NCBI GenBank assembly: GCA_025611195.1
Contig: GCA_025611195.1_4718.1
DNA length: 64,000 nucleotides
DNA from: a phage
Direction: 5' to 3' (one strand)
The position numbers were made by a program, and so were the translations under genes. Shown here piece after piece: positions 1 through 64,000 of the stretch. Each line of letters starts with the position of its first letter. Positions within the stretch are counted from its first letter, which is position 1. The notes under the pieces were generated by a model. The model made no database searches and was not told the DNA's origin. It was given only the letters and a program-made list of their open reading frames with translations.

Positions 1-472
1 GTCCTGAAGTTAACTCAACAAGTAATTGACCAACCCATACTTGGTTACCAGGTTTAGGTGTTATCGCAACATGTATCGGTGATTTGGATTTATCCAGATC
101 CGCGTCGACAATCTCGGTTTTATTGAGAAGGATACCGTACGTTGATGCTAAGACAGGTAATATCTCAGAGACCTTGGTCAGCGCGTCTAAGGTTTCGATC
201 TCGATGGGCCAGCGGTGCTGGCCACCAGACCAAATACCCAGTTTACCAAGATCAACGCGGTTATAATAGATGTCGACAGAGTTCACCAGCCCTGAACCTG
301 GTTGGGGATGCACAGTTAACTTGCTGTTACGCTTGTACCCTGTGCTTTCAGAAGCCTCACCGATAACCAGTTTATCCAGCGTTACGCCTCGAGCATCGAA
401 ATCGCTATGCTTTCGAATCAGCCGAAAGAGGATTTCTTTCGATTCTAACCCTAGGATTTCACTGTACTCCAT
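1..472 (-). CDS. hypothetical protein, N-terminal part only (gene runs past window start)
   Basis: Minus-strand ATG at 470-472 preceded by AAGGGG SD; hand translation MEYSEILGLESKEILFRLIRKHSDFDARGVTLDK... stays open to position 1. Track plus-strand ORFs 84-476 are antisense to it. Confidence 0.5.
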   Translation of the reverse strand, partial: MEYSEILGLESKEILFRLIRKHSDFDARGVTLDKLVIGEASESTGYKRNSKLTVHPQPGSGLVNSVDIYYNRVDLGKLGIWSGGQHRWPIEIETLDALTKVSEILPVLASTYGILLNKTEIVDADLDKSKSPIHVAITPKPGNQVWVGQLLVELTSG

Positions 473-487
473 TTAACACCCCTTAGG

Positions 488-1372
488 TTACGGTAGGATT
501 TCTGCGCCTGTCGGGCCTGCCTTACGAGCTTCCAACGCACCAAGGTCGTATTTCAACGTCAGCGTATCGTTGGTGGTAAATAGGTTGTGGTAAGTCGAAA
601 TCAGATCGGTAACCTGTGCGCCTACGATTTCGTTCATGTCGAAGGTAGAACCTTGACCATCTTCAGCACGAACGATTTTGTCACCAGCAGAGACCATCCC
701 AATTTCAGAAATAACCGCGTACTCTTCACCACCTTCGGTGAGTTTAGCCACATTGAGATATTCGTTAATATCCCATGGTGTCCAGACCAAAGAGACCTTA
801 CAGCTATAATCGTAGTACTCTCCGGTCGCCACCAGAATTCCTGTTGTTGGAATATCCGGTCGGGGCGGGTTGAGGTTCTTGTCGGTTGGATGCCATTCGA
901 TGGTCTGAGCAACACCATCGATGTACTTGGTATACCGCATGGAGCGGACAACGTTATCGAAATCGATACGACGACCGTAATAACAGATGTACTTTTTACC
1001 GTTTTCCAGCGTCTCAATACGACGTAACCCAAATTTAGCGCGTTCGTCTGTGGTCAAATCGTTACCAACTTCACGCATCACGAAAGGTTTGATTTTCCAT
1101 GGTGAAAGATCGCTTGCTTCGTGAGCGATCGGCATCGAGGAAGGGATGCCGTTAGCGTTGCGGATGAATTCGTGACCTTGGTTGCCGATACAGAAGTAAC
1201 GTACAGCAGGATTACCCTCGGGGTAAATCTTTGATTGAATCTGAAGCTTTTCGTTCAAGGTGCTGTGTTCTTCCCACGCATGAGGAAGACCGAGCGTAAG
1301 GTTCGTTTGTACTTGACCGCCGATAATCGTACGGACGATACGATCGGTAGCACGGATTTGTGTAGAAGCCAT
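488..1372 (-). CDS. hypothetical protein (294 aa)
   Basis: Long ORF, ATG start at 1370-1372, tight spacing with neighbours; no recognisable catalytic motif. Confidence 0.75.
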   Translation of the reverse strand: MASTQIRATDRIVRTIIGGQVQTNLTLGLPHAWEEHSTLNEKLQIQSKIYPEGNPAVRYFCIGNQGHEFIRNANGIPSSMPIAHEASDLSPWKIKPFVMREVGNDLTTDERAKFGLRRIETLENGKKYICYYGRRIDFDNVVRSMRYTKYIDGVAQTIEWHPTDKNLNPPRPDIPTTGILVATGEYYDYSCKVSLVWTPWDINEYLNVAKLTEGGEEYAVISEIGMVSAGDKIVRAEDGQGSTFDMNEIVGAQVTDLISTYHNLFTTNDTLTLKYDLGALEARKAGPTGAEILP

Positions 1373-1388
1373 GTCTTTTCCTATTTAA

Positions 1389-2240
1389 TCAGTTATATTG
1401 CATCAACAGGATACCGCCGTAGTTCGTGCAGTAATCTTGGCTAAGCGTAACGATAACAGCGTTAGCGAACGCAGGGTTAACAGGATAACCCTGTGCGATA
1501 AGTTCTGTTGTTTTACCGGTTGCGAGTACGGTAGCCCCGTAAAGGTTGTTTTCGTCTTCACGGCCGTTATAAACCCATGGGGTTGGTGCAACGTTGTTGA
1601 ATAAGCTGACCATTGCGCTTAGGTTACCACCAACCTTTAACCCGGCAAGATCGGAACGGATTGCCGTGCAGTCTATAGCGTAACTGTAGACCAATGCCTG
1701 GATACGATTTGCGGTGTAGTACGGGAAATTGAGACCGGTCATCACCGAAGTCTTCATCATCCCCGCAATATCGTGGGCACTATCGAGGAGGTAGAATGTA
1801 ACACTTCCCGTCCAAGCCAATCCGGTGTTTTTCAATTCTACGACATGAGGGAATGGGTATTCATCACCTCGTACAATCGGAGAATCGACGCAGCTATCCT
1901 GATCGATAACGATTCCGTACGTCGATTGGATCAGAGGGATAAGATCGTGCGTTGTTTTAACCCCGGCGTCGATAGCAAGCTTCGGTTCCATTCCCAAGAA
2001 GAAGTCTTGGATAGGGATACGATCGTACCACACGTAGCTGCTTTCACGGTATTGTGCTGGCGTTACTGTTGCCGAAGGCGATACCTTAGCGCGGGTGTTC
2101 CGTTTATACGCGTGGTTTCCGTTTTCAGCAGCATCCGTGATCTCAAGCGCATCGAAGTTAAAGTCGAAGTCAGGATTGGCTGCCTGAATAAGTTCGGCGA
2201 CCAGTACTTTAGGACTTTTGTTTAACAATTTCTGACTCAT
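1389..2240 (-). CDS. hypothetical protein, paralog of 2251-3198 (possibly structural)
   Basis: AAGGAA SD before ATG at 2240; shares LAWTGSV core and C-terminal DYCTNYGG-type motif with the upstream gene. Confidence 0.75.
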   Translation of the reverse strand: MSQKLLNKSPKVLVAELIQAANPDFDFNFDALEITDAAENGNHAYKRNTRAKVSPSATVTPAQYRESSYVWYDRIPIQDFFLGMEPKLAIDAGVKTTHDLIPLIQSTYGIVIDQDSCVDSPIVRGDEYPFPHVVELKNTGLAWTGSVTFYLLDSAHDIAGMMKTSVMTGLNFPYYTANRIQALVYSYAIDCTAIRSDLAGLKVGGNLSAMVSLFNNVAPTPWVYNGREDENNLYGATVLATGKTTELIAQGYPVNPAFANAVIVTLSQDYCTNYGGILLMQYN

Positions 2241-2250
2241 TGTTTATTCC

Positions 2251-3198
2251 TTAGCCTTGTTCTTCTGGAGAACGACCCTGGAGGCTTGCGGTATGTCCGT
2301 CGACGTTGTAATAGAAAATCAATGGACCGCCGACAGCAGTACAGTAGTTTTCATCCAGACTGATCTCGATACCGTATTGGTAACCCGCTCGTGCTGGAAT
2401 ACGTCCGCCTAACTCGCCGTTGAAAGCCACTTTAGCGTTATACAGGTTATACGGTGCGATGTTGTCGTCTAATACCCAACGGTCGGCGGTCATTTCAGCC
2501 AGAAGATCGGCGACCACCACATCGCTAATGACTGTACCTGTTACCAGCGAAGCCAGCTGCTCACCGTAATCGGAAGTATTGCGACTGTAACTGTAGATCT
2601 CACCGCTAGCGCGTACGCCCTGTCCGAAGAACTTAAGACCATCAAGCTCTTTGATTGCGATAATATCATCAAGATTCGGTACACGCGATTTCATCAAGAT
2701 ACGAACACTTCCCGTCCAAGCCAGGCAACTAGATACGACACGGAGCAATTGTCCGTTAACGGTATCCCAGTTAAGTTCGTCGTTGACAATTTCTTCTGCG
2801 GTAAGGCCGAGACCGAAACGTTCTTTGATGATAGGCCAGATATCACGCATCTTGGTGGCATCTGGCGCATCGATAAGAATAGGTGCTACGTTACGTAGAT
2901 ACGCACCGATGTTAATACGATCGTAATACAGCGTCGTCGAACCTTCATAATCGTCTAACTCGGTAAGCTTAGCGGTTGCTGTTGCCGTAATCTGGGTATC
3001 ACGCTCGTAGGCGCTTTGGTTGGTGGTTGGTGTCCCTAAAACCAATAATTCAGGGGTTAGAACATGTTCTCCGTTCTGAGGTGGGTTATCGTGGTTGATA
3101 AGACCATACACGAGATCGGATGAGGGTAAAGAGACGTCGACCGGGTAAAGTTCGGTGTCGTCAATAGTTGTTACCGTATCACTCACGGTGACCTCCAC
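2251..3198 (-). CDS. hypothetical protein, paralog of 1389-2240
   Basis: Track start is GTG at 3198; GGAGG then GTG at 3186 is an alternative start. Shares LAWTGSV and C-terminal ENYCTAVGG motif with 1389-2240. Confidence 0.7.
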   Translation of the reverse strand: MEVTVSDTVTTIDDTELYPVDVSLPSSDLVYGLINHDNPPQNGEHVLTPELLVLGTPTTNQSAYERDTQITATATAKLTELDDYEGSTTLYYDRINIGAYLRNVAPILIDAPDATKMRDIWPIIKERFGLGLTAEEIVNDELNWDTVNGQLLRVVSSCLAWTGSVRILMKSRVPNLDDIIAIKELDGLKFFGQGVRASGEIYSYSRNTSDYGEQLASLVTGTVISDVVVADLLAEMTADRWVLDDNIAPYNLYNAKVAFNGELGGRIPARAGYQYGIEISLDENYCTAVGGPLIFYYNVDGHTASLQGRSPEEQG

Positions 3199-3245
3199 GC
3201 CAGGAATTAATTAAAAAAGACTTTACGATTTGCTGCACTATCACG

Positions 3246-5657
3246 TTAAGCGTCCTCGATAGGCAAAGGTTTAACAATCAAACGATTGAGCGGATTCGAT
3301 AGACGCATACTGATAGGCTTATACGCAACATGATTCGTCTCACTTAGAACCGCTGACCTGAAACGACCATTCACCTGTTTGTAGATTGGTTCTATCCAAA
3401 GACCTCGAAGGTCATGTTTGCGGAAACGCTGTTCGAACGGTTTGATCGGGTTTATAGTCAGCCCATGCAACGACTCCGACAGTAAACGCTCACGAAGATC
3501 GCGTGGTGCCCGACCTGGGAACGGCGCAAGCCACAAACCATCGAGTGGGTTTTTACGGAAACGTAACGAGATAGGATCACTGACGACTTGTGCCCAATAT
3601 TGCGTACTGAATCGAACGGTTTGAGTATTCTCGTAACCGCTACAATCGCACCAGGTTGGTTTCGGAGGCGCTTCCAAACTTTCAACCGCTGATTCACGCC
3701 AGTTCGTCATCGGGTTGTTATCATGTACGAATTTGATAACTTCCGTAGCCTGGTTATCCGTATCGTGAACGTTTGCTTGCGCCCAGTCTTCCCACAGTTC
3801 TTCACTACCGCGTACTAAACTCGAACCAAGACGAACGGCGATTTTGTTTAGCGGCTTGATTGGATCGCTGTTGATTGTCTGGATAAAATGGATGGTGTAA
3901 CTGCTCAATGTCTTAAGCAGCTGCAGCATTCCGTATTGAATATCCTTAAGACTGGTGACATCTTCCAAATCTTGACCGGTGGCCTTTGTGAAGATATCGA
4001 GAGCTAGGATTCCCGCCTCTTCTTGACTGATTGCGTCAAGCTCCCAATCCATCGCTAAGAACCATTCCTTGTAAAGCTGACCGATACCGAAGTCGACACC
4101 AACATCCATGTAGAAATTTTCAACGATCGCTTCAGCCATGCCTCGAGCTTGATAATGTTCTTGGAGCTGGTACATGAACTGATGACGACGCCAGCCTTGG
4201 TAAATCTCGGTAACGACGTTGAGAAACTCTTCAGTACTGACGACCGCACGCAGCGTCACTTGCTTATCCAAACACCACCAGATCAGTTTATCGGGAATGA
4301 TAGCAGGATCGGTAATGCTGCGGAGATGGTCGAATGTCGGTAGCGTCAATACCCGGACATGGTTAGCATGTATCTTAGGTACTTCAATCAGCGTCATGCC
4401 CATCGAATAGTTAAGCAAGTACAAGAACAGCTTGTATGCATCTTTCATCGACATCGTCATGGTATCACCCGTCACCGGGTTGGTTGTCGTTAACCGTGAC
4501 TGATACATGCCTATTGCGCTAAGATGGATCCATTCATTCAGTAGGAAATCATACTTAGGATACAATTCACTGTCTGTAAGGTCTTCCGCTTCACTTTCCA
4601 ACACCTTGGTCGTTAAGGTGTTGTTGTCGTGCATCGACATCTTCTCTATTGTGCGGTTAAGCTCGGTATAATACTCTGCTTCGTTATCCCGCGCTAAAGG
4701 GAACTGTTGCTGCATCACGGTGGTGACCTTACGTCTTACCGTACCGTTGCCGACGATCTCTTGAAGGTTAAGCGGTTTACGCTCCATGTAAACTGTAGGT
4801 TTTAACGTCTGAGGTATCTCGGAAGCGTCTTGTTTGATCGAGAACGCACCGATTGGAATTCCACGTTCGGTTAATACCTTTTGAATGAGCTTATCGTAGT
4901 TTTCCGTTCTGCCCATGTTTCTTTCAACGTAAGCGATGTTACGATAGAACCAGAGCATTTGGGATTCGGTCATGTATCGCTCGAAACGATCGAGACCTTG
5001 ATGGCTTGCCAGATAACTCCAGATATGGAAGCTATGGGCATAATGGGTATGACAGTTTTCCCAACGAATACCTTTTATCATCTCAGGTATTTGTGTGAAT
5101 AGGATGGCGTATAACGCAGGCCAATGAAGCATATCGACGCTTTCATACGCCGGATGTTCCCAACGTCTAAAGTAGTCGTCGATTTCCTGCTGTAACCGTG
5201 GAATAAGGTTGGCCTCGCGCGATTCAACCTCTCGTGTATCGTACCAGAGAATCTCATGATTGCGTGCCGCAATTGCTTTCTCGATATCGATGGGGTTAAG
5301 GATACCCAAGATCAACATACGTTGTTCCGGGTACCGCGCAATTAAACGATTGAAATAATCTCCACCATACGCGTACTCCCTTGCCGTCATGCGGTGCCGT
5401 AACATGTTTTCCTTGGTGAACTCGATCTCTTCGAGCGTATCCAGGGAATTTACGGTCATCATTGTCTGACAAGGATGATACTCGCCAGCGAGATTCATGT
5501 AGTATAACCACGTGCGTGGGTCGTCCCCGACGGCCATCTGGTAGACTTCGGAAACCTTGAGGTTTAACCGTTCTGCCGTGATGTCGCTTTTAATAATCAG
5601 GGTGTCCGTTAGACGCTGCACGCTTTCCGAATAAAGCTGATAGTCAGTGTTGGACAC
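3246..5657 (-). CDS. hypothetical large protein with C-terminal RFRK-x-L-x-GLW internal repeat
   Basis: Track ORF 3246-5726 starts at TTG; in-frame GTG at 5657 follows GGAGGA SD. C-terminus has two copies of RFRK(N/H)xLxGLW(L/I)xP. Confidence 0.7.
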   Translation of the reverse strand: MSNTDYQLYSESVQRLTDTLIIKSDITAERLNLKVSEVYQMAVGDDPRTWLYYMNLAGEYHPCQTMMTVNSLDTLEEIEFTKENMLRHRMTAREYAYGGDYFNRLIARYPEQRMLILGILNPIDIEKAIAARNHEILWYDTREVESREANLIPRLQQEIDDYFRRWEHPAYESVDMLHWPALYAILFTQIPEMIKGIRWENCHTHYAHSFHIWSYLASHQGLDRFERYMTESQMLWFYRNIAYVERNMGRTENYDKLIQKVLTERGIPIGAFSIKQDASEIPQTLKPTVYMERKPLNLQEIVGNGTVRRKVTTVMQQQFPLARDNEAEYYTELNRTIEKMSMHDNNTLTTKVLESEAEDLTDSELYPKYDFLLNEWIHLSAIGMYQSRLTTTNPVTGDTMTMSMKDAYKLFLYLLNYSMGMTLIEVPKIHANHVRVLTLPTFDHLRSITDPAIIPDKLIWWCLDKQVTLRAVVSTEEFLNVVTEIYQGWRRHQFMYQLQEHYQARGMAEAIVENFYMDVGVDFGIGQLYKEWFLAMDWELDAISQEEAGILALDIFTKATGQDLEDVTSLKDIQYGMLQLLKTLSSYTIHFIQTINSDPIKPLNKIAVRLGSSLVRGSEELWEDWAQANVHDTDNQATEVIKFVHDNNPMTNWRESAVESLEAPPKPTWCDCSGYENTQTVRFSTQYWAQVVSDPISLRFRKNPLDGLWLAPFPGRAPRDLRERLLSESLHGLTINPIKPFEQRFRKHDLRGLWIEPIYKQVNGRFRSAVLSETNHVAYKPISMRLSNPLNRLIVKPLPIEDA

Positions 5658-5684
5658 GATCGGTCCTCCAAGGAGCCAGTGTAA

Positions 5685-8591
5685 ATGAACGATATAAATA
5701 AAGGGCGCGTCGCCCTCGAACGTCAAATGAGCAATAATGACGTTGCGAAGGCACTCATGAACAAATTTGTCGCTCCTGCTCCGCAGTCACGTCTTTATAA
5801 TACACGTGATGCGGAAGGAGCGAGCGGTCGTTTCGGGTTAGTTGTTCCCGACCAAATGACGATGAACACGGTTACGCGTGCGACCGCGACAAACATCGAG
5901 GATAATAAAAACATTCTCGAGCTGTTCCCTGAACTTAAACGCGTGATGCAGATCTACGTTGCCGCGTTGACGAACCCTAACGATCTTAAGACGGTCGAGA
6001 TGTTTATCGATAGCGAAGATTTCCCCGGTAGGGTCGCAGAAATCGTTCAGCCGATGATCGATACCATCGACACGCATTTTAAGAATATCTATAAAATAAA
6101 GACGCTTATCCCTCGTATCATCGAAGACGTCTTCTTTATCAAGGGCAGTTATAACTTCGTTGTTCTGCCAGAAAGCACGCTCGACCGCGCTATTAACGGT
6201 AACGGTCAACTGAAACTTGAAGAATACGGATTTAGAGACAACCACTTTGCAAGTTGGGGGCTTTTAGGTAACGATAGTCGCAAACGTCACGAAAATCAAT
6301 TACCTTCGACGGTTTCGATGGAAGATTATTTCTCAGGCGTTAATGAAACCATACCGTACGATCCCGTTGTCCGTATAGACAGCATTAAGTTTACCAATAC
6401 CCTGCTTCGTGATAAGGACGGTAAATTCATTGAAGCGAAGATCGATATTCCGGATATGGTTACGGTTGTCGATAACCCGGATATCCTCCGTATGCCTATT
6501 TTGCATCAGCGTCGAGCAGCGACAGCGGTGCAGCGTGCGTTACGCGCGAACACATTAGGAGGTAGTGGTTTGGTAACGCTGTCGGGTGATCCAACCCAAA
6601 CCGCTAACCGACGCGAGCTAACGCAAGAGCAGGTTAACGAGATTTGGAATAAACTCAACATCCAACGCCACACTAAGGTATCTCCCGTTTACGCGTTGGC
6701 AACCCCAGATACACTCGATCGTCAAAGTGTTGGTCACCCCGGCGTGATGCATGTACCGCCTGAGGCATTAGAACCAGTACATGCGCCAGGTGATCCGGAG
6801 AACCATATCGGGTATTTAGTTCAGTTGGATGAGTTTGGTTATCCGGTGCGTTTGGTTGAAGATGCGGCGTATTACAAACAGTTGGAAGGTCGGTTGTCGA
6901 AGATCACCGCGGATATCGCAGGTACTTCAAGCAACGGCATGGCGAGCGAGATGATCGGCGCGGCCAAGAACATGGTCCAAGGTACGTCATGTAATCAAGT
7001 AGACATGTCGGCCTTCGTATCGTCGTACGAATCATTGATGCAGCGCTACATTGTTGAACGTATCGTCAACGGTTATCTTGGTAGTGCGGTGGAGATCGGT
7101 GCGACATCATCGTTTTACCTATCGATGCTTGCTCGCAGTCTCGCCCACAAGCAGACTCGTGTTTTGTTTATTCCTCGTGAGATGGTGACATACATCGCTT
7201 ATGAATACAACAAATACGGTATCGGTCGTTCACTGCTTGAAAGTACGAAGATGATCTCGTCGCAACGAGCCATGCTCATGGTTCAAGAACTGATGGCGAA
7301 AATCAAAAGTTCGTTGAACTATACGACGCTAAGCGTAATGCTTGAAGACACCGACAGAAACCCGGTCGATACCGTCGAACAGGCATTACATAGTTTCGCT
7401 CGCGTCTACCAGTCTGGTTTCCCGTTGGGTGAAACTAACCCAATGGATATCATCAACGCGTACGAACGAAGCTCGATTCGATTGAAGGTTGAGGGGAATA
7501 ACCCACGCTTCCCGAAATTGAATACAGATGTCAGCGTTGAGCAGCGTAACTATCAGTCTCCTGATAACGAATTGATGGATCGTTACCGCCGTGACCATTT
7601 CATGGGTTTGGGAGTTTCTCCAGAGATTATCGATACTTCCTACCAATCTGAATTCGCGGCTTCTGTGATTACCGCCAACGCGATGCAAGAGAAGCAGTTC
7701 ACGGTTTGTCGTGAGGTTATCACGAACGGCTTAACTGATCACATCAAGAAGTACACGGCTTACAGTCCTGTATTGTTGACGTCGCTACGAAACACGGTTC
7801 GTGCGAACATGTCTAAGCTCTCCCAAGCACAATTGAAACAGCTTTTTGGTAGCGATTTCGAAAACGGCGTTATTCGTAACGTTAATGCTTATCAGGAGAT
7901 CGACGACCAGTCAGCAACAATGGACCTGGATTATTCTAAACCGGAAGTTCAGGAAGTTATTGCCGATGCTTATGTATCCATGTTCTTAAACAGTCTGCAG
8001 GTGCGTTTACCGAACAGCAATGCTCGCCGCCTTGAAGATCAGGTACGTGAATATAATCAGTACAAGGAAGCGATTACAGCGCAACTTGATGATTATTTAA
8101 CCCCTGATTACGTCATGGGTCTGGGTGGGGTTGATGAAACAACACTGCAGATGATCCGCGCATGCATTATTGGTACCGCGATGCGTACGTGGGCAAAAGA
8201 GAACAACTTCAATCAGGAGCTGGCTGATCTCTTCAGTCTTGACGATAAGAAGAATGCCGTGCAAGATTGGAAACGTGCATCCATGGAGCATATTGAAATC
8301 ATGGGTAAATGCATGGGTGATTTTGCATTGTATATTCAGAATCTGACGAAGAAGATTGAAGAGAAGATGGGGGATCAAGCACAGGACGGCAGCGTTTCAT
8401 CTGATGGTTCTTGGTCGTCTGATTCAAGTAGTGATACCGGTTCTTCTGATGACTTTGGTGGTGATGATTTCGGGGATACCGATTTCGATACCGAAACGAT
8501 GGAGGAAACCTCAACAGAGGAGACAACCACGTCTGAGGATACGACTACCGACACAACGTCAGAAGACGAGACTTCAGGTGATATTGTCTAA
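5685..8591 (+). CDS. hypothetical large protein (968 aa, portal-sized) with acidic Ser/Thr/Asp-rich C-terminal tail
   Basis: AAGGAG SD 10 nt before ATG 5685; last ~65 aa are S/D/T/E-rich low complexity. A portal role is a size- and context-based guess only. Confidence 0.8.
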   Translation: MNDINKGRVALERQMSNNDVAKALMNKFVAPAPQSRLYNTRDAEGASGRFGLVVPDQMTMNTVTRATATNIEDNKNILELFPELKRVMQIYVAALTNPNDLKTVEMFIDSEDFPGRVAEIVQPMIDTIDTHFKNIYKIKTLIPRIIEDVFFIKGSYNFVVLPESTLDRAINGNGQLKLEEYGFRDNHFASWGLLGNDSRKRHENQLPSTVSMEDYFSGVNETIPYDPVVRIDSIKFTNTLLRDKDGKFIEAKIDIPDMVTVVDNPDILRMPILHQRRAATAVQRALRANTLGGSGLVTLSGDPTQTANRRELTQEQVNEIWNKLNIQRHTKVSPVYALATPDTLDRQSVGHPGVMHVPPEALEPVHAPGDPENHIGYLVQLDEFGYPVRLVEDAAYYKQLEGRLSKITADIAGTSSNGMASEMIGAAKNMVQGTSCNQVDMSAFVSSYESLMQRYIVERIVNGYLGSAVEIGATSSFYLSMLARSLAHKQTRVLFIPREMVTYIAYEYNKYGIGRSLLESTKMISSQRAMLMVQELMAKIKSSLNYTTLSVMLEDTDRNPVDTVEQALHSFARVYQSGFPLGETNPMDIINAYERSSIRLKVEGNNPRFPKLNTDVSVEQRNYQSPDNELMDRYRRDHFMGLGVSPEIIDTSYQSEFAASVITANAMQEKQFTVCREVITNGLTDHIKKYTAYSPVLLTSLRNTVRANMSKLSQAQLKQLFGSDFENGVIRNVNAYQEIDDQSATMDLDYSKPEVQEVIADAYVSMFLNSLQVRLPNSNARRLEDQVREYNQYKEAITAQLDDYLTPDYVMGLGGVDETTLQMIRACIIGTAMRTWAKENNFNQELADLFSLDDKKNAVQDWKRASMEHIEIMGKCMGDFALYIQNLTKKIEEKMGDQAQDGSVSSDGSWSSDSSSDTGSSDDFGGDDFGDTDFDTETMEETSTEETTTSEDTTTDTTSEDETSGDIV

Positions 8592-8622
8592 ACGGATGTA
8601 AAAAAAAATAACACATAGTTAA

Positions 8623-8657
8623 CCTTCTCCCCAACCCGATGAGGGAAGGGGAGAAGG
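8623..8657. terminator. GC-rich palindromic hairpin between convergent genes
   Basis: ccttctcccc-aaccc-gatga-ggg-aa-ggggagaagg; A9 run just upstream (U-tract for minus-strand transcripts); TATG at 8660-8663. Confidence 0.55.
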
Positions 8658-8673
8658 GCTATGCGCTATTTAA

Positions 8674-8952
8674 TTATTTTCGAGAGGTTAACCACGATTC
8701 AATTGCGGTGAGGTTGCATTTCAGTTCACGCCAACTAGGGTGTGGTGGGATCACAGCACCTTTGTCGATTACGGTTAGCTGAACCTGGTACTTCTGTTGC
8801 ATACGCGCTACCGTATCGCTTACCGAGAGGAAAAGCTGGTAACGTTCGTACGCTGTCAGTTCGCGGTCCTGATAAACCGCGTAGGTGGCTAACGTAACTT
8901 CGCGTAAGTCCTTTGCGTCTACAGAGACGGTGATGAGTTTATATTGACTCAT
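8674..8952 (-). CDS. hypothetical small protein (92 aa)
   Basis: AAGGAAACC SD before ATG at 8952; flanked by hairpins 8623-8657 and 8972-8994. Confidence 0.6.
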   Translation of the reverse strand: MSQYKLITVSVDAKDLREVTLATYAVYQDRELTAYERYQLFLSVSDTVARMQQKYQVQLTVIDKGAVIPPHPSWRELKCNLTAIESWLTSRK

Positions 8953-8971
8953 ACGGTTTCCTTATCGACTA

Positions 8972-8994
8972 GGGTATTGCAAACTACAATACCC
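8972..8994. terminator. hairpin between 9015-11573 and 8674-8952
   Basis: gggtattg-caaacta-caataccc, 8-bp perfect stem. Confidence 0.4.
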
Positions 8995-9014
8995 GTCATC
9001 GGATGATAACTTAA

Positions 9015-11573
9015 TTACTGCTCTTCACGTTCCAACAGATACTCGGAAGCGGTAATACCGTTTACCGTACGTACTGCTTTCAGACGAGTATCATCACTCA
9101 GAATCACGGTAACAGACTGCAGACCTTTTACTTTGGTCTCGAAGGTCTTGAATACCTGATCCAGCATACGAGCAATGCTTGGGTTGGTTGCAGCCGATGC
9201 GTGAGTGTAACCATTCTGGTTCAGCTTCAGAATCTTGGCGTTGGTTGGTACACGAAGAACAACATGCGGACGCATTGCGAACACACTGTGGTTAAACCAG
9301 TAAGCATCGTTACTATCTTCGTCGGTGACGATGTCTGGATTAACACGCATGTCTTCGGTAGCCGCGTCTGCCAAACGACGTTCGATTTCGTCAGCATCCA
9401 GAGAGCCGTCCTTCTCCAGTTCTGCACGATACTCACTCATGGCAACCAGATGACGTTCACGATTCGCTGCAGATTTTTCGTGAGCGGCTTTCAGGTAGTC
9501 ATGCATGTTGTACAGTTCTGCTATGGAAAGACGAATGTTCCACTGACCTTCGCCGTCACGATTGCAGTAGAGACACTTCAGCATGTTGACCCAGGTGTAG
9601 TAGCAATTGGAGAACTCATCTTCAATGAACTTTTGATCCATTTTAAGATCGTGAATCAGCCAACCGGACAGTTCTCCGATATCATCAACGAAGCTAGAGA
9701 TGGTGGTTTCAGAGAAGTTCTTCGGTACGATACGTTTGATCAGCTTGTTAACGTCTTTGGTCATGCTATCGTTCAGGAAATGCCAAATACGCAGAGGGAT
9801 GACGTCACGATACTGTTGCATGATCTGACGATAAGCTTTGATATCGTCGCTACGACCTTTATCAATAGACAACGCGTCCAGGAATTCATGGATAGCATCC
9901 AGCTCTTTGTCGGTATAGGTTCCCAGATAGGAATTGACCGTGGCAAGGAATGCTAATGCGTCGTTTTGGTTGACGTCAGTGTTGGTCTGCTGAATGATCG
10001 CTACTGCAGCTTTGGTTTCAGCATCCTCAACGCTTGACGCTGCGATCGCGTCGGTAACAGTAAACAGTTTCATTTCGCGCTGTTCGCCGACAACGATCGG
10101 TTCACGTTGAATCGGTTTGTTAAGACTAACGCGAACAACTTCTGCTTGCGCGATACGATCCAGTTTTACCATTTCCTGCTCTGCCATACGACGAGCGGTT
10201 GGATCTGATTCAAGTTCGATGTATTCCACTTCTTCCTCCGTGAGGGATGTAATGTCAACAATGGTTTCATGAAGAATTCCGTTTTCGTCGATACGTGCTC
10301 GACGAGCGAAGTGTCTGAAGTCATACAACGTTGGCCAGCGACAATTCGGCGCGTAGTCTTTGGCCTTCAAACGCATCTGCATAAATTCTTCATGTTGAAC
10401 AACACGACCGTAACGCTTAGCATCTTCGGTCGCATCAATTGGATTAACGGTCTTTGTTACCGTAGCGGAACGAGCCGTACGAATGGGTTCCGGTTTAGTC
10501 TGCACAGGTTCAGGTTGAACGGATTTCTGTTGTCCGGCCTTAACATGCCATTCGGGTTCTTCGTACCGTTCAGCAAATTGCTCGGCTGCTGCAAAGATAT
10601 CATTGATGCCACCAATATCTCCTTCTGGGTTCGTCGAATATACCCGTGGTTGCGGTGCCTCATAACGCGGCGCTGCGGTAGCAGGTGCGTCATTAACGAT
10701 AGGATCGTCATCACCAACATCGTACAAACGGTTGAACGCACAATCCTTCGAATCGATATACGATGGAGCTTGTGGTTGGATAACCGTCGGTCGAGGCTGT
10801 GCGCCGTATCCCGGCATTGTTGGAGCCATACCACGCATAACTGCCGGGTTAGGTTGGTATTGTGGTTGTGGGTAGGTTCCACCATACGTGGGATATGCGG
10901 GCTGTTGCGGTTGACCGTACCCACCGCCAACCATCGCATTTGCTTGCGGCCCACGGTAAGTCATCCCCAGTTGCATTACCTGCTGCTTCAGACCACGGGA
11001 CTTCTGCGCTATTTGCGCTAGACTCCCACTTTTATTTAGCTGCGTGTACTTATTCGCGGCTTCCGGGTTAATGCGCGATAATTCAATCGCACGATAATAT
11101 TCCGGGTATTGATTGGCTTCAAAGAGCCAGGTTACGAGGTGATACAGCGCAACTGTGCTCACAGCAGCAGAGACGATCTGGTCGTTGGACGCATTCTGCG
11201 GCATCGGGTTGATGTAAGAGAATACGTTCCAACAACAGTCTTCAACAAGCGATTCCATCATCATATCGTTATTGGTGTAACGTGCGACGAACTCGGTTTG
11301 TATTTTATCCTGTTGGGCGAAGTCTTTCAGGACATTGAAGACGGCTTGACGGATTTTGACGATCGTCGCTTCTTGGGTGATGAAGTTATAGTTCTGCTGA
11401 TATGATGGTTGTTGGTACTGTGGTTGTTGATAGGTGTTATTCGGGTATGCGCCGTACGGTGGTTGCTGGTACTGTTGCTGGCGAACCTGCTCAGCCGCAT
11501 AATTAATCGTGCTCGCATAAGGGTTTTCGCTGTAGCCCATTTGCTGATACATGTTGTTACTGCCATTATACAT
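9015..11573 (-). CDS. hypothetical protein (852 aa) with Gln/Tyr/Pro-rich low-complexity segments
   Basis: AAGGA SD before ATG 11573; N-terminal ~64 aa and an internal ~58 aa stretch (GGGYGQPQQPAYPTYGGTYPQPQYQP...) are Q/Y/P/G-rich. Confidence 0.8.
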   Translation of the reverse strand: MYNGSNNMYQQMGYSENPYASTINYAAEQVRQQQYQQPPYGAYPNNTYQQPQYQQPSYQQNYNFITQEATIVKIRQAVFNVLKDFAQQDKIQTEFVARYTNNDMMMESLVEDCCWNVFSYINPMPQNASNDQIVSAAVSTVALYHLVTWLFEANQYPEYYRAIELSRINPEAANKYTQLNKSGSLAQIAQKSRGLKQQVMQLGMTYRGPQANAMVGGGYGQPQQPAYPTYGGTYPQPQYQPNPAVMRGMAPTMPGYGAQPRPTVIQPQAPSYIDSKDCAFNRLYDVGDDDPIVNDAPATAAPRYEAPQPRVYSTNPEGDIGGINDIFAAAEQFAERYEEPEWHVKAGQQKSVQPEPVQTKPEPIRTARSATVTKTVNPIDATEDAKRYGRVVQHEEFMQMRLKAKDYAPNCRWPTLYDFRHFARRARIDENGILHETIVDITSLTEEEVEYIELESDPTARRMAEQEMVKLDRIAQAEVVRVSLNKPIQREPIVVGEQREMKLFTVTDAIAASSVEDAETKAAVAIIQQTNTDVNQNDALAFLATVNSYLGTYTDKELDAIHEFLDALSIDKGRSDDIKAYRQIMQQYRDVIPLRIWHFLNDSMTKDVNKLIKRIVPKNFSETTISSFVDDIGELSGWLIHDLKMDQKFIEDEFSNCYYTWVNMLKCLYCNRDGEGQWNIRLSIAELYNMHDYLKAAHEKSAANRERHLVAMSEYRAELEKDGSLDADEIERRLADAATEDMRVNPDIVTDEDSNDAYWFNHSVFAMRPHVVLRVPTNAKILKLNQNGYTHASAATNPSIARMLDQVFKTFETKVKGLQSVTVILSDDTRLKAVRTVNGITASEYLLEREEQ
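10754..10930 (-). other. Gln/Tyr/Pro/Gly-rich low-complexity coding segment
   Basis: Encodes GGGYGQPQQPAYPTYGGTYPQPQYQPNPAVMRGMAPTMPGYGAQPRPTVIQPQAPSY within 9015-11573; a similar segment occupies the N-terminal ~64 codons (about 11380-11573). Coordinates approximate. Confidence 0.6.
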
Positions 11574-11608
11574 TTCTTACGATCCTTTTTATTTTATTCG
11601 GTTATGTG

Positions 11609-13405
11609 TCAATCGATTATGTCACGATCGTTAATTTCTACAATTTCTTCATCGAATCGACCGACGTCTTTCTTCAAGCCTGCATTTGTTGCTGCAACGT
11701 CATTTGCGATTTGTGGGGTAATGATTAACCGACCGCGTTCATCGATAGGTGCGTACATACTGAACTTCTGACGTCCGGTTGGTTCGGAGTGTGGAAGATT
11801 CAGATAGCTTGCGCAGAACGGGATGGAACCACTCACCAAACGACTCTCGTCAGCCAACGCAGCACCGCCTGCATTTTGGCTCTGGAGAACAACATGCGTG
11901 CTCACTTTGAACAGCATGCAATCGCCCGGTGACTGAATCGATGTTGCCACTTTCTCACGCTTATCACGATTGCTCTGGATATTGAGAATCGCTTCCGTTG
12001 CAACTTGATTGCGCAACGCCTTCTGTACATCGCGATTGGTCATCTCTTTACGGTTGTTCTGTCGTTTACCACGTTCCGTGGTTTTAAGATGGAACCCCAG
12101 TTTAAAGATGCTTTTACGCACATCCTCCATGACGTATTCCAACACCATCAATTCCTTACCGAACATCGTCGTGGTATCAACACGACTCATTTCGATAGTA
12201 ACGTTGTCAATCAGATACGCCATAAATTCGTAGAAGTCGTCGCAAGGAATATTTTCCTGTTTGAACTTCTTCTGTTGAATTTCATCAACGTAAAGATCGA
12301 GACTGTCGATGTGGTGGTTTACATCACGCAACAAACGCGCATCCGCATTGTTGTTATTAAAGATAATCAAACCGAGTAATGTACGCCAATGGTCTGGCGC
12401 ATTAGCGAACTCTTCAACCGGATAGTCTTCCGGGAAACGATCGTAATAACGGTCGATGAGATATAAGAACGCGCCGACAAGGCCAAGAACAATACGTTCC
12501 GTACCTCCACGTCTTACAGCGATTTGAATATCGGGATGTTTATAACGTACAGCGTTAGCGCTACGGCTTTTACCGCTTTTGCTGATACTAAAGCCTTTAG
12601 GAATAACCCCCATGGTGCGATAGATTACCCATTGGTCGCGCGGAAAATCGCGTTCAGCAAGATTCCGTCCGGTGACGGCTTCGACGCCAGCAAAACGTCG
12701 GAAACATTCACCCACCCCATACTTCGCAAAGAGATAGTGACCCAGTGTGGTTACGCTGGTGTGGTTGATGTTGTCACCGTTCACTTTACTTTGTTTGGTA
12801 AGATGATAGATTTGCGACCAGGGTAACGACAGGTAATGACGATAATCGATACCCGTTGGTGTATCATTGCTCAGGAACTGATACGGTGTACGTTTAACCG
12901 TGATTTTGTCACGCGGAAGCATGATGAACGCCATGTCTTTCGTGTAACTGATTACAGGGTCAGCGAGCACTGCACTGAGAATGAAGTTCGCACCACGTAG
13001 ACGCATTTTACCACCCTGACCTACCGCGGGCAATAGGAGAGGATGTCGGATAATGCAGTAGTCCTTTCCTGGTTCGCGGCGGTCACCTGATTCCATCGCA
13101 CCATACCAGCGGAATTCTAGCATCACCATAAACACGTCGGAAGGTGCAAGGTCGAAGGTCAGCTTACCGCTATCCTTCCCTTTGGTTTTCTTTCCTCCGC
13201 TTAAGTAGTGGAACTGTTCGCGGGCCATACAACGACGCAGGCCATGATACACCAGATCCTTAGGTAAACTATCTTTGCTGTTCCGCCAAAGACGATCAAC
13301 ATAGGACTCAACATCTTGCATCTTATCGACGACGATGTTGCGTGCTATCTTCTCGTTCATCTTCGGTGCAAGCTCAGCGACAGCTTTGCAGAATCTAGGA
13401 TCCAT
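11609..13405 (-). CDS. hypothetical protein (598 aa)
   Basis: AAAGGAG SD before ATG 13405; no P-loop or polymerase motif recognised. Confidence 0.8.
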   Translation of the reverse strand: MDPRFCKAVAELAPKMNEKIARNIVVDKMQDVESYVDRLWRNSKDSLPKDLVYHGLRRCMAREQFHYLSGGKKTKGKDSGKLTFDLAPSDVFMVMLEFRWYGAMESGDRREPGKDYCIIRHPLLLPAVGQGGKMRLRGANFILSAVLADPVISYTKDMAFIMLPRDKITVKRTPYQFLSNDTPTGIDYRHYLSLPWSQIYHLTKQSKVNGDNINHTSVTTLGHYLFAKYGVGECFRRFAGVEAVTGRNLAERDFPRDQWVIYRTMGVIPKGFSISKSGKSRSANAVRYKHPDIQIAVRRGGTERIVLGLVGAFLYLIDRYYDRFPEDYPVEEFANAPDHWRTLLGLIIFNNNNADARLLRDVNHHIDSLDLYVDEIQQKKFKQENIPCDDFYEFMAYLIDNVTIEMSRVDTTTMFGKELMVLEYVMEDVRKSIFKLGFHLKTTERGKRQNNRKEMTNRDVQKALRNQVATEAILNIQSNRDKREKVATSIQSPGDCMLFKVSTHVVLQSQNAGGAALADESRLVSGSIPFCASYLNLPHSEPTGRQKFSMYAPIDERGRLIITPQIANDVAATNAGLKKDVGRFDEEIVEINDRDIID

Positions 13406-13444
13406 TACTCACTCCTTTCAGAAAGTTGCTTAAGCAGATTAAAG

Positions 13445-14881
13445 TTACTTTTTCGATGACGTCTTCTCAAGAATCTTGAAAAAGGTCATACCTATACCGA
13501 CAACGGCCGCAGTTATACTCGCAGCGGCTTTCCAAACATCGACGTTACGTTGACGTCGCGCTTCTTCCGCTTCACGTTGTCTTTTTGCCTCTTCATCACG
13601 TCGACGTATCTCAGCAGCAAACTCGTCGTGCTTACGTTTGGCTTCTTCGTCTCGACGACGAAGTTCAGCGACGAATTCTTCATGTTTGCGTTTGGCCTCG
13701 TCATCACGACGTTTTAAATCAGCTTGATAATCTTCGTGTATTTGTCTACGTAGATCATCTTGACGTTTCATTTCGGCTTGGTGTTGTTCCATCCTACGTT
13801 TTGATTCGTCTCTAAGCTGATCGAGTTCGGCTTTGTGTTGTTCATCGCGCAGCTTTGCGTCGGCGCGATGCGCTTCGTGCATCTGTGCGATAACCGCCTT
13901 GTGTTCATCCGCCATACGCCGCATTTCAGCCATCACCCCTTTAAGGGTTTCTTCTGATGACTTACGTTCATAGCTACGCTGGTCGAAATCATTTTTGTAG
14001 GCTTCTTTTTGGATGGGGTCGCGCCAATGCAATGCCGATTCACGTGTCGGAAAAACATTATACTTCCACATCTCTTTTTCCAAATCTTCGACCGGTACGA
14101 AGACGGAGTCGTTATTCCCGAAGGTAACCAACATACCTGGCGCGCCTGCTCCATTCGTTGGTTTTATTTCGAACGCTTTCCCCAGCACGTTAACCCATAG
14201 GCTATACGGATTATGAAAGTCGGGCGGCGTCCAATGGATAGTGAGTTGCGTTCCGAGAATCCGGAAACCCTCTGTCTTTCCTGTCAAGCTCCGCGCACAT
14301 GTTGCGATGTAGGGGTGATCAATCCCTTTCGTAACATGGTCTGCGCTTTTGTATTCTCCTTTAACTTTTACGATTGCCACGTTGATTTGCGCGACATAAA
14401 TAGGTTGATTAAAGTTCAACGTGTTGAGGTCAATTTGACATATCTCATCCAGCGTATCGTACCAGTCTTGCTGGTCTAATAGACGCGGTATTTTCTCTGT
14501 GTTAACGGTGCGATGGATATGCGGTTTCCTTATCGCATAACCGGTGCCGTTTTTAACGCGGAGTATATCCCGACGTCTACCCGCGTAGACGAAGTTTCTG
14601 AATGCACCATTCGCATTAGATATGTCATGGCTGTCAACTATTACAGGACTACGAAATTTTGAACGTCGTACGATCCTGAATGTATTGCCGTCCTCAACTC
14701 TACCAGGAATGTACTGGAACATATTGTCGGAGGTGATAACCAACACGGTATGGCCGGATTCATTAATACATGCCCACCCTAATTCCAGGTCATACAACGG
14801 TTCAGCATAACCGTCAATGCGATATGCGTGCGTACCATCCCACGGTTCGAACGCGGTATCACATATTGGCATGGAGGGCAT
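13445..14881 (-). CDS. tail-anchored coiled-coil membrane protein (putative)
   Basis: Track start TTG 14887; GGAGG SD then ATG at 14881. C-terminal third is charged repeats (RRRDEEAKRKH-EF-AE) followed by a hydrophobic segment ITAAVVGIGMTFFKIL near the C-terminus. Confidence 0.75.
   Translation of the reverse strand: MPSMPICDTAFEPWDGTHAYRIDGYAEPLYDLELGWACINESGHTVLVITSDNMFQYIPGRVEDGNTFRIVRRSKFRSPVIVDSHDISNANGAFRNFVYAGRRRDILRVKNGTGYAIRKPHIHRTVNTEKIPRLLDQQDWYDTLDEICQIDLNTLNFNQPIYVAQINVAIVKVKGEYKSADHVTKGIDHPYIATCARSLTGKTEGFRILGTQLTIHWTPPDFHNPYSLWVNVLGKAFEIKPTNGAGAPGMLVTFGNNDSVFVPVEDLEKEMWKYNVFPTRESALHWRDPIQKEAYKNDFDQRSYERKSSEETLKGVMAEMRRMADEHKAVIAQMHEAHRADAKLRDEQHKAELDQLRDESKRRMEQHQAEMKRQDDLRRQIHEDYQADLKRRDDEAKRKHEEFVAELRRRDEEAKRKHDEFAAEIRRRDEEAKRQREAEEARRQRNVDVWKAAASITAAVVGIGMTFFKILEKTSSKK
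13553..13714. repeat. three degenerate tandem copies of a 54-bp unit inside the coiled-coil gene
   Basis: Units 13553-13606, 13607-13660, 13661-13714 (about two thirds identical by eye), each encoding an 18-aa RRRDEEAKRKH-EF-AE-type repeat. Confidence 0.6.
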
Positions 14882-15028
14882 CGTCAACCTCCATCAGATT
14901 GAAAACTATCACGCATAATGCATTTCCCTTTTCTTGTTCTTATCAAGCCGACAGCCGACGGTTTCAGCATCGTCCCTAGCGCGAGAACGACCTTACGTGT
15001 TGTCTATGCCTTATTAATCGCAGGCGTC

Positions 15029-15056
15029 TGTCACCTAGGTAATGTAAGCGTCAAAT
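15029..15056 (-). promoter_or_regulatory. diverged copy B of the promoter-like motif (TACATTAC variant)
   Basis: Minus strand reads ...GACGCTTACATTACCTAGGTGACAG; shares the ATTACCTAGGTGA core; upstream of gene 13445-14881. Confidence 0.35.
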
Positions 15057-15089
15057 TTTTTCTATTTATAACGATAAACGGCATAGAAA

Positions 15090-15119
15090 CCTCCCCCAAC
15101 CCTTACGGGCTGAGGGAGG
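15090..15119. terminator. GC-rich hairpin downstream of the capsid gene
   Basis: cctccc-cc-aa-ccc-ttac-ggg-ctga-gggagg; flanked by CATA (15082-15085) and TATG (15126-15129). Confidence 0.55.
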
Positions 15120-15218
15120 CTGACTTATGTATCACGGTGCCGGATGAATGTCCGGTGCAATGAAACCATCCGCAACGTTGTCGTCAAGAATATCATCCAA
15201 CGAAGCAGCTACGGTAGT

Positions 15219-17441
15219 TCAGTTAGTCTGAACCGGCAGCTTGATGTTTTCAGTGTAGACCTTACGCAGGTTCACAACGTTAATCAGACCCAGCAGCGGG
15301 CAGTTGTTAACGAAGCGGCAGCGAGGCTGAACCATGGTTTCTTTAGAAACCTGACCGTTACGGGTAACCTGAGCAACAGATACCAGTTCCGGTACATACA
15401 GGAACATACCGAAGGTCAGCGGATCCGGAGAACCCTGGATACCACGAGACAGGGTCACGAAGATCTTATCACGCAGCAGGACGTTCGGGTTATCTACAAC
15501 CACGAAGTTGAAGCTTACACCAACGGTACGGAAATCACCATCGGTCTGCAGGAACTGCGGGATGTAGTTGTCGGTTGCTACTACGCAACGCGGTTTCTCA
15601 TCAGCGTTGGAAGACAGCAGCTGCAGAGCTGGCTGATAACCAGACTCGGAGTACATGCGATATGCCATCTCACGAATCACGTTCATGATCGCAGCGGACA
15701 CTTCGGCACGACGTTCTGCAGTGGTGGTACCCTGAACAGATTTCGCCAGGTCCAGATTGATTTCTTCGAACCACGGACGGATCAGGTAACGACCGAAACC
15801 TTCGATCTGGATATCACCGAACTGACGGAAGCGAGAGGTCGCAACCGCTTTCAGTGCATCTTTGTAGCTGAACAGTTTCTCAACCATCAGGTTGTCGAAA
15901 CGTGCGTTAGCAGCTTGGATCAGAACGTCCAGGTCAGCAGCGTTTTCTTCCCAATCCAGCGGACGAGGAATAGAGAACGGAGCCAGCAGGCCGATTGCGT
16001 AACGTTCTTGCTTCATGTTGAAGTCAAGGTGTTTACCACGTTCACGACGGTTGCTGTTGTTACGGCGAATACGCAGTTCGTAACCAACCAGTTTGAAGCT
16101 CAGGTCGTCAGCCAGGTCTTTAAATTCTTGGCTCTTACGCGGCTGTTCGATGTTGTCCTGATCAACCAGGCGATACAGTTCAGCGTTAGCACCGTTAACA
16201 CGCAGACCTGCTTTCTCTACGTTGGAAGAACCGTAAACTTCGATAGCCAGCTGAGCAGCAGATTTCGCATCGATGATGTCCTGCAGCGCTTCAGCTTTCG
16301 CGCCTTTAACGTCAACGGTGTTCTCATCAACGAAGATGGAGTGGGTGTCGAACGCCAGGGTCATTTTGCGGAAGTCGCCTTCCAGGGATTTCTGGAAACC
16401 GTTGGTAATCAGACCGGATACGTCGAACGGAACGTAAGAGGTCTTGCTGTGCTTGGCTGATTTGATTTCCACCAGGATTTTGGTCAGCGTGATCTGAGCA
16501 TCCAGCGCGTCGGTGTTGTCGCTGTAACCGTTAGCCAGAATGCTATCGTCTTCAGCGATACCGATCATGTCGATCAGTTTATCAACAGCCAGGTAAGACG
16601 TTTTGTAAGTTACGCCTTTGATCTCGATGTCGCGCGGAGCAACGATAGTTTTGTCAACGAAGTACTGCGCGTTAGCATCGTCAGCACGATAGATCGGATG
16701 CAGATCGGTCACGTCGTTGGACAGAACGTCGTTGTACATGAACGCATCCAGCAGCGGACGACGTACCCAATCAGCCGGAGTACCGTCAGCGTTACGACGC
16801 AGGTGGTTGAACACCAGCGGACGACGGAAAGATACATCATAACCGATCTGGTTCGGAGCCAGAACGATGGTGTTGTACAGTTCGTTACCCATGCGGCTCA
16901 GACGAGAAGCCTTCACGTTGAACACAACGGAGTACGGCATCATGTCACGCAGTTCTTTCTGGTCGTAGGACAGCTGAACCAGTTCTTCAGATTCGCAACC
17001 GCAGGAATCAGCAGCCATCATGACGAAGTTAGAGCTGTCAACTTCACGGCCAGACGGAGTGGTGCTGATGTTCATGGAACGTGCTTGTTTAGCATATTCC
17101 ACCGGGTTGCCATGAGCCAGCATGATCAGTGCTGCTGCACGAGCCTGCTGTGCGTTCATGGTGAACAGCTGTTCTTCAATACGCTGCTTCTCTTCCGGAG
17201 TGGTGGTTTCGAAGCCCAGCATGGACAGAACCGGTTCTTCTGCTTTACGGATGTCGCTGCTGAAGCTCTTAACATCCATATCGTTAACCAGTTTGTCCAT
17301 GGATTTGAAATCAACCTTAGAAGCAGATTCCATAGACAGGAAGGTGTTCTCCAGACCTTTGTCTGCTGGTTTGCTACCATTAGCGGTCAGGAACTGGCGA
17401 GTGGCCGCGACCTGTTGGCTAAGAAGGGTTTTATCATTCAT
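15219..17441 (-). CDS. putative major capsid protein (740 aa, phiKZ-like size class)
   Basis: AAAGGA SD before ATG 17441; codon usage strikingly different from neighbours (CTG, CGT, GGT, AAC, ACC, TTC dominate), consistent with very high expression. The antisense track ORFs 15144-16460 and 16698-17444 are by-products of that bias. Confidence 0.55.
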   Translation of the reverse strand: MNDKTLLSQQVAATRQFLTANGSKPADKGLENTFLSMESASKVDFKSMDKLVNDMDVKSFSSDIRKAEEPVLSMLGFETTTPEEKQRIEEQLFTMNAQQARAAALIMLAHGNPVEYAKQARSMNISTTPSGREVDSSNFVMMAADSCGCESEELVQLSYDQKELRDMMPYSVVFNVKASRLSRMGNELYNTIVLAPNQIGYDVSFRRPLVFNHLRRNADGTPADWVRRPLLDAFMYNDVLSNDVTDLHPIYRADDANAQYFVDKTIVAPRDIEIKGVTYKTSYLAVDKLIDMIGIAEDDSILANGYSDNTDALDAQITLTKILVEIKSAKHSKTSYVPFDVSGLITNGFQKSLEGDFRKMTLAFDTHSIFVDENTVDVKGAKAEALQDIIDAKSAAQLAIEVYGSSNVEKAGLRVNGANAELYRLVDQDNIEQPRKSQEFKDLADDLSFKLVGYELRIRRNNSNRRERGKHLDFNMKQERYAIGLLAPFSIPRPLDWEENAADLDVLIQAANARFDNLMVEKLFSYKDALKAVATSRFRQFGDIQIEGFGRYLIRPWFEEINLDLAKSVQGTTTAERRAEVSAAIMNVIREMAYRMYSESGYQPALQLLSSNADEKPRCVVATDNYIPQFLQTDGDFRTVGVSFNFVVVDNPNVLLRDKIFVTLSRGIQGSPDPLTFGMFLYVPELVSVAQVTRNGQVSKETMVQPRCRFVNNCPLLGLINVVNLRKVYTENIKLPVQTN

Positions 17442-17590
17442 TGAAAGTATCCTTTACAGAATTAACTTATATAAGTCGGTCGATAGACCATAGCGTACAC
17501 GCGTGCATGCGCCACTATAGTATCAGTAAACACTTACCGTTATTGAGGTTGTGATACAACACTAAAAATGCCGCATAACTTTTCCCTACG

Positions 17591-18211
17591 TCACAAACGA
17601 CGCAGGCGATAATGGATGGAACGATTGGTGCAATATGAACGGAACAGCGGCAATTGCGCAACTTCCGCAAGACTCATATTAATTCGCAGATGTTCAATAA
17701 CGGCGCTGTAGTTATCAGCAATACGATCGCTCAATAACTCTTCTGCCAATAAAGGAAGACAATCGACAACAATCGCGATCACATCCTCATTAACATAACG
17801 CACCCGAACACTCAACGGACGTTTGTCTGGGCTGTAAGTTGGATCCGCCAAACGACGTTCAATATCACGCGGATAGCTCGTCAGTAAATGGTAATAACCA
17901 TTGTCATAACGATTGATGTACTCACACAGCACATCAACATTCTTCTCCGACGGCAAACCTGTTTCGTCATAGTGATACGCAAACATACCACCAAGTAGGT
18001 TGTTAAGATGTACCGCAGGGTTCGCTTGTTCGTGTTCTTTCGTGATGAAGAAAGGCACGTTTTGGGCTGCGAAATAAAAACCTACATCATTGGGCGATAG
18101 TATGCCGAAAAGACTTTTAGGATCCAACAGCACCTGTAAGTCATCACGCGCATTTCGAATAATCGCGTGTTCTACCCAATTCGGAACGACGAGATATCGG
18201 AGTTCCTTCAT
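17591..18211 (-). CDS. hypothetical protein (206 aa)
   Basis: AGAGG SD before ATG 18211; divergent from the helicase gene. Confidence 0.7.
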   Translation of the reverse strand: MKELRYLVVPNWVEHAIIRNARDDLQVLLDPKSLFGILSPNDVGFYFAAQNVPFFITKEHEQANPAVHLNNLLGGMFAYHYDETGLPSEKNVDVLCEYINRYDNGYYHLLTSYPRDIERRLADPTYSPDKRPLSVRVRYVNEDVIAIVVDCLPLLAEELLSDRIADNYSAVIEHLRINMSLAEVAQLPLFRSYCTNRSIHYRLRRL

Positions 18212-18250
18212 TATGATTACCTCTTTGCAAGTATCGAAAGGATTGAGTCG

Positions 18251-19861
18251 ATGGACCCAAAACAGATAGCCATTAAGATTATTACGTTACTGTTTCGTAA
18301 CGCACAATTGAACCATCCCGATCCCAGTACGATCGACCATGTTAAATCCGTCTTAGATAAAGTCGAACCCCCGAAAAACCATCTCGCTACGGACATAGAT
18401 AGAGAGGTTTTCAACAACCTGATGAATACCATTCATTGGATGCTGGAACAACCGTTATCGGAACCTTTCGACAAACAACAGTTGTTACAAAGGATACGTT
18501 TAGATTGCCTTGAGCAAAGCAATCTTTACGAGATTCTTGCCGACGGACTGTACGATATCGAAGACGATGCTCATATCAGTAAGGTCTGTTCGCTTTATTA
18601 CAACGAATTGCGTAACCTGGTTACCCGCCGTCGTGTTTTCGAAACCTTTAGAAACACGTACATGGATATCAGTAACGGGCGACTTGGGGATAAAGAATTT
18701 TTCGATGCGATGGCGAATTTGAAATTATCGCTTGATAGTATCGAAATGGATACCGAAAATCCCGAAGAGATGTCGTGTATGGTTGATGGCTTTATTGCCG
18801 ACAGCGAAGACGATATCGAGAAAGTCGAACGCATGTTCGTCAAAGCGATGGAACGTAACAGTCCTGAAGGTGGGTTTGTAACCGGCTGGCAAGGTTTTAA
18901 TAAAATGTTGGGGTCGGTCGGCGTTTTACGTCGCGGTACCTTAGGACTGATTGGTGCAATGCAGCACCGAAATAAATCGGGTGTGTTGTTAAAACTGTTC
19001 ACGCATCTGGCATTGTACAATAAACCTCATTTCTTTTTTCCGGAGCGAGCAAAGAAAGCATTACTGATTCATTTGTCAACAGAAAACGAAGTAGAAGAAA
19101 ACACGCTTCAGATATACAAGAACATGCGAGAACAGGAAACAGGCGAATATGTCGATATTCGTAAGATTGACCCTCGCGAGGCATCACGTTATGTGTTGAA
19201 GGTGTTCAACGATGCGGGTTTCTCTGTTTGTATGCGCCGTGTTGACGGGATGAGTTACAAACAACTCGCTAATCTCATCGACCATTTCGAACGCATGGGT
19301 TATGAGGTCATGGCGTTGTTCATTGACTATCTGAAAATGTTCTCATCGGAAGGGCTGGATAGAAATGGACCGACCGGCGCATGGCTACAAGAACTCTTCA
19401 ACAAAGTCCGTAACCTCTGCAGTGTTAAACGTATTTTAGGTATGACCGTACACCAGCTGTCATCCGACGCGAAGATGCGCGCACGTGATGGTAACGACGA
19501 AGAGTTTGTTGACCAGGTCGCAGGCTTAAGTTACTGGGATGGTTGTAAAGGGATTGACCGTGAGATCGATCTTGAAGTGATTGTTGATATCGTTAAGGAA
19601 CCGGGTAAACGTCAAAGCTGGCAAGTCTTTGCATTAGGGAAGGACCGTCAACCGGATAACGGTTCAACAAAACCTGAGGATAAACATTTCACAATGCCAT
19701 TCCAAACCATCGGGATGCTTCCTGATGATTACGGTAAGAAAGCAGTATACTGCCGTAAGGTTGGTGGACAACCGGTCTCCGAGGGAGGTAAAGGTCCGTG
19801 GAACAAATTCGATGAAAATGCAGCACCGAGTAATGAATTACAATTTGATTTAGAATTTTAA
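18251..19861 (+). CDS. DnaB-family (RecA-fold) replicative helicase homolog with atypical Walker A
   Basis: AAAGGA SD before ATG 18251 (track ORF starts 18167 and overlaps the divergent gene). Motifs: MALFIDYLKMF (Walker B-like), MTVHQLSSDAK (DnaB QLNR-like), GKDRQPDNG; P-loop position reads GAMQHRNKSG rather than GxxxxGK(S/T). Confidence 0.7.
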   Translation: MDPKQIAIKIITLLFRNAQLNHPDPSTIDHVKSVLDKVEPPKNHLATDIDREVFNNLMNTIHWMLEQPLSEPFDKQQLLQRIRLDCLEQSNLYEILADGLYDIEDDAHISKVCSLYYNELRNLVTRRRVFETFRNTYMDISNGRLGDKEFFDAMANLKLSLDSIEMDTENPEEMSCMVDGFIADSEDDIEKVERMFVKAMERNSPEGGFVTGWQGFNKMLGSVGVLRRGTLGLIGAMQHRNKSGVLLKLFTHLALYNKPHFFFPERAKKALLIHLSTENEVEENTLQIYKNMREQETGEYVDIRKIDPREASRYVLKVFNDAGFSVCMRRVDGMSYKQLANLIDHFERMGYEVMALFIDYLKMFSSEGLDRNGPTGAWLQELFNKVRNLCSVKRILGMTVHQLSSDAKMRARDGNDEEFVDQVAGLSYWDGCKGIDREIDLEVIVDIVKEPGKRQSWQVFALGKDRQPDNGSTKPEDKHFTMPFQTIGMLPDDYGKKAVYCRKVGGQPVSEGGKGPWNKFDENAAPSNELQFDLEF

Positions 19862-19887
19862 ACGCAAAAAAAAAAGATTGTACGGTT

Positions 19888-19919
19888 CCCTCCTCCAACC
19901 CGTAAGGGAAGGAGGAGGG
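19888..19919. terminator. GC-rich hairpin between convergent genes
   Basis: ccctcctcc-aa-ccc-gtaa-ggg-aa-ggaggaggg; A10 run 19866-19875 upstream; TATG 19921-19924. Confidence 0.6.
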
Positions 19920-19934
19920 TTATGACCGCGGTGG

Positions 19935-20261
19935 TTAACTTATCGTCATAAATTCGCTTGGTGAGAATTTCCAACCATTCTCATTGAGAAGTGTGTTGAG
20001 TTTCGCTGCGACGATAAGCCATGCATGCATAGCCGTTATGTCGTATTGGCGATTCACTCGACGTTGGTTTTCGATATTGATTTGCTCCTGTTCAGTGATG
20101 TTTGGATAGAGTGAGATAGCGCTGGGCTTACCCAACGCGCTAGTCATCACCGCAGTACATTCACTGATAATGTTGTTTAAGTGGTAGTTGTATACCGTTC
20201 CACGCATGACGCGATGACGGCATTCGATAATAGCGTCGTAAATGATTTCTCGAGTAATCAT
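19935..20261 (-). CDS. hypothetical small protein (108 aa)
   Basis: ORF between hairpin 19888-19919 and the next gene; weak SD. Confidence 0.55.
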   Translation of the reverse strand: MITREIIYDAIIECRHRVMRGTVYNYHLNNIISECTAVMTSALGKPSAISLYPNITEQEQINIENQRRVNRQYDITAMHAWLIVAAKLNTLLNENGWKFSPSEFMTIS

Positions 20262-20267
20262 GATAAC

Positions 20268-20669
20268 TTAAAACATACGTTCGTTTTTAGCACGTGCGGC
20301 CATTACCAGATCGTAGATACCCGCGGTTCGTAAACATTCGTCGTAGTAACGATGTGCGCCTTCCTCAGCCATCCATGATAACCCACGACTATCCGCAACA
20401 ATAACCAATTTGTTATTGTTGAATGCACACACAACACGGTAAGTCGCGTTGTTATTCGGATCGCGAGTGATCAGTTCATAGACACCGTTAACAGGTTTAC
20501 TGAATTCGCCATTTAACGGGACGAGTTCGGTAGTACCTTCAGCAAACGTTACGTTGATCGGAGAAGGATCTTTAGCGATAACAGTATATTCCACATTGTG
20601 TTCTTTACTGGTCATAATGCCGAAGTAAGAACTGATAGGAGAACGCGGTACACTAAGAATATTAAACAT
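20268..20669 (-). CDS. hypothetical small protein (133 aa)
   Basis: Track ORF extends to 20771; AGAGGA SD precedes in-frame ATG at 20669. Confidence 0.6.
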   Translation of the reverse strand: MFNILSVPRSPISSYFGIMTSKEHNVEYTVIAKDPSPINVTFAEGTTELVPLNGEFSKPVNGVYELITRDPNNNATYRVVCAFNNNKLVIVADSRGLSWMAEEGAHRYYDECLRTAGIYDLVMAARAKNERMF

Positions 20670-20739
20670 GAAAGTTGTCCTCTTAATTGGATATAAATTG
20701 TTGAGTTTGTGATTGGGAAATGAAAACGTTGTTTCGGTT

Positions 20740-21312
20740 TTAGACGATGAGTGACCAGGTGGTAAGCACACCGCTTGCGAATTCGAGCTTAAGACGTTTA
20801 CCGATAAGTTGTTGTTGAATCATCTTTTCAGTGATACGTCGATCTTGCTGAACCGCTTTATCAAACGCTTCTTTCGCTTCGGCTTGGTAGAAGTTCGTTT
20901 CTTCGTTGTCGTCGATCTCTTCGAGAGCGTCATCGTCGATGTCAGCAAGTTTCACTCGACCGTTTTCATCAGGTTGTTCTGCAGGCTCATTGTCATAAGG
21001 CGTGTCTTTTGTTGGTGCGACACGATGATGCAACTCGACCTGTGTTAACATGATCTCCATCTCACCATCGATAGGGATGATTTCATCGGCGCAGCCGTTT
21101 TCGGTCAGCTCTCGACTTTCCAGTAATGTCGTGGTGACAGAGAACACCTCTTCAACAGGAACCTCATCATCGTCGATAGTGTTAACCGTATTGCTGGTAA
21201 CTTCGGCAACGACCATCAAATCGAATGCGTGAGGATCACCTGGCATTTTGATTCCTGGAAGTTTGTTGAGGTACCAAGGATCGAGAATCATGATTTCTGG
21301 ATTAAACATCAT
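20740..21312 (-). CDS. hypothetical acidic protein (190 aa)
   Basis: GAAAGG SD before ATG 21312; Asp/Glu-rich. Confidence 0.65.
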   Translation of the reverse strand: MMFNPEIMILDPWYLNKLPGIKMPGDPHAFDLMVVAEVTSNTVNTIDDDEVPVEEVFSVTTTLLESRELTENGCADEIIPIDGEMEIMLTQVELHHRVAPTKDTPYDNEPAEQPDENGRVKLADIDDDALEEIDDNEETNFYQAEAKEAFDKAVQQDRRITEKMIQQQLIGKRLKLEFASGVLTTWSLIV

Positions 21313-21383
21313 TTTACCTTTCTATGTTAGGTGGATTGCGGATAGAAGAATCAATGCATAAACTAATTTAAGTTTGTTAAGGT

Positions 21384-22286
21384 TTACTTAGCCTTTGAGT
21401 TATGCGGACTAACATGCTGTTGTACTCGTTGGATTGTATCGTAGTACGGGTTAGATTGGTTGAACATGTTGTTGTGTGGGGGATAGCCATATGGCGCATT
21501 TTGCCTTGTTGGTGAGAAACCTTGTTGAGAAGGACGGTTTGAATTAACCGCGAGTACGTAGTAAACCAAATTTTGACGGTCGAATGTTCCTTCGTTTTTG
21601 AAAGTGTCGGCGTAGGCTTTTACCGCTGGAGTGAGCCTATCACCATCGGCTGTAATAATTGTACCGTCTGGGTAAACTTCCCGAACGACGCACCATGTTC
21701 CGATGAGAACATCTTTAGGTGCTGTATTACCATATCCGGTTGTAACGGTAAGGTAAGTATCGAACCCTTCAGAACAACAAGGATGACGATAGATGGGTCC
21801 TGTCATTTCCGTTCTATCGGTATCGCTACATTGTTCTATTGAGAGCGATGATGTGTCGGTTTTGAAATTGTCAAATTCTTTCTTTAAGTCGATTACGGGT
21901 TCTTTCGTATAGTACTTCTTGATTGCTTTGACGTAAAGATCAGGAACGGTTGTCAGCAATCCGTTATACCTGATTCTCAGGTTTTCGAGTAATCCAAAGA
22001 TGCTCGCGCATGCCTGTTCGCGAGGTTTTGTAAGATAAGAGATCCCCTCAGGAACGCTGGGATCTTTGAGAAAGAAGATTGCGTTATTGTCGTTGTGCGA
22101 TGCGTTGAAGAAAACGATTGATTCGATATATACGGAGCATAGGCTGTCATTGGCGTCGTCAGATAACACCCAGATGCACTCATCGGTCGTCTTGTTTAAA
22201 AGTTCTGTTTTGTCGACCAAACGTTGTTTCATTGCGAGGAAATGTGCCTGTTGTTCAGCAGTTAATTCACGATAAATAGTGGTCAT
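21384..22286 (-). CDS. hypothetical protein, Cys-containing paralog of 22372-23145
   Basis: AAGGAG SD before ATG 22286 (track start 22364). Shares (G/K)PIY(R/I)HP(C/E)C...YL(T/T)(V/I)T.G...REVYPDG(T/R)I with the upstream gene. Confidence 0.7.
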   Translation of the reverse strand: MTTIYRELTAEQQAHFLAMKQRLVDKTELLNKTTDECIWVLSDDANDSLCSVYIESIVFFNASHNDNNAIFFLKDPSVPEGISYLTKPREQACASIFGLLENLRIRYNGLLTTVPDLYVKAIKKYYTKEPVIDLKKEFDNFKTDTSSLSIEQCSDTDRTEMTGPIYRHPCCSEGFDTYLTVTTGYGNTAPKDVLIGTWCVVREVYPDGTIITADGDRLTPAVKAYADTFKNEGTFDRQNLVYYVLAVNSNRPSQQGFSPTRQNAPYGYPPHNNMFNQSNPYYDTIQRVQQHVSPHNSKAK

Positions 22287-22331
22287 GTTGGGCTCCTTGA
22301 TTACGATAAGGATGATTGCGGTTTTGTGGGT

Positions 22332-22364
22332 TTGGTAGGGCCCTAAACAAAGGAACCCTACCAA
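22332..22364. terminator. hairpin between the two Cys-containing paralogs
   Basis: ttggtaggg-(15-nt loop)-ccctaccaa, 9-bp stem. Confidence 0.4.
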
Positions 22365-22371
22365 TATTAGG

Positions 22372-23145
22372 TTAATCAGGATCGGCGTAGAAATGGTGAG
22401 GATAGCCGGAGTACGATCCTGCGTTACCGGCTATGGATTCTTTCTGGGAATCGACGACGAGCGCATAGAACTGTCGGGAATTTGTTAGCGTTGAGAAATA
22501 AGCGGAAAGGACTTTTTCATTCAATGCATCACAAGGTAGGCAGGTGCGACCGCAAAACGTCACGATACGGCCGTCAGGATAGATCTCACGAATCATTCTC
22601 CACTCACCGATATCCACTGGTGATGGCGCTGCTACACCACCTGTTATCGTTAAGTAACGATCGTACGTGGTATGGCATTCAGGATGAATATAGATCGGCT
22701 TGTTCGTTTCGACAGGTTCCGAAGTATCTCGACGACTAAGAAGCTCAACGACTTCAAGATAAATCGTTGGTAGATCGCGGAGAATACCGGTGCTACGACG
22801 TTTCTTTGTGATTCGCGGACGAATCTCGTTGAGAGCGTATTCGAGCTTACGTTCAGCTTCGTACGCATCGAGTTTTATCAAGCGACCCGGTTCATCGGAA
22901 TGATCCTGAGTTACGTAAACGAAATACGTGTCGCCTTTTGCAGCGTGAAAGATTCGAGCGACCTTAAATGTTTCTACGGTACGATAACCAAGGCGCGATT
23001 GATTTTCCACAGGAGAAAATATCCAATGCCGTCCTTCGTCAGCCTCAACAATTTCGTTGAAACTATCTGTCTGTTCTGGGACCTGGTAGTCAGCCAGTAA
23101 TGTGTCGAGAGCATCATCAGCCAGTTTGATGTAAATATCTGTCAT
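22372..23145 (-). CDS. hypothetical protein, Cys-containing paralog of 21384-22286
   Basis: GAGGA SD before ATG 23145; C-terminal KPIYIHPECHTTYDRYLTITGG...IREIYPDGRIVTFCGRTCLPC. Confidence 0.75.
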   Translation of the reverse strand: MTDIYIKLADDALDTLLADYQVPEQTDSFNEIVEADEGRHWIFSPVENQSRLGYRTVETFKVARIFHAAKGDTYFVYVTQDHSDEPGRLIKLDAYEAERKLEYALNEIRPRITKKRRSTGILRDLPTIYLEVVELLSRRDTSEPVETNKPIYIHPECHTTYDRYLTITGGVAAPSPVDIGEWRMIREIYPDGRIVTFCGRTCLPCDALNEKVLSAYFSTLTNSRQFYALVVDSQKESIAGNAGSYSGYPHHFYADPD

Positions 23146-23178
23146 GTTTGTATCCTCGGTTATTAAGAGAAATTTACA

Positions 23179-23204
23179 GTGATAACAGTAAGCGTTGTTA
23201 TCAC
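23179..23204 (-). promoter_or_regulatory. hairpin overlapping the 3' end of motif copy A
   Basis: gtgataaca-gtaagcgt-tgttatcac, 9-bp stem. Confidence 0.4.
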
Positions 23205-23230
23205 CTAGGTAATATAGTCGCGAAATAAAC
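23199..23230 (-). promoter_or_regulatory. conserved promoter-like motif, copy A (contains TATATTAC on minus strand)
   Basis: Minus strand reads AGTTTATTTCGCGACTATATTACCTAGGTGATAA; about 65 nt upstream of ATG 23145. Confidence 0.5.
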
Positions 23231-23259
23231 TGGAGTAATGCGCTTAAGACAGCATAAAC

Positions 23260-23291
23260 CCCTCTCCCAACCCGTCAGGGAAGGGAGAGGG
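23260..23291. terminator. GC-rich hairpin (CCCTCTCCC family)
   Basis: ccctctccc-aa-ccc-gtca-ggg-aa-gggagaggg; immediately after the stop of 23296-24663. Confidence 0.6.
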
Positions 23292-23295
23292 AATA

Positions 23296-24663
23296 TTAAA
23301 CGGTTGGACGAACGGTATTGTCTTTTTCTGGTGCGATCCATAACGTGACCGTACCATGGCATGTCCACTGTGGTTCACGTACAGAAGAACCCGCCATCGT
23401 TACAGCGCAATCGGTACGCATGATGACCCCATATGCTTCGCAGAGGTTGTTATCCTGCATCCACACAACTTTAGCGGGCATACCGGGATACAACAGATCC
23501 ATGTTTGCGTATTCCCACACCAACTGCATTGTTCTACCGCGTAATCCAGCAGTATTGCTTATTTCACGCCATCGGTTATCGGTTACGCGTCCCATCCCTT
23601 TCGCCACCTTCACGTTATCGCTACGCTCTTCAGTTACGTACTCGCTAACGTTTACGGTACGACTGATTATGGTATCGCCCCCCTTTGATAATGTCATCCC
23701 CTGACTCATCTGACTTGCCGAAACAAAACGCCCACCCGCATTACCTAACAACGAAGCCGCGTTATTGACGTCGCTTACCGACGCCCCTCTCGTACATGCA
23801 ATTTCCACGTATTTGTCGCGATTGATCCAGGTCTTGTCCATACCCGGAAACATATCGGCAGGATAGTTGTAAAAGATAGCTGTACGTCGACCGTCAGAGA
23901 AACGGGTTTCGTCGTATAAGGGGTAGATATACAGATACGGGGATTGATAATAACAACCGACATCTGCTGAATAAATACCAACCTGGTTCTGGATTTTATC
24001 TACGAGATCCATCGCATTGGTACCGTGTGGAAGAATAAGCAACTTGAATGGGTTGTCGTTATTCGGTGCAACGATATCCACACCCTGCATTTTGAATCCG
24101 GTGTCAGCTTCAACCGCAGAAAGTATCTTGCTGAATTCAAGGCGCAACACATCCAGCACTTTCGATCCAGTATAGTTCTCACCGGTTTCTGATTGCATGA
24201 AGCTTTCAAGAACAGGATCGAACAGTTGAAATTGAAGATCGACCATTTGTTCGTAGTCTTTCTTCGAAGAATCGGTTGCGGTACGTTCGTCGGTAGCAGA
24301 CATACGACTGTCTACGGTTGTTAAACAGACCGCCCGGTAGACATAAGCCTGTGCGGCATCGTCTACGGTTTGGCGTTGTCCGCGCATCAGGCTGTACGCC
24401 TGCACGATGATGCGCATTTTAAGTTGTTGTTGGTACGGTAGAATGTATTTTCCGTAACTGCCTGGTGGAAACTTTACAGAGATATAAAGTTCATCCCCTG
24501 CGTTACGTTCATAGTCTCGATACGTGTGGACTTGAGTCACTAAAGGAACAGACACCGTCATTGACGGCGTGATTAATTCCGCGGTGACTTTATACGCAAC
24601 AGCAACAGCTTCCTGCGCAAACGTACCGATATACCGTCCTAACGGCGTCTGTTTGTAATCCAT
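23296..24663 (-). CDS. hypothetical protein (455 aa), first visible gene of a six-gene operon, possibly structural
   Basis: Long ORF; 3-nt gap to the next gene; no catalytic motif. Confidence 0.8.
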   Translation of the reverse strand: MDYKQTPLGRYIGTFAQEAVAVAYKVTAELITPSMTVSVPLVTQVHTYRDYERNAGDELYISVKFPPGSYGKYILPYQQQLKMRIIVQAYSLMRGQRQTVDDAAQAYVYRAVCLTTVDSRMSATDERTATDSSKKDYEQMVDLQFQLFDPVLESFMQSETGENYTGSKVLDVLRLEFSKILSAVEADTGFKMQGVDIVAPNNDNPFKLLILPHGTNAMDLVDKIQNQVGIYSADVGCYYQSPYLYIYPLYDETRFSDGRRTAIFYNYPADMFPGMDKTWINRDKYVEIACTRGASVSDVNNAASLLGNAGGRFVSASQMSQGMTLSKGGDTIISRTVNVSEYVTEERSDNVKVAKGMGRVTDNRWREISNTAGLRGRTMQLVWEYANMDLLYPGMPAKVVWMQDNNLCEAYGVIMRTDCAVTMAGSSVREPQWTCHGTVTLWIAPEKDNTVRPTV

Positions 24664-24665
24664 GT

Positions 24666-25271
24666 TTAACGACCCCGTTGCTGTTGTTGAATGATGAATT
24701 CTTCGATCTTCGTGCCACGGAATTCGCTGTGACGAACTGCTTGCAGCTGCTCTTCAACGGTTGGACCAGCGTGGAGACCACCACGACGTGCACGGTTGAT
24801 GCCGATGCGACGACGTTGACCGATTTCACGCAAACGTGAAGATAATCCGCTCATTTCGGTTGGGTCTTTAATACGACCGCGTGCAACGTTCCACAGACCA
24901 CCCATGAACTCTTCGAGAATACGACTGGCTTCGAGAGATGGTACGCGTGCGTTAGGATCGTTTTCGAGATTGTATTTAACGTATTCCGTGTGTTCCAGAA
25001 GAAGCATGAACATCTTCATGGCGTTCACGTCAGGATTTGCAATACGCATAGGGACACCACGAGAATGCTTCTCAGCAGCCTGCGGTACGGTGAGCTGTGC
25101 GGGCACCTCTTCGTTCATGGTCATATCGTCGATTTCTGCAACCCCTGAAGAGTAGACACCGCTGACCTCATTGGTGTAATTGTCCACCATGAATTTACGG
25201 GGAATCCAGAATTCGAATTTACGTTCAAATAGACGTTTGGTTGGAGTATCTTTAACGTGTTGTAGACTCAT
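24666..25271 (-). CDS. hypothetical protein (201 aa)
   Basis: 4-nt overlap with the upstream gene (translational coupling). Confidence 0.7.
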   Translation of the reverse strand: MSLQHVKDTPTKRLFERKFEFWIPRKFMVDNYTNEVSGVYSSGVAEIDDMTMNEEVPAQLTVPQAAEKHSRGVPMRIANPDVNAMKMFMLLLEHTEYVKYNLENDPNARVPSLEASRILEEFMGGLWNVARGRIKDPTEMSGLSSRLREIGQRRRIGINRARRGGLHAGPTVEEQLQAVRHSEFRGTKIEEFIIQQQQRGR

Positions 25272-26584
25272 GGCTCAATAGCTCCTGCTCGTAACAGCAT
25301 AATAACGAACGGTGTGAAATAATAACGGTCCAGCGGAGAAAGCAACGGTAATGCGTCAACCATCTGTTTCAGTGCTGGGTGACTGATCGCTTTCTCATCG
25401 ACCATATCACGCACCATACTCTCAATGATTGTCATTGGGGCTTGGTTGCGATAGAAAGCCTCTGTGAAAACATAGTACGGATCGTCTGCTACCGATGGAA
25501 ATAACGGAACGTCGTCATACTCCATCGATGTATGATTGGTCACCAATGGGTTTGTCGGCGGTGTGTTTTCAGGCACAGCCAACTCTTTACCTACGTCTTC
25601 ACCGAGCGACGTGGTCGCAGGCCACATACAGAATCGCGCCCCGCTAAAACGAATCCCACCTGCAGCTGGGTACTGATAGAAACGCTTTGTTGACAACAGT
25701 GTGAATTTCACCGTCAACCGCGCCTCGTCTTCCCGACGTCCGTCCATGACCCATTCAAAGACAGAAATCGCGTTCGCTTCCTGGCTATCATCTACATTAA
25801 GACGTCCGAAGTTCCATGAGGGTTTTCCTTCAAGCGACGACCATAATTTCGTAAACGCGTTAACACACCAGGGGTCGTAGGTTGCAGCATCTTGACCAGG
25901 AACAAGCAGCGTGTTTAATTCACGGCTGTAAAATTCGTGGTAATACGCGTGACAAAGTCCCAGCGCACGACGGAGATAATCATACTTACGATTGTATTTC
26001 TCCGTTGCCATTACGGGATGTTTTCCGTGCTTTAACTGGTCTTGGTCGTACAGTGTATCCTCAACGATTTTCGCTTCCAGTTCGATAAGCTGTTTTTCGT
26101 CAAGAATACGCTGGAAGGAAATATCGCATTCGTAAGCCGGTGCTAAGCTGATGTTCTTCGGTGTGATTCTGGTGATAGTGTACACCGCGATACGATGATC
26201 GAGACCGGAGATTAACAGCATGTTACCTAAAAGAGGAACCGATACTGCCGGAAGTATACACGTACCCTCGGATTGAAAACGTGCGGTACCGTTGTCGTAC
26301 GACGGCGTCAATGACGACATTAACTTGATAGGGTAATGTCTGATACGACGGTACTGTTGTTCGGCGATATCGCGGTTAGCTTGAAAACTGCTTTGTTCAT
26401 CATCACGACCGAGAATCTGTTCGTAATAATCACATTCTACGGAATAACCGGATGCGTAATTCACCAGTCCGATTTGACTATTGTATTGCTCATCCACCAC
26501 CGCAGAACGATAAACATCGTCGCGAGCCTTCGCAGGCTGTTGGGGGTTGATGATGGGTTTCGCGGGCTTCTTAGCGAGCGCCAT
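25268..26584 (-). CDS. hypothetical protein (438 aa)
   Basis: GGAG SD before ATG 26584; overlaps neighbours by a few nt. Confidence 0.8.
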   Translation of the reverse strand: MALAKKPAKPIINPQQPAKARDDVYRSAVVDEQYNSQIGLVNYASGYSVECDYYEQILGRDDEQSSFQANRDIAEQQYRRIRHYPIKLMSSLTPSYDNGTARFQSEGTCILPAVSVPLLGNMLLISGLDHRIAVYTITRITPKNISLAPAYECDISFQRILDEKQLIELEAKIVEDTLYDQDQLKHGKHPVMATEKYNRKYDYLRRALGLCHAYYHEFYSRELNTLLVPGQDAATYDPWCVNAFTKLWSSLEGKPSWNFGRLNVDDSQEANAISVFEWVMDGRREDEARLTVKFTLLSTKRFYQYPAAGGIRFSGARFCMWPATTSLGEDVGKELAVPENTPPTNPLVTNHTSMEYDDVPLFPSVADDPYYVFTEAFYRNQAPMTIIESMVRDMVDEKAISHPALKQMVDALPLLSPLDRYYFTPFVIMLLRAGAIEP

Positions 26585-28136
26585 AGCGTTTCACTCCTAC
26601 GATGGTACCGACAAGAATTCTCGGTACGAATAAACTACGATGTTTGAACCATGAAGCGGTTGTTGGGATACGTTTGATGGCTTCGATAAGCCCGATTAGC
26701 GTATAACATCCCCGGCTGTTCTTCTTAGGCCAGTACTTTTTATCTAAACCTAATACCGCAAACAGTTCATCCACCAGATTGGGATAACAACACAACGCTT
26801 CAAGCGTCTCAACCTGTAACTGACTTAAATCTAACAGTATCGCCAGACGAACGTGGTAATCACTCCGTAAGTCTAACTGATCTTTCGCTTCAAGATCACC
26901 AACGTCGGTTAATGTCCACGCGTCTCTTGCGTAGCGGTATTTACCCTTCCAAACCTCAAGGAAAAAAGGAGATTGGTAATGGCATTTTGACCATTCTGGG
27001 TACTCGCGGAACCACCGAACAAGATCGGGATGGAATTCACCTTCTTCGGCTAACGCGTCCAACGTCACCAACAGGTTAGGTTGTTCAGGATCGATAGCGA
27101 GTAGCGCGGTGAAAAGCGTGCTTGATGGAAGCTCGGTCTCCACGCTCGATGGTGGCAGCCATTCATCCAAATCGGGATACCGATACGCTTGAATCGATGC
27201 ACCCTGTTCCGGCAAGAACGAATCACGAAGAATGTCCTGATACTGCACCACCATACCACCACGACGTGCACGGGATTTATCACGCACCGAGAGGCTCGGT
27301 TTGTAAAGGTACTCTTCGGGGAGTATCTGTTGGTGTACTTGAACCGGATACCGTGCTACGATGTGTGTTGGTGTGTCGTACGTGTAACGGTAAGAGAATG
27401 TAGCGTTGTACGAAGAACTGTTCTCATTCTTCTCTGGCTTCGGAGCGTCAGTGAAATCAAATTGACCAGAGATCTCTTCTTGCATTTCCCTGATAACCAA
27501 TTTAACGCTCTTACCGTCACCTGCGACTGTCGTCATGGTGGTTGCACGGTTGTCGAACCCGTCTCTAAGGTATTCGCTGAACTTATCCTTGTAACCCGCT
27601 ATTGCTTCTCGGTGTGTGTGAATAACTTTTAACAGCATGAGAAACTGTGTAGGGATCGCATAGCTGTATTCAGCACTGAGAAACGCGGCAACATGCTGAC
27701 TTGTGAGCAAACGTTTCATGTCGTACCACCAACGTTCGGCGGTGACCTGATCCTCGAACCGTTTGGTGATCTGCATGGTCGCAACCATCGTACTGTAAAC
27801 AGGTACTAGCGATACGCCAAGGTTACGGTCTTCAAATACTGGAAGACTGTTTCGTTTGTAAACGGTATCGTACATGGACGCCTGTTCTTCAGGAACAACG
27901 TTAAGCTCGATTTGGATAAACCCGTCAGCAGGCCCTTTTACATCCTGATCAACAACTTGCGGCGGTTGCTCGTTCGCAGCGCTCATTTTAGCGTGAAGAG
28001 CTTCCCCTCGAAAAAGAATATTCTCGCGATTGTAATCCCACCCGCAAAGCTCGCTGATCTGCCGTAATACCGCGATTGCAACTGGACGTGTTACCGTCGC
28101 GTATACGTCATTGATTTTTCGATCAAGTTTAGGCAT
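26571..28136 (-). CDS. hypothetical protein (about 521 aa)
   Basis: Track start GTG 28163; GAGGA SD then ATG 28136, overlapping the stop of the upstream gene (ATGCCTAA). Confidence 0.8.
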   Translation of the reverse strand: MPKLDRKINDVYATVTRPVAIAVLRQISELCGWDYNRENILFRGEALHAKMSAANEQPPQVVDQDVKGPADGFIQIELNVVPEEQASMYDTVYKRNSLPVFEDRNLGVSLVPVYSTMVATMQITKRFEDQVTAERWWYDMKRLLTSQHVAAFLSAEYSYAIPTQFLMLLKVIHTHREAIAGYKDKFSEYLRDGFDNRATTMTTVAGDGKSVKLVIREMQEEISGQFDFTDAPKPEKNENSSSYNATFSYRYTYDTPTHIVARYPVQVHQQILPEEYLYKPSLSVRDKSRARRGGMVVQYQDILRDSFLPEQGASIQAYRYPDLDEWLPPSSVETELPSSTLFTALLAIDPEQPNLLVTLDALAEEGEFHPDLVRWFREYPEWSKCHYQSPFFLEVWKGKYRYARDAWTLTDVGDLEAKDQLDLRSDYHVRLAILLDLSQLQVETLEALCCYPNLVDELFAVLGLDKKYWPKKNSRGCYTLIGLIEAIKRIPTTASWFKHRSLFVPRILVGTIVGVKRYGAR

Positions 28137-28512
28137 CGATGTCATCCTCGCTAATTTCACCATATCCTTGTTGTCGATATCCGGTATAATGAATCAGACT
28201 GCTCTGTAGAAGCTCTTTAACGAGCCCTAGACGCGTTTTATCTGCTTCATTGGACGTTTCCATTAATGTTTCTATTTCGTTGTTTAAAACAGCGTATAGC
28301 GCTTCTAACGGCAATCCTTGGATGATTGGTTTGCTGGTGCCTTCTGGCAATGCCGCAACAGGAATCTGCACGACGGTTTCATGCGCAGTATGCGGGTTAA
28401 TACGACAAATATACATACCTGGTACTGAATGTCGCGGGCACGCCGCTACCAAGCATGTCTGTTGTTGCGCACCGTTAAGTGCGAGTGGTAGAAATTTTGC
28501 TTCACGTCTCAT
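28129..28512 (-). CDS. hypothetical small protein (127 aa)
   Basis: ATG 28512 lies about 47 nt downstream of hairpin 28564-28585 and a TATG. Confidence 0.65.
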   Translation of the reverse strand: MRREAKFLPLALNGAQQQTCLVAACPRHSVPGMYICRINPHTAHETVVQIPVAALPEGTSKPIIQGLPLEALYAVLNNEIETLMETSNEADKTRLGLVKELLQSSLIHYTGYRQQGYGEISEDDIDA

Positions 28513-28563
28513 CGCAGATTCCTGTTTGAAAGATAAGATATCACATGATGGTCGACAGCATAA

Positions 28564-28585
28564 AGCCCACCCCGAAGGGCGGGCT
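28564..28585. terminator. imperfect GC-rich hairpin
   Basis: agcccacccc-gaa-gggcgggct with one A.C mismatch; CATA 28559-28562 and TATG 28589-28592 flank it. Confidence 0.45.
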
Positions 28586-28600
28586 GTTTATGCGCACGGA

Positions 28601-31600
28601 TTACTTGTAGGCACCGCAGTGTGCTTTGATGAGGAAAAGCACCGCTTGCATCGGTTTATTGAACTGTTGCCATAACGTCAATGCCGGATGGAACAACCAA
28701 TCTTCCAGGCCAAGAACAATACCGTAGTTAACGACATTATTAACATCGTTCTCAACGTTGAGTTCGCTATCCAGGAATTTATCGATTGAACGCAGGGCCT
28801 GCATGGCGTTGTCAGCAATAAGCCACGCTTCATGCGCTTCACGAGCCGCACGGAGCAATGCTTCCAGTTCGCTGGTGCTGGCTACCGGTAACTCCTCACT
28901 GGTGAGGTCGTCAGAAACCGTAAACTGGCGATTGATACCGGTGTAGATCCACTGCATCAGTTTCGCCGCTTCCTCGTTCGGGTTGTTACGTGTTGTCGCA
29001 TAGGTCGCGCTCATCTTCACGATATGCGTTTCACCAAGATACGCTTTGGACCCAACGCCTTTACGATCGCTGTCTTTCCACGGCTGTACGGTAGCGACCA
29101 TGAGCTTATCCCATTTCTGAATAGGAATACGCTTCAGACCAACAACCGATCCGGCGGATGTTTCGGACTGGTTGCTCTTCCGCACTTCGCCGAGTTCACG
29201 ATCGATAGCAACGATTAATTCACGCGTCATGTTACCAAGCATTTTGATTTCACCCAACGCAGCGATAAGCTTCTTCACATCGGTAATCGGTTCACCACCG
29301 ATGGTAAGATGACGGATGAAACGTTTCAGAATAATCCGTTCTGCTGCTGGGTTACCGCGACGCGCTTTAGCCAACGCTTGCTGTGTTTCGGCGAACAGCT
29401 TATCCCATGGAGCCGTAGCGGCGGTATAGTAACGGTGGTTGGTTTCAATCCAGTTACCGATACGGTTGACCGCACTCTTAACGGTATCCATGAATCCTTC
29501 CATCGCAATTTCGGTAGCTTCGACGTTACCCTGGAAGTTATCAGGACCGATCTCGCGTGCCGCTACCAGAATACCTTCCACCGCACTCACCGCATGCCGA
29601 CCGATAGCCAGATTTCGCTGTGCTTCTTCAGCACGCTCAACGAATTCCACCACTGCAGGATCGTCAACGATTTCCGCCTCGACAACAACACGTGTACCCG
29701 CATCACCTTCCAATGTCTCGATAGTGACAACCGGATCGTTTTCACCAGCAACATCCTGGTACTCTTCCTGTTTGAGTTCGCCGTTATCGGCCGCTGCGAC
29801 AGCGGTGAGTATACGGACGGTAACATCACCGAGTTCTTTCGCAGCGAATCCGTAGACGGTGCATGCTGTTGTCGCAAAGTTCATCAGTGCGCGTGTGCGT
29901 TTAACGATGTAGCCAACGCCGTAGTCACTACCGTTCTTATCGAGGTCGCGGATTAACCGTTCAGCTGTCTCCTGAAGTTGTGTAGCTGCTTTCAGAAGGT
30001 CTTCGTTAAACAGTTTCGTTGACGCATCGATCAGCATATCAACGCTAACGTTAGACGGTACGGCATCATCCTGCTGTTTCATGGCGCTAAGTTCGTCGCG
30101 GAACTTACGGATACCGTCTAAAGCGGCGTCGGCACTATGTCCGAACGCGGCCACGCCAGACATTGTTGTTGCTGTCAGCATGTCCGTATCAGCGTTTGGA
30201 CTTTCGCCTTCTTTAAGATCCTTCAGCTGGTCGAAGAACTTACGGGATGCTTCAGCGATACGTTTGCTGTCTTTTACCGCGTTTACGATTTTATCGACGG
30301 ATTTAGCATCGTTCGCAAGCAGCGTATCGAGTTTGTTCCATTCGACGTTGACTTTCTTTTCATCCGAAGTATTACTCGGTGGAGGAAGCAGTTTCATCAC
30401 CGGTGCTGTGCGTTGTTCTTTGGTCAGCTTGTTGGCCTTCCCTTCGATTTTTTTCTTATTAACACCAAAGAGATTTTTCAAACGCGCCACGAGGGCTTTT
30501 AAGAACTTCGCGACCGCTTCGTAAACCGATTTCAGAATCTGTTTAAAGCGACCCGGCTGCTTTTCCCCGTCTTCCAGATTAAGATCGCTGTTCAGCGCGA
30601 CATCAAGCTGTTTGTACGATTCCATGATGTATTCGTCTTTGATTTCAGGACGAATCTCGAAGCTTTCCATCGGACCTTCAGCCGGACGGAATTCCATTTT
30701 CAGTTCGCCTTGCAGAGTAGGGTCGACAATGGCGATCGCTTCACCCTGACCATCAGCGTTAAAGCGTTCAGCGTAACGAGTACGACGAACAATAACACTC
30801 TTATCCCCATCAAGACGACGTACCACCATGGTGCCAGGAATGTACGGTTGTTCTGTTTCAATGACGGTAACATCTGTCTCACCTTCACCGAGAATAACCG
30901 ATGCGCGCTGTTCAACAACAGGAACATCTAATACACCACGGGCTTCCAGCTCTTGATGAATTTCGAACGACTCTTGTTTCAGATCTTTATCTTCTTCGTT
31001 TTCGTCGTCTTCATCGTCACCTTTGGTGTTTTCATCACCCTCGGTGGTTTTGGTGTCGGCAGCATCAGCATCGGCGTCTGCGTTGGTGGGTTCTTCGGAC
31101 GCAGGTTCGGCGGTGCCGTCCTCGGTAGGCGTTTCATCAGCGTTATCGACATCAACATCGCCTTGCAGTTCTGTTTCCTGAGCAACTGCTTCGGCTTTCT
31201 GCTCGCCGGTATTACCGTCATTAGCGTCGACAGCAGGTTGTTCGTCAGCGACGGTATCTTCAACCTTTTCTACTTTCTCTACGACACGTTTAATCACAGT
31301 GACTTTGATGGGTTCTTCCGTTGTTTTGGTTTCTGGTACCGCATCGGCTACCGCAGGTGCTGTTTCAACAACAGGTTCTGCTTCTTCCGGTTCGACGACA
31401 CTACCTTTAACACCCTCGGTAGTTTCCGCAGGTTGTGCTGCCTGTTCGATTTGTGTTGGGTTGGTTGGATCGATGGCGTTAGCCGCATCCTGAATCTTGT
31501 TCTTCAGGTTATCGCGGTCAGCGTTAACGGTCGGGTCATTGGTCACTTTCGGTGCCGGTGTTTCGGTCGGTGCGTTTGCCGGATACGGGTTCTTCGGCTC

Positions 31601-31984
31601 TTCACCAGGTGCGGTTGGTACCGCGATCAGAACGAACGGTTGAACATCGTTACCGTCTTCCATGGTCACGCCACCGTTGCTCGGTGTGAAACGAATTCGT
31701 AAACTACCATCGATAGGACGGGTCACAATAACAGCACGCACGACATCCTCACCGTTTTCATCCGTGCTACGAATCACACGAACGGCGTCATCAACAGTAG
31801 CCCCTTCCTCGAGCGTATCTGATTCGATCGTCGCTTCGATGCTGTCTGGCCGTGCCGCTGTAGGTAATGCGATCACTTGCTCTTCTTTATCGGTAGAAAG
31901 CGTTGCTTTGACTTCGATGGGTGTATCGCCGCTTTCCAGGTTAAGATGCGACTTACGCATCAGATCAGCTAACGATTTTTTCAT
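28601..31984 (-). CDS. large head-type protein (1127 aa) with acidic low-complexity region; member of the paralogous inner-body-like family
   Basis: AAGAGGA SD before ATG 31984; ~180 aa Asp/Glu/Thr/Ala-rich segment; carries the family helix (PMESFEIRPEIKDEY...RFKQILKSVYEAVAKFLKAL). Confidence 0.8.
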   Translation of the reverse strand: MKKSLADLMRKSHLNLESGDTPIEVKATLSTDKEEQVIALPTAARPDSIEATIESDTLEEGATVDDAVRVIRSTDENGEDVVRAVIVTRPIDGSLRIRFTPSNGGVTMEDGNDVQPFVLIAVPTAPGEEPKNPYPANAPTETPAPKVTNDPTVNADRDNLKNKIQDAANAIDPTNPTQIEQAAQPAETTEGVKGSVVEPEEAEPVVETAPAVADAVPETKTTEEPIKVTVIKRVVEKVEKVEDTVADEQPAVDANDGNTGEQKAEAVAQETELQGDVDVDNADETPTEDGTAEPASEEPTNADADADAADTKTTEGDENTKGDDEDDENEEDKDLKQESFEIHQELEARGVLDVPVVEQRASVILGEGETDVTVIETEQPYIPGTMVVRRLDGDKSVIVRRTRYAERFNADGQGEAIAIVDPTLQGELKMEFRPAEGPMESFEIRPEIKDEYIMESYKQLDVALNSDLNLEDGEKQPGRFKQILKSVYEAVAKFLKALVARLKNLFGVNKKKIEGKANKLTKEQRTAPVMKLLPPPSNTSDEKKVNVEWNKLDTLLANDAKSVDKIVNAVKDSKRIAEASRKFFDQLKDLKEGESPNADTDMLTATTMSGVAAFGHSADAALDGIRKFRDELSAMKQQDDAVPSNVSVDMLIDASTKLFNEDLLKAATQLQETAERLIRDLDKNGSDYGVGYIVKRTRALMNFATTACTVYGFAAKELGDVTVRILTAVAAADNGELKQEEYQDVAGENDPVVTIETLEGDAGTRVVVEAEIVDDPAVVEFVERAEEAQRNLAIGRHAVSAVEGILVAAREIGPDNFQGNVEATEIAMEGFMDTVKSAVNRIGNWIETNHRYYTAATAPWDKLFAETQQALAKARRGNPAAERIILKRFIRHLTIGGEPITDVKKLIAALGEIKMLGNMTRELIVAIDRELGEVRKSNQSETSAGSVVGLKRIPIQKWDKLMVATVQPWKDSDRKGVGSKAYLGETHIVKMSATYATTRNNPNEEAAKLMQWIYTGINRQFTVSDDLTSEELPVASTSELEALLRAAREAHEAWLIADNAMQALRSIDKFLDSELNVENDVNNVVNYGIVLGLEDWLFHPALTLWQQFNKPMQAVLFLIKAHCGAYK

Positions 31985-31999
31985 AAAGCGTTATTCCTC

Positions 32000-33106
32000 T
32001 TAAAAGTAATATTTCAGCGCCTCGCGAGAGACCTCAAGCATAGCCGCCGTTGAATTCGTAAAGAACTCGGCATAGCCCACAAGCGGCACCTTGATCCACG
32101 CGGTATACGCTGTAAGGTATCGAGAAAGGGCTACCATAGCATCATCAGAAGCAGTAGTAACTGACAACTGACCTTGTTGACGATAAACGTCGTTAAGTTT
32201 TGCTTGTAGATTCCCTGCAATTTCGAGTAACTCACTGGCGTACTTTTTACGATGGTAACTAACCAGTAAATCAACACCCGTATTCACAGACTCGAGCAGA
32301 ATACCAACTTGTTCTAATGTTGGCATTGTAACCACCATATCCCGTTCAACGGACGGTACGTCCTGGACTTCAAACCGTGCGGATTGAATGGCGAGGGACT
32401 GTTGAATTGATCCGGAACCTGAGGCGGTAACCTGATCGAGTCGCAGCATACGGTTGCCCAGTAACGTTACGTTGACGAGTCTCGATTCGTTCAGCGTACT
32501 GTAGACTTTATGCAATAACGTATACGCATCGCGATTAATCACATCGATTAATGCGGTATCCGTCTGTTTTAAGATAATGTCGAGCGCTCTATCTAACGTA
32601 TTAGCGAACTGCTTGAAATCATCACGGAACGACGAAGACAAGAGATATTCAGCGATTGCCAAATTCTGTTTGTATAATGTATTCCCGGTCGTGAAATCGA
32701 ACCCAAAACTGTTCCCATACCGTAGATGTGGTGCCAGCATTGTCGAAGCTTCGAAGCTTTGCGCGATGGGTTTACGACCAACGGCTTTTGTGTAGTGGCG
32801 ACGGATGTTACTGAGTTCGAGTTGTAGTGCGCGACTACGATCGATAAACCGTGCGATAAACGCAGTAATGTTCCGCAACGTTGTCCAGATTGCATCGATG
32901 ATGGCTTTGATGATTTTCATCGCAAGCTGATTGTACGATTCCATCGTGAGGAGATCAGCACTTTCTGTGGTATAGCTGGTCGGCAGCATACCGCCCGCTT
33001 GTTGATAAATAAGCTGGTGAATTTGTCGTTGCGTTGCTGTCTCTGGCACAGGTAATGTCTTTAACAAGCTTAACGCTTGAATCTGTCCATCATAGGTCTG
33101 CAGCAT
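32000..33106 (-). CDS. inner-body-like paralog (putative head protein)
   Basis: Track start 33169; GAGGAAA SD then ATG 33106, overlapping the upstream stop. Motif MESYNQLAMKIIKAIIDAIWTTL. Confidence 0.7.
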   Translation of the reverse strand: MLQTYDGQIQALSLLKTLPVPETATQRQIHQLIYQQAGGMLPTSYTTESADLLTMESYNQLAMKIIKAIIDAIWTTLRNITAFIARFIDRSRALQLELSNIRRHYTKAVGRKPIAQSFEASTMLAPHLRYGNSFGFDFTTGNTLYKQNLAIAEYLLSSSFRDDFKQFANTLDRALDIILKQTDTALIDVINRDAYTLLHKVYSTLNESRLVNVTLLGNRMLRLDQVTASGSGSIQQSLAIQSARFEVQDVPSVERDMVVTMPTLEQVGILLESVNTGVDLLVSYHRKKYASELLEIAGNLQAKLNDVYRQQGQLSVTTASDDAMVALSRYLTAYTAWIKVPLVGYAEFFTNSTAAMLEVSREALKYYF

Positions 33107-34391
33107 TGCCGGTTTCCTCAAGTTCGAGATGTGCATCAAGATAATCATTAAGACCGTCGATGACGTCACAGACAGTTAACAGGAATCGGGCAAAAGCGAC
33201 CGCCTGGAAACCGACGACGTTACGCGCGATACCCACACGCTGAACGATAGCGGATGAAGCGGTATCGTTGTTGTCCATCTGTTGTAGCAAACGTTCATAA
33301 GGCTGAATCCATTCGTCCTGGTCGGCAAGGCTTGCTTCAAGACACCGTTTAAATTCCAACTGTCGTAGCGTAGACCATAACGTACTTAATGCGTTGATAA
33401 TCGCGTTGGTTCCGTCGATAACATCGTTCAACGGCAAGAAACGGAATCCGTCTTTTGCTGATTGGAAAGATACGGCTTCCCACACAACGCTGAATTGCGT
33501 TCCTGTTGCGTCTTCGATGTCGTGTACTTTAAGATAGGAAGCACCAACAGGTACGTCAACGACGATATCGTCTGTTCCGGTAGGCTTTAACGGCTTCTCG
33601 CATAACGCATCGTTGATGGCCTCGAGAATATTCTCCCAACAGGCTTCGTTTTCTGCAGCGATACCTTCTTTGTTATCCGCTGATGGTGCTTTTAGTAGCT
33701 GCATTAATAACGGATCGAGTTGACGATGCCATGCTGCGAGGATCCCTGTGTTCGTTACGATGTTTTCTGCGGTTTGCCGTAAATCAGCAATACTGCTTAC
33801 CGCACCGCCTTTCGGATGAAGATATCGCCAGTTGTAGGGAAAGTTCTCCCAGAATGCGTTATCTTCATTAACATCGTATTCGGAAATAGTTTTCAACGCA
33901 GCCGCTTTCTTTAATAACGGCTTCACCTGACGAACGAATCGACGATAACAACGATTACAGATATCGATCGCGTAGCGGTATAACTCGTTCATGTAAAGCC
34001 ATAATGCACGGGTTGCTTCTTTTGAGGTCTTGTCAAAACTTTCCATGTTCAAGCTCATCCCGCTGGAAGTTTCCTCTTCCAGACCCTCGATGATTTGGTT
34101 TGGGTCCATTCCCATTCCGGCTGCTGCGGTTGTTGCGATATGTTTGATCGTGCTGATATCGCGTTCTTCAACTTCAGTCATGTTTGGGACAATATCCAGC
34201 CGGAGTTTATTTAATGTTTGAAGGTGTTGTTCACCTTCTTTCATCACCGTGTTTGTTTCGTCGATTGAGTGAAACTGATTCTCAATATTACTGGCATCGA
34301 GAATATTGCCAGCGATACCGAACGATTCTACAGGTTCATCATCAATCCCTTGAAACAACGATGTCATGGGTTGTTGTAACACGTTTTCCAT
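33090..34391 (-). CDS. inner-body-like paralog (putative head protein)
   Basis: ATG 34391; motif MESFDKTSKEATRALWLYMNELY. Confidence 0.75.
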   Translation of the reverse strand: MENVLQQPMTSLFQGIDDEPVESFGIAGNILDASNIENQFHSIDETNTVMKEGEQHLQTLNKLRLDIVPNMTEVEERDISTIKHIATTAAAGMGMDPNQIIEGLEEETSSGMSLNMESFDKTSKEATRALWLYMNELYRYAIDICNRCYRRFVRQVKPLLKKAAALKTISEYDVNEDNAFWENFPYNWRYLHPKGGAVSSIADLRQTAENIVTNTGILAAWHRQLDPLLMQLLKAPSADNKEGIAAENEACWENILEAINDALCEKPLKPTGTDDIVVDVPVGASYLKVHDIEDATGTQFSVVWEAVSFQSAKDGFRFLPLNDVIDGTNAIINALSTLWSTLRQLEFKRCLEASLADQDEWIQPYERLLQQMDNNDTASSAIVQRVGIARNVVGFQAVAFARFLLTVCDVIDGLNDYLDAHLELEETGNAADL

Positions 34392-34443
34392 TTGGGACTC
34401 CTACGTAGGAAAATCTTGGCGGGTGATCATGTCCGCCATTTAC

Positions 34444-34466
34444 CTTCTGAACCGTTGATTCAGAAG
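34444..34466. other. hairpin in the 5' leader of gene 33090-34391
   Basis: cttctgaa-ccgttga-ttcagaag, 8-bp perfect stem. Confidence 0.4.
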
Positions 34467-34497
34467 TCAAAAGATAACCGGATACCAACGCCATAAA

Positions 34498-34529
34498 CCT
34501 TCCTCCAACCCAACAGGGAAGGAGGAAGG
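34498..34529. terminator. GC-rich hairpin (CCCTCTCCC family)
   Basis: ccttcctcc-aa-ccc-aaca-ggg-aa-ggaggaagg; after the stop of 34540-35829. Confidence 0.6.
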
Positions 34530-34539
34530 GATATAGTGG

Positions 34540-35829
34540 TTATGCTTTTTCGGTCACGGCGTTAAAGTATTTCGCTGCAGCAAATACGGCATCCGCATAT
34601 TGACGTATCGAAGCGCGAAGAATCTTGGTTGACAGTACCGTACTTAAACGCGCCATTTCAGAAACCGCGCCTACATAAGGACGGATGGTTTCACGATCGG
34701 CTTCAGGCAACTTGTCGAGCATATCACCCCACTTCGTTTTGATTTTCATACCGTTGAGTTTAGCGGTACGCTCCACAGAACCAGCCAAAGCTTCAACCAT
34801 GTGAAAATAAGAGGGGTCGATCGTACGGAACACGTTAAGATAGGAAGTTAACGCACCCTTCAGTTCGTTATCGTCTTTGAAAATGTTTGCGTTCTCTATC
34901 TCACCGGCCACCGTCATCTCGGCTTCAACCCGAATATTTTTCACCAACGTATAGGCTTTAATCGCGTCACGTTCGTTTTCAACAGCATCGAGACCTTGAA
35001 TAACGAATTCCTTCCCACCGCTCTCTGGAAAAACAACTTTATTCAGCGCGGATTTGATCGCCAGCAGGTATTTGTCTAAGATAGACGGAAGTAGAGTTAG
35101 GTCGGTGAGGTCTGCGACCTTTTTATTGATATCAGCTACTTGCTTAAACAGTGAATCTACCCCGCTTGCGCTTGCAGCGAGTTGTTCGATATGCTTGCTT
35201 GCAAACATGGCATTCGCTGACTTCGCGTTAGGGAACATATTGACCATATTTTCAGTGGGTTTATCCAGTTGTTTGATATGGCGTTCACCTTTATTCACGG
35301 CGGTTGCGATGCCGACAATTTTGTTGTATGCGATGACCAGGTTCTTGAACAGCATCTGGAGCAGTTTGAACAGCTGCTCAGCGATATTTGCAATGATTAC
35401 CCAGACAGCATATAACGCTTGTGCTGCGCGTTCTTTAAAGCCTTCCAATACAATAGCTTGCCCTTCCACTAACTTATCATTAGCCTGGAACATGTCTTCA
35501 TCGGACATCCCCAGGTTAGCCGCTGATGTCGAAGCGATCTGACGGATAAGTGCGACGTCGCTCGCACGTGCTTCCAAGATCGTTGGTGCGATCATGTATG
35601 CTGTATCTTCCAGCGTTGCTGAGGTACGCACTGCAATTTCAGCCAGTTCGCTGGATTCATCGATTGTCTCGTCGGTACGTTGAATCACCAACTCAACTTC
35701 ACCCTCTTCAATTTCTGCGTTAGGATCGTGCTGCTCCGCCGGAATCGTCGCGAGAAGATCTTCGGCGCTCAATAGAGAGAGTTCGAATGCGTTTTTATTG
35801 ACGTTATCAAAAAGAGAAATACGTGCCAT
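34540..35829 (-). CDS. inner-body-like paralog (putative head protein)
   Basis: AAGGAA SD before ATG 35829; N-terminal AxE-rich propeptide; motif QAIVLEGFKERAAQALYAVWVIIANIAEQLF. Confidence 0.8.
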   Translation of the reverse strand: MARISLFDNVNKNAFELSLLSAEDLLATIPAEQHDPNAEIEEGEVELVIQRTDETIDESSELAEIAVRTSATLEDTAYMIAPTILEARASDVALIRQIASTSAANLGMSDEDMFQANDKLVEGQAIVLEGFKERAAQALYAVWVIIANIAEQLFKLLQMLFKNLVIAYNKIVGIATAVNKGERHIKQLDKPTENMVNMFPNAKSANAMFASKHIEQLAASASGVDSLFKQVADINKKVADLTDLTLLPSILDKYLLAIKSALNKVVFPESGGKEFVIQGLDAVENERDAIKAYTLVKNIRVEAEMTVAGEIENANIFKDDNELKGALTSYLNVFRTIDPSYFHMVEALAGSVERTAKLNGMKIKTKWGDMLDKLPEADRETIRPYVGAVSEMARLSTVLSTKILRASIRQYADAVFAAAKYFNAVTEKA

Positions 35830-35838
35830 GTTAGTTCC

Positions 35839-37155
35839 TTAACCTTTGGTATAGGCTTTAACGAGAGTGTTGATAAATGAAGTCAGTGCGCGAAGATATT
35901 GGTAAGCGAATTGGTTTTCAATACGGTTCTCTTTACCGCAAAGCAGAATCGCGCGCTTAACGAGTTTAGGGTAGATCTCGACGTACGGTTGGTAGCTCGC
36001 ATCAAAATTCTGCTCGTTGAAGCGTTTCATGGTGATTTCCTGGATGCGCTCCATGGTGCGAATTTTATTGCGAGAGAACATCTCAGAGAAAGCGTGTCCG
36101 CGTTTTGTTACCATCAACAGATCTTTCGCGAACGTCAGCTGTCGAACGCTACGCAAATCGTCAGGTGTTGGTAGGACGTACGTTTCCGGTTCACTATCCC
36201 ATTCAACATCTTCAACGATAATATCCAAGTCGAGGTAACGTTTAACCGCATCGATGATGTTGTCTTTTGACGCATCGAATTCTTTCAAGAAGACTGCGCC
36301 GTTGATGTAGCGGATACGTTTTCCGGAAACCGTTGGGGTGATAACGTCAGCACCTTCCACAGAACCACGATTTTCCAGCGTTGATTTGACAGCGTGCAAG
36401 AAAGACAGATAATCAACGGGAAGTTTTTCGACCTTATCTAAATGGAAGTCGAAGATGTTTAATCCTAAACCATCAATAACTGAATAGCCGTCCGATTTAA
36501 GGAACATCTGATTGAAGGTATCGATGTTGCTTTTCAGTGTGTCTACACCACCAACTTTGTTACGGTTAGGGAAAAGTGCCCACCATTCAGGTTTAAACGC
36601 AACCTCTTTATTTTCCGTGTATTTGCCTTTGGGCATTTGTTCGAGGTTCGCAACGGCTTTCTGAAAATTGCGTGTTTCGTCGTAAACAAGACGGGTGAGC
36701 TTCTCGAAGGCTGCTGCCAGAGTCAGGGCAATATCAACGATGATATCCCAGATCTTTTTCATGGCTTTTACAACGGTGTCCTTAAACCCCTCAACAACCA
36801 AAGCTTCTCCAACCTCAACACGATCGGTTGGAGTCAGCAACGCTTCGGAGGGCAGACCCAGAGCAATCGATGCGGATTCTTGAACGTTACGAACTAATGC
36901 AACGTCACAGTAGTTAGCCGATTCGATAGTCGGAGCAACATCAAAACTGATTTCCCGCAGTGCAGCAACAGCAGGGAAAGCACGATCGAGTGCATCTTCA
37001 TGTTCGTCGATTGTCGCCAAACGTAATTCAACACCATCGGCATCGATGACTTCAGCGGTAGGCTCCACAGCAAGCGCTTCAGCAACAATAGGATCTTTTT
37101 CAAACGCCTCAAGGCTGATATCGCCTTGTGTCGTAAATAGTGGTATGTGTACCAT
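35839..37155 (-). CDS. inner-body-like paralog (putative head protein)
   Basis: Track start TTG 37179; GGAGA SD then ATG 37155. Motif EALVVEGFKDTVVKAMKKIWDIIVDIAL. Confidence 0.8.
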   Translation of the reverse strand: MVHIPLFTTQGDISLEAFEKDPIVAEALAVEPTAEVIDADGVELRLATIDEHEDALDRAFPAVAALREISFDVAPTIESANYCDVALVRNVQESASIALGLPSEALLTPTDRVEVGEALVVEGFKDTVVKAMKKIWDIIVDIALTLAAAFEKLTRLVYDETRNFQKAVANLEQMPKGKYTENKEVAFKPEWWALFPNRNKVGGVDTLKSNIDTFNQMFLKSDGYSVIDGLGLNIFDFHLDKVEKLPVDYLSFLHAVKSTLENRGSVEGADVITPTVSGKRIRYINGAVFLKEFDASKDNIIDAVKRYLDLDIIVEDVEWDSEPETYVLPTPDDLRSVRQLTFAKDLLMVTKRGHAFSEMFSRNKIRTMERIQEITMKRFNEQNFDASYQPYVEIYPKLVKRAILLCGKENRIENQFAYQYLRALTSFINTLVKAYTKG

Positions 37156-37203
37156 GTGTTGTCTCCAGTAATGATTCAAAAGATAAACCTGGACGGCATA
37201 TAA

Positions 37204-37235
37204 CCCTCTCCCAACCCGTAAGGGAAGGGAGAGGG
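37204..37235. terminator. GC-rich hairpin downstream of the highly expressed 37258-38583 gene
   Basis: ccctctccc-aa-ccc-gtaa-ggg-aa-gggagaggg; minus-strand TATATG follows (plus 37197-37202), 42 nt before ATG 37155. Confidence 0.65.
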
Positions 37236-37257
37236 AATATATCAGTCTATTAACTGA

Positions 37258-38583
37258 TTACTGCTGTGCTGCGTCAGCCGGTTTCTCAGCCGCCTGGCCG
37301 CCGTACTCTTTCAGCATTTTAGCAGCGCCGTCCAGGACAGCGTTACCTGCCTGAACACCGTATTTCATCAGACCAGTCTGCGGGTTCACGTAGCAGGAAC
37401 GTGCGTCTTTCAGTGCAGACAGTACAGCTTGAACACGCTGTTTTTCCTGAGCGGAAACTTCGCCTTTCTTAGACAGATCAGCTTCCATATCGTCACCGAA
37501 TTTAACAGCGTCTTTGAAGCCCTGGGATTTCTTACCGATGTTGCCTTTCAGCGCCAGCAGTTTGTCAGCCAGTACTTCAACACCGCTAACCGCAGCGGCC
37601 AGCTGATTCAGGGACAGGACGGTAGCTTCAACTTCTTTTGCTTCACCGGAGCGTTCCCAGGTTACTTTACCGTCGTTGGTTTTGAAACCCCAACCTGCCG
37701 GGCCAGCAACATCTGCGATTGCCGGTGCGTTCAGTTTATCAGCGTACTCGGTGTGAGATTTAGCAACAACGGTGTTGACGAATTTATCAGCACGGTCGTC
37801 AGCAGCCTTCATTGCTTTCTCGAAGGTGTCAGCGATTTTGGTCGCACCGGTAACCAGATCGTCGCCACCGATGTAACCTGAAATGCCGCTACCCAGGGTA
37901 ACTTTGGCATTTTTAGCAGCGCCTTTACGTTTGGCAATCATTTCTTTCAGTTTAGCAGCGCGTGCTTTCAGTTTGGTTGCGCCGTCGAAGATACGATCCA
38001 TGAACTTCACGAAGGTTTCCCAGGAAGTTTTCAGGAAGTTCTTGATGGTTGCCCACAGTTTCTGCCACCATTTTTGTTCTTCCAGGAAGATCATGTTGGT
38101 TGCGTCGTAACGGGAAGCGGAACCACCGAAGCTTTCGAAGGACGGCATGGTTTCCGGCAGTTTGAAACCGATAGTACCACACAGGCGTTTCAGGTTACGC
38201 ATGTGTTCCTGAGCGGTTTGTGCAGACATACCACCGTCTTTTAGGTAGCTTTCGGTTGCAACAACGGTTTCCGTCAGTTCGTCCATGGCTTCGTCCATGG
38301 CTTCTGCGGTTTCGTCGTCTTTTGCAATTTCGATAACAACAGCATCAACCTGCTCGATATCGCCACGAACTTCGATAGCCAGTTCGGTTTCAGCTGCGGT
38401 ATCTTCAGCGATTTCAGCGCGTTCGGTCAGTTCAGCTACAACGGTTTCATCTGCTGCTGCTGCGGCATCAGCTGCCGGTTCTGCTTCAACGGTTGCCGCT
38501 GCATCTGGATCGATCTCAGCAGCCAGTTGAACCAGCTGTGCGTTAGATGGATTTGCGACAAGACGATCAAAAATAGAAGGCAT
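37258..38583 (-). CDS. inner-body-like paralog, highly expressed (host-optimised codons)
   Basis: AAAGGAAAC SD before ATG 38583; Ala/Glu-rich N-terminal ~150 aa with many A-x-E sites; codon usage like the capsid gene; motif ESFGGSASRYDATNMIFLEEQKWWQKLWATIKNFL. Confidence 0.8.
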   Translation of the reverse strand: MPSIFDRLVANPSNAQLVQLAAEIDPDAAATVEAEPAADAAAAADETVVAELTERAEIAEDTAAETELAIEVRGDIEQVDAVVIEIAKDDETAEAMDEAMDELTETVVATESYLKDGGMSAQTAQEHMRNLKRLCGTIGFKLPETMPSFESFGGSASRYDATNMIFLEEQKWWQKLWATIKNFLKTSWETFVKFMDRIFDGATKLKARAAKLKEMIAKRKGAAKNAKVTLGSGISGYIGGDDLVTGATKIADTFEKAMKAADDRADKFVNTVVAKSHTEYADKLNAPAIADVAGPAGWGFKTNDGKVTWERSGEAKEVEATVLSLNQLAAAVSGVEVLADKLLALKGNIGKKSQGFKDAVKFGDDMEADLSKKGEVSAQEKQRVQAVLSALKDARSCYVNPQTGLMKYGVQAGNAVLDGAAKMLKEYGGQAAEKPADAAQQ

Positions 38584-38608
38584 AATTTGTTTCCTTTACA
38601 ATAAATTG

Positions 38609-38651
38609 CACATTAGCTAATGTGGCTTAAGTGGACCGTTAGCCCACTTAA
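38609..38651. other. two adjacent hairpins upstream of the highly expressed 37258-38583 gene
   Basis: cacattagctaatgtg (perfect 16-nt palindrome) and ttaagtgg-accgttagc-ccacttaa. Confidence 0.4.
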
Positions 38652-39178
38652 AAGCCCTTAAAACCCGGTGCCATAGGTTGCCCAAACACCGCATTCAAAG
38701 TACATATGATGTCCTGGATGCCATTGTCCCAATGGAGCCAAGTACGCACCATCTCTTCGTCTGACAACGTGATATAACTCATAAGTTTACCGCTGCTTTC
38801 CAGACGTTGGTGTGAACTTAGCGACTGACGATCTGACCAGTTATCAATCAATTGACCGGCAATCTGAACGTTCGTGTCTCGTCTACCCGTGTGAATGAAC
38901 CGCAGTGTATCACGGATAAACTCCAGACTGGTGAAATTCAGATTTGGGTTATGGCTGTTCATTTCCACCCAATCGGTGATGGGGTACATCAAACGATAAA
39001 GGGTAGAAAGAACCTGACGTTCATATTTCCAGTCGTCGAGAGGGGTACCGTCGACCAAACGCTGATACAAACTAACAACGTCACGATCGTAGTTCTCCTG
39101 GCGTTTTACACCGTTAACCGGAAATCCAAAGAACCCGGTACCGTATAACGTTAAAGGGACGTCACGAAGTGCACTCAT
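38648..39178 (-). CDS. hypothetical protein (about 176 aa)
   Basis: Track start 39310 lies inside the upstream gene; ATG 39178 overlaps the upstream stop (ATGA) with GAGG SD. Confidence 0.65.
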   Translation of the reverse strand: MSALRDVPLTLYGTGFFGFPVNGVKRQENYDRDVVSLYQRLVDGTPLDDWKYERQVLSTLYRLMYPITDWVEMNSHNPNLNFTSLEFIRDTLRFIHTGRRDTNVQIAGQLIDNWSDRQSLSSHQRLESSGKLMSYITLSDEEMVRTWLHWDNGIQDIICTLNAVFGQPMAPGFKGF

Positions 39179-40077
39179 ACAGCCGCCTCTTCTTTTCGTT
39201 TGATGTCGTAACGAAGTTTCTTCAGTCGCTCTTCGTGATATTCGATCTGCTGCTGGATTTTTGGATCGTTGCCCGCATTCTGTTGCTTTTGCTTCAGTGA
39301 CAAAATCCAATACTCCAGTGCTTGGGCTTCTTCTTTGGCCGCTTGCAATGATGCTTCTTCACGTTCGCTGCGCCAGATACGGAAACGGTAAACGAGCGTG
39401 TCGGTTACATCACCGTTAGCCCACGAACCCATACGCATCGGGTCAGTATTACCCGCGTTGTACAACCCATTACCAACACCGTCTTCATCAGAAACCACGA
39501 CATCCGGGATTTTATCCAACCCAGCAAGGATCTGTTGTTTCTGTCCACACAGCACTTCGGTGGCAATGGCGAAACCGTACATATTGGCGGTCAGGTAAGC
39601 AATCTCGTTTTTGGTGAAGAACTCACCAAGTGCTTTATCACCACCTGGCATGCTTTCGCAGATGACCGTCGCACGAAGCAGTGTACGAGCGTAGCTAACG
39701 TAGAAGCCCAAGGACTCAACAAGACGTACCAGAGCGGCTTCTTTGAAACTTAGACCGTCGGCAGCAACATCGATTTCCAGGTTTTTGTTAACACGTTTAA
39801 CAATTTCTGGAATCAGGTCAACAGCATTACGTAACGCTAAGTGAACGTTTTCTACCCAGCTTCCAGATCGAACGCGGGTTAAACGCTGGTGCAGATCCTT
39901 GTCAGCGAGTTTCCATAATGCGCTTTCTCCCTTTTGGAGAAGCGAAGCGGATGTCTCGTAGTAAGGAATCGCGGTGTTGTTGATTTCGTCACGGATTGAT
40001 TCAAGTGCGTCAGCAACACCGGTGCGTTTAAAAAGCGGCTTCAAACCGCGAATGAATTCTTTAAAATCGATTGCCAT
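39175..40077 (-). CDS. hypothetical protein (300 aa)
   Basis: AGGTG SD before ATG 40077. Confidence 0.75.
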   Translation of the reverse strand: MAIDFKEFIRGLKPLFKRTGVADALESIRDEINNTAIPYYETSASLLQKGESALWKLADKDLHQRLTRVRSGSWVENVHLALRNAVDLIPEIVKRVNKNLEIDVAADGLSFKEAALVRLVESLGFYVSYARTLLRATVICESMPGGDKALGEFFTKNEIAYLTANMYGFAIATEVLCGQKQQILAGLDKIPDVVVSDEDGVGNGLYNAGNTDPMRMGSWANGDVTDTLVYRFRIWRSEREEASLQAAKEEAQALEYWILSLKQKQQNAGNDPKIQQQIEYHEERLKKLRYDIKRKEEAAV

Positions 40078-40116
40078 GAGTGAGCACCTATGCTATTTCG
40101 AAACAGGTTACGTGTA

Positions 40117-41223
40117 TTAACGAATCTGTGGGACGTTTCCGGTACGGAGCGCCTGGAGGATCGTCAGAAGATCGGAACCCGAGGTTGACGAACTGTTGGA
40201 TTTTTCCAGCTGCTTGAAGCTTACGGTGGTCCCTTGATCCAAGCTGTGGAAATAGAAGGTCACCATCTCTTCAGCTTCGTCGATGATGATCAACTGCATT
40301 GCAAGGGCTTCAGCCATGACTTTCTGACGTGTGTTATAGTCAGATAAACGACGTCCGATCTTACGCTCGATGGCTTCCTGGTTAGCCTTAGAGATGATAT
40401 AGGTGGAGGCGATTGCTCCAGAAGAAGGGATCTTTGTGCTCGCTGCTGCTTTTGCGGCATTGATGCGCGCAGCATTAACAGCCTTGCGGATACCCTCTTT
40501 ATCCATGCGTGAGATTCGTTTATGTTCACGAACCAGATCGCTAAGCAGGATCATATCGCTCCAGAAAGATAGCTCACCGGCCATCATGCGATGCCAACGT
40601 GCTCGCCAGGTGTTCTGTGGACCGCCAATCGCTAAAATCGCTGCAAGCACTTCCGCTGGCGAACTCGCGATACGCATGCTGATGTTCAACGGCATTTTCA
40701 TCGTTGCCTGACCATCGGTCAGCGTTACGGTTAAGAACTTGCCGGTAACCGCGTTCGCATCTTTGTTCAGCAATTCGATCGCAGCGTCGCTGGCTCCAAC
40801 ATCGGCGATGTTTTTTTGTTTCCCCTGCAGGTTGAATCCTTTGTCATCAAGGAAAACAAGGCTTTTGCTATCCGCACTTTCCAGTGCTAATTTAACAGCC
40901 TTATCCATCAGGTTAGCGTTACGGTTTGGGTTCACACGACCCAGCGTTTTATCGACACTGATATTACCCACCTGCATGATGGTGTTCAACGCCAGTAAAT
41001 AGAACCCGGTATACATGTTTTCAGCGGTGCGCATGCAGTTGCCTAACGCATTGCGTGCGTCGCTATAATACAACTCACGTTCAAAAATCAACGGCGCGAT
41101 AACGCGTGAAGGTTGTGAGAGTTCAACCAGCGAACCTGGCTGGATAAGTTTATTAACTTCGTAGACTTTAGCGATACCGGACGCAACAACGTTAACAGCG
41201 TCGGCAATTTCTGATGCTACCAT
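40117..41223 (-). CDS. hypothetical protein (368 aa)
   Basis: AAGGA SD before ATG 41223; divergent from the 41258 gene with only 34 nt between starts. Confidence 0.8.
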   Translation of the reverse strand: MVASEIADAVNVVASGIAKVYEVNKLIQPGSLVELSQPSRVIAPLIFERELYYSDARNALGNCMRTAENMYTGFYLLALNTIMQVGNISVDKTLGRVNPNRNANLMDKAVKLALESADSKSLVFLDDKGFNLQGKQKNIADVGASDAAIELLNKDANAVTGKFLTVTLTDGQATMKMPLNISMRIASSPAEVLAAILAIGGPQNTWRARWHRMMAGELSFWSDMILLSDLVREHKRISRMDKEGIRKAVNAARINAAKAAASTKIPSSGAIASTYIISKANQEAIERKIGRRLSDYNTRQKVMAEALAMQLIIIDEAEEMVTFYFHSLDQGTTVSFKQLEKSNSSSTSGSDLLTILQALRTGNVPQIR

Positions 41224-41257
41224 ATTGAAATCCTTATTTACAAATAAAGGAAAGAAA

Positions 41258-42463
41258 ATGTCTAATTACTACGACCAAGCTATTCAAACCATTCAGGAGA
41301 ATAATGCGTCGTTAACACCCGAAGCTGTGGAGGCAGCGGGCAATGCGGTGTTATTCACTGATTCGGATTGGGCAATAGCGCGGAAGAATATTCGTACCAG
41401 TGTCGGTCAAGGGACATACGAGGACAGTATCGCCAGACGGTATCGGAATGTGTCACCTATTCCAGGTAACAGCCCGATTCCGATTAACCGCGATCATGCC
41501 GGTATTACCTTCTTCACACGACCTAATTTACATCTTACCGACGCGAACTTAAAACGAGATCGACGTTTGTGGTCGTTACGCACGGATAACCCTAACAGTA
41601 TTCAGGCTGTTGTCCGCGACTACTTGGACCCTGTGGGTGCCAGAAAGCGGAACCATCGAGGACGTGCCATCGTCGATGAGCGCAATCCATTCATAAGTAT
41701 ACTGACGGACAACCTAACGGATATCAGTGGCTTCAACGACATGGAAATGCAGGTTTACCAGGGTAAACCGGGATTACGTCAAGAAACCGTTGTGATGGCT
41801 GACGGTTCAGTGGATATGTTCCAGCCCTATAACCTGAACGCGACGTTCAAGAACATCATGGGTAACCCCATCATGTTCCTTCATTATATTTGGTTGATTT
41901 ACATCGCAGGCGTGCATAATGGCGAACTGACGCCAAGCCCTCAGGCCATCATTGATAATGAAATGGATTACTGGACAAGATGCTATCGTATCATCTTGGA
42001 TCCGACTGGGATGTATGTTCGTTATATCTTCGCACCGACCGCGATGTTTCCTGTCGGGTTACCGATCGGTAATATGGCTAACTACAGCGTCGATAAACCC
42101 TTCACGCAAGATAACGAACGTATCACTATCCCATACCAAGCGGTTGGTAACAACGCATTCGATGAAATTCTGAAGGATGAATTCAATCGCCTTGTTCTGA
42201 TGTTCTATTACGGTGAGAACGATACCCGTACGTTCCTTGAAGATGAGGAGTTGGTACCTATCTCACCCTACGAGCGTCGAATCATGTCGTATCGTGTCGA
42301 TATGTATCCATTTATTCATCCGTTGACCTCAGAGCTTCTTTGGTTCGTACCCGCTGATGCTTACAACGAATTCTATCTGGATCTTGAGCCATCGGCGTTA
42401 CCACCGGATACGTTCAGTCGCGATCTTGTCCGTACCACCATTCCGCAAAATTACGAGGGATAA
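41258..42463 (+). CDS. hypothetical protein (401 aa)
   Basis: Track start is TTG 41225; AAAGGAAAG SD precedes ATG 41258. Confidence 0.75.
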   Translation: MSNYYDQAIQTIQENNASLTPEAVEAAGNAVLFTDSDWAIARKNIRTSVGQGTYEDSIARRYRNVSPIPGNSPIPINRDHAGITFFTRPNLHLTDANLKRDRRLWSLRTDNPNSIQAVVRDYLDPVGARKRNHRGRAIVDERNPFISILTDNLTDISGFNDMEMQVYQGKPGLRQETVVMADGSVDMFQPYNLNATFKNIMGNPIMFLHYIWLIYIAGVHNGELTPSPQAIIDNEMDYWTRCYRIILDPTGMYVRYIFAPTAMFPVGLPIGNMANYSVDKPFTQDNERITIPYQAVGNNAFDEILKDEFNRLVLMFYYGENDTRTFLEDEELVPISPYERRIMSYRVDMYPFIHPLTSELLWFVPADAYNEFYLDLEPSALPPDTFSRDLVRTTIPQNYEG

Positions 42464-42466
42464 TAA

Positions 42467-45460
42467 ATGAGCGTAACCAACAAAGATCTTGCTGAACAGC
42501 TCAATCGCTATATGCTTTCACCTATTGAGATGCAGGCTGTTGCAAGCGATATGATCCGTTTGGCTTCTGATGGTGAATTAACCCTGGTTGACCCCAGCTG
42601 TCCGTTTGTTTATCTGCTGGAGGTTGCAACGGCGACGGCTGCGAACCAGAACGCACGGGATGAGTCCCGTGTTCGCGAACTGTATCCAAAACTTGCAACG
42701 AACTGGAATCAGCTCTATCGTTGGATGTATGATGAGTCGTACGTCGGACGTTTCGCAATGCCGGGTAAAACGGAAATCATTTATTCGTTAGGGTATCAGG
42801 AAATCCTCGATCGCGCTGTAGAAATTCCAAACACCGCTTCCTCCGATGATTTAAGCCGTTCTTACAGCCGTAAGTTAGTGATACCACGTACGACGGCGTT
42901 TACGGTAGCCGGAATGGATTTCGGGTTGCATTATCCCATCGAAATCCAAGTGCAGGCGCACGACCAGATACGCGTTGTTTATAACACGGATAACATCAGC
43001 CCGTTGCAAACCTTGGAGAGTAACCAAGTTGAGTATGGGGTTGTTCGTGTAAAAGCGGGCAAAGTGTTGGTGATGCGTATCCCGCTGTTCCAGTTTAAAA
43101 CGCTGGTAAAAGATGTGCCGTTTAACAGCGTTCACGGGATGAACAGCAGCATTACCTTCGAAGATCAGTTTTACCATTGTCGTGCGTACATGTCGTCGGA
43201 TAACGATACCTGGACGGAGATAGCGACAACCCACAGTCAACAGATCTACGATCCGTTAACACCGACCATCGCGTTACAAGTAGAAGGGAACAAACTTAAC
43301 TGGCGTGTTCCTGAAATTTATTTGTCTCAAGGTACGATGGATAAAAGCACCATTCGACTTGAGGTGTTGACGACGAAAGGGAAAATCAGCGTCGACCCGT
43401 CTGATTACGACGTGACCGATTGGAAAGATAACTACATCGATTTGTCACCAAAAGCCGAACAGAAATACAGTGCGCCGCTAAGTGCGTTCAACATTAAAGG
43501 GATTTATAGTGAAGGGGCGTTGTCGGGCGGACGATCCGCATTAACGTTCGAGGAGCAACGTGAACGCGTTATGGCAGGCGTGAACAAAACCAAGGTACCG
43601 ATCACGGGAACACAGGTAGAGCTGGTGCTTCAAGATGCGGGTTATGGGATGGTAACCACTATCGACAACGTAACAAATCGTTCGTTCCTGGCAACCCGAG
43701 ATTTACCGCAATTGAGCGACAGCGTGCCGCAGGCCGGTTCGTTGATGGGGTCTTTCTATACGTCAGCCGCAGCATTGGTGAAAAGTAAGTTTGTCGCCGA
43801 TAACGGCGATCGTATCACGATTAAACCTGACTGCCTGTATCGTGACAGTAACGGAAGTATCGCGCTGTTGTCAGACGATGAAATTGATCGTATTAATGCA
43901 GGCGACTCCGATGCGAAGTTGAACGCAGTAAACAACGCCATGTTGTTTTACAGCCCGTTTCATTACGTGTTGGATGCGACAAGCGATTTCGACATTCATG
44001 CTTATTACCTGGATGCTCCTAAGATCGGCACACAAGCATTCCTCGACGCGAACGAGACAATCCCGTTAACCGCTATGGTGACCGGATACCGTCTGGACCG
44101 TATCGCTGAAGGATATCGTCTAAGCCTCATCGTCGAAGGTAACGACGCATGGAAAGCGCTCGACGATAAAAACGTGCATGTGCAACTGGGATTCAATCCG
44201 CGGGGTGAGGGTGATTACGCAACGATGTTAGCATCGCCTACAACCGATGATGAAGGTCGTCGTTTGTTCACCTTCGATATCACCACGAATTATGATTTTA
44301 CACGAATCCTGGCTGATGATTCCACAGCGTATGAACCGTATATCGCACTGACGTCCTTCTCGATGTATGAATCCACACCACGCGATTACTGGGCGTCATT
44401 ACAACAGTACCTGGAAATCTTCCATGTGGTGACGGATTACGCGCCGGAAGATGTCGACGGTATTTTACACAGCGCTTCCGATAATTACCTGGTTAAGAAA
44501 CTTACGCTTCAAAATGGGTATTGTTTCTACCGTGAACGTCTCACCGCAACCTTTGGTTATGATCTGGATGGTCTTTGGATGCGCTCTCGTACGGTAGCCT
44601 CGGAGATTACGTATAAACGTTACACCGAGAACATTCCGTGGGTGTATGAAGAAGATATTCCAGCGACGGATGAGACCGGTTCGGTTATCATTGAGCAAGG
44701 TGAAGACGGTACGTTGTCGGTTAAATACCTGCATCGTAAAGGTGACCCGAAATTAAACAGTGATGGAAGCCAAGCCTATCGTTATCTGAAAGGCGACATC
44801 ATGAAAGATAATTACGGTAATCCGATTCCTGTCGATGAACGTGAAGTTCTGCGTAACCTGGACATGTTCTTTATCGATGCGTCGTATCTGCTAGCGAACG
44901 ATACTGACGTGATTGACTATCGTAATGCGATTCCTACGCAGCTTATCGAGTGGATCAAGAACGATATCATCACGTTCAGGAATTTCTGTTATGAGGAAAC
45001 GGAAATTTCACTGTATCCTAAACAATCGTTGGGGTATGTGGACGTTATTGTGGAGAACGGATTGGAAACGACGCTTCCTGCTGCCCTATCGTTTAACGTA
45101 ACGCTGTACTTACCGGCTAAGCAATACGCGGATTTGGATCTACGTCAAGTCCTTCAAGCGATGGTATCGAAAGTCATCAATAAATGCTTAACATCCCGTA
45201 CAGTGGCTAAAGCAGAAATGATCGCGATGATTCGTGAGGAAGGTGGCGACGACATCCTTAACGTTGAAATCGATGATTTTGGACCAGGTAAGAACCTCAG
45301 TGTTTATACCGCGAAGAACGACGGTGTTCGTTGTGCGGTGAAGAAAGAGCTTTATGTGAAAGCGGATGGTATCTTGTCCGTACGTGAAGCGATCGATGTA
45401 AGTTTTGTGAAACATGCACAAAGCAACAGTTCGGCATTAGCGCAAGGCCTTCGTGTCTAA
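42467..45460 (+). CDS. hypothetical large protein (997 aa), possibly structural
   Basis: Starts 4 nt after the previous stop; ends before hairpin 45482-45513. Confidence 0.8.
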   Translation: MSVTNKDLAEQLNRYMLSPIEMQAVASDMIRLASDGELTLVDPSCPFVYLLEVATATAANQNARDESRVRELYPKLATNWNQLYRWMYDESYVGRFAMPGKTEIIYSLGYQEILDRAVEIPNTASSDDLSRSYSRKLVIPRTTAFTVAGMDFGLHYPIEIQVQAHDQIRVVYNTDNISPLQTLESNQVEYGVVRVKAGKVLVMRIPLFQFKTLVKDVPFNSVHGMNSSITFEDQFYHCRAYMSSDNDTWTEIATTHSQQIYDPLTPTIALQVEGNKLNWRVPEIYLSQGTMDKSTIRLEVLTTKGKISVDPSDYDVTDWKDNYIDLSPKAEQKYSAPLSAFNIKGIYSEGALSGGRSALTFEEQRERVMAGVNKTKVPITGTQVELVLQDAGYGMVTTIDNVTNRSFLATRDLPQLSDSVPQAGSLMGSFYTSAAALVKSKFVADNGDRITIKPDCLYRDSNGSIALLSDDEIDRINAGDSDAKLNAVNNAMLFYSPFHYVLDATSDFDIHAYYLDAPKIGTQAFLDANETIPLTAMVTGYRLDRIAEGYRLSLIVEGNDAWKALDDKNVHVQLGFNPRGEGDYATMLASPTTDDEGRRLFTFDITTNYDFTRILADDSTAYEPYIALTSFSMYESTPRDYWASLQQYLEIFHVVTDYAPEDVDGILHSASDNYLVKKLTLQNGYCFYRERLTATFGYDLDGLWMRSRTVASEITYKRYTENIPWVYEEDIPATDETGSVIIEQGEDGTLSVKYLHRKGDPKLNSDGSQAYRYLKGDIMKDNYGNPIPVDEREVLRNLDMFFIDASYLLANDTDVIDYRNAIPTQLIEWIKNDIITFRNFCYEETEISLYPKQSLGYVDVIVENGLETTLPAALSFNVTLYLPAKQYADLDLRQVLQAMVSKVINKCLTSRTVAKAEMIAMIREEGGDDILNVEIDDFGPGKNLSVYTAKNDGVRCAVKKELYVKADGILSVREAIDVSFVKHAQSNSSALAQGLRV

Positions 45461-45481
45461 AACAAAATAGCATGAGCATAA

Positions 45482-45513
45482 CCCTCCTCCAACCCAACAG
45501 GGAAGGAGGAGGG
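45482..45513. terminator. GC-rich hairpin between convergent genes
   Basis: ccctcctcc-aa-ccc-aaca-ggg-aa-ggaggaggg; CATA 45477-45480 and TATG 45516-45519. Confidence 0.6.
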
Positions 45514-45522
45514 AATATGTTG

Positions 45523-48315
45523 TTATCTTACGTTGCTGCTATTCTGCTGTTCGCTGAACCAACAGTACACCTTGAGATCGGTACCGTATTTCAATGCGAT
45601 ATACGCATTCAGTGCGGCACAGAACAAAGACGCGAATGCCCATATCAGCGAAGGATCAACATCTTCCGTTACTACCGGGGGAGTATTATCCGGTTCCCAT
45701 GATGGAGAACTGTCCATGAACGTCGTGTACCATTCCCGCCGTTGTTCTTCAGTGGTAAAGTCGCTATGAGGTTCCAACGCTTCTTTTGCCAGACGTCGAT
45801 ATTCGAACATATGCGTTGCTAAAGCCGATGAGTTACCAGATTCGCCTTCATAGTTCGGATCCACCGCATAACAGAGTTCTGTGGAATTTAACAAAGCAAT
45901 CGCTTGTATGATGCTGTCGGCAGTGCCTGCACTATAGAGCTCGATAGACCGCGAAAGCTTTTCACAGAACGTATTTAACGCGGCAGGATTGGACACCTGA
46001 AGGTCGAGGCCTAATGTCCACGGATAGTTACTGAACACGCCCGTAAACCGCGGCATAACACCCAACAGATGTTGTCCGATTACGGCACGGTTATAAACAG
46101 CCCGGTTATAGACTTGAAACGCAGCCTCCAAGGCTTGGTTATAATGACGACGAAGTTCATCACGCGAGTTGCGGAATCTGTTTGCCGCAAGACTTGTGGC
46201 TGCGACGCTACAAACATCGTAATCGGTGGACGAGAGCACAGTTTCGTTAAGATCGAACGCTTCCTGTTTCAACGTTCCGCTAACAGCCGCTGCTTCGCTG
46301 TTTGCTTTATCGACAACTGTACTCAAAGCGTTGATGTAACGCTTAGCTCGGACCTCCAACCATTGTGCGATGCCGAGAATATCCACCGCAGCTTTAGCAA
46401 GGTCGCGTGCGTTCACGATTTCGTTCTTCAACGCACCTAAACCTTTATTCTCAGGCGATGAGGCTTGTTGACGAATCATGCTGTTCAACATGGTAAGCAG
46501 ATTATCCAACTCGTGTCCGCTGACCTTGTTACGCGCATCGGTAACTGGCCCTTGCAGGAATTTACGGCAACCATCGTTGTATCGAATCAGTTTATCCACA
46601 TCGATCGATTCGTTCGTGGATTCCTTGAACTGATCCTTCAATTCTTCACGGTAGTCATGGATTTCACTTGCGAGATTATCGATAGTGATACCATCGTGTC
46701 CAAGAAGAACTTTATTGAAGTTACCTTTCTCGAATGCAAGAGCAAGACCTTCACGAATCTTAGCGAGTTTATCCTGATCGAGTTCACGACCGTTCGATAG
46801 CTCTTTCACTTCCGAGCTGATTAATGCCGAAACGTTACCCAGATTGTCGGTAACCCCTTTGAACGCTCCCGACCAAATCGTTCCTGCTTCAGCGTATTTC
46901 GCAATGGTCTGAATACCGACGGTGTGCAGCGATGCTAAACGTTTCTTCGTGCCTTCGGTAAGCAATGCGTCTTTAGCTCGCGTAAGTTGACTGTTATTAG
47001 CTTCCGCCTGCTGAATCGCTGCTTTCGCACTTCCATTACGCCAGCTCTTAACCAGCCAATCAACCAAACGTTTTAGGATATTGACGGTGTATTCCATTGT
47101 CCGCCGTAACGTTTCCCACGCGCTTTCTGCGGTATAGATGCCGTACCCTTCCATCTTCGTTGGGTCAAAGAAACCTTCCTGCACGAGATCGGTACGTGTG
47201 TAGCCATCAGCAGCTTCTACTTCCGCCTGGGTTTTATCCCAGAAGTCGTCACTCTTTGCAGCAATCGCTGTATCTTTAACGTCCAGGATGATCTGACCAA
47301 CCGTTTGTGCAAACAGCAAGGCCGCACGTACCGATTGTGCGAACATCCGCTGATATTTGATTCGAACGCATTGCATCTGGGTTAGCAGATTCAGTTGTGC
47401 GATCCCATCCAAGGTGCTATCCTGAGCAAGCCCTTCGGCTTTAGCGATAACCTGTTTTACACGTTCAGCGACATCACCGTACTGCTGGCAAACATCCCGC
47501 AGAATACGTACCGCGAAGACCCCGGTACCGATATAGTTCAATAGGTCTTTTAACGACCATTCGGTCGGACAATCGGTCGGCGCAATAGGGAGTAAGCAAC
47601 CATCACCGTCCATGAATCTCTCTAATGCGTTAATATCCTGATTTTCTACGCTCATGGGGATATCGACATCAGCCGCTTGCAGATCCAGCATCTGTTGTAG
47701 GATGTTGGTATCGGCTTGTACAAGCGTCGCAAGCGCTTGGCTGTGTGCGATTATTGGTAACGCAGGCGACCATACTGCAGCAAGCTTGTCGACGTGACGT
47801 TGAATGGCATACCCCATATCCTCGATCACATCGGGATGCTCGATAACCCCCTGAAGCGTTTGATGTAGCTCACCGAGTTGCTGAGACAGATCGACCATCA
47901 TGGTGTTGAAGGTTTCGCCATCCTCTTTGTGGTTGTCCAGACGCTCGAGTTCATGTCGAAGCAATGTAACGAGCTGTCCGTTGCCTTCTTGCTTCAGCTT
48001 GCTTTCCATTAACGTAATGGCTTTATCGACGATCTGACACGCTTCACGAAAACCGGTTGTGGAAGGAAGCTCTGTCCATAACGCCAGCGGTTTACCGTCA
48101 AGGGCTTCCGGCATCGATAACGAAAGCATAGACAGTTGTTGACGTGATACTTGCTGTTCACGGTGTAATGTTTCTTTTAACGCCAGGAGATCGTCAAGAA
48201 ACGCGCCGTTAAGGGTGGTCGTACGCGGTGTTGAATTAATACCGTCAGTTAACGATTCAAGCACCAGGAGACCGTTATCAGCTGAAGAGAGTCCCGCGGC
48301 AAGATATTTGTTCAT
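45523..48315 (-). CDS. large inner-body-like family member (930 aa)
   Basis: GGAGTG SD before ATG 48315; contains DLVQEGFFDP...WETLRRTMEYTVNILKRLVDWLV matching the family helix. Confidence 0.75.
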   Translation of the reverse strand: MNKYLAAGLSSADNGLLVLESLTDGINSTPRTTTLNGAFLDDLLALKETLHREQQVSRQQLSMLSLSMPEALDGKPLALWTELPSTTGFREACQIVDKAITLMESKLKQEGNGQLVTLLRHELERLDNHKEDGETFNTMMVDLSQQLGELHQTLQGVIEHPDVIEDMGYAIQRHVDKLAAVWSPALPIIAHSQALATLVQADTNILQQMLDLQAADVDIPMSVENQDINALERFMDGDGCLLPIAPTDCPTEWSLKDLLNYIGTGVFAVRILRDVCQQYGDVAERVKQVIAKAEGLAQDSTLDGIAQLNLLTQMQCVRIKYQRMFAQSVRAALLFAQTVGQIILDVKDTAIAAKSDDFWDKTQAEVEAADGYTRTDLVQEGFFDPTKMEGYGIYTAESAWETLRRTMEYTVNILKRLVDWLVKSWRNGSAKAAIQQAEANNSQLTRAKDALLTEGTKKRLASLHTVGIQTIAKYAEAGTIWSGAFKGVTDNLGNVSALISSEVKELSNGRELDQDKLAKIREGLALAFEKGNFNKVLLGHDGITIDNLASEIHDYREELKDQFKESTNESIDVDKLIRYNDGCRKFLQGPVTDARNKVSGHELDNLLTMLNSMIRQQASSPENKGLGALKNEIVNARDLAKAAVDILGIAQWLEVRAKRYINALSTVVDKANSEAAAVSGTLKQEAFDLNETVLSSTDYDVCSVAATSLAANRFRNSRDELRRHYNQALEAAFQVYNRAVYNRAVIGQHLLGVMPRFTGVFSNYPWTLGLDLQVSNPAALNTFCEKLSRSIELYSAGTADSIIQAIALLNSTELCYAVDPNYEGESGNSSALATHMFEYRRLAKEALEPHSDFTTEEQRREWYTTFMDSSPSWEPDNTPPVVTEDVDPSLIWAFASLFCAALNAYIALKYGTDLKVYCWFSEQQNSSNVR

Positions 48316-48330
48316 AAAACACTCCGTTGG

Positions 48331-48361
48331 CCTAGGGGAAGGTTTTCAGCCTTCCCCTAGG
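48331..48361. terminator. 12-bp perfect-stem hairpin between 48375-51179 and 45523-48315
   Basis: cctaggggaagg-ttttcag-ccttcccctagg. Confidence 0.55.
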
Positions 48362-48374
48362 GTTATAAACACAA

Positions 48375-51179
48375 TTAAGCTAATTTACCGAAACCGGCTT
48401 TCTGTAGTTTCTCGTTGATGATTTTCGCTTCAGCGAAGACGTAATCGCGGTAGGCGGTCACTAACGCATCCACACGTGAACGCAAGGCTTCTTCGAAGCT
48501 ATACCACGCTGCGATTTCACGAATCTGTGCGTTGATATAATCAACGGTTGAGCGAAGCTCGGTTGCGTTTTCTTGCGGGATGGCTTTCACCTGGCGAGCA
48601 ACGTCATTTAAACGACGGAACTGTGTTTCGATTTCTTTAAACTTACTGTCGGCAAGTTTGCTGAATTCGTCACCGGAACGGGTAAATAACAGATAGCTGT
48701 TGCCGTCAAGTGCGGTCGCTAACTGCTGAAGTACGTTGGTGTCCGGATACACAGGAGTACCGCTTTGCAATACTTTCTCACCGAATTCCGCGAAGTCCTT
48801 CGGCGGTAAGTGTGCAGACGTTGTCAACTCGTTGAAACGGAAAGTCAGCGAATTATCATAAAGCATCCGGTACGCTTCCATACCCTGTTTCATGGTACCA
48901 GCCAGGTTAGCCAGACGCGGAGCAATCTCACCTTCTTTAGCGCGTTTCTGATCTTCTAACGCCCCTTCGAGTTCTTTACACTGGTCATTCAGATACACGA
49001 TACGATCGGGACGCAGACGACGCATCTCACGAAGAATAGTATCCAGCTTACCTTCCTGGAAATAACCTAACGTTAAAGACGTACACGCTTGCTGAAGACG
49101 ATCGAACACCGGTAAGGTCACCATCTCTTTACGGATACCATCAACAATCGCAGAAACAGCCGAAAGTTTCTGTTCGGTGGTTAATGGAGCGTCAGAGACC
49201 GACTTGCTGGGCGCGCCAACAACGTTACGCATTGCGTCGGTATCCTCGGTTTTATCAACCTCTTTACGAACGTTCTCATCAGGAACATAAACGTTCGCGT
49301 TACGTTTCGCCTGCTTGATGGCGTCGTTGGCTGCTTTTTCGGTGGCCGCTACACTATCGGCACGTTTCTTCAAGAGTTCAATAATCCAGAGCAACAGACG
49401 ACGAATCGCTGTATAGGCTGTCGTGATGATGACACCGATAACAGCCATCTTCATGATACCGAACGATTCCATGGTCGGCTCTAACGCCCGGTCTGGCATA
49501 TACCGTTCACGCAGTTCCAGATAGATCTGCTCATCTGGTTTGCTGATCTCACCACGATGCGAAGTCCGATAGATGGCTTCGTCAATCTCAACAAGATCTT
49601 TACGTGCTTGACGGTCTGTTTCGGTCAAATAAGCGCAGCCGGATACGTCGTCTTCAAAACTTTCGAACTTAAAGAAATCGACAACCATCTTGGCAAGCGC
49701 CTCTTTCTTAGCAGGATCGAGCGTCTTCGCATCCTCTTTTTGCTTATCCATTTTTTCCTTGAATTTCTCTTTATAGTCATTCAAGGGTTTTACCGCTCTT
49801 GCCTTCAACGCGTTATAGATAGCTTTCCACTCATCGTCACGTTCGAGGACAATGAAATGGTTCTTGAGTTCGAAAGCACGATAGCGTGCAACGAGCTGTT
49901 CTACCTGAATGTGAGCGAGTTGGATATCCATTAACCAACGCGACATCGCCGAGATCAAACGGCTATAAGCGAACAACGTTTGGTAGGTTAACTTCATGTA
50001 TGTTTCATACAGCTCAATATCGCCGCTCTGAATATTGGCTGTTGGATTCATTTCCTTTGTTGCCCTGAAGACCTGTTCTGCTTCTCTCAGCGTCTTTTCG
50101 AACTTAACGTCATTAAACGCAGTGAATGGTTCAGCCAACTCATGCATTTTATCGTGGAGTTCGCGGATCCAAGATTCCTTGCTGTCGCGGATGGTGTTTT
50201 CATCATGGAGCGCAGTCTGATGTTTTCGTACCCATTCTTCCACGATATCAGCAGCTGCAACCACCTGGACACGATCTGAAATCAATGGGACAATCGCGTG
50301 AAGTGCCCCAACACATTCTGGCGTGTCCCAGTGTTTCTGGAGGTCACCACGGAAACGGTCGATGTCTTTTAAGGTGGTACCTAAGTCAAGGAAAGTGCCG
50401 CCATTATGACTCATTTGTGCGACAAGATCGGCAAATACCTTTTGTTTTTCGATGACAAAAGGAACCATCCGCATAAGCCATTCAGCAGTTGCTTTAGCCT
50501 TTTCTTTCAGATTTTTGTCGGCGATTTCTTTAAGGTTAATCGCGCTACTGTATCCTGCAAGTTCGTTGTAGACGTCGTTAACCGTCATCTCTTTATCCAA
50601 CATTTCTTTGAAACGTGGATAATCTGCACCTAACGCGTCGATGACTTCTTGGATGATGTCGTCTGTGGTGGCGATAAATTTATTTGTGCCACCGTAATGT
50701 TTCCAGATTTTCTGTAGCATCTTCTTAAAGAATTCGAAGACGAATGTCCAGATACGCTTGATGAGTTCCCAGACTTTCTTCGCGCCATCGACAAACAGTT
50801 TAGAGACCTTGGCAACGAATCCTTCCTGTACCAACTCAACGCCGTTACGTGATGGGATTTCCGTGAAGAAAGCATCTGGCAGTTGTTTCGGGAACGCATC
50901 GCCAAGACGCATACGTAGTTCAGGTACATCGGCACGAGAGATACCGCGTGTTACTAACTGTTCGTGAAGACGAACATTTTCTTCACCAGAGGCTACGAAT
51001 TCGTTAACGTCAAATGAAACCAGTTCTTGATCTTCGGTGGTGACGACGCTTGAACCATCACTGGTTTGGATGTCTTCGTCAGGGAACGCCATCAGCATAC
51101 CGTGACGCATTTCAACCACTCCGTAATCGGTTGCTAAACCGAATTCGTTGTGATCGGGAGTAATAACTGGGATACTCAT
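48375..51179 (-). CDS. large inner-body-like family member (934 aa) with one hydrophobic helix
   Basis: ATG 51179 overlaps upstream stop; motif VELVQEGFVAKVSKLFVDGAKKVWELIKRIW; hydrophobic segment MAVIGVIITTAYTAI. Confidence 0.75.
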   Translation of the reverse strand: MSIPVITPDHNEFGLATDYGVVEMRHGMLMAFPDEDIQTSDGSSVVTTEDQELVSFDVNEFVASGEENVRLHEQLVTRGISRADVPELRMRLGDAFPKQLPDAFFTEIPSRNGVELVQEGFVAKVSKLFVDGAKKVWELIKRIWTFVFEFFKKMLQKIWKHYGGTNKFIATTDDIIQEVIDALGADYPRFKEMLDKEMTVNDVYNELAGYSSAINLKEIADKNLKEKAKATAEWLMRMVPFVIEKQKVFADLVAQMSHNGGTFLDLGTTLKDIDRFRGDLQKHWDTPECVGALHAIVPLISDRVQVVAAADIVEEWVRKHQTALHDENTIRDSKESWIRELHDKMHELAEPFTAFNDVKFEKTLREAEQVFRATKEMNPTANIQSGDIELYETYMKLTYQTLFAYSRLISAMSRWLMDIQLAHIQVEQLVARYRAFELKNHFIVLERDDEWKAIYNALKARAVKPLNDYKEKFKEKMDKQKEDAKTLDPAKKEALAKMVVDFFKFESFEDDVSGCAYLTETDRQARKDLVEIDEAIYRTSHRGEISKPDEQIYLELRERYMPDRALEPTMESFGIMKMAVIGVIITTAYTAIRRLLLWIIELLKKRADSVAATEKAANDAIKQAKRNANVYVPDENVRKEVDKTEDTDAMRNVVGAPSKSVSDAPLTTEQKLSAVSAIVDGIRKEMVTLPVFDRLQQACTSLTLGYFQEGKLDTILREMRRLRPDRIVYLNDQCKELEGALEDQKRAKEGEIAPRLANLAGTMKQGMEAYRMLYDNSLTFRFNELTTSAHLPPKDFAEFGEKVLQSGTPVYPDTNVLQQLATALDGNSYLLFTRSGDEFSKLADSKFKEIETQFRRLNDVARQVKAIPQENATELRSTVDYINAQIREIAAWYSFEEALRSRVDALVTAYRDYVFAEAKIINEKLQKAGFGKLA

Positions 51180-51616
51180 GCATTCTCTCCTTGCAGTGCG
51201 TTAGCGAAAGCTGTTGCAAGTTGCGCAACCAGTTTCGGATCAACGCCTTCGATAACGTCGGGCAGCCCCGCGGTTTCTTGGTCACGAACAGCAGCTGCTA
51301 ATAACAGCATGGTTTCAGGTGCTGTCGGCTCATGCACCATGCGGTAACGCAGGCACCAGAAGTAGCGGGCAACGTCTAACGCATCAGCCAACCCAATAAC
51401 CAGCACCTTGTTCAGCTTATCCAGCCCTTCACGGATTTTAGGGAGATGTTCACGAACGAAAATGCTATCTGCGGTCAGATCTTCTTTTTCAGCGAATACC
51501 GGCATGCTGTAACCAGCGATGTAACCTGCGGCAATACTCAATGCACGGGTCTGTTGTTCGGCCGGGAAATCACGTACCAGGTCTTTCAGCTGAACGGCGA
51601 AATCAGAAATATTCAT
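51176..51616 (-). CDS. hypothetical protein (146 aa)
   Basis: Coupled (ATGA overlap) to the downstream gene. Confidence 0.65.
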   Translation of the reverse strand: MNISDFAVQLKDLVRDFPAEQQTRALSIAAGYIAGYSMPVFAEKEDLTADSIFVREHLPKIREGLDKLNKVLVIGLADALDVARYFWCLRYRMVHEPTAPETMLLLAAAVRDQETAGLPDVIEGVDPKLVAQLATAFANALQGENA

Positions 51617-51645
51617 GTTAAATTCCTTTATAGTGAGGTTAAAGA

Positions 51646-52965
51646 TTAGGCGACAATAGAGTCAAGTGTTGCTGCCGTTTTAAACAGATCGTTGTTGATA
51701 ACCGTAGACAGTGTTTTCTGAACCTGCTCCTGCTTCACGGCTTGCTGAACATCAGAACGCAACGCGATGGTAATGAGCTCCATAACGGTACGATTATCGT
51801 TGACCGTTTTCAAGATCTTGTCGATTTCTTTTATCGCGTCTAGTGTCGAAACGCGGATATCCTGAGGTAAATCACGATCTTTAAGACGTCCAACCAACTC
51901 TTGTTTTAATTTCGCAACACGATCCTTGTCGCTGGTGTACGTGGAATAGGTAAAGTCGTATAGTGTTATTGTTTTCAGGTTGACGAAAAGAGCTACCGTA
52001 CTCATTGTACCCAGGATTGGGTTAATTAACGATAAACCAACGATTGCGCCAATAACGGACAATGAACATACAGCATATTGCGTCCAAATACTATTGCGAT
52101 CCCTTACTGATATTTTTCCGAGACGTTTGTAAATTTTTGCTAGCGCGTCTGCCATTGCAGCTCCGCCGCCATGACGGGTGACGAATTGATCGGCGACAAA
52201 TTCCGCTGAAGTATCGGAATAGCGACCCATGTGCGTTGCGACACGTGTCTGCTCTTCTTTATTGCTTATATACACGGTGTACCAGGTGGCAACATCGCTT
52301 GATTCCGCAATGACGTTGACGTCAACCGTTGTACCCATCGCATCGTTTAATGATTTCGCGAGCGTGATCTTTTTCTCTTTATCTGTTGTTTGTAGTAATT
52401 CGCGTGCGGCGGTTGCGAGAGAAAAATCCGTCTTAGCGGATTCGGCGATAAATTCCAGGAAAGTAAAAGCGTGCCCAACTTCGTGCAATACAAACGCTGC
52501 TTTGTTTTCCGGAGTGAATTCCGTATCACGAATAAATCCGTCGGTTACAAATACGCGGATAACGATTTTCTCGAACGCACCTTTCACCCTACCATTGACA
52601 AGATCGACCACACCGACGATTTCATCGATATTCTTACTTAACTGTTTAAAATCTCTGTTTCGATAGAACTGTTTACGCCATTCTTCAATAAGCACATTGT
52701 TTTTTGTAATGTCTGGAGTAATACAGGAACAGTTAATTTCACTCATGTTCGGTATTACTTCTGTCTGGATGGTCAACCCAGTGTGTTTGCGTATTAAATC
52801 GGATAGTGGCTTACCACTGATATATTTTACCTTTTCTTCATAGCTGGTAAGATTATCCATTGTTTTGAATAACTCGGTCATTTCCTTGAACAAGGAACCA
52901 TCTTGAAACTTGATGGCCTCCATCGTTAATTCGTCATGACCATACACGCGTTGTAGTAATGACAT
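51646..52965 (-). CDS. putative membrane-associated Zn metallopeptidase (HExxH)
   Basis: GAGAG SD before ATG 52965; motif AFVLHEVGHAFTFLEFIAE (HExxH plus downstream Glu); ~40-residue hydrophobic stretch YAVCSLSVIGAIVGLSLINPILGTMSTVALFV. Confidence 0.5.
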   Translation of the reverse strand: MSLLQRVYGHDELTMEAIKFQDGSLFKEMTELFKTMDNLTSYEEKVKYISGKPLSDLIRKHTGLTIQTEVIPNMSEINCSCITPDITKNNVLIEEWRKQFYRNRDFKQLSKNIDEIVGVVDLVNGRVKGAFEKIVIRVFVTDGFIRDTEFTPENKAAFVLHEVGHAFTFLEFIAESAKTDFSLATAARELLQTTDKEKKITLAKSLNDAMGTTVDVNVIAESSDVATWYTVYISNKEEQTRVATHMGRYSDTSAEFVADQFVTRHGGGAAMADALAKIYKRLGKISVRDRNSIWTQYAVCSLSVIGAIVGLSLINPILGTMSTVALFVNLKTITLYDFTYSTYTSDKDRVAKLKQELVGRLKDRDLPQDIRVSTLDAIKEIDKILKTVNDNRTVMELITIALRSDVQQAVKQEQVQKTLSTVINNDLFKTAATLDSIVA

Positions 52966-52977
52966 TGTACACTCTCT

Positions 52978-52993
52978 AAATTTACGTAAATTT
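52978..52993. promoter_or_regulatory. perfect 16-bp palindrome in divergent intergenic region (candidate operator)
   Basis: aaatttacgtaaattt equals its own reverse complement; centred about 20 nt upstream of the metallopeptidase start codon. Confidence 0.35.
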
Positions 52994-53186
52994 AAGGGCT
53001 AATGGATCGGCTGGCCGCACCAATCACAATGTGTTCGTTGCTATGCAACGGCATTCATAGAAATACCTTTTGACGGTAACATCACCGTTCATACCCCAAG
53101 CGATAAGAGTGGTCGGTTAAAAACAACAGAACGTGGGGATGATATAGAAAATCACCTTTTAACACTTATTACGAGTTTAGCAAGCC

Positions 53187-54938
53187 ATGAGCGAACAAGA
53201 ACGAAAACCTAAGAAGAAACTGCTCGGTATTCAATGTCGACACATCAGCTATAACGAAGCGAACGATGGTAGTAAGAACGACCTCATGATCGCAAAAGAG
53301 ATCATGTTCTTCGATGATAATACGCAAGCGACGAACCTTCGCTTCTTCGAGAATTACAAACGTCCGTTTTGGGTGACGGTAGAGAGTAAACGCAAGAACA
53401 AATATAAAAAGGAAAGCGAGAAGCTCTCGCACGTGCGACGCTACGATGTCCGTCAAAGTGAGCTGGTTGAAAAGATCAGCTCGGTGCTTTATAAAAGACG
53501 TGCTGACGATAACACCCGTTTACAGCAGCTTGCACGGAGTCCCTACCTCTATGGCACGGACGTTAGCGCCAGCTGTTATTTAAAAACCCAATACAATACA
53601 AAATGGCCGGAATACGTCGATAAATTACCCGCGTCTATCGCATGTTTCGATATCGAAACCGATGTTGTCCACGGACACGGTAAGATCGTCTGTATGTCTA
53701 TTACAATGGGATACAATGCGATCCTTTGCTATACCAAGGACTTCGTTGGTCATATTCCGAATGCGATTGAGAAAACCCATGAGAAGATTCGATATTACCT
53801 GGCCGAACGTCTGAACACCAAAGAAGATCCTCATGCGTTCGAAAAATATCAGTACGATGTTCGAATCGTAGAAAGCCCAGCACAAGCGGTCATCCAATGC
53901 ATGCAGAAGGTTCACGAATGGCAGCCGGATTATCTCCTTGGCTGGAATATCGCGTTCGATATTCCGCGTATGCTCCAGGCACTGAACGAGGAAGGGTATC
54001 GTCCCGAGGATGTTTTCTCCGATCCTCGTGTACCACCTAAGTATCGTATTGCTCGCTGGGTACCACCGAAGACCGACAAGGTATCTGCTTCAGGTCGTAA
54101 AACCAACCTTACCCTTGAGCAAACCTGGCCGATGTTTTATACGATGGCCACGTATCAGGTTATGGATGCGATGTGTGGTTATAAGTTCGTTCGTTTAGGA
54201 AGACCGGATGAGGGGAGATACTCACTCGATGCGGTGTTAGAGCGAAATAAATGTCATACGAAATTAAAAGCAATTCCTGGTACAGAGGGGTTCACGGAGC
54301 TTGCGTGGCACGAAGAGATGCAAACGAACCATCAAATCGACTACGGCGTATATAACCTTTGGGATAACCAGGGTATCGAGGCGTTGGACCAGAAAACAAA
54401 AGACTATTCGATGACCATCCCTATTCGTTTGGCAGCATCGGATTTGAAAGATTTCAGTTCTAACCCTAAACGTATCTGCGATAAACTTTTCTTCGTTTAT
54501 CTTAACCGTGGGGAAGTCATGGGATGCACCGCCGACGACATGACCCAGGAAGAAGATAAGTGGGTTATCTCACGAACCGGACATATCGTCACATTGCCAT
54601 GCGATCTCATGGCGGACAACGGCATCCATCTCTTCTGGGATATGCCGAACCTGAGAAGTTATATCCGTCTATTCGTTGCAGACCTCGACATTAGCAGTTC
54701 ATACCCGAATGGGCAGATCCTGTTGAATCTATCCAGAGCATGTGTTTTTCGTGAGCTCTCACGCATTGAAGGCGTCTCTGACTATCAGTTCAGGAAGTTA
54801 GGTATCAACTTTATTACCGGAGGTAAAACGAACGCTGTAGACTTCTGTAGAATCGTTTATAAAGCACCATCGATGTTCGAACTCTTAGAACATTTCGATG
54901 CAACGCGTCCAAAAGGGGAAGCGCGGACCATCGAATGA
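53187..54938 (+). CDS. family-B DNA polymerase, N-terminal fragment (3'-5' exonuclease domain plus motif A)
   Basis: Exo I ACFDIETD, Exo II GWNIAFDIP, Exo III YGVYNLWD, motif A DLDISSSYPN; ORF stops ~75 aa later with no motif B (KxxxNSxYG) or motif C (YGDTDS). Confidence 0.75.
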   Translation: MSEQERKPKKKLLGIQCRHISYNEANDGSKNDLMIAKEIMFFDDNTQATNLRFFENYKRPFWVTVESKRKNKYKKESEKLSHVRRYDVRQSELVEKISSVLYKRRADDNTRLQQLARSPYLYGTDVSASCYLKTQYNTKWPEYVDKLPASIACFDIETDVVHGHGKIVCMSITMGYNAILCYTKDFVGHIPNAIEKTHEKIRYYLAERLNTKEDPHAFEKYQYDVRIVESPAQAVIQCMQKVHEWQPDYLLGWNIAFDIPRMLQALNEEGYRPEDVFSDPRVPPKYRIARWVPPKTDKVSASGRKTNLTLEQTWPMFYTMATYQVMDAMCGYKFVRLGRPDEGRYSLDAVLERNKCHTKLKAIPGTEGFTELAWHEEMQTNHQIDYGVYNLWDNQGIEALDQKTKDYSMTIPIRLAASDLKDFSSNPKRICDKLFFVYLNRGEVMGCTADDMTQEEDKWVISRTGHIVTLPCDLMADNGIHLFWDMPNLRSYIRLFVADLDISSSYPNGQILLNLSRACVFRELSRIEGVSDYQFRKLGINFITGGKTNAVDFCRIVYKAPSMFELLEHFDATRPKGEARTIE

Positions 54939-54985
54939 ATCAAGTATGTTGATCCTCGTTTAACAAAAAGAAAACGCATGCGAAG

Positions 54986-55017
54986 CCCCTCCCCCTGGCG
55001 GAAGCCGGAGGGAGGGG
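54986..55017. terminator. GC-rich hairpin between the DNA polymerase fragment and the small-paralog operon
   Basis: cccctccc-cct-ggc-ggaa-gcc-gga-gggagggg; A-rich upstream, U-rich plus TATG (55027-55030) downstream. Confidence 0.55.
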
Positions 55018-55035
55018 TGGAAGTTTTATGTGTTT

Positions 55036-55485
55036 TTAATTATTGTTGATGGGGTTATCGTCCGGCTTATATTCGATGCCGTAGGCGACGTAACGGTCTG
55101 TCGTATGGACGACAAGCGAGATGGGGAAATCATAATGCGTGGTTTTGTCTCGGACGAGCTGAGTAAAGAGATCCATATAACGTATTAAGTCTTCACTGGT
55201 GTAATCAGAAGGGAAGAAGACGTCGATGGTTATTGAATCTTCATAGAGGCGTATAACCAACTTATCCAGAAGGTCGGCATATTGGTTAGCCGGGGTGACG
55301 TCCAGCTCACAGATATCACGATCTCCTTCGTCTCGTGATACCCACATCATGGTATCCTGTAATGAGGTTTCAAGGATCTCGAAAATGCATTTTGCTGTAA
55401 GTTTTAGTTTATTTGTTACGTCATGGTTAGGTGAATAATGGTCACGGATGTTTTTCACTGCGTCTTTGATAGAGAAAGTCATCAT
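55036..55485 (-). CDS. small paralog family member 1 (149 aa)
   Basis: C-terminal DFPISLVVHTTDRYVAYGIEYKPDDN matches the family FP(I/L)xL...(E/H)YxPD signature. Confidence 0.7.
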   Translation of the reverse strand: MMTFSIKDAVKNIRDHYSPNHDVTNKLKLTAKCIFEILETSLQDTMMWVSRDEGDRDICELDVTPANQYADLLDKLVIRLYEDSITIDVFFPSDYTSEDLIRYMDLFTQLVRDKTTHYDFPISLVVHTTDRYVAYGIEYKPDDNPINNN

Positions 55486-55495
55486 TGATGCTCCT

Positions 55496-56005
55496 TCAAA
55501 TGAAATTAATACGTGCGGCTGTCGAAACGAGTTCGCTTGTAAAGCAATGCTTACCGTCGGTGTTTACCGTGTATGTAAGTTTACAAACCTTAGCGGCAGG
55601 GTTAGCACCGATAACAAGGACGGTCGTCATATCGAACAGTTCCACACGTTGAAGAAATGCCGTATCGGCTACCTTCTGTAAACCGGTTGCTTCAAAATCG
55701 ATGTGGTCGTTAAGAGGCACCAATTGGATTTCAATGCGTTCTTTGAAAAGTTTAAACGTTACTGAAAACCGATGAGGTTCGGTATTAAGCCATAAAGGTC
55801 CACGTTGGAAGTGCTGATATGCTTCATTCGCGGTGTTCTCGAAAACCCAGCAGTCGTGGACAAGAGAAGCCTCTTGTAACGATGATTCCAGGTAGTCAAA
55901 TACCTTGTTTATCGTTTTCTCAAGCATAGGCGCTAGTGAACCAGGGTATCCGGCAAATGCTGCTTCGGCAATCGATTTTATTGATACGATGTTGTTCTGA
56001 CTCAT
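55496..56005 (-). CDS. small paralog family member 2 (about 169 aa)
   Basis: AAGGAA SD then ATG 56005 (track start 56032); architecture resembles neighbours but divergent. Confidence 0.6.
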   Translation of the reverse strand: MSQNNIVSIKSIAEAAFAGYPGSLAPMLEKTINKVFDYLESSLQEASLVHDCWVFENTANEAYQHFQRGPLWLNTEPHRFSVTFKLFKERIEIQLVPLNDHIDFEATGLQKVADTAFLQRVELFDMTTVLVIGANPAAKVCKLTYTVNTDGKHCFTSELVSTAARINFI

Positions 56006-56009
56006 TTCT

Positions 56010-56462
56010 TTATTCCTTGTTGGCTTCTTCAATGTGCTTGGTGTCGTAAGACAAATGCTGAATTAATTTTCTAGGTTCGATGAAAATACGACATGTGATA
56101 AACACATCAGGGTTGTATTGTTCCACGCAACGTCCGAAGGCTCGTTTTGCGGACTGACGCATCAATGTTAATTCCTGATCGTTCATCTCATCATCAAATT
56201 CGATGTGTATCGTGATTTTATCGGGAAATAAATAGATAGAGTAGTCGCTACCGATATCACCGTCGTCAAAACGATAATCGTTGTGGTAATGGTGGAGTTT
56301 ACCTTCGTGTATCGTCTGGTACCACCCAACGATACTATCAAGACCCATACCCAGGCGTCCGAATGCTTGAGTAATAACATCCTCAACGACGGATGCGGGC
56401 GTGGGACCATTGAATAGACGATCTAAGCGCTTTTTCATTGATTTGTCGGTTTTCATGTTCAT
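56010..56462 (-). CDS. small paralog family member 3 (about 150 aa)
   Basis: Track start TTG 56492 lies inside hairpin 56493-56522; AGGAAAAG SD then ATG 56462. C-terminal AKRAFGRCVEQYNPD. Confidence 0.65.
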   Translation of the reverse strand: MNMKTDKSMKKRLDRLFNGPTPASVVEDVITQAFGRLGMGLDSIVGWYQTIHEGKLHHYHNDYRFDDGDIGSDYSIYLFPDKITIHIEFDDEMNDQELTLMRQSAKRAFGRCVEQYNPDVFITCRIFIEPRKLIQHLSYDTKHIEEANKE

Positions 56463-56492
56463 TGTTTCTTTTCCTGTGTAGTCGGTATACAA

Positions 56493-56522
56493 CCCTTCCC
56501 CGGCCTGATGGCTAGGGAAGGG
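56493..56522. terminator. GC-rich hairpin inside the small-paralog operon
   Basis: cccttccc-cggcc-tgat-ggcta-gggaaggg; TATG 56525-56528. Confidence 0.5.
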
Positions 56523-56536
56523 GCTATGCTACGTTG

Positions 56537-56935
56537 TTATGCTTCGCAATCAGCTGAAGACGTCGCGCCTTTCTTACCAGCGATACGCCAAATCCGACAC
56601 GCTGGATAATGGTTAACCTCTAGAGAGCAAGGAATGTTATATTTCTCTTCCAGCGCATAAAGACATTTCGTTAGCTGCTCCAGCGCGTTCTCGTCGTGTC
56701 GTAACGCGTGGTGGCCTAATCGATGTTGGTCGTTCTTTATATACGCCTCGAAGAGAACATGTTGGCGATGTACGCTGACGTTTACAGCCTCGAGTATAGC
56801 TTGGTCGAGCATACGACTAAAGCACATCAACGAGTCAGATACGTTTTCTCGCTTAACCAGATCGATCATGGCGGGAATATACGAATGGTCGATGTTATCG
56901 ATGACCGCTTTAGCGACGGAATCAGCAACGTTCAT
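56537..56935 (-). CDS. small paralog family member 4 (about 132 aa)
   Basis: Track start GTG 56965; AGGGA SD then ATG 56935. Close paralog of 56972-57367 (VAKAVIDNIDH..., EEKYNIPCSLEVN). Confidence 0.7.
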   Translation of the reverse strand: MNVADSVAKAVIDNIDHSYIPAMIDLVKRENVSDSLMCFSRMLDQAILEAVNVSVHRQHVLFEAYIKNDQHRLGHHALRHDENALEQLTKCLYALEEKYNIPCSLEVNHYPACRIWRIAGKKGATSSADCEA

Positions 56936-56971
56936 CTTTTTAATCCCTAGTTTGTTATTGATCACGTATAT

Positions 56972-57367
56972 TTACTCTTTGACGTCAGTTGTCGTTTCGA
57001 CATGCTTCTCACTACTGACGTACCAGAGCAGGTACGCTGGGAAAAGATTGACCTCTAAGCTAAATGGGATATTGTATTTCTCTTCCATTTTACAGAGATG
57101 TTCTTTAATTAAATTTCTCGCGTCTCTGTCACCACGAACAGAGTGCCAGTCTAGTTCTTTGTTCTCCTTTACCAGGACCTCTACGATGATACGTTGCTCG
57201 TGAACCTCGGTTTTCACAGTGAAAAGTAAATCGCTGCTATCAAAACGGGTAAAACGAATGTATGAACCAGGTGTTTTTTCTTGTTTAATAATATCGATCA
57301 TGGTAGAAATGCGCGGATGATCGATGTTGTCGTTAACAGCTTTAACGATGGATTCTACAATGCTCAT
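56972..57367 (-). CDS. small paralog family member 5 (131 aa)
   Basis: IVKAVNDNIDHPRISTMIDIIKQE and EEKYNIPFSLEVN mirror member 4. Confidence 0.7.
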   Translation of the reverse strand: MSIVESIVKAVNDNIDHPRISTMIDIIKQEKTPGSYIRFTRFDSSDLLFTVKTEVHEQRIIVEVLVKENKELDWHSVRGDRDARNLIKEHLCKMEEKYNIPFSLEVNLFPAYLLWYVSSEKHVETTTDVKE

Positions 57368-57399
57368 TTTTTATCCTTAATGTTATCGATTTGGAAATA

Positions 57400-58167
57400 T
57401 TACTTATTTTTGCTTTCTTTATAGACAGTTGTTACCCACGATGGGAAAGCCGGATGGAAACAGAGCGTGAACGTAACTGTCGTATCGTATTTAAACGCGC
57501 AGTTCACTAACCGGGTATCGAACGTTTTCCTTAGACCATCATCATCGTTATCGATGACAGCCATATCTCTTAATATCCCAAGCACGTTAACGCCGTCGAG
57601 TGTCTGGGTTACGACAAGTCGTCGTAATGGCCCGCATGTATAGTCACGTACAAATCCTTTCTTCGGGTCCGATACCCTGTTTAACGCATCGTGATTTTTG
57701 ATGAATTCATCGGCGATACAATAGGTTTGTTCCCTTGCTTTATCGGGATCGTATTCTGCTAATAGTTCCTTCGTGTCGAACGTTATCATGTTATTATCAT
57801 TCGATTCAGAAGGGAAACATAAAACTAAACGAACAGGGTATTCGTATTGATCTGTTCTTGTTTCGAAAGCATTAGCTAGACACGGCTTGTATGCCTTTGC
57901 GTCGACATTGTCCAAACATGGATGCAATAATGCATGAATAACGGCACCATCGTCAGTTAAACCGAATTCCAGAAATTGTACTTTATCAGTATCCGCTACG
58001 GTTTTCTGAAGATACGCTTTACCGTTTACGATATCGGTATCCCACATATCGTCGTTTAACGATTCTTCAAACTTATCGAATATATGGTTTACGAGATTGA
58101 CGAGTTCATCAATACGGCACTGTTGGTTGAATTCGATTAATCGCTGAACTTTATCTTTGATAGACAT
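57400..58167 (-). CDS. small paralog family member 6 (255 aa, apparently two-domain)
   Basis: YEYPVRLVLCFPS...EYDPD signature plus a second VTFTLCFHP strand. Confidence 0.7.
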   Translation of the reverse strand: MSIKDKVQRLIEFNQQCRIDELVNLVNHIFDKFEESLNDDMWDTDIVNGKAYLQKTVADTDKVQFLEFGLTDDGAVIHALLHPCLDNVDAKAYKPCLANAFETRTDQYEYPVRLVLCFPSESNDNNMITFDTKELLAEYDPDKAREQTYCIADEFIKNHDALNRVSDPKKGFVRDYTCGPLRRLVVTQTLDGVNVLGILRDMAVIDNDDDGLRKTFDTRLVNCAFKYDTTVTFTLCFHPAFPSWVTTVYKESKNK

Positions 58168-58169
58168 GA

Positions 58170-58628
58170 TTACCCCTTAGTTTCTTCTTCGTCTGGAGAG
58201 TACTCCATTGTGTAGAATTCATAACCATCGGAAAACTTGAGTGTTAATGTAATAGGGAAATCGCACGGCATAGCTGATTTCGTAAACGCGTTATTAGCAA
58301 CATCAGCCAACCGACGTATAGCATCAGTCCCGCTGACGCTGAACGGTAGTTGTATGTTGATAAGGATGCGGTGCTTGTAAACATGGAAAACAACGGTACT
58401 GTCAAGATAAACGCTATGGAACGGTATTGTTGGGATGCGTTCCACGATGGTAAAATACGTCCCGTCATTATCGCTATGTCCCATCGACCAAATATCGGAT
58501 TTGCGTAGATTTTGTTTGAGGGATTCGATACTTCGAGTGACGGTATCAACAACAGGCGTGACGTAAGTGTCTTTATGCGAGTCGAAAAGTTCGTTGACGT
58601 TAGATTCGAATGAATACATTGTTGCCAT
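58170..58628 (-). CDS. small paralog family member 7 (152 aa)
   Basis: QLPFSVSGTDAIRRLADVANNAF...CDFPITLTLKFSDGYEFYTMEYSPDEE; start ATG overlaps upstream stop (TAATG). Confidence 0.75.
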   Translation of the reverse strand: MATMYSFESNVNELFDSHKDTYVTPVVDTVTRSIESLKQNLRKSDIWSMGHSDNDGTYFTIVERIPTIPFHSVYLDSTVVFHVYKHRILINIQLPFSVSGTDAIRRLADVANNAFTKSAMPCDFPITLTLKFSDGYEFYTMEYSPDEEETKG

Positions 58629-59089
58629 TATTCTACCTCTTTCTTCATCTTCATCGGAACAGAGAGTGCTGTTATCTCTGTTCCATTATCCGGTTCATAC
58701 TCCAATGTAACGAGATTGCAGCCATCCGATAATTCATAATCGATCGCTAGGGGGAACGAGACACCGTGCGACTTTATGCATTTACCAAATGTCTCGTTGG
58801 CTGTATACATTAGAAGTTGCTTTGCGGCAAGCCCGTTTACGCTGAAAGGTAATCGTGCTGTCGCAGCGATACGATTATTGTAAACTCTGATATCGGTGAT
58901 ATCTACAATCGTAGCATTGCCGTGTTGTGTCGTTGGAACGGATAGGCTGTAGAAGTAAGGTTCGGAGTCGGAATCGGGCTCGTTAAATAATTCCCAGCAC
59001 CCGTCCTCCTGCAATCTTACTTCGAGTATTTCAAAGCTTTTAATTATCGATTCTACCAGCTGCTCACCGTAAGAATCCCATGTCGTCAT
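58628..59089 (-). CDS. small paralog family member 8 (about 153 aa)
   Basis: Track start GTG 59107; AAGGTG SD then ATG 59089. RLPFSVNGLAAKQLL...VSFPLAIDYELSDGCNLVTLEYEPDNG. Confidence 0.7.
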   Translation of the reverse strand: MTTWDSYGEQLVESIIKSFEILEVRLQEDGCWELFNEPDSDSEPYFYSLSVPTTQHGNATIVDITDIRVYNNRIAATARLPFSVNGLAAKQLLMYTANETFGKCIKSHGVSFPLAIDYELSDGCNLVTLEYEPDNGTEITALSVPMKMKKEVE

Positions 59090-59159
59090 TTTTAACACCT
59101 TCGACACCTTTTAACCGATGCGTGCCCCACCTAACAAGGGACACGATATCGTTGATTAA

Positions 59160-59654
59160 TTACTCTTCTGTGTTTTCATTGTCAGGATCGTAATGGAATT
59201 CGAACAGCCCTGAACCGTCATGTCCGTTGATTGTTAGTATAACGGGCATATCGAATCCTCGGACGCGCGAATGAAAACACTGTGCTAATTTTAGTTTGGC
59301 GTATGCCGCTATTTCATTGACGGCAATACACGACTCACCTGTTATACTCAGTATAACGTCGATACTAACAACGTTGTCGTGCAACGCAAAACGCCAGCGA
59401 TCGATACGATTATTATCTTTAGCAGCTGTCTCGTTTACGAGATAGACTTTATCGTCAACTGACAAAGCAGGGCTCCAGCAACGTTCGTTTATTAAATTCG
59501 CCTGGAGTTTTAGTATCGTCTGATCAATAATATCCCAACACGCAACCAGTGTGGTGTCGGGCACTGAACAGAGAAGGGCGAGCACTTTATCCTTTATTTT
59601 AAGTGCTTCCACAGAGCGTCCGCAAATACCATGCATTTCAACCTTCTTATTCAT
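59160..59654 (-). CDS. small paralog family member 9 (about 164 aa)
   Basis: Track start GTG 59660; AGAGGTG SD then ATG 59654. ...FDMPVILTINGHDGSGLFEFHYDPDNE. Confidence 0.7.
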   Translation of the reverse strand: MNKKVEMHGICGRSVEALKIKDKVLALLCSVPDTTLVACWDIIDQTILKLQANLINERCWSPALSVDDKVYLVNETAAKDNNRIDRWRFALHDNVVSIDVILSITGESCIAVNEIAAYAKLKLAQCFHSRVRGFDMPVILTINGHDGSGLFEFHYDPDNENTEE

Positions 59655-59697
59655 ATTCACCTCTTTCTTAATCTAAATGTTAGTTGGGGTGGGATGC

Positions 59698-60300
59698 TTA
59701 CATGCTTTCTAGCATATTGACGATCATGGAACCCATACCGAAACTCGGTCTCTCGCCAATGTACTCAGCAAGCTGACGATGAACGTCTTTTGGATTCCCT
59801 TCTTCACCGTCGGCGTCGATGTAAACCGAAAAAGAAAATGAATCGCAATCCACGCTGATAACCAGACGACGCTCATTGCGTTCCTTGAGTGTGTCGACAA
59901 TAGCTGCTTTCAGTACTGCGATCGCGTTCATCGCGTGCAAGATATCTCCATCGGGTTTCGGCAGATCGATCTTTTCTTTCAGGTCGATATTGATGTTGGT
60001 TACAATTGGATTGAGGTCGACCTTGACATAATCGTTAGGGTACATGCGAATAATCGCACGATCGATATCTGAACCGTAAAAGTCAACACGCGGCTTTAAC
60101 ACTTCTTTGTTTGGATCCATGTTTTCATCCATACCCGCCTGTAGAAAGCGTTCTACGTTATCCAGTTCACGATAGATTGACGCTTCGATTTCTTTCAGAT
60201 AGTTGGCTGCGGTTTCATGTTCTTTACGCAGCTCGTCTTTAAGGAGCTGTACGGTGGTTTCACTGGAACGAATGCTGTTTGCGAACTGGGTAATTGACAT
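59698..60300 (-). CDS. hypothetical small protein (200 aa)
   Basis: Track ORF extends to 60390 across terminator 60357-60377; AAGGAA SD then ATG 60300. Confidence 0.65.
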   Translation of the reverse strand: MSITQFANSIRSSETTVQLLKDELRKEHETAANYLKEIEASIYRELDNVERFLQAGMDENMDPNKEVLKPRVDFYGSDIDRAIIRMYPNDYVKVDLNPIVTNINIDLKEKIDLPKPDGDILHAMNAIAVLKAAIVDTLKERNERRLVISVDCDSFSFSVYIDADGEEGNPKDVHRQLAEYIGERPSFGMGSMIVNMLESM

Positions 60301-60349
60301 ATCGAATTCCTTAAATTCTCTTGAGTTCAATTGATGATGAAAAGCTGTT

Positions 60350-60377
60350 AAAAAAATGGTGGGGTTCTCCCCCACCA
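60350..60377 (-). terminator. canonical intrinsic terminator (minus strand): hairpin plus U7
   Basis: Minus-strand RNA would read GGUGGGG-gagaa-CCCCACC followed by UUUUUUU (plus 60350-60356). Confidence 0.65.
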
Positions 60378-60400
60378 AAACGTCAGACACACGCAGAAAA

Positions 60401-60823
60401 TCAATTCAGTGATGCATACAACGCATAACGACTGTAGATTTCAACCGCTGGTCCATTATGCGTTAACAGACCATCTCGGTTGTAGTATTGGAAAAATGAA
60501 TAACGTTTGTCGAAGTGATAAACGAAAGCAATGTCTTTGCCAAGACCTGTGATGTGCGGTCTGTTTTTATCTAGCAATGCTTTGACTTTTAACAGTGTTG
60601 CCGCACGCGCTTTAACATTAGGGATTAATCCATCACAGTCGATATAAATCGTGTAACCTGTTTCTGATGCTGCGACAGTTGTATTGCGATTGACGCGAAA
60701 GATTTTTGTTTTGTATGTATCATCTTCAAGGATTGGGTTTTGTTTTTCGTATTTTCGTTTACGCAGAAATTCTACAACGGTAATATAGTTAGCGGTAATA
60801 TGTCCGGTTATAGCTTGTAACAT
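60401..60823 (-). CDS. hypothetical small protein (140 aa)
   Basis: ATG 60823 is about 65-95 nt downstream of conserved promoter-like motif 60889-60918; followed by a canonical terminator. Confidence 0.65.
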   Translation of the reverse strand: MLQAITGHITANYITVVEFLRKRKYEKQNPILEDDTYKTKIFRVNRNTTVAASETGYTIYIDCDGLIPNVKARAATLLKVKALLDKNRPHITGLGKDIAFVYHFDKRYSFFQYYNRDGLLTHNGPAVEIYSRYALYASLN

Positions 60824-60867
60824 CTTGACATCCTCTTATATTGGATTGATTACAGTTATCTTAAATA

Positions 60868-60895
60868 GGTGATAAGATATCTTGCTCTTATCACC
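60868..60895 (-). promoter_or_regulatory. hairpin overlapping the 3' end of motif copy C
   Basis: ggtgataaga-tatcttgc-tcttatcacc, 10-bp stem; stem differs from copy A by paired substitutions. Confidence 0.4.
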
Positions 60896-60918
60896 TTAGT
60901 AATATAGTCGTGAAATAG
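60889..60918 (-). promoter_or_regulatory. conserved promoter-like motif, copy C (contains TATATTAC on minus strand)
   Basis: Minus strand reads AGTCTATTTCACGACTATATTACTAAGGTGATAA, about 29 of 33 positions identical to copy A; upstream of ATG 60823. Confidence 0.5.
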
Positions 60919-60951
60919 ACTGCGTTAACAAGAAATAAAAACAGCATAAAA

Positions 60952-60989
60952 CCTCCTCCCCCATCCTTCAAGAGGACGGTGGGAAGAGG
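60952..60989. terminator. imperfect GC-rich hairpin
   Basis: cctcctccc-ccatcc-ttcaaga-ggacgg-t-gggaagagg with mismatches; minus-strand side followed by UUUUAUG and U-rich sequence. Confidence 0.4.
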
Positions 60990-60997
60990 GAGAGAGA

Positions 60998-61399
60998 TTA
61001 AATGTCGTGGACGGCAATGCCGTTTAACCAGCAATACAGCTTAACGCGACACGGATATCGCTTCGTTGCAGCAGCCATTTCATCGCGTAAACGCTGGTAG
61101 ATTTCATCCTGGTGTTCACGTTCAATGGGGTAATCAGCCCAACATTCGATCATGACGTCACCATTAGTCAAAATCGTCGTACGCATCCTGTCCTGGACAC
61201 GACGATCTTTCCCAGCATTAGGGAAATACATTCCTTCAGTACGAATAAGGTCGCCACAGGGCATGACTAACCATTCGTTCGTTTTGCTGGTATTCTTATA
61301 ATCCAATACAGCTTGCATTGCGGTGTCAACGCTAAAAGAAACATAATTCCAAACGGGGGTCCAACGATAGATTGCAGGTTGTTCAAGTGTTTCGTTCAT
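60998..61399 (-). CDS. hypothetical small protein (133 aa)
   Basis: AGGAAAAG SD before ATG 61399; TATG 49 nt upstream; bounded by hairpins on both sides. Confidence 0.65.
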   Translation of the reverse strand: MNETLEQPAIYRWTPVWNYVSFSVDTAMQAVLDYKNTSKTNEWLVMPCGDLIRTEGMYFPNAGKDRRVQDRMRTTILTNGDVMIECWADYPIEREHQDEIYQRLRDEMAAATKRYPCRVKLYCWLNGIAVHDI

Positions 61400-61456
61400 G
61401 AGGCGCTTTTCCTATTTTTTATTTTCTGCACAGGATAAATTCAACGGCATAAAGCC

Positions 61457-61484
61457 CTTCCCTGCCCTTATATGGGGCGGGAAG
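61457..61484. terminator. GC-rich hairpin with bulges
   Basis: cttccctgccc-ttatat-ggggcgggaag; CATA 61448-61451 and TATG 61488-61491. Confidence 0.45.
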
Positions 61485-61614
61485 AGTTTATGACCGCAAT
61501 GAGAATCTCTCACGACAAGCTCACGACGATTATCGCATCACCCCGCGAGTGAGGGAGATCAGGATCACCTCCTACGTCGTAATGACAGCAATCCTGTTAA
61601 CGTCGCCTTAGGCA

Positions 61615-62253
61615 TTATGCAAAGCGACGCATGTAACCTGCCAGATAGTTACGCGTATCGAAGTAGGCGATTTCAGGAATTGCGATATTAAGGTCGATAG
61701 CGCGGATTTCAACTTGGCGACGGCTTTCATCATAGATCGCATCCATCAGACGCAGTACTGTCAGGAAAGCCATGCGGGTATGGTAGTCCAGCGGCATGTT
61801 ATCGATACCGCGATACAGATAACGGTTTGCGTTAAACGCCCCTTCACTGTTATCTTTCCAGATCTTCAGAATATCAGCAAAAGCGGCGCGGAAAACCTCA
61901 GGATTATCCACATCCAGTAACGCACGGAAGGCAGACATCAAAGATCGCTGATGACGGATCAAGGACTGCGGCGTTTGCGGCATGGTCGGACCCATTTCTT
62001 CCGCATATTTCTGGAACGGGGCGACCAGGGTTGCGGCACGAGAAGCAACGATAGAAACAGCAGGCGATTCTTTCACCGCTGGTTTCGCAGGCTTTTCTTC
62101 AACGGTGGTTTCCTTCTTCTCAACAGCAACCGTTTCCGGTTGTGCTACAACGTTGTTGGTCGGAGCAGCAGTCGCACCATTTTCCACGGCGGTCTCTACT
62201 GCTGTAATCTTTTCTTCCATTTGTGCGGAACGTTGGTCTTTATTCTTGCTCAT
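61615..62253 (-). CDS. hypothetical protein (212 aa) immediately downstream of the RNAP beta-prime fragment
   Basis: Ala/Glu/Val-rich N-terminus then a helical domain; no recognised motif. Confidence 0.7.
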   Translation of the reverse strand: MSKNKDQRSAQMEEKITAVETAVENGATAAPTNNVVAQPETVAVEKKETTVEEKPAKPAVKESPAVSIVASRAATLVAPFQKYAEEMGPTMPQTPQSLIRHQRSLMSAFRALLDVDNPEVFRAAFADILKIWKDNSEGAFNANRYLYRGIDNMPLDYHTRMAFLTVLRLMDAIYDESRRQVEIRAIDLNIAIPEIAYFDTRNYLAGYMRRFA

Positions 62254-62278
62254 GTCTATTTCCTTTCATTTAACAAGG

Positions 62279-63580
62279 TTAACTAATATAAAGTTCAGGA
62301 TCGTAAGGCGCTAATGATACACTGGCGTTATGCATTGCTTTCATCATAGTGTTCATGAAAACGTTGTTTACACCGGTGATCTCTGCCCCGATCGCGTCTG
62401 GGGTTGGAGCCATCGCGTTACCGCAACAGGTAGCACAGTATTCCAATGGACCTGCTTTACAGCGCTGAGGATCGCGTAACTTGATGGTTTGTCCTTCCAA
62501 GGAAGCGAGTAATTCAGCATCAATAAGTTTAAGCGCTGCGCCGTCGATCATGTAACGGCCGACAAGTAGCTTATCTTTGATGTGGTCGCGGTTTACCGTG
62601 AACAGAATATGTTCTTGGGTGCCGCAGTCGTCCATCGTGATTTTAAGGTTCTGTGTTGCGCGTTGTGATTCTTTAGCCGTTTGTCCAGCTAAAGCGGTCA
62701 ACGCACCACGTGAGAACGAACCAGCACGTGCACTGTTGTTGTACTCCGCCCAATGGTCGACACGCATCCCTTCAGCCAGGCTGTGTGTGATAACGTTACG
62801 TTTACCAGGGTCAACGAAGTCAGCCTCAACCCCCATCATGATGTGCGTTTTCTTTCGAGTATTACCGAAACTCTTGCCAGGGTTAATATAGAACCCTTCC
62901 GATTCATCGCCCTTAAAGGATTCCTTATCCATTTTGGTTAGCGTGGCTTCGAGTTTGATCAGTTCTTCAGGCGTGAACTTACCTTCCTCTTGCAAACGCG
63001 CTAACTCTTTATCACGATAGGCAATAATATCATCGTCGACCGTTAACGCTTTATCGCTCATCGATGGCACAATCAAACGGTTGATAGCGGTTAATGCGCT
63101 GATATTGTTGGTGAATTTCTTCACTTCGCTTGCGTATAGCGGGCCAATCGGACGTTCGTTAGGATCGGGTATTCCCTCTTCAGGGTCGTCTGCTACGCGT
63201 GGCGCAATCAGTGATTCTAGTGTACCGCTGGTCAACCGTCCTGCCTGATATTCAATCTGAATACCGAAAGCATCATAAAGGACGTACATATTGAACAACG
63301 CTTCACCGAAGGTTGTGGCGGTTGTGTTCTTAACCGACGGTAGATCACCAGGTGCAAGCTCCAACGGCTCCCAGAAATTCAACAAGGGTTTTGTTGGTTC
63401 TGTTTCCCATTGGTGTTCTTCACCGTCGATGGTAACCGTAACGATGTTACCTTGACGACGTAATTTAGGCTGATACTTCTCAGCACCGCCTTCCGTAAAA
63501 GCAAATGCGTCGTTAATCCATTCAAGATAACGGTAGTGCCCTTCACGCAACGCGTAAAGGAAATAATCACGAGGTGTCAT
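62279..63580 (-). CDS. multisubunit RNA polymerase beta-prime homolog, C-terminal fragment (bridge helix to trigger loop)
   Basis: AAAAGGAG SD before ATG 63580. GALTALAGQTAKES...MDDCGTQEHILF resembles the bacterial bridge helix plus DDCGT; CATCCGN...AIGAEITGVNNVFMNTMMKAMH resembles the trigger-loop region. No NADFDGD motif, so the catalytic N-terminal half is encoded elsewhere. Confidence 0.7.
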   Translation of the reverse strand: MTPRDYFLYALREGHYRYLEWINDAFAFTEGGAEKYQPKLRRQGNIVTVTIDGEEHQWETEPTKPLLNFWEPLELAPGDLPSVKNTTATTFGEALFNMYVLYDAFGIQIEYQAGRLTSGTLESLIAPRVADDPEEGIPDPNERPIGPLYASEVKKFTNNISALTAINRLIVPSMSDKALTVDDDIIAYRDKELARLQEEGKFTPEELIKLEATLTKMDKESFKGDESEGFYINPGKSFGNTRKKTHIMMGVEADFVDPGKRNVITHSLAEGMRVDHWAEYNNSARAGSFSRGALTALAGQTAKESQRATQNLKITMDDCGTQEHILFTVNRDHIKDKLLVGRYMIDGAALKLIDAELLASLEGQTIKLRDPQRCKAGPLEYCATCCGNAMAPTPDAIGAEITGVNNVFMNTMMKAMHNASVSLAPYDPELYIS

Positions 63581-63593
63581 GTAACAACTCCTT

Positions 63594-64000
63594 TTAAACG
63601 TGGGTCAGGTCACCGTGACGTGAAACGAACTCTGATAACGCTCGGGTTGCTTCTTTGGATTCTTCAACCATCGGGAAGTTTGTGGTAACAAGTTCTCGTA
63701 GGACAGGAATGATTTCATTATCTTCGAGATCGGAAGCTAACGCGAATGCGATCAGTTCTTGGGCGTACGCATACGGCTGCTGACGTAATGCGGCAAGCTG
63801 ATTCCGACACTGCGACATTAGCAGGTCCAGTGGAACCGCTATTGTACCCCCTTCATCAATATACTGACCGAATACCGGTGGGAACGCATCGCTGATTACA
63901 CGAATTCGTCGACGGATGCGATCAGGAATCTGGACGTTTTCTTCGTCGGCGATATTTTCGCTGTCTTTCTCCAGCTTCTTGGTTAACACCTGCTGGATAC
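63594..64000 (-). CDS. hypothetical protein, C-terminal part only (N-terminus beyond window end)
   Basis: Frame stays open upstream of the track start (GTG 63989) to the window edge. Confidence 0.5.
   Translation of the reverse strand, partial: IQQVLTKKLEKDSENIADEENVQIPDRIRRRIRVISDAFPPVFGQYIDEGGTIAVPLDLLMSQCRNQLAALRQQPYAYAQELIAFALASDLEDNEIIPVLRELVTTNFPMVEESKEATRALSEFVSRHGDLTHV

Follow-up and report, generated by a model that had tools for sequence, protein, structure and literature searches.

A predicted M48-like zinc metallopeptidase from a family of jumbo phage head proteins carries a candidate membrane-insertion hairpin and is a divergent allele of Goslar gp67

Introduction

PhiKZ-like and nucleus-forming jumbo phages carry dozens of packaged head proteins. 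Many head proteins are injected by these phages into a membrane-derived vesicle, and the injected genome becomes enclosed in such a vesicle of host membrane (PMC13282480). Some of the internal proteins of phiKZ are injected while others (gp89 and gp162) stay behind.

The internal proteins of T4 carry a capsid-targeting sequence (CTS) that is cleaved by gp21, and T7 and P22 have ejection proteins that insert into membranes. In the jumbo phages, phiKZ gp93, gp95 and gp97 and Goslar gp58 are injected proteins, and SPN3US gp47 is classed alongside them. None of these ejection proteins is a zincin. Among cellular enzymes the closest described systems are those of peptidase family M48 (PF01435), with ZMPSTE24/Ste24p (M48A), HtpX (M48B), BepA and Oma1.

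The closest phage proteins are those of the head-protein family phrog_2767 of the phiKZ-like ('Group 1') jumbo phages, already named a conserved, uncharacterised zincin-like metallopeptidase by Iyer et al. 2021 (PMC7824862). The literature on gp84, PHIKZ084, gp084, M48 or zincin in jumbo phages yielded that single comment on function, and no biochemical data, activity, zinc binding or substrate was found there for any family member; the phiKZ interaction-proteomics and antisense datasets include the gene in lists without testing it. Here we describe a member of this family encoded in a 64,000-nucleotide stretch of phage DNA, hereafter the window (GenBank assembly GCA_025611195.1, contig GCA_025611195.1_4718.1). 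The observation of a metallopeptidase-like protein is genuine yet not new, since its family has been flagged once before (PMC7824862).

Results

The complete open reading frame occupies positions 51646..52965 of the minus strand, starts with ATG and codes for 439 amino acids, in agreement with the bounds given by a sequence-only reading of the same DNA; it was assigned as a predicted M48-like zinc metallopeptidase from the ORF list and its phrog_2767 homology. All coding features located below are on this strand. The stretch HEVGHAFTFLEFIAE begins at residue 161, and the codons of the HExxH motif (H161-E-V-G-H165), predicted to bind zinc and to carry the catalytic residue, are at 52471..52485. 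Occurrence of such a motif is by itself within chance because nine HExxH were counted in the six-frame translation of the window while 3.4 are expected from its composition. This abundance, together with the absence of a significant Pfam or PDB sequence match to the query by itself, would allow the motif to be a chance occurrence in a non-protease fold, a reading that is ruled out by conservation and fold and to which we give practically no credence. The HExxH of this ORF is real, as the sequence-only reading had claimed, because H161, E162, G164 and H165 are invariant among 143-149 family representatives with mutual identity <50%; G129, E255, D259 and R349 are invariant in the same set. A family search returned 2,669 representatives at E<=1e-3, and the alignments strongly support invariance of the catalytic residues across this very large jumbo-phage family.

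The third zinc ligand is predicted to lie in E255-F-V-A-D259 (52189..52203), an ExxAD motif of the M48 type whose invariant E255 and D259 align with E415-F-Q-A-D of ZMPSTE24, just as the HExxH aligns with HELGH 335-339 of that enzyme. In the ZMPSTE24 structure E415 is a zinc ligand. The predicted ligands are thus H161, H165 and E255, with E162 as the predicted general base. A different Glu, 11 residues on from the HExxH, had been singled out from the letters. This residue, E171, is present, but it is only 93% conserved and was rejected as the third ligand, since M48 alignments put the ligand at the invariant E255; lying six residues past H165, E171 probably falls on a different helix face.

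Sequence comparisons strongly support the ORF as an ortholog of Goslar gp67, phiKZ gp84 and SPN3US gp45 (phrog_2767). The phrog_2767 match covered residues 12-435 (E=1.8e-73), Goslar gp067 was 48% identical over its full length, phiKZ gp84 was matched by hhalign with a probability of 99.8% (E=2e-27), and SPN3US gp45, which is identical to SEGD1_047 and AMR59696.1, was matched by BLASTP with E=2e-22. The homology with the family is full-length, the length class of ~410-450 aa is shared, and the catalytic residues, a hydrophobic hairpin and an N-terminal [SAGT]-x-E site are all common with the query. An exact-sequence lookup of the 439-aa protein gave no identical record.

A few family members are longer. 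P0126 and P0174 have ~800 extra N-terminal residues whose fused partners match nothing known, while P0179 has a C-terminal phrog_10766 domain, an extension unrelated to the gp85/gp66 genes. The three were discarded as informative fusions because their extra parts match nothing known.

The family comparisons also strongly support placing the ORF product among zinc metallopeptidases of the M48-like gluzincin type. The Pfam scan of the query gave no PF01435 match at E<=1; the relation to M48 came from family profiles and member-by-member scans only, and single-sequence searches of Pfam, PDB sequences and NCBIfam with the query by itself returned no significant match. The family profile matched ZMPSTE24 (E=3.4e-4) with the HExxH and then the ExxAD aligned in order. 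A Pfam scan of 100 family members revealed Peptidase_M48 in 37 (PF01435 at E<=0.1, best 3.3e-5) and the next-best family in 6. Scores for PF01435 were below the gathering score of 20.3 bits in SPN3US gp45 (17.7), P0033 (17.6) and Goslar gp67 (11), and the NCBIfam matches were faint ones to HtpX (E>0.04), so that the phage protein is under the thresholds of both collections.

The AlphaFold2 model (pTM = 0.88) indicated a catalytic fold of the zincin/gluzincin type, closest to M48 structures. The predicted catalytic domain (residues ~65-282, 52120..52773) comprises a beta-sheet subdomain, the HExxH helix, inserted helices and the ExxAD helix. The spacing from H165 to E255 is 90 residues, with a helical insert of ~50 residues, versus 76 in ZMPSTE24. 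The likeness to Ste24/ZMPSTE24 is confined to the catalytic core, the seven-helix membrane chamber of those enzymes being absent from the phage protein (global Foldseek TM-score to ZMPSTE24 of 0.22). HtpX has an N-terminal TM pair (and an internal hairpin) and BepA a TPR domain, whereas the phage protein has neither the N-terminal TM pair nor the TPR domain; what sets it apart from M48 is a single hairpin that follows the catalytic domain, a phage-specific helical bundle at the C terminus and a predicted capsid-targeting propeptide. The phage family is packaged in the virion, whereas we know of no cellular M48 enzyme that is. Match scores to the minigluzincins (proabylysin, projannalysin and selecase), which are soluble proteins of ~100 residues, and to M56 BlaR1/MecR1 were lower than those to M48 proper; in BlaR1 a zinc-protease domain with four TM segments is linked to a penicillin sensor. 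Abi/CAAX type II (Rce1-like, PF02517) was matched neither by the query nor among the top families of the 100 members, and that multi-TM domain is not HExxH-based, unlike the motif of the phage protein.

The C-terminal helical bundle (residues 343-439, 51649..51939), delimited from the AlphaFold2 model and family conservation, contains the invariant R349 and the near-invariant Y343, D344, K362, E420 and N425, and was without a structural match. The more distant BFVD structural matches of the protein include 'zincin protease' proteins of Bacillus phage AR9; we know of no EPI (early-infection) vesicle in the AR9 group, which counts against a role at that vesicle.

The hydropathy scan of the query and its family showed a single hydrophobic region, which follows the ExxAD helix. 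It forms a predicted hydrophobic helical hairpin (residues 290-335, 51961..52098) that is a candidate membrane-insertion element: Kyte-Doolittle windows of 19 residues peaked at 2.0 and stayed above 1.6 over residues 293-326, and AlphaFold2 placed helices at 290-314 and 316-335. The hydrophobic stretch noted by the sequence-only reading therefore exists, but its distance from the motif is ~130 residues instead of 150 and its length ~43 residues. A hydrophobic segment was found in the same position in 141/149 representatives. Throughout the family the hairpin region is the most hydrophobic (mean KD 1.5-1.9, 2-8% charged) and the least conserved in sequence (entropy ~3 bits), and its identity between the two Goslar-type alleles is 5-15%. 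Hydrophobicity thus appears to be kept while the sequence drifts, as is expected of lipid-facing segments, which is indirect evidence for a membrane contact. On a biological hydrophobicity scale the best 19-residue segment had a family median of ~0.8 kcal/mol and the second ~10, while the two segments of the query were at 2.4 and 4.1 kcal/mol. Room for two membrane helices, as had been proposed, is hence a generous estimate; most members have one good 19-residue segment, but the second is poor and the query is marginal for both. The virion contains no membrane for a hairpin to occupy, and the high pTM suggests that in the model the hairpin packs onto the fold.

Published proteomics strongly supports that the orthologs are head proteins present in tens of copies per virion. 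The phiKZ gp84 protein is annotated as 'structural head protein', Goslar gp067 was detected in CsCl-purified virions by 19 peptides with 47% coverage (estimated copies 32/48/76), and SPN3US gp45 is a head protein and a substrate of gp245, the prohead protease that removes its 20-residue propeptide (PMC5694885, PMC10052503). The mapped SPN3US site, A-S-E20|S, aligns with T-M-E16|A-I-K-F-Q of the query. The cleavage-site logo of 148 family sequences had E at P1 in 148/148 and S/A/G/T at P3 in 97%, Thr at P3, as in the query, being found in 10/148. Codons 1-16 (52918..52965) are thus predicted from the alignment to encode an N-terminal propeptide, probably a capsid-targeting sequence, that would be cut after T-M-E16 by the prohead serine protease, and AlphaFold2 pLDDT was <50 for residues 1-14. 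The protein is accordingly predicted to be cut by the prohead protease, not to take its place.

These data bear on the roles first suggested from the letters, namely a non-virion membrane protease acting in lysis regulation, in the processing of membrane proteins in the infected cell or in an Abi/CAAX-like function. The HExxH with a hydrophobic segment would suit such an enzyme, and the M48 relatives include the CAAX protease Ste24/ZMPSTE24. However, the orthologs are found in the head and are cut by the prohead protease, which speaks against lysis regulation, and no holin, endolysin or spanin gene adjoins the peptidase gene, whose neighbours are capsid and DNA polymerase genes. The Abi/CAAX-like function is further disfavoured by the lack of a PF02517 signal in any Pfam scan and by a likeness to Ste24 that does not extend beyond the core. 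These non-virion roles are largely refuted, and we consider them very improbable.

Comparison of the neighbourhood showed that the DNA polymerase gene is on one side and a small ORF on the other in the window, Goslar, phiKZ, SPN3US, SEGD1, SPFM19 and Simmy50; in PA1C the small ORF follows while the polymerase is not adjacent. The 221-bp intergenic region shared with the divergent DNA polymerase gene (52966..53186, no strand assigned) is 95-100% identical to that of Goslar; these phages use their own RNA polymerases. The small ORF is followed by a larger gene, and in Goslar and phiKZ these are vertex-complex genes. In the window the small downstream gene (51176..51616, 146 aa) is orthologous to Goslar gp66, with 92-98% DNA identity to Goslar gp066 (phmmer E=1.5e-96), and the next gene (48375..51179, 934 aa) to Goslar gp65, with ~94% DNA identity to Goslar; gp66 and gp65 are listed as the homologs of phiKZ gp85 and gp86, respectively. 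The roles of gp66 and gp65 in the inner-capsid vertex binding complex were assigned in a Goslar cryoEM preprint (10.64898/2026.04.21.720040).

This arrangement raises the question whether the protein is a fixed component of the inner capsid vertex, whose ~55 copies would occupy the 11 non-portal vertices next to gp65/gp66, with the hairpin as an anchor between proteins and an active site that is vestigial or used once. The gene is co-oriented with the two vertex-complex genes and tightly spaced (a gap of 29 nt to the 146-aa gene, which overlaps the 934-aa gene by 4 nt), unassigned cryoEM density adjoins gp65 (10.64898/2026.04.21.720040), the estimates of 32-76 copies per Goslar virion bracket 55, and the pTM implies a single compact fold. 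Yet the protein is absent from the phiKZ and Goslar vertex-complex models, all catalytic residues have stayed invariant despite very deep divergence, which points to a functional enzyme, and a hairpin so variable between alleles is unlike a specific docking interface when the supposed partners are nearly identical. We therefore regard a fixed vertex component as unlikely.

Sliding-window comparison with Goslar revealed a sharp-edged divergent cassette spanning codons ~35-439 (51640..52861, no strand assigned), with DNA identity of 30-70% inside and 93-100% outside and a break at the stop codon. The query is thus a distinct allele of Goslar gp67, although the rest of the genome is 94-98% identical to Goslar, and two allele types occur among Goslar-like contigs. 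Protein identity between the allele types is 96% for residues 1-34, 38% for residues 35-351 and 61% for residues 352-439. The gene body is the sole virion gene of the 64-kb window swapped as a sharp cassette relative to Goslar. Sharp exchange of this kind is a pattern typical of phage proteins that face the host, and as such may be indirect evidence for a host-facing role. Co-conversion by a homing endonuclease is not supported as the cause of the swap: Goslar has an HNH gene 1.8 kb off, but the DNA polymerase sequence in between is 95.7% identical.

Discussion

The explanation that we tentatively prefer, at somewhat less than an even chance of being right as a whole, is that of a head-packaged M48-like enzyme that is ejected at infection, places its hairpin in a host membrane and carries out proteolysis there. 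The propeptide would target the enzyme to the capsid and be removed by the prohead serine protease, and the mature enzyme would be stored in the DNA-filled head with its hairpin shielded by protein contacts. In the last step that we prefer, it may leave the head at infection along with the DNA and further internal proteins; the hairpin might then insert into the inner membrane of the host or into the EPI vesicle that arises from this membrane, and the enzyme might cleave proteins of the host, or ones injected with it, at the membrane surface, in the manner of cellular M48 enzymes. The query resembles capsid-targeted ejection proteins in its short N-terminal propeptide cut by the prohead protease and its tens of copies per head, and envelope-entering ejection proteins in its hydrophobic segment; injection of this family is a proposal. 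The Goslar estimate of ~48 copies is close to 55 (11 vertices x 5), and this number, the co-oriented vertex genes and the unassigned density beside gp65 fit a fixed capsid location equally well.

Essentially as suggested by Iyer et al. (PMC7824862), the enzyme might instead be an in-capsid maturation or clean-up peptidase, which, once its own propeptide is removed, makes extra cuts in the prohead or degrades the long released propeptides and scaffold fragments to small peptides able to exit ahead of DNA packaging, and is not needed in the host. Its location in the head, its processing by the prohead protease and its position next to genes for the capsid interior are in line with this role, which was suggested in print for exactly the phrog_2767 family, and the head has to be cleared of propeptides that in these phages reach great length (111-254 residues). 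In a filtered phiKZ TnSeq table PHIKZ084 had 0 transposon insertions over 1,242 bp, whereas the genome on average has an insertion every 42 bp; the gene appears to be needed in phiKZ, which fits a morphogenetic role, but the gap may reflect polar effects, orf85-86 being likewise insertion-free yet deletable. Against an in-capsid role, the SPN3US study mapped 14 cleavage sites and assigned every one of them to the serine protease gp245, so that no orphan cleavage is left for a second endopeptidase. The conserved hydrophobic hairpin would moreover have no obvious use, and cassette-like exchange is unexpected when the partners gp65 and gp66 are 94-98% conserved. An in-capsid peptidase is a possibility that we rate as rather doubtful. 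If the enzyme did act within the capsid, head maturation, which is generally ascribed to one serine protease, would involve a second protease.

Returning to the packaged and ejected enzyme, its most specific form, a membrane-inserting M48-type protease active during the first minutes of infection in the inner membrane or the EPI vesicle, is possible but speculative. Such a protease might help to build or open the EPI compartment, or might cut host envelope or defence proteins.

The phrog_2767 family is among the few head proteins of these phages with a recognisable enzymatic active site, and it is conserved group-wide together with a membrane-type hairpin. About 200 phage records now given as 'putative virion structural protein' or 'hypothetical protein' could become 'head-packaged M48-like zinc metallopeptidase (predicted)', and labels like 'beta-barrel assembly-enhancing protease' are best dropped. 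If the injected protease proves true, an arms race with the host would have left its trace in the sharp exchange of alleles between phages that are nearly identical. No enzyme would have been assigned to the membrane stage of chimallivirus infection before this one, which would also be the first M48 protease delivered by a virion.

Gene, genome context and family

The metallopeptidase-like ORF (51646..52965, minus strand) encodes a protein of 439 aa. The genome of Goslar, a nucleus-forming chimallivirus of Escherichia, is collinear with the window at 94-95% DNA identity apart from five stretches without a match, and Goslar gp067 is the positional ortholog of the ORF. Along its whole length the protein matched PHROG 2767 (E=1.8e-73), a group listed as of 'unknown function', and it is homologous to phiKZ gp84 (hhalign probability 99.8%, E=2e-27) and SPN3US gp45 (BLASTP E=2e-22). 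Homologs were found by tblastn in 199 phage records. Most of these bear the label 'virion structural protein' or 'hypothetical protein'; a few are called 'peptidase' or 'beta-barrel assembly-enhancing protease'. When 1.84 billion cluster representatives were searched with the family profile, 2,669 members emerged, 1,398 of them at E<=1e-30 and nearly all 410-450 aa long. Two members, P0126 (1,237 aa) and P0174 (1,224 aa), carry about 800 extra N-terminal residues without a known family, and a third, P0179 (669 aa), has phrog_10766, a domain without assigned function, at its C-terminus. These may reflect natural fusions or errors of gene calling.

In Goslar, phiKZ, SPN3US, SEGD1, SPFM19 and Simmy50 the gene has the DNA polymerase gene as one neighbour and a small ORF after it; in PA1C the small ORF also comes after it, but the polymerase gene does not adjoin. 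The window polymerase ORF (53187-54938, plus strand, 583 aa) is unbroken, with the junction near 54682-54702; at Goslar NC_048170 79690-82469 the annotated polymerase of 499 aa is followed by the NUMOD1/HNH homing-endonuclease gene gp069. Since the ORF is continuous and the roughly 1.8-kb gp069 insert is missing, the window polymerase looks like an endonuclease-free allele of the gene interrupted in Goslar. A 1.8-kb insertion at 21361-23140 is not in Goslar and contains two paralogous minus-strand ORFs (21384-22364, 326 aa; 22372-23145, 257 aa) sharing the motif IY(R/I)HP(C/E)C...(F/Y)D.YLT(V/I)T.G. The region 55031-59181 is variable, with small minus-strand genes of the Goslar gp070-074 paralog group, and its stretches show either no blastn match to Goslar or 87-91% identity vs 94-95% elsewhere.

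Predicted catalytic site

The motif HEVGHAFTFLEFIAE, on which the sequence-only reading had based a candidate membrane-associated HExxH metallopeptidase, was confirmed at residue 161 of the ORF. HExxH alone is weak evidence, since the window translated in six frames contains nine occurrences vs 3.4 expected, and its meaning derives from conservation. Among 143-149 aligned representatives, whose mean column identity is 27%, the sole invariant residues are G129, H161, E162, G164, H165, E255, D259 and R349. A second HExxH (NGIHESFHRNF, near 29489, plus strand) lies in a 245-codon open frame in a region corresponding by coordinates to minus-strand Goslar genes, so this motif, read antisense, probably arose by chance.

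Among PDB sequences the family profile matched human ZMPSTE24 at E=3.4e-4 and, more weakly, Ste24p of yeast (E=0.022). ZMPSTE24 aligns with the family in two collinear blocks, HELGH 335-339 with HExxH and RRFEFQAD 412-419 with SAEFVAD; the latter includes E415, the third zinc ligand of ZMPSTE24. Only in its catalytic core does the protein resemble Ste24 (Foldseek TM 0.22). When members were searched individually, 37 of 100 matched Pfam Peptidase_M48 (best E=3.3e-5; the runner-up family matched 6), the matches spanning the HExxH helix to the ExxAD helix. The protein alone gave no Pfam match, tested orthologs scored 17.6-17.7 bits, just below the M48 gathering score of 20.3, and NCBIfam gave no significant match. 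The lines of evidence for an M48-type enzyme agree while the curated thresholds are not reached, and we therefore call the protein M48-like: very probably it acts in the manner of M48 gluzincins, but it does not pass the threshold for membership in the curated family. The Glu singled out earlier, E171, is 93% conserved, and E255 is probably the third zinc ligand instead.

Hydrophobic hairpin and allele exchange

The hydrophobic stretch reported after the motif was recovered at about residues 293-335 (Kyte-Doolittle peak 2.0), and the AlphaFold2 model places two helices there, 290-314 and 316-335. Of 149 members, 141 have a hydrophobic segment at this position. No other region of the family is as hydrophobic as this hairpin (mean KD 1.5-1.9, with 2-8% of residues charged) or as poorly conserved in sequence (entropy about 3 bits), which suits a lipid-facing stretch more than a surface for specific docking. 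The hairpin is not cleanly double-spanning, however: on a biological hydrophobicity scale, one 19-residue segment is good and the second poor in most members, and our protein is marginal for both.

From about 51640, at the stop codon, to about 52861, at codon 35, DNA identity to Goslar is 30-70%, compared with 93-100% on either side, and the edges of this drop are sharp. The two allele types share 96% protein identity over residues 1-34, 38% over 35-351, 61% over 352-439 and 5-15% in the hairpin; the catalytic residues are all kept in both. Both types occur among the roughly 240-kb Goslar-like genomes from public assemblies, and the adjoining vertex-complex genes are not swapped relative to Goslar. 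Such a sharp-edged exchange would be typical of host-meeting phage proteins.

Location in the head and possible role

The decisive evidence on the site of action is published work on orthologs. In SPN3US, gp45 belongs to the head and is cut by the prohead serine protease gp245; the 20-residue N-terminal propeptide thereby removed is comparable to a T4 capsid-targeting sequence (PMC5694885, PMC10052503). In our alignment SPN3US E20 and E16 of the window protein share a near-invariant Glu column; the family cleavage site, [S/A/G/T]-x-E | [A/S]-I-x-F-Q with P1 Glu in 148/148 representatives analysed, is the phiKZ-type prohead protease motif, and residues 1-14 are disordered in the AlphaFold2 model. 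Goslar gp067 was found in CsCl-purified virions (19 peptides, AAIMLHEIGHAFTFLETLSETVR among them, and 47% coverage), its copy number per virion being estimated at 32/48/76 (Table S4 of preprint 10.64898/2026.04.21.720040), and phiKZ gp84 is annotated 'structural head protein'. In the filtered phiKZ TnSeq table PHIKZ084 has 0 insertions in 1,242 bp, where the genome as a whole averages one per 42 bp, polar effects being a stated caveat, as orf85-86 are likewise insertion-free yet deletable (PMC12676376). We have little doubt that the protein is packaged in the head and processed by the prohead protease with its predicted M48-type active site intact. The lysis-regulation and Abi/CAAX roles suggested before are not supported.

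A published suggestion is that it acts inside the capsid as a maturation or clean-up peptidase; this seems rather unlikely, all cleavage sites mapped in SPN3US being credited to gp245. Downstream follow, in the same orientation, two genes orthologous to Goslar gp66 and then gp65. The Goslar preprint equated these with phiKZ gp85 and gp86, placed them in the vertex binding complex at the inner face of the capsid and reported unassigned density beside gp65 (10.64898/2026.04.21.720040). Gene position and copy number would thus suit a fixed vertex-associated component, while the invariant active site and unconserved hairpin speak against one, and we consider it improbable, more so than the in-capsid peptidase. 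The 934-aa protein (48375-51179, minus strand) was weakly matched (E=0.002) to a PHROG named 'tail length tape measure protein', a label that would be an annotation error because its Goslar ortholog gp65 sits in the inner-capsid vertex binding complex by cryoEM. The small gene at 51176-51616 (minus strand) evolves very fast: its counterparts in six phages (L001, L002, L003, L004, L006, L009) fall in six different PHROGs, and BLASTP of its protein against phiKZ gp85 found no similarity, although the Goslar preprint handles gp66 and phiKZ gp85 as structural homologs (10.64898/2026.04.21.720040).

Our preferred, though unproven, reading is a tentative one. The propeptide would target the protein to the prohead, the mature protein would be expelled together with the DNA, and the hairpin, which in the virion must be protein-shielded because the capsid has no membrane, would insert into the inner membrane or the early-infection (EPI) vesicle derived from it, where the enzyme may act as a membrane-proximal protease.

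The assignment to a metallopeptidase family is not new: Iyer et al. (PMC7824862) had named the family (AMR59696.1, which is SEGD1_047 and 100% identical to SPN3US gp45) a zincin-like metallopeptidase, and peptidase, M48 or zincin labels already stand on some database records. Added here are the specific M48 assignment with E255 as predicted third ligand, the connection of the metallopeptidase prediction to proteomic and genetic data for gp45, gp67 and gp84, and the family-wide cleavage-site logo, conserved hydrophobic hairpin and allele swap. The gene gives a testable entry point to the membrane stage of infection by jumbo phages.

Follow-up and report, generated by a model that had tools for sequence, protein, structure and literature searches.

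The open reading frame (ORF) at 53187..54938 on the plus strand of the window (the whole 64,000-nucleotide stretch of phage DNA that was analyzed) very probably encodes a complete and functional protein, DNAP-N, the N-terminal one of the two subunits that make up the family-B replicative DNA polymerase of a Goslar-like phage. This assignment is based on its homologs and motifs, on a split point that is conserved, on purifying selection, and on the co-occurrence of the two polymerase genes. The proper annotation would be "DNA polymerase, N-terminal subunit," and not a truncated gene, a pseudogene, or a frameshift. A polymerase in two pieces is carried by all phiKZ-like nucleus-forming jumbo phages as a defining trait that has been on record since 2012, and there is nothing new in the split itself; thus, the finding is real but ordinary.

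The ORF runs from ATG to TGA, encodes 583 amino acids, and comprises an N-terminal domain, a 3'-5' exonuclease domain, and, carrying motif A, the first segment of the palm. All of the motifs named in the original prediction were present in the order claimed when read from the translated sequence, and all lie on the plus strand: Exo I (FDIETD, residues 154 to 159, 53646..53663), with D155 and E157; Exo II (GWNIAFDIP, residues 252 to 260, 53940..53966), with N254 and D258; Exo III (YGVYNLWD, residues 386 to 393, 54342..54365), with Y389 and D393; and motif A (DLDISSSYPN, residues 499 to 508, 54681..54710), with D499, D501, Y506, and P507. As had also been stated, the ORF ends 75 amino acids beyond the last motif-A residue and lacks the fingers, motif B (KxxxNSxYG), and motif C (DTDS). 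A six-frame regular-expression search of the 64-kb window for KxxxNSxYG-like or xDTDS motifs returned 0 ORFs. The C-terminal tail (54711..54935, plus strand) is predicted to be helical, gives a low-confidence model when folded alone, and would correspond to a palm segment and an interface with the C-terminal subunit. Weak profile alignments, together with residue arithmetic on RB69, suggest that the chain breaks once the palm segment downstream of motif A is complete, either where the fingers begin or slightly upstream of that point.

Searches with the single protein gave only a sub-threshold match to an exonuclease domain in Pfam (16 bits versus a cutoff of 23) and a chance intein match in the PDB (E = 0.51). 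The single-sequence PDB search was insufficient, and the match to RB69 was reached with the family profile, which was collinear with RB69 gp43 over Exo I/II, Exo III, and motif A (E = 8.9e-9). In that alignment, Exo II corresponded to WNVESFDIP, Exo III to YISYNIIDV, and motif A to FDLTSLYPS. The 583-amino-acid protein also matched PHROG 3011, annotated as DNA polymerase, from end to end (E = 4.7e-178, positions 5 to 568 of 576). An AlphaFold2 model of the protein had a mean pLDDT of 87.5, and the best Foldseek matches of this model were RB69, T4, Pol epsilon, and E. coli Pol II, with E values of about 1e-12 over some 450 aligned columns. The confidently modeled part, residues 1 to 460, covers the N-terminal and exonuclease module, with pLDDT values of >90, compared with 37 to 89 at residues 460 to 583. 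Low confidence in a tail modeled on its own is expected if the tail folds against a partner.

The search for homologs of the N half yielded 209 close homologs and 793 library matches, and 265 relatives were retrieved. These came from many host genera and had a median length of 570 amino acids, and the tail, counted from the start of motif A, had a median length of about 80 amino acids with a minimum of 70. Judged by these sequences, members of this protein family are normally about 580 amino acids long. In an alignment of 79 relatives, D155, E157, Y389, D393, D499, D501, Y506, and P507 were invariant, while N254 and D258 were kept in at least 90%. The split point, which had been proposed for comparison with related phages, was the same in all relatives examined. 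None of the 265 N-half relatives contained fingers, motif B, or motif C, and no fused full-length relative was found among the 209 close homologs, the best 150 of the 793 library representatives, or 112 homologs of the C half. Three unusually long relatives were considered as fused forms and rejected: the extension of an 894-amino-acid outlier (P0238) was merely acidic and held no Pfam domain, and the additions to the 682- and 699-amino-acid proteins were N-terminal, one of them being a DUF4326 domain.

The window was 95.6% identical at the nucleotide level to Escherichia phage Goslar, a phiKZ-like nucleus-forming jumbo phage whose genome has genes for the nuclear shell protein gp246 and the tubulin PhuZ, and the gene order around the DNAP-N ORF was the same in both. 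By this similarity, the window comes from a Goslar relative within the phiKZ-like group Chimalliviridae. The Goslar annotation additionally lists a large ribonuclease gene, gp190. The same gene in Goslar, the closest sequenced phage, is gp068 (YP_009820753.1, annotated as DNA polymerase, 499 amino acids), to which the window ORF was 99.8% identical at the amino acid level over residues 1 to 499. Codon comparison with Goslar showed 82 synonymous and 2 nonsynonymous differences, and the tail at 54711..54935 carried a single nonsynonymous difference, G577E. Exact matches to the protein were found on 23 contigs, the closest of which was 98% identical to the window and none of which was identical to it; the identical protein is encoded on contigs with DNA differences of 2.6 to 4.5%. 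On the codon comparison, the gene is under strong purifying selection.

The missing half of the polymerase, for which a search of the rest of the genome had been suggested, was found in relatives and not in the 64-kb window. In Goslar it is gp244, a protein of 717 amino acids encoded about 95 kb from gp068, which matched Pfam PF20286, "divergent family B DNA polymerase," with an E value of 2.4e-204. This protein contains a motif-B-like KLDNNSLSG and an SDTDS motif C, and motif A is absent from the C half. Invariant residues in the gp244 family were R122 and K126 of the fingers, K152, N156, and G160 of motif B, and D405-T406-D407-S408, in which D405 and D407 belong to motif C. The gp244 profile matched the fingers and KKRY regions of the RB69, vaccinia, and Pol delta polymerases, although these alignments were weak. 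Relatives of the C half ranged from 687 to 796 amino acids and were never fused (112 C-half homologs). The Goslar annotation lists only the two halves, gp068 and gp244, and nowhere a family-B polymerase of full length. Phage records containing the two halves numbered 291 and 306, the counts for each host genus were the same, and the halves occur together in some 290 phage genomes. Both genes shared a contig in three cases, Goslar and two IMG/VR contigs, each of them intron bearing. The N-half contigs (235 to 237 kb) and the contigs with the C-half representative P0121 were different records.

The original prediction had placed a hairpin and then convergent minus-strand genes directly downstream of the ORF, and fold energies and the ORF map confirmed both. 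The region from 54936 to 55040 folded with -43.8 kcal/mol (z = -5.4), a value reached by 0 of 200 shuffled sequences. The core stem of the GC-rich hairpin lies between the convergent genes at 54985..55018, with T-rich runs on both strands, and the minus-strand genes start at 55036. This hairpin was missed by a simple terminator scan; it is probably a bidirectional intrinsic terminator. Upstream, the DNAP-N gene is preceded by a divergent intergenic region of 221 bp (52966..53186, from the ORF map), in which a sigma-70 promoter scan performed no better than on shuffled sequences. phiKZ-like phages transcribe with their own RNA polymerases, which are outside the scope of such a scan.

The Goslar copy of the gene differs from the window allele by a 1,762-nucleotide group I intron located between the D499 and L500 codons, inside motif A. 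The intron carries gp069, a NUMOD1/HNH_3 endonuclease gene. RefSeq gp068 is truncated because the intron interrupts the gene and exon 2 is unannotated; after removal of the intron, the Goslar product has 583 amino acids, with two differences from the window product. RefSeq gp068 stops at the intron, and the intronless allele gives the true 583-amino-acid product for the Goslar lineage. In the window, the empty insertion site lies between 54683 and 54684 on the plus strand, as located by comparison with Goslar. An intron or intein within the window copy, which the original prediction had asked to be ruled out, was excluded: the gene was collinear with the spliced Goslar gene and had no extra insert relative to the family, Pfam detected no intein domain in the protein, and no Rfam family reached its gathering score anywhere in the 64-kb window. 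Mobile introns have repeatedly inserted into motif A of the N subunit, in distant family members as well, and as a result, automated gene calling will keep yielding false "truncated polymerases" at this site.

The empty site lies within a synonymously recoded stretch (54657..54701, plus strand). Compared with the intron-bearing Goslar allele, this stretch had 18 differences in 45 nucleotides, all of them synonymous, while the mean for the gene was 2.4 per 45 nucleotides (standard deviation, 2.9). The changes include switches between serine codon families and GAC in place of Goslar's GAT at the splice-site codon. The site reads GAC CTC GAC ATT AGC AGT TCA in the window, compared with GAC CTC GAT ATA TCT TCA AGC in another intronless haplotype. 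One possible, although doubtful, explanation is that the recoding represents selected resistance of the intronless allele to the NUMOD1/HNH homing endonuclease of the Goslar intron. If true, a mobile intron and an essential catalytic motif would be in continuing conflict inside a single phage species. A less remarkable explanation is that the block arrived together with the intron, as a co-conversion tract from a divergent donor.

The original prediction left a choice between a polymerase split in trans and a truncated one. The first part stood, with a separate gp244 in Goslar, and the second did not, given the length of the family and the purifying selection. A truncated remnant or pseudogene of a full-length polymerase, with replication performed by another, intact enzyme, would fit an ORF without fingers, motif B, and motif C and the sub-threshold Pfam score. 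However, across 265 relatives, which span many host genera, the length and end point were conserved, the catalytic residues were invariant across 79 relatives, synonymous differences from Goslar far outnumbered nonsynonymous ones, and an unchanged protein was encoded by contigs that differ in DNA. The Goslar annotation, with gp068 and gp244 only, likewise offers no intact enzyme to take over, and we consider the remnant explanation highly improbable. We give practically no credence to the idea that a downstream polymerase domain is hidden by a frameshift, whether a sequencing or assembly error or a programmed event, or by readthrough. The abrupt end of the ORF, and nothing else, speaks for such an event, but at least 23 contigs, independent of one another and from different samples, have the same stop, hairpin, and convergent genes. 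Neither motif B nor motif C was found in any downstream frame or anywhere in the window, and past the TGA the frame enters the probable terminator hairpin and meets the next stop within about 110 nucleotides.

There remains a very slim chance that the protein works mainly on its own as a proofreading exonuclease, in the manner of a DnaQ-like accessory, outside the polymerase active site. The exonuclease residues are intact, and the part of the model that can be trusted (residues 1 to 460) is the N-terminal and exonuclease module. A pure exonuclease, however, would not need the invariant D499, D501, Y506, and P507 of motif A or a tail conserved at about 80 amino acids. Against this role also stand a C half that has motifs B and C yet no motif A of its own and the PhiKZ halves, which form a stable 1:1 core polymerase (PMC13648687).

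In the two-subunit polymerase that we favor, DNAP-N would supply the N-terminal domain, the proofreading 3'-5' exonuclease (Exo I to III), and the palm segment with the motif-A aspartates. The separately encoded DNAP-C, the ortholog of Goslar gp244, would supply the fingers, motif C, the KxY segment, and the thumb. The two chains would assemble 1:1, and a composite polymerase active site would result, in which one chain contributes the metal-binding carboxylate of motif A and the other chain those of motif C. Both the assembly and the polymerase activity of the Goslar-like pair are proposed by analogy with the published PhiKZ complex.

The closest counterpart among the known systems is PhiKZ, whose gp82 (PHIKZ082) is the ortholog of the window protein, with 38.8% identity over 95% of the length. 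In PMC5105663, the phiKZ "split subunit DNA polymerase" is credited to Cornelissen et al. 2012, and a 2.1-Å cryo-electron microscopy structure of the stable 1:1 DNAP-N:DNAP-C complex of PhiKZ has been described in a preprint (Basu et al. 2026, PMC13648687). The N subunits of PhiKZ and of the window share the PHROG family, the domain content, the end point, a separate C half (PF20286), and the phage group. PhiKZ differs in its host, in its genus (Phikzvirus versus Goslarvirus), and in the length of its N subunit (638 versus 583 amino acids), and complex formation, the structure, and a third subunit, Rhc, are specific to the PhiKZ work.

Other split family-B polymerases were more distant. In Aeromonas and Acinetobacter phages related to T4, the polymerase is split into gp43A and gp43B, which co-purify and are active (Petrov et al. 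2006 and 2010, as summarized in PMC3061061 and PMC2988022). Like the polymerase proposed here, these form a family-B replicative enzyme from two polypeptides, and mobile endonuclease genes are likewise associated with the polymerase gene. However, their break is at the fingertip, between the two finger helices, whereas the window protein probably breaks before the fingers, and their cistrons are 2 bp to 3 kb apart, compared with tens of kilobases for the phiKZ-like halves. Additionally, the split is fixed across the whole phage family in phiKZ-like phages, unlike that of gp43A/gp43B. The archaeal PolB of Methanothermobacter thermautotrophicus (Kelman et al. 1999, as described in PMC3061061) is also a two-subunit family-B enzyme, with genes 85 kb apart, but it is split within the palm domain, at a point about 83 residues C-terminal to that of an engineered Pfu fingers split, and its sequence similarity to the window protein does not go beyond that of the whole polymerase family. 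The gp43 of RB69 and T4, although an unsplit single chain of about 900 amino acids with an identity of only about 14% to the window protein, was the top match, by both structure and profile, to the N-terminal, exonuclease, and motif-A parts.

The open reading frame at 53187..54938 on the plus strand (ATG to TGA, 583 aa) is the N-terminal half (DNAP-N) of a family-B DNA polymerase split in trans, the C half (DNAP-C) of which is known from Escherichia phage vB_EcoM_Goslar and its relatives. Direct reading of the sequence recovered the four motifs of the original prediction in the order claimed: Exo I (FDIETD, residues 154-159), Exo II (GWNIAFDIP, residues 252-260), Exo III (YGVYNLWD, residues 386-393) and motif A (DLDISSSYPN, residues 499-508). 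As had also been predicted, the frame stops about 75 aa past motif A, with 75 residues remaining. The gene looks odd at first sight because a Pfam search with the single window sequence returned only an exonuclease match, and that below threshold. The exonuclease and motif-A motifs are no chance matches. Alignment of 79 relatives showed D155, E157, Y389, D393, D499, D501, Y506 and P507 to be invariant, and N254 and D258 were kept in at least 90%. The profile of these relatives matched RB69 gp43 (E = 8.9e-9) in three collinear pieces that correspond to the Exo I/II, Exo III and motif-A regions. The AlphaFold2 model of the protein (mean pLDDT, 87.5; pTM, 0.82) had RB69, T4, Pol epsilon and E. 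coli Pol II polymerases as its top Foldseek matches, with E values of about 1e-12 over some 450 aligned columns.

The gene had 95.6% DNA identity to its Goslar counterpart, and flanking genes on both sides were common to the window and Goslar, a 237-kb jumbo phage related to phiKZ that encodes a nuclear shell protein, the tubulin PhuZ and multisubunit RNA polymerases. The orthologs Goslar gp068 and PhiKZ PHIKZ082 (38.8% identity over 95% of the length of the window protein) are both annotated "DNA polymerase." The exact window protein was also found on contigs deposited in the NCBI genome assemblies GCA_041200565.1 (L007/L022) and GCA_044979225.1 (L010/L026), the contig of the latter being near complete and phage sized at 235,844 bp, and in many metagenome runs; thus, Goslar-like phages occur widely in public data and are not confined to the one named isolate. 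The fold and the ORF map bore out the predicted hairpin and minus-strand genes directly 3' of the ORF. The core stem of the GC-rich hairpin lies at 54985-55018, with T-rich runs on both strands (fold of 54936-55040, -43.8 kcal/mol; z = -5.4), and the convergent gene run begins at 55036. Some 12 small minus-strand ORFs of 130 to 255 aa occupy 55036-61399, several of them paralogous (56537-56965 versus 56972-57367, 37% identity, E = 2e-31; 58170-58628 versus 58628-59107, E = 1e-16). Gene content here varied among contigs otherwise 96 to 98% identical to the window, which makes this a variable region adjoining the polymerase gene.

An intron or intein was ruled out in the window copy: no Rfam family reached its gathering score anywhere in the window, no intein domain was found in the protein, and the ORF was collinear with its family. 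The Goslar gene is interrupted. Its DNA match to the window gene stopped at motif A and restarted about 1.8 kb on, the interruption (L001, NC_048170, 9498-11259, 1762 nt) lying inside motif A between the codons for D499 (GAT) and L500. It holds the NUMOD1/HNH_3 endonuclease gene gp069 and a group I intron core (RF00028; 44.7 bits, E = 1.5e-9, just under the gathering score of 50), and its boundaries, with U as the last exon base and G as the last intron base, match group I expectation. Predicted splicing restores DLDISSSYPN and a 583-aa product; therefore, RefSeq gp068 (499 aa, ending FVAD) is exon 1 only. Both the intron and exon 2 (L001, 11260-11514) are unannotated. The corresponding empty site in the window allele is at 54683/54684 on the plus strand.

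Approximately 22 proteins among the 265 relatives, drawn from a diverse set of phiKZ-like phages, terminate precisely at HVAD(LD) (P0042, P0055, P0076, P0080, P0116, P0120 and others), and in Pseudomonas phage HPP-Temi (L033, 3501-7166) the gene order is DNA polymerase, HNH endonuclease, DNA polymerase. These observations indicate that distant relatives also use this site and that motif A is a recurrent point of mobile-intron insertion, which yields false calls of truncated genes. In four other relatives (P0094, P0104, P0341 and P0357), the protein stops at a conserved "..DWI" some 40 residues before motif A, near window residues 457-465 (nucleotides about 54555-54580); this position is a possible second site of intron insertion. 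Around the empty site, at 54657-54701, 18 of 45 nucleotides differ from Goslar, all synonymously and including serine codon-family switches, compared with a mean of 2.4 (sd, 2.9) differences per 45 nt elsewhere in the gene; this stretch holds 18 of the 93 nucleotide differences from the spliced Goslar gene. Codon 499 read GAC wherever the intron was absent and GAT wherever it was present. The stretch may be either a co-conversion tract or the outcome of selection for a cleavage-resistant homing site.

The original prediction had left the polymerase as either split in trans or truncated; the split reading stood and truncation did not, given the length norm, the lack of any fused form among the relatives, a separate C-half gene and the co-occurrence of the halves. 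The window protein matched PHROG 3011 ("DNA polymerase") over positions 5-568 of 576. Two very large protein collections supplied the 265 relatives, in which median length was 570 aa, the tail from the start of motif A was conserved (median, 80 aa; minimum, 70) and the split point was shared. Fingers, motif B and motif C were absent from all 265, with no fused form among them; the single long outlier (894 aa) carried an acidic extension without a Pfam domain. Codon differences from the spliced Goslar gene were 82 synonymous and 2 nonsynonymous, only one of the latter falling in the tail past motif A, and this pattern of selection agrees with the split. Contigs retrieved by exact protein match encoded the identical protein in DNA 2.6 to 4.5% different from the window. 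Because at least 23 independent contigs share the stop codon and the sequence context that follows it, a sequencing frameshift was ruled out.

When the whole 64-kb window was searched in six frames, none of its ORFs bore a motif-B-like or DTDS-like signature; the partner gene of the window phage would lie elsewhere in its genome, outside the window. In Goslar, the missing half is gp244 (174314..176467, 717 aa), which lies two genes away from the gene for the nuclear shell and some 95 kb from gp068; it matches PF20286, "Divergent Family B DNA polymerase" (E = 2.4e-204), and contains KLDNNSLSG and SDTDS. Across 63 relatives of the C half, R122, K126, K152, N156, G160, D405-T406-D407-S408, K484 and Y486 were invariant. 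Their alignment to the RB69 segments holding R482/K486 and the motif-B lysine was weak, and that to the RB69 KKRY segment was clearer; the C half also matched the fingers regions of the vaccinia, Pol delta and Pol zeta polymerases. C-half relatives were 687 to 796 aa long, none fused to an exonuclease part. Both halves lay on the same contig in Goslar and two further IMG/VR contigs. A tblastn search placed the two halves in 291 and 306 phage records; broken down by host genus, the counts agreed exactly (81 for Pseudomonas, 62 for Erwinia, 24 for Salmonella, 23 for Vibrio, and others). In the genomes checked, the two genes were tens of kilobases apart. Bacillus phage AR9 g152 (L032, 2559-4484, 641 aa), annotated "DNA-polymerase catalytic subunit," matched the C half only, weakly (22.5% identity, E = 1e-9), so the origin of the two-gene arrangement may precede that of the nucleus-forming phages.

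DNAP-N would supply the proofreading exonuclease together with the N-terminal domain and the first palm segment, where the motif-A aspartates lie; the fingers and thumb, motif C and the KxY segment would come from its partner, so that the active site would be built from two chains. In the family profile, motif A aligned with RB69 FDLTSLYPS, which places D501 at about RB69 D411; the RB69 fingers start near residue 469. Partner residues R122/K126 fall at about RB69 R482/K486 in the first finger helix in a weak profile alignment, and the tail after D501 is 82 residues. From these weak alignments, we infer a break behind the palm segment that follows motif A, either where the fingers start or shortly before. 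Confidence in the AlphaFold2 model was high over residues 1-460 and low over 460-583, which fits, without proving, a tail that folds only against the partner. Physical assembly of the halves would be as in PhiKZ, where, according to a 2026 preprint (PMC13648687), DNAP-N and DNAP-C form a stable 1:1 core; the same preprint presents a cryo-EM structure at 2.1 A and describes a third subunit, Rhc, which combines an RNase H domain with a clamp-like one.

The split has already been described for phiKZ-like nucleus-forming phages, and the window adds another member, about 95% identical to a sequenced phage. PMC5105663 credits the phiKZ "split subunit DNA polymerase" to Cornelissen et al. 2012, and Iyer et al. 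2021 (PMC7824862) list the divergent family-B polymerase among the signatures of the group. According to earlier work, the break in gp43 of T4-related Aeromonas and Acinetobacter phages is at the fingertip, and 2 bp to 3 kb separate the cistrons (PMC3061061, PMC2988022); the Methanothermobacter enzyme is split in the palm, with genes 85 kb apart (PMC3061061). In contrast to both, the break in the window family probably lies before the fingers and is fixed across the whole phage family.

Follow-up and report, generated by a model that had tools for sequence, protein, structure and literature searches.

The minus strand of the analyzed phage DNA, a stretch of 64,000 nucleotides to which we refer as the window, contains near its end an ATG-initiated open reading frame (ORF) of 433 amino acids plus stop (positions 62279–63580 in the ORF listing of the window). 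A first-pass annotation had read the product as a phage-encoded β′ fragment of a phiKZ-type split RNA polymerase (RNAP), placed this fragment at the C-terminus of β′, and did not assign it to either the virion enzyme (vRNAP) or the non-virion enzyme (nvRNAP). The questions raised by this locus are which part of β′ is encoded here, to which of the two polymerases it belongs, and whether the adjacent genes contribute further pieces. The gene and its ribosome-binding site are located as follows:

62279–63580, minus strand: β′M gene, encoding the middle part of β′ of the virion RNA polymerase; based on the ORF, PHROG 2962, identity to the Goslar and phiKZ proteins, and β′ profile and fold similarity.
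63588–63593, minus strand: Shine-Dalgarno sequence AAGGAG, 7 nt 5′ of the β′M ATG; read directly from the sequence.

The Shine-Dalgarno sequence was graded strong. The stop codon of the upstream gene occupies positions 63594–63596, and the β′M ATG lies 13 nt past that stop. A scan for sigma-70 promoters around the gene gave a background-level result (13 found versus 14.2 expected), in line with expectation for a phage that works without the host RNAP.

The region matched Escherichia phage vB_EcoM_Goslar with 95.4% nucleotide identity (megablast), and the product of the ORF was 98.8% identical at the amino acid level (tblastn) to Goslar gp078, which is annotated in RefSeq as “RNA polymerase beta subunit”. 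A codon-wise comparison of the two genes revealed 48 synonymous and five non-synonymous differences, a ratio that indicates strong purifying selection on the ORF. The five substitutions are conservative, all fall within residues 5–88, and none affects a functional motif. Among more distant relatives, tblastn detected homologs in 311 jumbo-phage records, including SPN3US-like phages and AR9, and a match to phiKZ gp80 (32% identity, E = 5e-42, 97% of the query), which is annotated as a structural head protein. PHROG 2962 (RNA polymerase beta subunit) matched the ORF from end to end (residues 1–432 of 433, E = 7e-106). Two word-indexed homolog searches gave 8–10 proteins each; the family census was taken from an exhaustive search of representatives, which yielded 2088 clusters (50% identity) at E ≤ 1e-3 and 901 clusters at E ≤ 1e-30. 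Nearly all proteins in the best 150 of these 901 clusters were 420–465 aa long and ended where this ORF ends, and the chain continued for exactly 16 residues after the trigger-loop histidine in 94 of the 100 homologs that matched the motif. Four homologs (P0015, P0024, P0036, and P0072) carry an extra N-terminal domain of ~145 aa (‘..YHGS...G..AVFAT..’) before the normal start.

The ORF is the ortholog of Goslar gp078, phiKZ gp80, SPN3US gp42, and AR9 g264, and it belongs to the virion polymerase. We are highly confident that it encodes β′M, one of the five vRNAP polypeptides (β′N, β′M, β′C, βN, and βC) of a Goslar-like jumbo phage of the Chimalliviridae. In phiKZ, the vRNAP consists of gp178, gp149, gp180, and gp80 (PMC8287921), and these four proteins co-immunoprecipitate (PMC10612078). 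The 431-aa protein gp42 of SPN3US has been named “β′M”, and the β′ C-terminus of this phage is a separate virion protein of 240 aa, gp244, a homolog of phiKZ gp176 (PMC5105663). A review from 2020 accordingly drew the vRNAP core as N-β′, Mid-β′, C-β′, N-β, and C-β (PMC7598289). If one vRNAP subunit of SPN3US is missing, none of the five enters the head, and the enzyme is a head ejection protein (PMC5694885). Goslar gp78 has been listed among the five vRNAP subunits by virion mass spectrometry, with about 14–33 copies. The role of β′M is already known, as it is annotated in RefSeq for a phage with 95% identity and has been named as a vRNAP subunit in print; its function in the phage studied here would be carried over by analogy from the 98.8% identical ortholog and from the more distant ones. 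The gene can also serve as a marker, which identifies the window as DNA of a nucleus-forming jumbo phage of the Chimalliviridae that carries its own polymerase into the cell and is independent of host transcription.

Both genes that flank β′M had been named by the first-pass annotation as candidates for further RNAP pieces:

61615–62253, minus strand: capsid decorator gene, 212 aa, ortholog of Goslar gp77; based on 98% identity to Goslar gp077.
63594–64000, minus strand: 3′ part (last ~135 codons) of the upstream gene, encoding a virion protein of the gp79 family; based on PHROG 5038 and phiKZ gp79 homology.

The 212-aa gene starts 25 nt downstream of the β′M ORF and has its own Shine-Dalgarno sequence. 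Its Goslar ortholog has been built into the cryo-EM map of the capsid as a decorator of the outer surface, with about 430 copies in each virion. The upstream gene is cut off by the end of the window, and the GTG listed as its start is an internal valine codon. Its full-length ortholog, Goslar gp079 (290 aa), matches PHROG 5038 (function unknown) and shows a weak but full-length alignment to the 285-aa structural head protein gp79 of phiKZ. With 24 synonymous versus 12 non-synonymous changes, this gene evolves faster than β′M; tblastn of gp079 matched Goslar only, and relatives were found by profile. In five jumbo phages with Gram-negative hosts (Goslar, phiKZ, the SPN3US-like phage SaP7, Erwinia phage pEa_SNUABM_54, and Vibrio phage Yong MS31), a gp79-like ORF (~275–290 aa) directly precedes β′M and either abuts or overlaps it. 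The profile of the Goslar-type gp79 selected exactly these neighboring ORFs (E = 6e-9 to 2e-3; next match 0.19), and no such gene was present beside the β′M orthologs of AR9 and MarsHill. The gp79-like ORFs are located at:

L001:11393–12265, Goslar gp079.
L003:3157–4014, phiKZ gp79.
L008:2157–3014, gp79-like ORF.
L009:2140–2997, gp79-like ORF.
L010:2166–2993, gp79-like ORF.

That these two genes encode additional parts of the split polymerase would agree with their shared orientation and tight packing with β′M, with the conservation of the upstream gene as the β′M neighbor in the five phages, and with the presence of Goslar gp079 in virions, where mass spectrometry detected about 10–24 copies, close to the numbers of the vRNAP subunits. 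Against this reading stand the position of the 212-aa protein on the outside of the capsid, the absence of PDB matches for the gp79-family profile and its probability of 0.2% in the hhalign comparison with β′, the lack of the upstream gene in AR9 and MarsHill at this position, and the fact that the five vRNAP subunits leave no part of β or β′ unassigned. We thus regard it as very improbable that either flank encodes an RNAP piece. A different and tentative idea, to which we assign a small chance, is that the gp79-like protein is a dedicated accessory of the vRNAP, such as an adaptor for assembly or packaging or a specificity factor for early promoters like the fifth nvRNAP subunit (phiKZ gp68, AR9 gp226). 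In the literature searched, neither a published function for the gp79-like protein nor a factor of the fifth-subunit type for the virion enzyme was found. The conserved neighbor of β′M is a small lead toward the poorly characterized virion polymerase.

Three other observations were made on the minus strand of the window. Small paralogous genes are arranged in tandem at positions 57400–59660, namely 58170–58628, 58628–59107, 59160–59660, and the N-terminal half of 57400–58167; each paralog spans 150–166 aa and shares the C-terminal pattern ‘..SDG..l...EY.PD..’, and those scanned matched no Pfam or PHROG family. The array sits where Goslar has a run of small hypothetical genes (gp070–073). At 60357–60377, a terminator-like hairpin (TGGTGGGG-GAGAA-CCCCACCA followed by T7), graded strong, lies in the 5′ end of a 230-aa ORF with a GTG start (59698–60390). 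The real start of this ORF is probably the ATG 30 codons further in, which would give a protein of 200 aa, as long as Goslar gp074; a terminator is annotated at the corresponding position in Goslar. Finally, a 598-aa ORF at 11609–13405 matched PHROG 2943 (‘polymerase’) with E = 7e-120, had no Pfam match, and corresponds to Goslar gp039.

The relationship of the β′M protein to bacterial β′ became significant only with family profiles and fold comparison, as the single-sequence search was marginal and Pfam empty. A Pfam search of the ORF and four neighbors returned nothing useful, the RpoC models did not match, and a single-sequence phmmer search against the PDB gave marginal β′ matches (E about 0.03). 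A profile of nine sequences matched Francisella β′ (residues 752–903) with E = 3.7e-7. A profile of 141 sequences (hmmsearch against the PDB) matched bacterial β′ with E = 1.4e-9 and extended the coverage back to profile position 94; the matches that begin at positions 94–95 align with residue 659 of Streptomyces β′ and residue 665 of M. tuberculosis β′. The same profile matched the nvRNAP proteins AR9 gp270 (PDB 7s00_D, E = 4e-9) and phiKZ gp74 (7ogp_D, E = 8e-7). In the hhalign comparison with E. coli β′, residues 245–417 aligned with β′ 740–936 (E = 5.9e-7), and the alignment terminated exactly at the trigger-loop residue H936. An AlphaFold model built with the 141-sequence alignment had a pLDDT of 94.7 and a pTM of 0.84; an earlier run with nine sequences (pLDDT 64, bridge and trigger helices below 50) was discarded. 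In the Foldseek search against the PDB with this model, the top matches were all β′ chains or AR9 gp270 (probability 1.00, E down to 1e-10), and the alignments to β′ covered about 390–470 columns at a sequence identity of ~15–18%. The resemblance of the ORF to β′ is far beyond chance. PHROG 2962, the profile, hhalign, and the fold all bear out the initial reading of a β′ fragment from a phiKZ-type split RNAP, and the similarity of the DDCGT region to RpoC, which had been singled out as the test of that reading, was significant by profile, hhalign, and Foldseek.

These comparisons also bear on whether the ORF could instead encode the C-terminal β′ subunit of the nvRNAP (phiKZ gp74/AR9 gp270 type), the enzyme that transcribes middle and late genes in the phage nucleus. 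Homology to this group is evident from the matches to 7s00_D and 7ogp_D, from a partial match to the nvRNAP-type phrog_3015 (E = 7e-11), and from the occurrence of AR9 gp270 among the top fold matches. However, the match to the gp80/gp42 family spans the full length and is about 95 orders of magnitude stronger, the best match in phiKZ is gp80 and not gp74, and the nvRNAP proteins (631–677 aa) run about 240–280 residues past the end of this chain. Moreover, the Goslar ortholog is found in virions and is labeled as vRNAP. An nvRNAP subunit is therefore an extremely improbable reading of the ORF, and we retain its identification as β′M of the virion enzyme.

The alignments and the model resolve the β′M chain into the following parts:

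62846–63580, minus strand: N-terminal region, residues 1–245; based on PDB profile matches and the Foldseek span.
62654–62761, minus strand: bridge helix, residues 274–309, containing GALTALAGQTAKES; based on the model helix, the E. coli alignment, and invariant columns.
62417–62632, minus strand: β′ zinc-binding module, residues 317–388, with DDCGT (C319), RCKAG (C374), and YCATCCGN (C382, C385).
62330–62392, minus strand: first trigger helix, residues 397–417; based on hhalign, the model helix, and the invariant H417.
62279–62329, minus strand: 16-residue C-terminal tail NASVSLAPYDPELYIS plus stop; length kept across homologs.

Residues 1–245 probably represent the part of β′ lying after the catalytic double-psi barrel and before the bridge helix; in the terms of textbook β′ topology, we take this part to be the funnel or secondary-channel side. 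The bridge helix, the DDCGT motif, the cysteine segment, and the first trigger helix had been noticed from the sequence, and all were recovered in the motif positions (GALTALAGQTAKES at residue 292, DDCGT at 317, CATCCGN at 382, and AIGAEITGVNNVFMNTMMKAMH at 396–417), the model, and the alignment. The bridge helix aligned with E. coli β′ around residues 770–805. C319, C374, C382, and C385 aligned with C814, C888, C895, and C898 of E. coli β′, which form the second β′ zinc module, and H417 (MMKAMH) with LTMRTFH936. Ten residues were invariant in the 141 homologs, namely the four cysteines, H417, R291, T295, and G299 of the bridge helix, W21, and G250. The same cysteine zinc module has been described in phiKZ gp74 (PMC8287921). 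The second trigger helix has no counterpart in the chain, which ends inside the trigger loop, 16 residues after His417 and not about 30 aa after the loop as first estimated. The product is also not a C-terminal fragment. It is the middle piece of β′, and the C-terminus is the separate virion protein of ~240 aa represented by SPN3US gp244, phiKZ gp176, and, judging from size and gene order, Goslar gp210. This anatomy, with an end inside the trigger loop, is needed for the correct annotation of such phages. That the ORF is a non-functional remnant of a full-length β′ gene, left by decay or truncation, has a negligible probability, and the data contradict it: the ORF indeed lacks the catalytic loop and the C-terminal third of β′, stops inside the trigger loop, and is missed by the Pfam RpoC models, but its length and end point recur across the best 150 of the 901 clusters, its functional residues are invariant, the 48:5 substitution ratio and the strong Shine-Dalgarno sequence speak for an intact gene, its ortholog is a detected virion protein, and the SPN3US counterpart is part of an essential complex.

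The catalytic loop of β′ was sought separately. As the first-pass annotation had stated, NADFDGD is absent from the product; a search of the 433-aa protein and of the six-frame translation of the 64-kb window found neither this motif nor DFDGD. The same annotation had expected a partner with this motif elsewhere in the genome. None is encoded in the window, and genes for β′N, β′C, βN, and βC were likewise not found within these 64 kb. In Goslar, whose genome carries gp205, gp210, gp207, and gp196 as partner subunits, the partner exists as gp205 (β′N, PHROG 2986; L005:757–2265, minus strand), with a loop that appears to be divided by an intron. Alignments of homologs to gp205 end at residue 489 of its 502 residues, and the annotated ORF ends in ...APYLAGLGGDQGKANK directly before its stop. 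It is followed by an HNH gene, gp206, and by an annotated group I intron. Just upstream of gp207, an unannotated frame of 66 codons reads ..FDGDTVSVNVLYSMEAIDE.., and its product matches the C-terminus of the uninterrupted protein of Erwinia phage RAY (gp163; E = 4e-9), which reads LGLLGGDYDGDTMSATILLGDDVLRE. The putative splice junction in Goslar is GGT GAT / intron ... AAG G / TTC GAC. A U and a G are expected at group I splice sites, and both are present at this junction. Judging from these sequences, the RefSeq CDS of gp205 appears to consist of exon 1 plus a read-through extension into the group I intron, with the loop split between GGD and FDGD, and the remainder of β′N would be encoded by the following frame:

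L004:46575–46775, minus strand: putative second exon of Goslar β′N, about 59 codons, FDGDTVSVNV...; unannotated frame between the intron and gp207.

An exact DFDGD was not found in Goslar gp205, gp207, or gp247, in the case of gp205 because the intron would split the loop. Goslar gp247, a second RNAP gene whose annotation points to a β′-like subunit and which may encode the non-virion β′N, shows a similar arrangement: an annotated group I intron and an HNH gene (gp186) come after it (L004:3236–5911 for all three elements), which suggests that it is intron-interrupted as well. When Goslar gp207, gp196, and gp210 were searched against the PDB as single sequences, no RNAP similarity was seen; the support for their putative assignments to β and β′ comes from PHROGs, size, gene order, and the literature, and by size, gene order, and the literature gp210 is the likely β′C.

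From these data the following working model can be proposed for the virion polymerase. In this model, β′M contributes the part of β′ that follows the catalytic barrel, together with the bridge helix, the second zinc module, and the first trigger helix, which carries the catalytic histidine; β′N would bring the Mg-binding (D)FDGD loop, and β′C the rest of β′, presumably with the second trigger helix. The genes for β′N and β′C lie far outside the window. As in the orthologous systems, the five subunits would form a multisubunit polymerase without α and ω. The solved structures searched included no vRNAP, and we infer how exactly β′M contacts its partners and what becomes of the divided trigger loop in the complex. 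If the system works as in phiKZ, SPN3US, and Goslar, the subunits would be made during infection and assembled into the complex before it enters the prohead, roughly 10–30 copies would be packaged per head and ejected together with the DNA, and transcription of the early genes by this enzyme would then not require the host polymerase.

Compared with known systems, the protein is closest to the vRNAP β′M family (Goslar gp078, phiKZ gp80, SPN3US gp42, and AR9 g264), with which it shares full-length homology, a size of ~430 aa, the invariant four cysteines, histidine, and bridge-helix residues, the end 16 aa past the trigger-loop histidine and, in phages of Gram-negative hosts, the gp79-like upstream neighbor. 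From Goslar gp078 it differs by the five conservative substitutions, with no functional difference. The bridge helix, the four-cysteine module, the first trigger helix, and the fold are also shared with the C-terminal β′ subunit of the nvRNAP (phiKZ gp74, PDB 7OGP chain D; AR9 gp270, 7S00 chain D). However, phiKZ gp74 (677 aa) and AR9 gp270 (631 aa) each form one polypeptide with the rest of β′, whereas β′M stops after the first trigger helix; the alignments end at residue 395 of 677 in 7ogp_D and at residue 369 of 631 in 7s00_D. In addition, virions contain the vRNAP, to which β′M belongs, but not the nvRNAP. Homology to bacterial β′ (RpoC) extends at least from residue 740 to 936 of the E. 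coli protein, and further upstream according to the PDB profile matches. The division of β′ into rpoC1 and rpoC2 in cyanobacteria falls at the same place, after the catalytic barrel, as the phage split between β′N and β′M. In contrast to the bacterial and cyanobacterial enzymes, the phage polymerase has no α or ω partners and its β′ is split a second time inside the trigger loop, at a point that we take to be the site of the SI3 insertion in E. coli.
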